Counted from the first letter of the stretch, positions 1-16,009 are shown. The stretch is 16,009 bases of DNA from Candidatus Diapherotrites archaeon CG08_land_8_20_14_0_20_30_16 (GCA_002779075.1 PEXK01000030.1:1-16009); one strand, 5' to 3'. Notes: generated from the sequence alone by a model not told the origin. Numbers and translations are program-made.

Positions 1-195
1 AGACATCATAAATTTGTCAAATATCTAATGCTTGGTTTTGCAGGATTAATTATTGCATCGCCTTTGCCTGATGAATTGGGCATAACAATATTGGCAATGT
101 CAAGAAATATATCTGAATTTTCATTTGTATTAATTTCATATGTTCTAAATACATTTGGCATATTTGTTATTTTGGGTATTGGCTTAATATTGTAA
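1..195 (+). CDS. 3' end of a membrane protein gene (partial, runs off the window start); function unknown
   Basis: Frame 1 is open from base 1 to TAA at 193-195. It translates to RHHKFVKYLMLGFAGLIIASPLPDELGITILAMSRNISEFSFVLISYVLNTFGIFVILGIGLIL, with two hydrophobic helix-like segments. No family recognised. Confidence 0.4.
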   Translation, partial: RHHKFVKYLMLGFAGLIIASPLPDELGITILAMSRNISEFSFVLISYVLNTFGIFVILGIGLIL

Positions 196-222
196 TAAAG
201 ATATTTATACTTTCCAACCTTT

Positions 223-229
223 TTTATAT
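223..229 (+). promoter_or_regulatory. TATA-like box about 27 nt upstream of ATG 254 (leaderless-type promoter)
   Basis: tttatat at 223-229. There is no SD between it and ATG 254. The same geometry recurs at 3893, 8820(-) and 15929. Confidence 0.35.
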
Positions 230-426
230 TGATTATTTATTAATGTGTTTTTTATGAATAAACAAGAGCTTCTTAAATATTTAGAAAATCAAGGGTTAAT
301 GGATTTGGTGTTGTTGGCGGCAAACTACAATATACAGTTGATGGCTCAGTACCTACTAAACAATATTCTGGTGAAAGATTTATAGGGTTAAAAGTAAAAC
401 CAAACAATTATGTTGTTGAAGTCAAT

Positions 427-975
427 TTGAACAACTCACAGGCAGCAGGAATTACTGTAAGAGGTAATGAATATCCTTATTATAGTTCGATTGATGGTTT
501 GACATTTATTTACAAGCCATATGTCCGTTTTTATGAGCAAGTAATGCCAGGAGAATCATATTGGTTATATAAATCTGCTGGTGTTTGGGGCGGTTGGAGC
601 AAAATAACAAAACAATGTGAGAAAGGAACACTTGCAGAAGGTGCAGATGTGAAACTTAAAATTGTAGTTCAAGGAAATAAATATACTGCATATGTAAATG
701 ACACAGAATGGTGTTCATATGTTGCTGATGACAAAGCGGAATCAAGTGAAAAACAAAGATGGGTTGGACTATTTTTGGATAGATCTGGGCAATCATTTGA
801 TAATTTTACTATAACATCATTAGGCGGTTCAAGCATTAGTGATGGTGGAAGTACAGCAACTTCTGATACAACAACAGTACTTGATAATATACAAGTGCAA
901 CAAGTGGAGGCGGTTCAGGTCAAGTTGTTAATGCAGATAAATATTATTTCACAAAAGAAAACACATATTCTTTAA
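427..975 (+). CDS. Fragment: LamG/concanavalin-like (DUF1080 / 3-keto-disaccharide hydrolase-like) domain plus Ser/Thr/Gly linker
   Basis: Pattern AAGITVRG...KLKIVVQGNKYTAYVNDTEW...GLFLDRSGQSFDNFTI is typical of DUF1080-type jelly-roll domains. The TTG start in the track is probably artificial because the frame is open from 277. The last ~25 aa look like out-of-frame read-through. Confidence 0.5.
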   Translation: MNNSQAAGITVRGNEYPYYSSIDGLTFIYKPYVRFYEQVMPGESYWLYKSAGVWGGWSKITKQCEKGTLAEGADVKLKIVVQGNKYTAYVNDTEWCSYVADDKAESSEKQRWVGLFLDRSGQSFDNFTITSLGGSSISDGGSTATSDTTTVLDNIQVQQVEAVQVKLLMQINIISQKKTHIL

Positions 976-1070
976 CTGGTGATGAATATCATGTTACTTT
1001 AGCAAAAAATGATTGGACATACAAATCTGGTGAATGGTTAGGCACATCTGAGACTTATGGCTCTTTAATA

Positions 1071-1442
1071 ATGTTTGACATTCCTAAATTAGCAGATGTT
1101 GAAAGTGCAATTTTGCATTTAGTTGTTGAATCATATACTCAGAAATTAATTTCGCCTAAGAATTGTGATTTTACAAAAAAATTCACAATAAAAAAAGTAG
1201 ATGAACCATGGACTTTGGATAATACAAATTACACTACTTTAGAAAGTTTGCAAAAGAGTGGTGAAGTTGTTGCTAGTTTTGAAGTAACACCAAAAACAAA
1301 AGAACTACCCATAAAAACACCTGTGAAGGATATAATGAGTGCATATGGTTTTACAATAGATGAAACAGACAATAGTTTGTGTAGAGTTTCATTTTACTCT
1401 CAAACAGGCAATACATATGCACCATATATAACTTTACAATAA
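1071..1442 (+). CDS. Fragment: DNRLRE/CBM96-like domain (C-terminal part of the broken gene)
   Basis: SLIMFDIPKLADVESAILHLVVES, IKKVDEPWTLDNTNYTTL and VSFYSQTGNTYAPYITLQ match the FDLs..l....I.sA.L.L / W.E..vTW / f.S.e...P.L.v layout of DNRLRE-type domains. The frame is open upstream to 888. Confidence 0.5.
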   Translation: MFDIPKLADVESAILHLVVESYTQKLISPKNCDFTKKFTIKKVDEPWTLDNTNYTTLESLQKSGEVVASFEVTPKTKELPIKTPVKDIMSAYGFTIDETDNSLCRVSFYSQTGNTYAPYITLQ

Positions 1443-1457
1443 AAGAATAAATCAGTT

Positions 1458-1492
1458 AAGGGATTAATTCCCTTCTTTTCTTTTTTTATTTT
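1458..1492 (+). terminator. Hairpin plus T-tract between convergent genes
   Basis: aaggga (1458-1463) / ttaat loop / tccctt (1469-1474), followed by cttttctttttttatttt. It lies between stop 1442(+) and stop 1498(-). Confidence 0.45.
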
Positions 1493-1497
1493 GGGAT

Positions 1498-2181
1498 TTA
1501 AATGGGTTTAAGATATTTTCTTAGTATTACCTTTTCTTTCTTTATTCCTAATGATTTTGCAAATCTTACAAAATCTTCTTTGTTACTAGTATCTATTTTC
1601 ATTTTTTTGTTTTTATAATCTACAACAAAACTAACAAATGTATTAATTTCTTCATTTTTACAGTCTTTTATAAATTTTAACAATTTTGGCCATGCATCTT
1701 TGTACTTGGGTCTACAAAGCTTCAAATAATCTTTTTCATTTGTTGCATTTAACGATATTCTTATTTCATCTAGCCTTGCATTCTTAAGTTTTTTTGCAGA
1801 ATTGTTGTAAATACAATCAACTAAACCATTAGTATCTATTCTTGTTTTTATTTTGTAATTCTTTTTAACATATTTTAGTATTTGAATTACTTTTGGTAAA
1901 TGAATCAAGGGTTCGCCTAATCCAATTATTGCTAATTCTTTATCATTTTTGTCAATATTATAATTAATTTCTGTGATTATTTCTTTTAATGTTGGTGATT
2001 TCTTCAAATATAAACTTGTTCCTGCTTTAGTTTCATAAATATTTGGTTTGTGAAAATCCTTTTTTGTTCTGGGTCTAGAACAAAAAACACAATTATTTAT
2101 GCAAGTGTAATTAGGAATAATATTTACATATAAAATATTACTAGGATAAATTGGTGTTGAGAATCTATATGTAATAGTCAT
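1498..2181 (-). CDS. Small radical SAM domain protein (about 227 aa, no SPASM-like C-terminal Cys cluster)
   Basis: CxxxCxxC motif in NYTCINNCVFCSR, a GLGEPL SAM-binding-like motif, and RIDTNG. SD aagtgat (rc of 2187-2193) lies 5 nt before ATG 2181. It is 23 nt downstream of the Memo-like gene on the same strand. Confidence 0.75.
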   Translation of the reverse strand: MTITYRFSTPIYPSNILYVNIIPNYTCINNCVFCSRPRTKKDFHKPNIYETKAGTSLYLKKSPTLKEIITEINYNIDKNDKELAIIGLGEPLIHLPKVIQILKYVKKNYKIKTRIDTNGLVDCIYNNSAKKLKNARLDEIRISLNATNEKDYLKLCRPKYKDAWPKLLKFIKDCKNEEINTFVSFVVDYKNKKMKIDTSNKEDFVRFAKSLGIKKEKVILRKYLKPI

Positions 2182-2204
2182 AAATTATCACTTAAACTAA
2201 AACC

Positions 2205-2897
2205 TTAAAACCTAAAGCTTGCATAACCAACAACAGATAATTTGTCTTTTGTTATATCGCCTGAGTTTTTGTATTCAATTAGTTTTGGCTGCCACTTGTT
2301 TTGCTTGCACAAAGCAAACAAAATCTTTAATGCATTTTTTCCGCAAGCATCAATATTAGGAAACTTTTTTAAATCTAGGGTTTCAATAATCTTAATTGTT
2401 TCTTTATCTTTCTTTTTTGCAATATTATATTGCAAAAAATGGGACAAGTCTGTTGAGAAAATAAATAAAGTATCTTTCTTGTTATATTGTTTAACAATAT
2501 TTTTTGCATTGTCGTGCGTAATATCACCAACAACAATTGGCAATATATTGTTTATGTGCAGGTATTGTAAAAATGGAATCTGATTGTCTATAGAATGTTC
2601 ATATTTTAATTTTCTTAAATCAGTTTTTGGAATTTTTACATCTCCAAATGGTGTCTTTATACTCTCTAGTGTACAGGTGCCATAAAAACCAGTATAATGT
2701 GAAGGACCAAAGACAATTGCATGTTTGAATTTCTTATTTTGCAAAAAAGAATATGCTTTTCCTGCTATTTTCCCAGAATATATATATCCTGCATGTGGTA
2801 CAACCAGGCCATTAACAGTATATTTTTGTGTGCTGGTAAGATATGATTTGATTACCTTTTTCAATTCATCTTTGTTATCAGGATACCAGTTAGACAT
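2205..2897 (-). CDS. Memo-like protein (AmmeMemoRadiSam system protein B)
   Basis: MSNWYPDN...VVPHAGYIYSG...FGPSH...EHSIDNQIPFLQY...FSTDLSH...IDACG...YKNSGDIT...VVGYASF. These are all hallmark MEMO1-family motifs and metal-site residues. Confidence 0.85.
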   Translation of the reverse strand: MSNWYPDNKDELKKVIKSYLTSTQKYTVNGLVVPHAGYIYSGKIAGKAYSFLQNKKFKHAIVFGPSHYTGFYGTCTLESIKTPFGDVKIPKTDLRKLKYEHSIDNQIPFLQYLHINNILPIVVGDITHDNAKNIVKQYNKKDTLFIFSTDLSHFLQYNIAKKKDKETIKIIETLDLKKFPNIDACGKNALKILFALCKQNKWQPKLIEYKNSGDITKDKLSVVGYASFRF

Positions 2898-2901
2898 AAT
2901 A

Positions 2902-3837
2902 TCAACTTTTTATTTTCTTTGTAATATTATAATATTTGAGTAGATTTTTAATAATATAACTATGCGCAGTAACTCTTTTTTTTAATTTTATTTTTTTGCT
3001 GTTTGTTTCAACAACCACTACACTTTTTCCTTGCGGTCCTTTTTTAATACTTTTATTTATAATCAGCCTATATGTTGATAATAGTTCATCTATAGAATCA
3101 TCTTTTACATTGGTAACAATACCATTTACAATTTTTTGTTTAAAACTAGTAAATCCAAATTTTTTTATTCTAAATTTTCGTTTTCTTAACAATTTGATGA
3201 TTTCTTTTGCAATTGGATCTTTATGTCTTAAAAAGCCTTGAGAAAAAATATAACTATCAGATACACTATCATCTTCATGCAAATCCAAAACAAGTAATGG
3301 TGGATAATCTTTGACCTGTTTTAAAACAAATTTTGTGATTAATTCAGATTCTTTTAAAATTGGGTTATTTCTTCTGGGTTTTCGGGTATCTTTTAAATCT
3401 ATTAAACAATGTTCTGAATCCCCTACACTTTTTGGTTCTTTGTCTTTTTGAATAGTTTTGGAATAAGGATATCTCCAGTTTTTCATATATCCTATAGGAT
3501 TACATAATGGTAAAAGCACTATAGGGATTTTTTTTCCTAGCTTATTGATATATTCTATATTTTTAGATATTGCATTTGGTCCTGCAGGCTCTTCACCATG
3601 TATTCCTGCAATTAACCAAAGAGCTTTGCCTTTTTTTTTAGTTCTAAAAGTATTTATAAAATAGCTAAATTCTTTTTTTTCATATTTTATTTTTGAAATG
3701 TTGAGAATATTTTTTATCCAATAGTTTTTATTAATTTCTGAATAGGATTTATAGATGTCAAAAAGAGATAATCTTTTATCTTTATTATATGTTGGTAAAT
3801 TATATATTGTTTTTACGGTATCACCTCCGCTAAACAA
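2902..3837 (-). CDS. M14-like zinc hydrolase (carboxypeptidase / succinylglutamate desuccinylase-aspartoacylase superfamily, DUF2817-like)
   Basis: HxxE zinc motif in LWLIAGIHGEEPAGP and a third-ligand-type motif in VLDLHEDD. The stop is 4 nt before the Memo-like start. The start is uncertain: TTG 3837 is the only canonical start, and a strong GGAGGTGAT sits at codons 4-6. Confidence 0.6.
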   Translation of the reverse strand: MFSGGDTVKTIYNLPTYNKDKRLSLFDIYKSYSEINKNYWIKNILNISKIKYEKKEFSYFINTFRTKKKGKALWLIAGIHGEEPAGPNAISKNIEYINKLGKKIPIVLLPLCNPIGYMKNWRYPYSKTIQKDKEPKSVGDSEHCLIDLKDTRKPRRNNPILKESELITKFVLKQVKDYPPLLVLDLHEDDSVSDSYIFSQGFLRHKDPIAKEIIKLLRKRKFRIKKFGFTSFKQKIVNGIVTNVKDDSIDELLSTYRLIINKSIKKGPQGKSVVVVETNSKKIKLKKRVTAHSYIIKNLLKYYNITKKIKS

Positions 3838-3892
3838 AACTATATATATAAAATTAGAAAATTATATATAGGTATCTTACTTATTTATAATT
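3838..3892. promoter_or_regulatory. Divergent promoter region of the AmmeMemoRadiSam locus with two TATA-like elements
   Basis: tatatatata at 3841-3850 and attatatata at 3861-3870. The second is centred about 27 nt upstream of ATG 3893 (no SD, so leaderless-like) and about 29 nt from TTG 3837 on the other strand. Confidence 0.45.
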
Positions 3893-4906
3893 ATGAAAAA
3901 ATGTGTATTATTTAAGAAACTAACAAGTAATAAAGTGAAATGTTTAGCTTGTAATCATTATTGCACAATTGCAGAAACCAAAACAGGTATCTGTGGCGTA
4001 AGAAAAAATATTAAGGGGAAACTATATTTACTAGTTTATGATAAAGTTGTTGCACAAAATATTGATCCTATTGAGAAAAAACCATTATATCATTTTCTTC
4101 CAGGAACAAAAGCATATTCTATTGGCACTGTTGGTTGCAACTTTTTTTGTAAAGGCTGCCAGAATTGGGATATTTCACAAGAACGAAAAATTATTGGCAA
4201 AGAATTAACTCCAAAGGAAATTGTTAATGACGCAATAAAAAACAAATGTAAAAGTATTGCATATACCTATAATGAGCCATCGATATTTATTGAATTTGTA
4301 AAAGCAACTGCTATATTGGCGCACAAAAAAGGTTTGAAGAACATCTTAGTTACAAATGGTTATCTGTCGAAAGAATCTTTAGCATATATTGGAAAGACTG
4401 TTGATGCTATGAATATAGATTTGAAATCATTTTCTGAAAAGTATTACAAAAAGTTTTGTGGTGCTAAATTAAAACCAGTTTTAGATACAATAAAATTAGC
4501 ACACAAAAAAAAGATTTGGATTGAAATAACAACTTTGTTAGTGCCAAATGAGAATGATTCTGTTAAAGAATTGATAAATATAGGGCAGTTTATTGCGAGT
4601 GTAAATAAAAATATCCCTTGGCATATTTCGAGATTCTTTCCAATGTACAAAATGACAAATAAAAAGGAAACAGATATTAAAAAATTGGAAGAAGCATACA
4701 AAATAGGCAAGAAATACTTGAATTTTGTTTATGTTGGCAATTTGCACAAAGAAAACAACACTCTTTGTCCCAAATGTGGTAGTATTGTAATAGATAGATT
4801 TGGATACAATGTTAAAAATAATTTAAATAATAATAAATGCAAGAAATGTAATAGTAAGGTAAGTGGTGTTTATGAATCTAACAAAATTAGCAAGAAAAGC
4901 AATTGA
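3893..4906 (+). CDS. AmmeMemoRadiSam system radical SAM enzyme (PflA/PflX-like activase family)
   Basis: N-terminal Cys cluster KCLACNHYC...GICGVR, PIEKKPLYHF, radical SAM motif GCNFFCKGCQNW, and C-terminal CPKCG...CKKCN zinc-ribbon-like pairs. Adjacent to AMMECR1 and divergent from Memo. Confidence 0.85.
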   Translation: MKKCVLFKKLTSNKVKCLACNHYCTIAETKTGICGVRKNIKGKLYLLVYDKVVAQNIDPIEKKPLYHFLPGTKAYSIGTVGCNFFCKGCQNWDISQERKIIGKELTPKEIVNDAIKNKCKSIAYTYNEPSIFIEFVKATAILAHKKGLKNILVTNGYLSKESLAYIGKTVDAMNIDLKSFSEKYYKKFCGAKLKPVLDTIKLAHKKKIWIEITTLLVPNENDSVKELINIGQFIASVNKNIPWHISRFFPMYKMTNKKETDIKKLEEAYKIGKKYLNFVYVGNLHKENNTLCPKCGSIVIDRFGYNVKNNLNNNKCKKCNSKVSGVYESNKISKKSN

Positions 4907-5396
4907 AAAATATTTTGATGGCGAAATATATGATCCTGATGCAAAAACAAAACAGAAATATACAAAAAAAGGAGCATGTTTTATTACATTAACTAAAAAT
5001 TGGGAGTTAAGAGGTTGTGTTGGTTCTTTGTTGGCACATCAACAGCTGTATAAAGATGTAATAAGGAATGCAATAAATGCTGCATTTAAAGATTATAGAT
5101 TTGAACCATTGCATAAAACTGAAATGTCTAGTATAAAGATAGAAGTATCTGTTTTAACTATCCCTAAAGACTTACAATATAAAAATGAAAATGATTTGTT
5201 AAGCAAGTTGAATCCAAGTATGGGGCTCATTTTAGAAAAATATAATCATAGTGCTACTTTTTTGCCACAAGTCTGGACAGATCTACCAGATAAAAAAGAG
5301 TTTTTAGAAGAATTGAGTTTGAAAGCAGGTCTTGACAGAAATGATTGGAAATCTAGCCACTACAAATATTATAGAGTAAAGAAATATAAGGAATAA
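4872..5396 (+). CDS. AMMECR1 domain protein (AmmeMemoRadiSam system protein A)
   Basis: MNLTKLARKAIEKYF..., GACFITL...LRGCVGS..., AAFKDYRFEPL, SATFLPQVW. The start is moved from the track's GTG 4863 to ATG 4872 (gtggtg ttt ATG). It overlaps the upstream gene by 35 nt. Confidence 0.85.
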   Translation: MNLTKLARKAIEKYFDGEIYDPDAKTKQKYTKKGACFITLTKNWELRGCVGSLLAHQQLYKDVIRNAINAAFKDYRFEPLHKTEMSSIKIEVSVLTIPKDLQYKNENDLLSKLNPSMGLILEKYNHSATFLPQVWTDLPDKKEFLEELSLKAGLDRNDWKSSHYKYYRVKKYKE

Positions 5397-5403
5397 ATTA
5401 GTT

Positions 5404-6483
5404 CTATTTCATTGATCTTTGCAAATGAGCAATAAGAGTATTAGGCTCTTTGTAATAGCTTATTAAAAAAGAAACAAACATATCTAATTGGTTTTGGTTG
5501 ATTGCATCTTCTAAAAGAAATTCTAACTCAAATCTTTGTTTACGGGTGTAGCTTTTTTTAATATAATCCTTTACAACTAGAATTATTGCATTTAATTTGG
5601 GATACTTTTTGGCCAGAGGTTCTATTTGATGTACAACCATTAGACTTAAGTCTATTTGTTGTACCTCTTGGTCACTTCTTTCTACGTTTATAGCTTCTGC
5701 AGGTCTGTTTGCTTCTTCTTGCCTTAAAGTATACGCTTTGAGGATTCCTTTTATTATTCCTGAACTAACTAATTCAGGAGTATTTAATGATTGTTTGATT
5801 TTTGCTAGAAACCATTTCTTTGTATTTGTATTAACCATTGCAAACAATCTGTCTAGTTCTATTAAATCATTAACTAAACCAGGAAACTCTGTAATATAAT
5901 TGTGGAATACAGAATATTGTTCTTCTAGTGTATTTTGTGTTCTCATTTCTAACAGTCTTCTTTTTAGGGCAAATTTTCTTAATAATGCATCAAAAATCTT
6001 TTGAAATTCTAGATGTGCTGTTTGGGGTTGTCTTTCAACAATTTCTAATGCATTTAAAACTGTGTAGATTAAAGAAGAATTTGTATCTTCAAACAGATGT
6101 TCAACTTTTACTATTCTTTCTAAAATTGCTTTTATAAAACTATCAAATTTTATTATTATTATACCTTTTTTTGTAGATATTTCTAAATTTACATCGAACT
6201 TATCAAAATCAAATTGTGGGTTTTGTCTTGAAATTTTTGTTAAAATATCCTGAATTTTTATGAGAGTCAGTGCTGTGCCCCAAATTGCTCCTGGCTCAAT
6301 ATGTTTGTGTGTTTGTTCTAATCCTTTAATAAGTTCCAAAAGAGCTTTTAAATATCTTTGTGTTGAAAAATCAGAGATTTTTTCTGCAGGATGTCTTGCT
6401 GTTTCGGGGGCCCTTTTCTTTCTTCTGAAAGGCCAAAGATCTTTTAATCTATCTAAAGTCCTTTTACGAGGTGGTTCAGGCAT
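5404..6483 (-). CDS. Hypothetical alpha-helical protein with a basic Pro-rich N-terminus (MPEPPRKRTLDRLKDLWPFRRKKRAPETARHP)
   Basis: Long uninterrupted ORF. SD aagtgat (rc of 6490-6496) lies 5 nt before ATG 6483. No family recognised. Directly downstream of serS on the same strand. Confidence 0.7.
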   Translation of the reverse strand: MPEPPRKRTLDRLKDLWPFRRKKRAPETARHPAEKISDFSTQRYLKALLELIKGLEQTHKHIEPGAIWGTALTLIKIQDILTKISRQNPQFDFDKFDVNLEISTKKGIIIIKFDSFIKAILERIVKVEHLFEDTNSSLIYTVLNALEIVERQPQTAHLEFQKIFDALLRKFALKRRLLEMRTQNTLEEQYSVFHNYITEFPGLVNDLIELDRLFAMVNTNTKKWFLAKIKQSLNTPELVSSGIIKGILKAYTLRQEEANRPAEAINVERSDQEVQQIDLSLMVVHQIEPLAKKYPKLNAIILVVKDYIKKSYTRKQRFELEFLLEDAINQNQLDMFVSFLISYYKEPNTLIAHLQRSMK

Positions 6484-6559
6484 ATTTTATCACTTAAATT
6501 CTGTTAATATTCTTAATAGTTCATATGGATTTTAATACATTCTTCATTAAGGGCTGTTT

Positions 6560-7882
6560 TTAGATCTCCTTAAATCCAGTATAAAGCCACAACGCTTTAG
6601 GAATATTTATTTTTCCTTCTTTTGTTTGGTGATTCTCAATAATTGCTGTCAGTATTCTTGGACTTGCTAAAATTGTGCAATTTAATGAATGAACAACAAA
6701 TTTTTCATTTTTGTCTTCGTATTTTATATTGAGATTTCTTGTTTGATAATCTGTTGTTATTGACCCAGAACCCAATTCTCTGAAAGTGCCTTGCACAGGC
6801 ATCCATGCTTCTAAATCATTTTTTTTTGCAGCTGTTAAGTTTAAATCGCTTGAGCAGATATCCATTAACCTATAAGGTAGTTCCAGTTCTTGAATTATTT
6901 CCTCTTCGTTTTTTATCATTTCATTGTGAATTTTTTCAGAGTCTTCAGGCAAACAGAATATATATTGTTCAACTTTGTCGAATTGATGGACTCTAAAAAT
7001 TCCACGAGTATCTTTTGTGTGGCTTCCTGCTTCTCTTCTAAAACAACTTGATAATCCAACATATTTCAATGGCAGGGAGTCTTTAGGGATAAGTTCGTCC
7101 ATGTGAAATCCAGCTAATGTTTGTTCTGCTGTTGCAATTAAAAATTGATCATTTCCAACTTTGTAAAGCATTTCTTCAAAATCAGAAAGCTCTGCTGTTT
7201 TTTCAATTGTATCTTTGTTTACAATAAATGGGGTGTACATAAAATTAAATCCTTTTTTCATTAATTTATCTATTGCAAACCTTAATATTGATAAATGGAG
7301 AATTGCTAATTTGTTTTTTAAGAAATAAAATCTCGAGCCAGATATCTTTGCAGCTCTTTCTAAATCAAATAAATCTTTTTCCAAACCAATATCAACATGA
7401 CTTTTTGGATTAAATTTCAATTCTTCAAACTGCATTTTACCTCCACTTAATGTTTTGAACTGTTTTATGTGAGATTTTTGCACTTTTGCTTTGCCACAGC
7501 ATTTTATTAAGTGATTGTTTTCTTCGCCTTGACCAATTGTTGTGTTATGCCACAAGATATTTCCAACTTCAGATCTATATTTGTCTCTTGATTTTAAATA
7601 TTCTATTTGCTTTTGTTCCAGGTCTTTTATTTCAGTATCTATTTTTTTTGATTTTTCTTTTAATTGATCAATTGGTTTTTTGTTTTTTGCTAATTCTGCA
7701 ATTTCTTTTGTTATTTTATTTTTCTCTGCTTTTTTTTCTTCGCAGGTTTGCTTTGCTTTTTTCCACAATTCATCATATTTTTTAGTTTCCTCTGCATTTT
7801 TTGTTTCTCTGAATCTGTTCTTTTCACTCTCTAATAATTTCTTAAAATCCTTATCGTTCCTGAATAAAGCTATGTCTAGCAT
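6560..7882 (-). CDS. serS: Seryl-tRNA synthetase
   Basis: N-terminal Lys/Glu-rich coiled-coil arm, then class II core: AAKISGSRFYFLKN, YTPFIVN, IATAEQTL, SSCFRREAGSHTKDTRGIFRVHQFDKVEQ, GSGSITTDYQTRNLNI, HSLNCT. The start is set to ATG 7882 (MLDIALFRN), which follows GGGTGAT (rc of 7887-7893) by 4 nt. The track's GTG 7891 lies inside that SD. Confidence 0.9.
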   Translation of the reverse strand: MLDIALFRNDKDFKKLLESEKNRFRETKNAEETKKYDELWKKAKQTCEEKKAEKNKITKEIAELAKNKKPIDQLKEKSKKIDTEIKDLEQKQIEYLKSRDKYRSEVGNILWHNTTIGQGEENNHLIKCCGKAKVQKSHIKQFKTLSGGKMQFEELKFNPKSHVDIGLEKDLFDLERAAKISGSRFYFLKNKLAILHLSILRFAIDKLMKKGFNFMYTPFIVNKDTIEKTAELSDFEEMLYKVGNDQFLIATAEQTLAGFHMDELIPKDSLPLKYVGLSSCFRREAGSHTKDTRGIFRVHQFDKVEQYIFCLPEDSEKIHNEMIKNEEEIIQELELPYRLMDICSSDLNLTAAKKNDLEAWMPVQGTFRELGSGSITTDYQTRNLNIKYEDKNEKFVVHSLNCTILASPRILTAIIENHQTKEGKINIPKALWLYTGFKEI

Positions 7883-7945
7883 AATAATCACCCAATCTTT
7901 AATAATAAGTAATAATAAAGGACTAAATATATAAAGCCTTATTGT

Positions 7946-7962
7946 AAAGGAGTTGGTCCTTT
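7946..7962 (-). terminator. Short hairpin between the upstream hypothetical gene stop and the serS promoter
   Basis: aaagga (7946-7951) / gttgg / tccttt (7957-7962). A TATA-like aaatatataaag at 7925-7936 follows in the minus direction, about 48 nt upstream of serS ATG. Weak: only a 6-bp stem and poor T-tract on the minus strand. Confidence 0.25.
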
Positions 7963-7972
7963 TTGAAGAAAG

Positions 7973-8716
7973 TTAAACAGAGAGTCTTTTGGATTTCTTT
8001 TTAATGTGTTTTTGCTTTAACAAAACCCTTTCTTTTAATGCTCTTTCCACTTTATCCCAGCTTGATTGCCTTAAGACCAACATTATTTCTTGTGCTGTTA
8101 ATGTATCTAATGCATTTGAGATTGCATGAAGTTTAGAGGATAATTCGTCTAACGTCTTGTCTTTAATTTCTTGTTTTTCTTCATTTGTTAAATTTGGTTT
8201 TGATTTCAAATAATGATCTAAATAATAATCTATATAAAATCTTGTAAATCTTAACTGAATTTCTGCAATTCCTTGATCTTTTGTTAATTTGCTATTTGAA
8301 GACAAAACATCAAAAAATATTGATATTAATTCTGTAAGCATTAGATTTTTTACGGCGAGATAATTATTTATTTCTGAAGTATAACGCATTAAATTGGTTT
8401 TATTGTGTTCTTCTTCATGGGCAATTGCTTTTAAAGCAAACCCTTTTGGTGCAAAGATTATATTGATTTGTAAATCGTGTTTTGAAGGTATAGAATATGC
8501 TGTTGTGTTCAAGTTTCCCCAATCTTCTGTAGGCACAAAAATATTTATTGCTGGTGTATTTTTATTTTCTTCAAATGTTGCAGAGTTTAATTGTTCTTCA
8601 GTAAGCTTTGTTAATTGGCTTAAAAATTTAATAGTAACTTCTCTTTCTTTTGGATTTGATAATCTATCTAATATATATTTTCTATCTGCATATGCTTGTT
8701 CATTTTTTTTAACCAA
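7973..8716 (-). CDS. Hypothetical protein with an HExxH motif (AIAHEEEHN); probably the C-terminal 5/6 of a longer frameshifted gene
   Basis: Long ORF whose only start is a TTG at 8716 with no SD. The frame is closed just upstream (stop at 8726-8728). The upstream ORF in another frame ends inside it. Confidence 0.65.
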   Translation of the reverse strand: MVKKNEQAYADRKYILDRLSNPKEREVTIKFLSQLTKLTEEQLNSATFEENKNTPAINIFVPTEDWGNLNTTAYSIPSKHDLQINIIFAPKGFALKAIAHEEEHNKTNLMRYTSEINNYLAVKNLMLTELISIFFDVLSSNSKLTKDQGIAEIQLRFTRFYIDYYLDHYLKSKPNLTNEEKQEIKDKTLDELSSKLHAISNALDTLTAQEIMLVLRQSSWDKVERALKERVLLKQKHIKKKSKRLSV

Positions 8717-8820
8717 TAATGTCCTTTAACTGGGCCAATTCGTCTTTCCTTTTTTTGTTTACCATACTGTTTTTCAACAACAATTTTTACTAATTGTTTA
8801 AGTAGCTTTAATCTAGGCAT
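8668..8820 (-). CDS. Probable true 5' segment of the 7973..8716 gene (MPRLKLLKQLVKIVVEKQYGKQKKERRIGPVKGHYWLKK...)
   Basis: ATG 8820 is preceded by atatataaaa at -30..-21 (plus coordinates 8841-8850), with no SD. This frame meets the downstream frame on an A8 run (plus T8 at 8703-8710). The 23 codons the track places upstream of this ATG cover the TATA box. Confidence 0.45.
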   Translation of the reverse strand: MPRLKLLKQLVKIVVEKQYGKQKKERRIGPVKGHYWLKKMNKHMQIENIY

Positions 8821-8840
8821 ATATAAAGAACCATGATTAG

Positions 8841-8850
8841 TTTTATATAT
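8841..8850 (-). promoter_or_regulatory. TATA-like box for a leaderless start at 8820
   Basis: Minus-strand ATATATAAAA is centred about 26 nt upstream of ATG 8820. It lies in the 8821-8944 divergent intergenic region shared with the pilin-like operon. Confidence 0.4.
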
Positions 8851-8944
8851 CTTGATGTACATATAATATAATGAACATCTTTGGTACAAATTGCCTAAGA
8901 GCTAGTTTTGTTTTATTTGAATTCTTTTTTAGGGGTGATTAGTT

Positions 8945-9151
8945 TTGGCTTTTCTTAAAGAGAGTAGAGCTCAGATTTCTGCTGAAATGATTATTGTATT
9001 AGCTGCTTTGCTTGCTGTTGCAATTGTTTTGATAACAAAATTGACAAAAACAAGTACAGATGCAGGAGAGAAGATAGATACAAAAACAACTGATTTAATT
9101 ACTAAAATAGATTGTATAGATAATAATAGTGGTCCGGGTTGCAATGCCTAA
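8945..9151 (+). CDS. Archaeal class III signal peptide (type IV pilin-like) protein, 68 aa
   Basis: MAFLKESRAQISAEMIIVLAALLAVAIVLI fits the basic-residue/Q-x-S-x-E-x-x-x-L prepilin motif plus hydrophobic helix. GGGGTGAT at 8932-8939 lies 5 nt before TTG 8945. C-terminal Cys pair CIDNNSGPGC. Confidence 0.8.
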   Translation: MAFLKESRAQISAEMIIVLAALLAVAIVLITKLTKTSTDAGEKIDTKTTDLITKIDCIDNNSGPGCNA

Positions 9152-9557
9152 AGATAGAGCACAAATATCTATGGAATTTTTAGTAGTATTATTAGCAACT
9201 ATTGCTATACTTATTGTATTTATGCCTGTTTTTTCTAAACTGCAGAAAAGTGTTTTGCTTGCAATAGATGTTTACAATGCATCAAGTAGTTTGCAGGAAT
9301 TCAAAACAAATGTTTCTATTCTGGATTCTCTAGAGAAAGGATCTTCTTTTGTTTTCGAGTTAAAATTCATAAGTGATGTTGATTTTAAATGTAATGACAA
9401 AAAAGCAGAATTCTTTTTGAAGAATTCTCTGCAGACAAAGACTCTCTCTTTAGATTTGGATTTGGATTGTAATGATTTTTCAGATACTATTTCTAAGAAA
9501 ACCAGATATTTAGTATCTAAAGCAACACAGAATGATTTAAATATCAACCCCATATAA
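9144..9557 (+). CDS. Archaeal class III signal peptide (type IV pilin-like) protein, 137 aa
   Basis: MPKDRAQISMEFLVVLLATIAILIVF carries the same QxSxE motif. ATG 9144 overlaps the upstream stop (ATGCCTAA, 8-nt overlap). The track's GTG 9129 would add 5 residues before the signal peptide. Confidence 0.8.
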   Translation: MPKDRAQISMEFLVVLLATIAILIVFMPVFSKLQKSVLLAIDVYNASSSLQEFKTNVSILDSLEKGSSFVFELKFISDVDFKCNDKKAEFFLKNSLQTKTLSLDLDLDCNDFSDTISKKTRYLVSKATQNDLNINPI

Positions 9558-9590
9558 TATTTATCATAGTAAAATAGTTAGGTGATGTGT

Positions 9591-9872
9591 ATGACTTTTA
9601 CTAATGAAGAACACACTTTAGACGAATGGAAAAGAATACTTAAAACTGCAGAAAAAGATTTGGGTGTAAATCATCCAGAAGTTTCTGCTTTAAGGAAATG
9701 GTTAATTATTCTGGCGTTAAGACAGATACCTAATTTAGGAGCAACAACAAAGGATAAAATTATTGCAAGACTCGGAGAAGATGCTAAACTTAGGTATCCT
9801 GGGGCAAAAAAAGTAGCTTTAAGGATTAAACCAGTAAAACCTAAAGTCCCATTGAGGTCACATTTAAAATAA
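9591..9872 (+). CDS. Hypothetical 93-aa protein with a Lys/Pro-rich C-terminal tail (RIKPVKPKVPLRSHLK)
   Basis: GGTGAT at 9581-9586 lies 4 nt before ATG 9591. The gene is 33 nt after the second pilin-like gene. No family recognised. Confidence 0.6.
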   Translation: MTFTNEEHTLDEWKRILKTAEKDLGVNHPEVSALRKWLIILALRQIPNLGATTKDKIIARLGEDAKLRYPGAKKVALRIKPVKPKVPLRSHLK

Positions 9873-9881
9873 AGTGATATT

Positions 9882-10037
9882 ATGAAATTTAGTTGGTTTA
9901 AACAGCATTCAAATGAAGCAAGTAAATGGGAAGAAGAAAGAACAGAAAAAGAGTATGTTAGAAAGCATGAAAGACAAGTAAGAAAATCAAGATTGGAGGA
10001 TATGAAAAGGTTTAATATAGAACGTAAACAGAAATAG
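9882..10037 (+). CDS. Small highly charged 51-aa ORF (MKFSWFKQHSNEASKWEEERTEKEYVRKHERQVRKSRLEDMKRFNIERKQK)
   Basis: Not in the ORF track (under 60 aa). aagtgatatt ATG is the same SD/spacer string as upstream of adk. It starts 9 nt after the previous stop. Confidence 0.45.
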   Translation: MKFSWFKQHSNEASKWEEERTEKEYVRKHERQVRKSRLEDMKRFNIERKQK

Positions 10038-10048
10038 GAGGAATAAAT

Positions 10049-10165
10049 ATGCCACCATTAAAAACACCAGTAAGACCAAGACCTATAAGAGGTCCTGGCA
10101 GTACTGTAAGACAAGGATCTACAAGAATATCTAAAAGTAGTGGTCGTAGAACATATCCCAAATAA
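10049..10165 (+). CDS. Small Pro/Arg-rich basic 38-aa ORF (MPPLKTPVRPRPIRGPGSTVRQGSTRISKSSGRRTYPK)
   Basis: Not in the ORF track. A strong SD, AGGAGGA (10036-10042), lies 6 nt before ATG 10049 and overlaps the previous stop codon. Confidence 0.5.
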   Translation: MPPLKTPVRPRPIRGPGSTVRQGSTRISKSSGRRTYPK

Positions 10166-10257
10166 ACAGGATATTTTCTTACAGACCAAAACCTAATGGT
10201 TTATGTTTAACCAAAGAGTTTATAAACTTTTAAAAAATATAATATACAGTGATGTAA

Positions 10258-10386
10258 TTGGGATTATTCAGAGCACCTAATAGATTACCAAAAGTAACAA
10301 TCAAAACGCCCCCTAGGTTAGAACAAAATAGTTATAATAATAGAGATTTACCTAATTTTAGATATTTTCATAAATTGAGGATTTAA
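10258..10386 (+). CDS. Possible small 42-aa basic ORF (MGLFRAPNRLPKVTIKTPPRLEQNSYNNRDLPNFRYFHKLRI)
   Basis: agtgat gtaa TTG: SD-like GTGAT lies 4 nt before TTG 10258. The 3' end overlaps the stop of the convergent permease gene by 4 nt. Weakest of the small ORFs. Confidence 0.3.
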   Translation: MGLFRAPNRLPKVTIKTPPRLEQNSYNNRDLPNFRYFHKLRI

Positions 10387-11183
10387 CCATAGCCCTCATA
10401 CTTCTTTAGACCATATTTGAAAAACTTATAAAACAAGTAGATTCCTATAATGTCAAAAGCAATTGATGCTAAAATACCCCAAAGTCCCCAGACTGGATCA
10501 ATTTTCCCTAATATTATTGCTGCTGGTAAAAATAAATGCAATAAAATACCTGGTGATAATATTGAAAACAAAATAATAAAGAATTTATTGAATATTGACA
10601 AAGGATATTCTTTTATTGAAAATATCATGCTGTGATAGATTCCTAAAAGACCTTCTGTTTCACCCCAGAAAAATGATAAAGTTTCAATAAACATAATTGG
10701 CAAAACGAGCAGTGGTAGAGAAATTACATATAAAATTAATCCTACAATAAATGGCAAGAAACTCATACTTAAACTAAAATATGTTGCAACAAAAAACAAC
10801 AGGATAATATCACAAATAGCGAAGAATATGCTATTAATACTTAATTCTTCTAATGCGATCAAAAAGAAAGTATCTTTCGGTTTCACTAATTTTGTATTTA
10901 ATTGCCCTGTTATGACAAGATAGTACATGCCACGTATTCCTGTTACCTCAAATAAAGTTAAACCAACATCATTCAAGAAAATCAAAAATAACAGGTCCCC
11001 TAAACCCCAACCTTTTAGTATTGTAATGTGACTAAATATTATACTAAAGAATAAGAATTGTATTATGAAATAAATAATTTGTATTATTATACTTGAGTAA
11101 AAATCAGCTCTGTATTCCAATGCAGTTAAAAAACTAGCTTTCAATGATTTCTTAAATACTCGCCAATATTGTTCAGATTGCAT
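10383..11183 (-). CDS. ABC-2 family transporter permease (uncharacterised COG3694/COG4587-type)
   Basis: Polytopic hydrophobic protein with about 6 TM segments. ATG 11183 (MQSEQYWRVFKKS) follows AGGTGG, which is embedded in the last codons of the upstream permease, and its stop is 1 nt away. The track's GTG 11192 lies inside the SD. Confidence 0.75.
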   Translation of the reverse strand: MQSEQYWRVFKKSLKASFLTALEYRADFYSSIIIQIIYFIIQFLFFSIIFSHITILKGWGLGDLLFLIFLNDVGLTLFEVTGIRGMYYLVITGQLNTKLVKPKDTFFLIALEELSINSIFFAICDIILLFFVATYFSLSMSFLPFIVGLILYVISLPLLVLPIMFIETLSFFWGETEGLLGIYHSMIFSIKEYPLSIFNKFFIILFSILSPGILLHLFLPAAIILGKIDPVWGLWGILASIAFDIIGIYLFYKFFKYGLKKYEGYG

Positions 11184-11184
11184 T

Positions 11185-11964
11185 TTAACCACCTAATTGT
11201 TCATAATATTTTAATCCATAATACTCAAGTATTCTTGCAATAATATACAAAATAATTATCCAAAAAACATATTGCAATATTAACCAGAATGTTGGTGTTA
11301 TTTGTCCTAAAAATATTTTGGCAGGAGTATAAAACATTAATTGAAATGGTAGATTCAACAACAAGCCACCCCAAAATTTTGGTAATATGTCTAATGGTAT
11401 CCAGGTTCCTGATGCGAATAATATTAAAATATCAATACCCCATTTTACTCCCCAATTATTTCTCATCCAAAACATAAGTAAGAAAAAACAAACGAAAAAT
11501 GTGCACCCCAATATTAATCCAAATAAAAAGAATATTGCTGCAAGAATAGAGCTTGTAATACCTACAATAAAGCAACCAATAATTGTTATTATTATCAAAT
11601 TTGGTAATTTATTAATGAAAATTGTGCTAAAAAATATTGAGAAATAGTTTGCAGTCAAACTCATTGGTTTTATTACGCTTGTTACTACTTCCCCTCTAGC
11701 AATAGTATTAAAATATTGGTTGATTTGATTCAAATTGTAAAACAAACCCATTGAAAACAAGAAATACAAGATAATTTCTTTTGTAGTATATGGCAAAGTA
11801 TTTGTGCTTTGCGCAATAATATACCAAAAGAAAAACTGTGGTATGAATCCAAAGATTACCCAAGACAGACTAATAATAAGTCTAATAGGGTAGGCTTTTG
11901 TTCTTTCCCATTGAAACTCAAGCAATTTAAAAAAATATTTACTTTGGTACATAGCCATCAGCAT
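11185..11964 (-). CDS. ABC-2 family transporter permease (second subunit)
   Basis: Polytopic hydrophobic protein that overlaps the ATPase 3' end by 26 nt. The start is ambiguous among three close ATGs (11964, 11958, 11952). Confidence 0.75.
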   Translation of the reverse strand: MLMAMYQSKYFFKLLEFQWERTKAYPIRLIISLSWVIFGFIPQFFFWYIIAQSTNTLPYTTKEIILYFLFSMGLFYNLNQINQYFNTIARGEVVTSVIKPMSLTANYFSIFFSTIFINKLPNLIIITIIGCFIVGITSSILAAIFFLFGLILGCTFFVCFFLLMFWMRNNWGVKWGIDILILFASGTWIPLDILPKFWGGLLLNLPFQLMFYTPAKIFLGQITPTFWLILQYVFWIIILYIIARILEYYGLKYYEQLGG

Positions 11965-12934
11965 AAATTCTTTTAACTATTTCTTTTAATGTTGGTTCTT
12001 CAATTTTCAAATCAATAATTTCAAAGCAATTTGTTATTTTATTTAAATATTCTTCTAACTTTTTGTTTGGTGCTTTGAATACTATCACATTATCTGTTTT
12101 TTCAATAATTTCAAGATCTCTATCACAAAAAGGATTATACTTTTCGTTGTAAACAATTGTTATTCTTTTCCAATTTGCGTAGATTTCTTTTAATTCTTTT
12201 AGATTGCCATCATATACTTTTTTTCCATAGTCTAGAATTATAATTTTGTTGCAAATCTCTTCAATATCGTCCATGTTGTGTGTTGTCAAAAATATTGTTG
12301 TTTTTTCTTTTTCATTTACTGTTTTCAAAAATTGTATCATTCTTTCTCTTGCAATAACATCTAACCCTATAGTTGGTTCGTCTAAAAAAATGATTTTGGG
12401 GTTGTGTAGTAATGATGCTATTATTTCAAATTTCATTCTTTCTCCTAATGACAATTTTCTTACAGGCGTTTTCAATAGCTTTTCAACTTGTAGTTTTTTT
12501 GCAAATTGATTGATTTTTTTCTTTGCTAGTTTTTCAGGAATATCATAAATTGCTGCTTGCAATTCTATTGAGTATATTGGTGCGATATCTTGGTTCAACA
12601 AACTTTTGTTTCCGAAAACAACACCAATATCTTTTACATAGTCTATTCTTTGTTCAAAAGGATTCTTGCCCAAACAAGTGATCTTGCCTGAGCTTGGAGG
12701 GTATATTCCAGTTAACATCTTTATGGTTGTTGATTTTCCTGAGCCATTTTCACCAATATAACCAACAATGTCCCCTTTATAGATGTCAAAAGATAGATCT
12801 TTGATTATTTGTTTTTTCTTTTTAGCTTTCACAAAAAGATTTGCAATTTTTTTAAGGGTTGATTTTGGCTTTTTAGGCACCCTAAAACTTTTACTTATAT
12901 TTTTCACAGAGATTACTTTTATTTTATCAGACAT
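11939..12934 (-). CDS. ABC transporter ATP-binding protein (COG4586-like, with C-terminal extension)
   Basis: Walker A GENGSGKST, variant signature LSLGERMK, Walker B IIFLDEPTIGLD, H-loop TTHNM. GGTGAT (rc of 12938-12943) lies 3 nt before ATG 12934. Confidence 0.9.
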   Translation of the reverse strand: MSDKIKVISVKNISKSFRVPKKPKSTLKKIANLFVKAKKKKQIIKDLSFDIYKGDIVGYIGENGSGKSTTIKMLTGIYPPSSGKITCLGKNPFEQRIDYVKDIGVVFGNKSLLNQDIAPIYSIELQAAIYDIPEKLAKKKINQFAKKLQVEKLLKTPVRKLSLGERMKFEIIASLLHNPKIIFLDEPTIGLDVIARERMIQFLKTVNEKEKTTIFLTTHNMDDIEEICNKIIILDYGKKVYDGNLKELKEIYANWKRITIVYNEKYNPFCDRDLEIIEKTDNVIVFKAPNKKLEEYLNKITNCFEIIDLKIEEPTLKEIVKRIYADGYVPK

Positions 12935-13080
12935 ACAATCACCATTATTAATAGACTTATATTAGGATTTTTAATAAAAAATAGGTTTAAATTGAAAGAG
13001 AATTTAGTTAAACATAAATACTTTACATCAAAGTTTTTTTAAACCCTTTTTGTTAAGGTATTTAAATCCATAGGTTTTTG

Positions 13081-13710
13081 TTATATTTTTATTACTTTTT
13101 CTGTTCTTTTAAAAATAATTTTTGGATCATTTGTATTTGCATCAACTTTTTTAATGATTTTCAATTTCTTAAAGTATCTTTCTAATGATTTTGTTTCTCT
13201 TTTATATACTTTTAATCTCTCTTTTATTACTTTAGGCTTGTCATCGTTTCTATGAATTAGTTTAGTGTTATCTTTATTGCAAAACCATTTCTTTTTTGGG
13301 ATCACATATTTTATGTGATAATTAGCATGACATTTTGGACAGACTCTTCTTCCACACAATCTTTCAATAATGTTTTTTTCTTTTGCTTGCAAATCTAAAA
13401 CTAGATCAATCTTTTTATGTTTCAAGAATGCTTTTGCTTGTTTTATTTCTCTTGGGTAGCCATCCAAAATAATATTTTTAGACATAGTTTTTTTAATTGC
13501 ATTTAGCATTAATTTAGTGATGATTTTTGTTGGTACGAGTAATCCTTTAGATGTATATTCTGCAATCATTTTTGCATTTTTTGTTTTCTTTGTAGTTTCT
13601 TGTCTTAGAACATCGCCAGCAGAAATGTGTACAAATTTGTGCTTTTCTTGCAGCATGTCTGCTATTGTTCCTTTTCCAACTCCTGGTGGCCCTAATATTA
13701 CAATTATCAT
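13081..13710 (-). CDS. adk: Adenylate kinase (bacterial-type long form with zinc lid)
   Basis: P-loop MIIVILGPPGVGKGT, ISAGDVLR, ILDGYPR, and lid CPKCHANYH...CNKD (Cys-Cys-Cys-Asp type) followed by RNDD. The start is set to ATG 13710, preceded by AAGTGAT ATT. The track's 12 extra N-terminal residues cover the SD. Confidence 0.9.
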   Translation of the reverse strand: MIIVILGPPGVGKGTIADMLQEKHKFVHISAGDVLRQETTKKTKNAKMIAEYTSKGLLVPTKIITKLMLNAIKKTMSKNIILDGYPREIKQAKAFLKHKKIDLVLDLQAKEKNIIERLCGRRVCPKCHANYHIKYVIPKKKWFCNKDNTKLIHRNDDKPKVIKERLKVYKRETKSLERYFKKLKIIKKVDANTNDPKIIFKRTEKVIKI

Positions 13711-13793
13711 AATATCACTTTGATAATTAGATATAACAATCCACATATATATGTTTCTGTTTTACACCCCCACATCATACAAAAATATATTGT

Positions 13794-13967
13794 CTAATGT
13801 GATGGTTTGGAAACATTTTTTACAATAAAATAGATGATTATCACAATAATAATTATTACTAACAATTGTGGGACATTAATATTGAAAGATTGGCCCATAT
13901 AATAAAATAAAAGCAGAATTATTACTATTATAATTATGTAAGTTGTTGGGTTATCTCTAAAGGCCAA
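13794..13967 (-). CDS. Possible small 57-aa two-TM membrane protein
   Basis: Not in the ORF track. AGGTGG (rc of 13972-13977) lies 4 nt before TTG 13967. Translation: MAFRDNPTTYIIIIVIILLLFYYMGQSFNINVPQLLVIIIIVIIIYFIVKNVSKPSH. In AT-rich DNA, Ile-rich hydrophobic ORFs can arise by chance. Confidence 0.35.
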   Translation of the reverse strand: MAFRDNPTTYIIIIVIILLLFYYMGQSFNINVPQLLVIIIIVIIIYFIVKNVSKPSH

Positions 13968-14081
13968 TAAACCACCTAATTTTTTAATTTATAAATATTA
14001 TGAGAGCTAAGGTTTTAAATATATAAGGAATAATATATAATAAGCAATGCAAGCTGTTTTTTATTTAGGGGTATGAGAGTT

Positions 14082-15824
14082 ATGGACGCAAAAACATTGA
14101 AAAAGAAGTACATTGATTTCTTCAAAAGCAAAGGACATATTGAGATTCCGTCTGCTTCTTTAGTACCAGAGAATGATCCTACTGTGTTATTCACAACAGC
14201 AGGTATGCATCCTTTGGTGCCTTATTTGATTGGGCAGAAGCACCCTTTGGGTAAAAGATTAGTTAATGTTCAAAGATGCATAAGGACAGCGGATATTGAT
14301 GAAGTAGGTGACACTTATCATCATACTTTTTTTGAAATGTTAGGTAACTGGTCATTAGGGGGTTATTTCAAGAAAGAAGCAATTGAGCTTATTTTTGAAT
14401 TTCACACAAAGATTTTGGGTATATCACCGAAAAGGTACGCAGTTACTGTTTTTAGTGGTAACAAAACTAGTCCTAAAGATATTGAGTCAGAAAATACCTG
14501 GTTGTCTTTAGGGGTACCAAAAGAAAGAATTGCATTTTTGGAAGATAACTGGTGGTGGCCACCAGGCTCAACTGGGCCGTGTGGACCAGATACTGAAATG
14601 TTTTATTGGAAACCTAATGATATTCCCGGCCCAAAAAAATTTGACCCTTCTGATGCAAGATGGGTAGAAATAGGTAATAATGTATTGATGCAATACATAA
14701 AAACAGACAAAGGCCAGCTTTTAGAAGCAAAACAGAAAAATATTGATTTCGGTGGCGGTGTTGAAAGAACTGTCACTGTATTGAGTGGTTTGGAGGATGA
14801 TTATCTTTCTGATACTTTTTTGCCGATAATAAAAAAAATAGAAAATCTATCCAATAAGAAATATATTGGCAATGAAAAAGCAATGCGAATAATAGCAGAT
14901 CACATAAAAGCATCAGTTTTTATTATTGGCGATGGTGTTGTTCCAAGCAATAATGAAAGAGGATATGTTTTAAGAAGATTAATTAGAAGAGCAATAAGAT
15001 TTGGTGTAGAGTTAGGACTAAAACAATTTACTAAATCAATAGGGACTGCTGTTTTTAAAATTTATTCCGATTCAAATTATGATTTTTTGCAAAAAAATAA
15101 ACATCACATATTAACAGAGTTGGAAAAAGAAGAAAATAAATTTACACAAACCCTGCAACAGGGAATTAAGGAATTTAACAAAATAGTAGATAAATGGAAA
15201 GATATAAATGGTGAAGATGCATTTTTGTTATATCAATCTTATGGTTTTCCAATTGAAATGACTATTGAATTAGCAAAAGAAAAAAATATCAAAGTTGATT
15301 TAAATGGTTTTAATGAAGAATATAAAAAACATCAGGAATTATCTCGAACATTATCTGCAGGACAATTTAAATCTGGATTACAAGACAACTCAGATATAAC
15401 AAAAAGGTTGCACACAGCAACTCATTTGTTAAATGAAGCTCTACGTAGAGTTGTATCCAAGGATATTAAACAAAAAGGATCAAATATAACTCCTGAAAGA
15501 TTAAGATTTGATTTCAATCACCACAATGCTTTGACTCAAGATGAAATTAAGGCTGTAGAAGATGAAGTAAATAAAATAATACAGCAGAAATTGACAGTAA
15601 AGAAAGAAGACCTGCCCTTAAAAGAGGCATTAAAGAGTGGTTGCCAAGCAGAATTTAGTATAAAATATCCCGACAAAGTAACAGTTTATTCTATTGGGTC
15701 GTACTCAAAAGAAATTTGCATGGGTCCACATGTTGATAACACCTCTCAATTAGGTTGTTTCAAAATAATAAAAGAAGAATCATCTGCATCAGGAATTCGA
15801 AGAATCAAAGCTGTTTTGGAGTGA
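14082..15824 (+). CDS. alaS: Alanyl-tRNA synthetase, short bacterial-type form (catalytic, tRNA-recognition and editing domains; no C-Ala domain)
   Basis: FFKSKGH, LVPENDPTVLFTTAGM, QRCIRTADIDEVGDTYHHTFFEMLGNWS, GPCGPDTEMFY, VEIGNNVLMQY, GGGVERT. Editing-site motifs HTATHLLNEALR and CMGPHV are present, and the protein ends ...ASGIRRIKAVLE. ATG 14082 is 9 nt after AGGGGT (14067-14072). ATG 14073 (the track start) abuts the SD and is the alternative. Confidence 0.9.
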   Translation: MDAKTLKKKYIDFFKSKGHIEIPSASLVPENDPTVLFTTAGMHPLVPYLIGQKHPLGKRLVNVQRCIRTADIDEVGDTYHHTFFEMLGNWSLGGYFKKEAIELIFEFHTKILGISPKRYAVTVFSGNKTSPKDIESENTWLSLGVPKERIAFLEDNWWWPPGSTGPCGPDTEMFYWKPNDIPGPKKFDPSDARWVEIGNNVLMQYIKTDKGQLLEAKQKNIDFGGGVERTVTVLSGLEDDYLSDTFLPIIKKIENLSNKKYIGNEKAMRIIADHIKASVFIIGDGVVPSNNERGYVLRRLIRRAIRFGVELGLKQFTKSIGTAVFKIYSDSNYDFLQKNKHHILTELEKEENKFTQTLQQGIKEFNKIVDKWKDINGEDAFLLYQSYGFPIEMTIELAKEKNIKVDLNGFNEEYKKHQELSRTLSAGQFKSGLQDNSDITKRLHTATHLLNEALRRVVSKDIKQKGSNITPERLRFDFNHHNALTQDEIKAVEDEVNKIIQQKLTVKKEDLPLKEALKSGCQAEFSIKYPDKVTVYSIGSYSKEICMGPHVDNTSQLGCFKIIKEESSASGIRRIKAVLE

Positions 15825-15827
15825 ATA

Positions 15828-15893
15828 ACTGTTTAACGAAAATAATATAAAAGTATCATTATGGTTAAACAGTCAAATTTTTGAATTAACCAT
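15828..15893 (+). terminator. Two overlapping inverted repeats downstream of alaS (terminator-like hairpin plus T5, with an alternative pairing)
   Basis: actgtttaac (15828-15837) pairs with gttaaacagt (15864-15873), followed by T5 at 15878-15882. atggttaa (15861-15868) pairs with ttaaccat (15886-15893). The two stems share 15864-15868. Confidence 0.35.
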
Positions 15894-15928
15894 ATAATAA
15901 TTTAAAATAGATTCTTTATATATATATT

Positions 15929-16009
15929 ATGCCTGAACCAATTAGACCAAGACAATTCAAACCTAGTTTTAGAGCAGAGCCAAGAATATTATTGCCTCAA
16001 GAATTAAAG
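15929..16009 (+). CDS. 5' end of a gene running off the window (MPEPIRPRQFKPSFRAEPRILLPQELK...)
   Basis: The frame is open from ATG 15929 to the window end. TATA-like atttaaaata is centred about 27 nt upstream, with no SD. The first 12 nt (ATGCCTGAACCA) are identical to the first 12 nt of the 5404..6483 gene. Confidence 0.4.
   Translation, partial: MPEPIRPRQFKPSFRAEPRILLPQELK

Follow-up and report, generated by a model that had tools for sequence, protein, structure and literature searches.

The genes at positions 1498–5396 of a contig from Candidatus Diapherotrites archaeon CG08_land_8_20_14_0_20_30_16 (PEXK01000030.1:1-16009; this whole stretch of 16,009 nt is termed the window) are quite probably a standard DPANN AmmeMemoRadiSam unit into which two unrelated genes, here termed guest genes, were placed by lineage-specific rearrangement, as judged from the observed identities, layout, distribution and differential loss of the genes. 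The order along the DNA is a small radical SAM (rSAM) gene (− strand), Memo (−), an M14-like hydrolase gene (−), a 55-nt spacer, a PflX-like rSAM gene (+) and the AMMECR1 gene (+). The last two overlap by 35 nt; the small rSAM and Memo genes are 23 nt apart, Memo and the hydrolase gene 4 nt, and the hydrolase and PflX-like rSAM genes 55 nt. These ORF coordinates agree with an earlier reading made from the sequence alone (the sequence-only reading), which had described the same five genes, zinc and Fe–S motifs, and spacers. The five-gene layout is repeated on three independent JGI metagenome contigs (L154–L156) at 97–100% identity and is therefore not an assembly artefact. Same-strand spacings of −35 to +24 nt, overlaps included, are common among the genes of the window, and because overlaps and gaps of 4–24 nt are the norm here, closely packed genes give little indication of a common function.

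The three core genes are co-located within 2205–5396 around this single short spacer, and their products all pass the curated cut-offs, bearing out the earlier placement of the three defining genes around one divergent promoter. AmmeMemoRadiSam protein B, of the Memo family (2205..2897, − strand; 230 aa), scores 191.7 bits against TIGR04336 (cut-off 26) and matches Pfam PF01875 at 1.1e-44; it is of the compact form typical in DPANN and has 1,081 homologues at E ≤ 1e-20. The AmmeMemoRadiSam radical SAM enzyme, which is PFL-activase-like (3893..4906, + strand; 337 aa), carries the motif CNFFCKGC (CxxxCxxC) plus a Cys-rich N-terminal stretch, scores 330.9 bits against TIGR04337 (cut-off 220) and matches Radical_SAM (PF04055) at 4e-24. 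For AmmeMemoRadiSam protein A, of the AMMECR1 family (4872..5396, + strand, alternative GTG at 4863), the ATG at 4872, which is the start called on the identical contig L154, gives a product of 174 aa; this scores 190.7 bits against TIGR04335 (cut-off 99) and matches PF01871 at 1.8e-44. The divergent layout, with the A and rSAM genes on one arm and the B gene on the other, is also that of other DPANN archaea, but the Memo arm of the window holds two extra genes, which comparative data indicate to be non-members. Links of the system to nucleotide-base or isoprenoid modification have reportedly been proposed. AMMECR1 itself is ranked among the top-priority uncharacterised archaeal families (PMC6393860).

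The 55-nt divergent spacer (3838..3892) is AT-rich, contains two TATA-like runs and is presumed to be a bidirectional archaeal promoter. In an alignment with relatives, its half on the hydrolase side is part of an insertion of ~24 nt common only to the window and L001, which extends into the first codons of the hydrolase ORF, where a GGAGGTG motif sits; the spacer between the rSAM and Memo genes in L157, L163 and L165 is ~35 nt. We propose that AMMECR1 and the PFL-activase-like enzyme would be transcribed one way, and Memo the opposite way, from such a short AT-rich promoter, and that the hydrolase gene would have come to lie between promoter and Memo a single time, within a narrow clade of roughly family rank, with later losses of the hydrolase and of the three-gene system independent of each other. 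The small rSAM gene, normally located 3′ of a truncated type-2 SerRS-like ligase gene under a divergent TrmB-type regulator, would have landed 3′ of Memo in this species alone, at a synteny breakpoint.

The hydrolase, Memo and small rSAM genes are probably co-transcribed in this organism, as had been suggested earlier. The 23-nt spacer between Memo and the small rSAM gene (2182..2204, − strand) contains no long T-run, so that read-through into the latter is likely; a GTGAT Shine–Dalgarno-like pentamer lies 5 nt 5′ of the small rSAM ATG, in line with the ribosome-binding site previously assigned to this gap. The transcript likely ends at a hairpin (AAGGGA-ATTAA-TCCCTT between T-runs) in the convergent intergenic spacer at 1443..1497, for which RNAfold gives −10.2 kcal/mol over an 80-nt stretch. 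Co-expression of the guest genes with Memo could matter physiologically; we infer that their place in the Memo operon reflects passive sharing of a transcript in this compact genome rather than a common pathway.

Guest gene 1 (2902..3837, − strand; TTG start) encodes an AstE/AspA-like zinc hydrolase of the M14 clan, 311 residues in length, with the motifs GIHGEEPAG and VLDLHEDD. Residues H80, E83, H187 and E277 are invariant across 25 homologues, confirming an intact site; from motif order and spacing, the first three are predicted to be zinc ligands and E277 to be catalytic. The HxxE…H zinc triad and downstream Glu are shared with the AstE/AspA branch, and among the Pfam families named in the sequence-only reading AstE_AspA_cat (PF24827) is over threshold (29.4 bits versus 25, with 56 of 192 model positions aligned, N-terminally), but Peptidase_M14 (PF00246) is below it (17.3 versus 21.6) and DUF2817 gives no match. 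Peptidase_M99 is likewise below threshold, and the score against NF052223, the Shewanella N-acetylornithine deacetylase, is far under the cut-off (31.5 bits versus 400). The AF2 model (pLDDT 92.6) predicts a carboxypeptidase-type α/β fold: its top 50 matches in the PDB are all M14-type enzymes (E down to 5e-14), the best folds being 2qvp/3ieh/3b2y, REP34 and carboxypeptidases A/B. The closest solved structures are 2qvp, 3ieh and 3b2y, putative metallopeptidases of Shewanella, which reach TM values of 0.72–0.74 (normalised to target) at only 18–19% identity to the window hydrolase. The protein belongs to a distinct family of ~300 aa that occurs in DPANN, CPR and a number of bacterial phyla, comprising 375 protein clusters and at least 259 genome matches, in DPANN, Patescibacteria, Gammaproteobacteria, Acidobacteriota and Elusimicrobia. 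Most likely, the enzyme would act alone in the cytosol, either as a carboxypeptidase or as an N-acyl-amino-acid deacylase, with a role in, for example, peptide and amino-acid salvage.

The adjacency of hydrolase and Memo genes is confined to the window, L001 and L083, which form one narrow clade. Its order in L083 is AMMECR1 and rSAM on one arm and hydrolase followed by Memo on the other; the 2.9-kb contig L001 carries an intact hydrolase gene and a frameshifted Memo, and the rSAM gene is absent from its usual spot beside AMMECR1. That the adjacency has been held in these three diverged lineages, with Memo identity down to 62–79%, exceeds the persistence that neutral adjacency in fast-shuffling DPANN genomes might give, and together with the position between promoter and Memo, the 4-nt gap and the invariant active site it argues for recruitment of the hydrolase as a true AmmeMemoRadiSam accessory in this clade, where it might trim or deacylate a substrate or product of the system, as would fit a peptide or C-terminal substrate. 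We consider this unlikely, because the two parts are inherited separately in close relatives. In L081, whose GluRS is 91% identical to that of L083, the hydrolase gene stands alone, flanked cleanly by Na/H exchanger and GluRS genes; an identical syntenic slot holds the core genes without the hydrolase in L157 and the hydrolase without core genes in L086 (SerRS identity 81% between the two), and L159 likewise has the core without the hydrolase. These sister pairs show no co-retention or co-loss at the level of the locus; in the genomes of L081 and L086 the core genes could sit at another site.

The wider family also weighs against recruitment. A neighbourhood survey covered ~8 kb around the gene in the best 80 of the 259 genome matches (1.04 Mb; 48 loci of at least 12 kb); many surveyed metagenome loci were short (median 4.3 kb). 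Within ~8 kb, 78 of the 80 loci had no core gene at E ≤ 1e-3, Memo and AMMECR1 being found only in L001 and a TIGR04337 rSAM gene only in L031, and adjacency to the core does not recur across independent lineages in this set. The bacterial locus L031, in which the rSAM gene is divergent from the gene of an M14-like homologue, is an independent case that would favour recruitment, but about one such adjacency is expected by chance in ~80 loci (a rough estimate gives ~0.5), and the N-terminal hydrophobic segment of this homologue, signal-peptide-like by eye, would mean a compartment apart from the cytosolic rSAM enzyme.

Guest gene 2 (1498..2181, − strand) encodes a small radical SAM protein of 227 aa, which matches Radical_SAM (PF04055) at 5e-17. 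All three Cys of its CINNCVFC motif (C27-x3-C31-x2-C34) are invariant, and the AF2 model (pLDDT 93.5) has a generic rSAM core that matches those of NifB, BioB, TYW1 and viperin; the CxxxCxxC motif and the modelled partial TIM-barrel core place it in the radical SAM superfamily. The best-scoring models, TIGR04100 (rSAM_pair_X; 120.2 bits versus 262) and TIGR04038 (108.4 bits versus 129.7), both remain below cut-off. Members of these families share its single-domain architecture of ~200–230 aa with an N-terminal CxxxCxxC, and the protein belongs to a DPANN/CPR family related to both. Many homologues are named in JGI after TIGR04038 (TatD family nuclease-associated radical SAM protein), but the recurrent partner in DPANN/CPR is a SerRS-like ligase, not TatD, and a scan of the 15 larger proteins of the window revealed no TatD domain.

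Adjacency of the small rSAM gene to Memo is seen only in this species, on 100%-identical contigs. The family has 109 homologues; relatives at 74% and 67% identity are not adjacent to Memo, and Memo, AMMECR1 and M14 genes occur in 0 of 66 metagenome loci of the family. The gene is likewise missing from the Memo loci of six relatives with sequence 3′ of Memo, the nearest loci without it being L157 (78%), L159 (75%) and L083 (62%), and synteny with relatives (ABC-ABC2-ABC2-pilin-SerRS…Memo) breaks exactly at the Memo 3′ end. It is thus very improbable that the protein serves here as a functional second rSAM enzyme of the system, recruited from its SerRS-like partner to, for example, replace or complement one step, even though the short gap with its Shine–Dalgarno-like motif, the lack of a strong terminator after Memo and the recurrence of the layout in three independent samples are consistent with such a role. 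L160, from another DPANN lineage, also holds extra rSAM genes inside the unit, but these are rSAM mobile-pair-B-like and MoaA/SPASM-like (N-terminus), from families unrelated to that of guest gene 2, which has a different conserved partner. The small rSAM would belong to a separate pathway, in which the SerRS-like ligase activates the starting amino acid.

Nine distinct Memo loci were sampled, a small and non-random set, and in five of them guest genes lie inside the divergent unit or directly attached to it. The hydrolase is the guest in the window, L001 and L083; L160 has its two rSAM genes and a 114-aa ORF, and L161 a GNAT gene and a 95-aa ORF. Such a frequency could suggest that DPANN units are hubs recruiting variable tailoring enzymes (M14-like, GNAT, rSAMs, small ORFs), in which case the product would be a small molecule or peptide that each lineage decorates in its own way. 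This is an improbable reading, given that the guests are not homologous to one another and were each seen in a single lineage (the small ORFs, of 78–114 aa, are themselves non-homologous), and that reduced genomes commonly mix unrelated genes in operons. The arrangement of AMMECR1 and rSAM divergent from Memo across ~35 nt is found without extras in L157/L158, L165/L166 and L163/L164, except that in L163 two unrelated small ORFs occupy the expected place of AMMECR1; L157 and L165 are guest-free, as is L159 on the sequence at hand.

The sequence-only reading had tentatively wired the hydrolase and the second rSAM into the system, and had named beforehand, as the result that would refute this, a neighbourhood survey placing both genes next to Memo only in this genome or its closest relatives. 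That distribution is the one found for both guest genes, and with adjacencies so limited by lineage the suggested peptide or protein C-terminal substrate has no comparative support. Since the two guests are lineage-specific and not conserved parts, they tell little about AmmeMemoRadiSam function.

The module formed by the SerRS-like and small rSAM genes in other genomes is a more promising lead than this locus. Of 54 loci of the family, 23 carry a SerRS-like gene directly upstream of the small rSAM gene, or 18 of 34 when only loci with at least 600 bp upstream are counted. The closest relative (L153, 74%) keeps this order as well, and a TrmB-like gene is present in 19 of the 54 loci, the regulator often being divergent to the pair in relatives; the SerRS-like partner is absent from this window. 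No description of such a ligase paired with a radical SAM enzyme and a TrmB regulator turned up in the literature that could be searched. The nearest likeness of the partner is to amino acid:[carrier-protein] ligases, which are homologues of methanogen-type SerRS in truncated form, such as Bradyrhizobium Bll0957 (PDB 3mey): with ~330 aa, it comprises the catalytic core of a type-2 SerRS and lacks the tRNA-binding domain. A Cys, a Glu and a second Cys of the partner align to the matching residues of 3w3s, which are the zinc ligands of type-2 SerRS.

The AT-rich window (about 28% GC) carries the three core genes of an AmmeMemoRadiSam system: Memo (protein B; 2205–2897, minus strand), which scores 191.7 bits against TIGR04336 (cut-off 26), a PFL-activase-like radical SAM (rSAM) enzyme (3893–4906, plus strand; TIGR04337, 330.9 bits, cut-off 220) and AMMECR1 (protein A; 4872–5396, plus strand; TIGR04335, 190.7 bits, cut-off 99). 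These scores confirm the trio named in the sequence-only reading, and the Pfam results agree. The minus-strand arm also contains an M14-like zinc hydrolase (2902–3837), which matches PF24827 (AstE_AspA_cat) at 29.4 bits over a cut-off of 25 and Peptidase_M14 and M99 below threshold, and a second, small rSAM gene (1498–2181), which scores 120 bits against TIGR04100 (cut-off 262) and 108 bits against TIGR04038 (cut-off 129.7) and is, on these profile scores, a relative rather than a member of its two best-scoring NCBIfam families. Coordinates and sequence bear out all five open reading frames, with their motifs and spacers, as first described. The five-gene layout is repeated on three JGI contigs from different samples at 97–100% identity, so the arrangement is real. 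Housekeeping genes are also present, encoding canonical SerRS, adenylate kinase and AlaRS, an ABC transporter and a protein with a class-III signal peptide. The window's nearest relatives are MAGs of DPANN archaea that bear the labels Diapherotrites, Woesearchaeota, Pacearchaeota or Nanoarchaeota. The proposed expansion of the AmmeMemoRadiSam locus is physically present but does not recur beyond the lineage: in the neighbourhood survey, the M14-like and small rSAM genes stand beside Memo only in the window's genome or its close relatives, the outcome that the sequence-only reading had named as refuting its proposal. The hydrolase adjacency is confined to one narrow clade and that of the small rSAM to one species.

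Homologues of the hydrolase form 375 protein clusters at E ≤ 1e-3. Residues H80, E83, H187 and E277, corresponding to the HxxE…H…E pattern of M14 enzymes, are invariant in an alignment of 25 diverse family members, and the active site, which the sequence-only reading had allowed might be broken, is intact. The AlphaFold model is confident (pLDDT 92.6), and its closest PDB hits comprise three putative metallopeptidases of Shewanella (2qvp, 3ieh and 3b2y), Francisella REP34 and classical carboxypeptidases. Judged by fold and active site, the protein most plausibly acts alone in the cytosol as a carboxypeptidase or deacylase. Identification by sequence with a characterised enzyme was rejected, NF052223 falling far under its cut-off, as was assignment through PDB sequence or fold matches, which are structural-genomics proteins without assigned function. 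At the 5′ end of the gene (window 3790–3860; positions 690–810 of L001, the locus with the closest hydrolase relative), an insertion of about 24 nt is common to the window and L001 and absent from the related loci L081, L083 and L086. It carries a perfect GGAGGTG Shine–Dalgarno motif, 5 nt after which L001 has GTG at the position of the other relatives' ATG. The window has GTA at that codon, leaving an in-frame TTG at 3837, upstream of the motif, as the only canonical candidate for the start codon.

Relatives of the hydrolase were found by genome scan in at least 259 genomes of DPANN, Patescibacteria, Gammaproteobacteria (many of them Steroidobacteraceae), Acidobacteriota and Elusimicrobia. 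The best 80 loci among the 259 genome hits (1.04 Mb, with 48 loci of at least 12 kb) were probed by tblastn, the queries being Memo, AMMECR1 and the two rSAM proteins of the window. Memo and AMMECR1 were detected only in L001, and a TIGR04337 rSAM only in a bacterial locus, L031, where it lies some 750 bp upstream in divergent orientation. No core gene was detected at E ≤ 1e-3 in the remaining 78 of the 80. By a rough estimate, about one chance adjacency would be expected per about 80 loci. No conserved neighbour that would reveal a pathway accompanies the hydrolase family, which shows only weak clade-specific syntenies, each in at most 8 of 75 loci. Some Woesearchaeota loci encode membrane proteins of about 360–460 aa that resemble FlaJ/PilC pilus-assembly proteins by eye, and TPR-sulfotransferase or TonB-receptor-like proteins, also called by eye, lie nearby in Gammaproteobacteria. 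Two M14-like paralogues occur at separate loci in several Woesearchaeota or Nanoarchaeota genomes (L009 and L025, both on contig CAZXHH010000001.1; L003 and L020; L006 and L023), none of them adjoining AmmeMemoRadiSam genes.

Close relatives of the window provide a natural knock-out series. A block encoding ABC, ABC2, ABC2, a pilin-like protein and SerRS is common to the window, L081, L086 and L157, and in or beside it the same slot carries differing gene sets among relatives. In the window and L083, rSAM→AMMECR1 diverges from M14→Memo. The hydrolase is missing from L157 and L158 (Memo 78% identical), in which rSAM→AMMECR1 diverges from Memo across 36 nt, and from L159 (Memo 75% identical), in which rSAM diverges from Memo. 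L081 and L086 have the hydrolase alone, and in L081 the neighbours are cleanly gone from both flanks, AMMECR1 with rSAM from one and Memo from the opposite one. These states separate near neighbours, L081 being close to L083 (GluRS 91%, hydrolase 79% identical) and L086 to L157 (SerRS 81%, GluRS 75% identical). The slot contents of L081, L086, L157 and L159 indicate that the core trio was lost together, as expected of a module, and that the hydrolase has, at the locus level, been both kept without the trio and lost without it. Given genomes or transcriptomes, the series (both, core only, hydrolase only) is a ready test set. In L001, AMMECR1 diverges from M14→Memo and rSAM is out of its usual place: no rSAM gene lies between AMMECR1 and the hydrolase (L001:134–2400), and Memo is frameshifted near residue 155 beside an intact hydrolase, which on this 2.9-kb contig could mean that the system is decaying or that the assembly is wrong. 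In L159, Memo is followed by cas2–cas1–cas4 and a 918-aa gene without a Pfam match (1746–6273), which may be a DPANN archaeal CRISPR–Cas locus whose effector is unannotated.

The family of the small rSAM comprises 109 clusters, in DPANN and CPR. Of 66 metagenome loci, none holds Memo, AMMECR1 or the hydrolase close by, and one has a PFL-activase-like rSAM 4.5 kb off. Neighbour clustering instead reveals a recurrent same-strand gene directly upstream and a divergent gene beyond; the former encodes a truncated type-2 (methanogen-type) SerRS catalytic core of about 330 aa, akin to amino acid:[carrier-protein] ligases, and the latter a TrmB-type regulator. By tblastn, the SerRS-like gene is immediately upstream in 23 of 54 family loci; where the upstream sequence extends for 600 bp or more, the count is 18 of 34. 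The TrmB-like gene is found in 19 of 54. The SerRS-like gene still precedes the closest relative of the window's small rSAM (L153, 74% identical); the window lacks both the ligase and the TrmB-like partner. Sequence beyond the downstream end of Memo is available for six of the relatives' Memo loci, and the small rSAM is absent from that position in all six; in the window it sits exactly at the end of synteny with relatives. A fold search returned generic rSAM cores only, with no specific subfamily. From its conserved neighbourhood, the small rSAM most plausibly works within a pathway of the SerRS-like ligase. The complete three-gene module recurs in DPANN and CPR, among loci L087–L141 (for example L096:465–3027 and L089:3790–6238) and in L153:682–2323. 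Its ligase has Cys/Glu/Cys positions that line up with their counterparts in PDB 3w3s, the zinc ligands of type-2 SerRS, and it also matches the amino acid:[carrier-protein] ligase 3mey. The searchable literature yielded no account of SerRS-like and rSAM genes as a pair, with or without a TrmB regulator; this combination looks a better target than the window locus.

Within the minus-strand arm, a single M14→Memo→small rSAM transcript is likely, given the gaps of 4 and 23 nt, a GTGAT motif ahead of the small rSAM gene and the absence of a T-run, and it would probably end at a hairpin in 1443–1497. The co-transcription proposed from this spacing thus stands as likely, but a shared pathway does not follow: half of the same-strand gaps in the window are −35 to +24 nt, so genes in this genome are as a rule tightly spaced, which is weak evidence for a shared pathway. 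Most likely, two independent enzymes are passively co-transcribed with Memo. True recruitment into the AmmeMemoRadiSam pathway, of the hydrolase in this narrow clade and in this species also of the orphaned small rSAM, is very unlikely. Were it true, the system's substrate or product would bear a hydrolysable C-terminal or N-acyl amide bond, which would for the first time let experiments address what class of substrate this widespread system uses. Because the hydrolase and second rSAM are gained and lost independently of the system, no peptide or C-terminal substrate model, as had been suggested, should be drawn from the locus. Conservation of AMMECR1, Memo and the associated radical SAM enzyme extends from archaea to humans, yet to our knowledge their biochemistry is not established. 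No functional study of AmmeMemoRadiSam, TIGR04038 or TIGR04100 was found in the searchable literature. AMMECR1 is ranked with the uncharacterised archaeal families of highest priority (PMC6393860), and the window locus gives no narrower view of what the system does. An accessory enzyme conserved with the system would have offered a valuable pointer to the substrate, and the comparative data show this pointer to be unreliable.

Nine distinct Memo loci were sampled. The core DPANN layout consists of rSAM→AMMECR1 diverging from Memo across about 35 nt (L157 and L165). Two unrelated small ORFs take the place of AMMECR1 beside the rSAM and Memo pair of L163 (3637–5699), L161 (2577–5687) carries a GNAT acetyltransferase and a 95-aa ORF, and L160 (1094–5714) holds two rSAMs of unrelated families (one rSAM mobile-pair-B-like, the other of 378 aa) and a 114-aa ORF. 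The guests of L160, L161 and L163 are not homologous to one another. The pattern resembles ordinary shuffling of genes about a divergent pair that itself remains stable. As far as so small a sample can tell, it is very unlikely that DPANN AmmeMemoRadiSam units act as hubs for tailoring enzymes. A hidden fourth component among the small ORFs between rSAM and AMMECR1 (L160 and L161) or replacing AMMECR1 (L163) was rejected, again for want of mutual homology.

Elsewhere in the window, tRNA and Rfam scans gave no matches, including in the longest apparently non-coding stretch (9873–10382, 510 nt), which holds an AGGAGG motif followed by a 38-codon ORF, under the ORF-list threshold, for a very basic peptide, MPPLKTPVRPRPIRGPGSTVRQGSTRISKSSGRRTYPK. 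The AlaRS ORF (14073–15824) encodes just 583 aa, comprising the catalytic domain and tRNA_SAD. A stop codon closes it, and between there and the end of the window nothing obviously continues it, so the gene may be split or shortened; split AlaRS genes have reportedly been seen in Nanoarchaeum.
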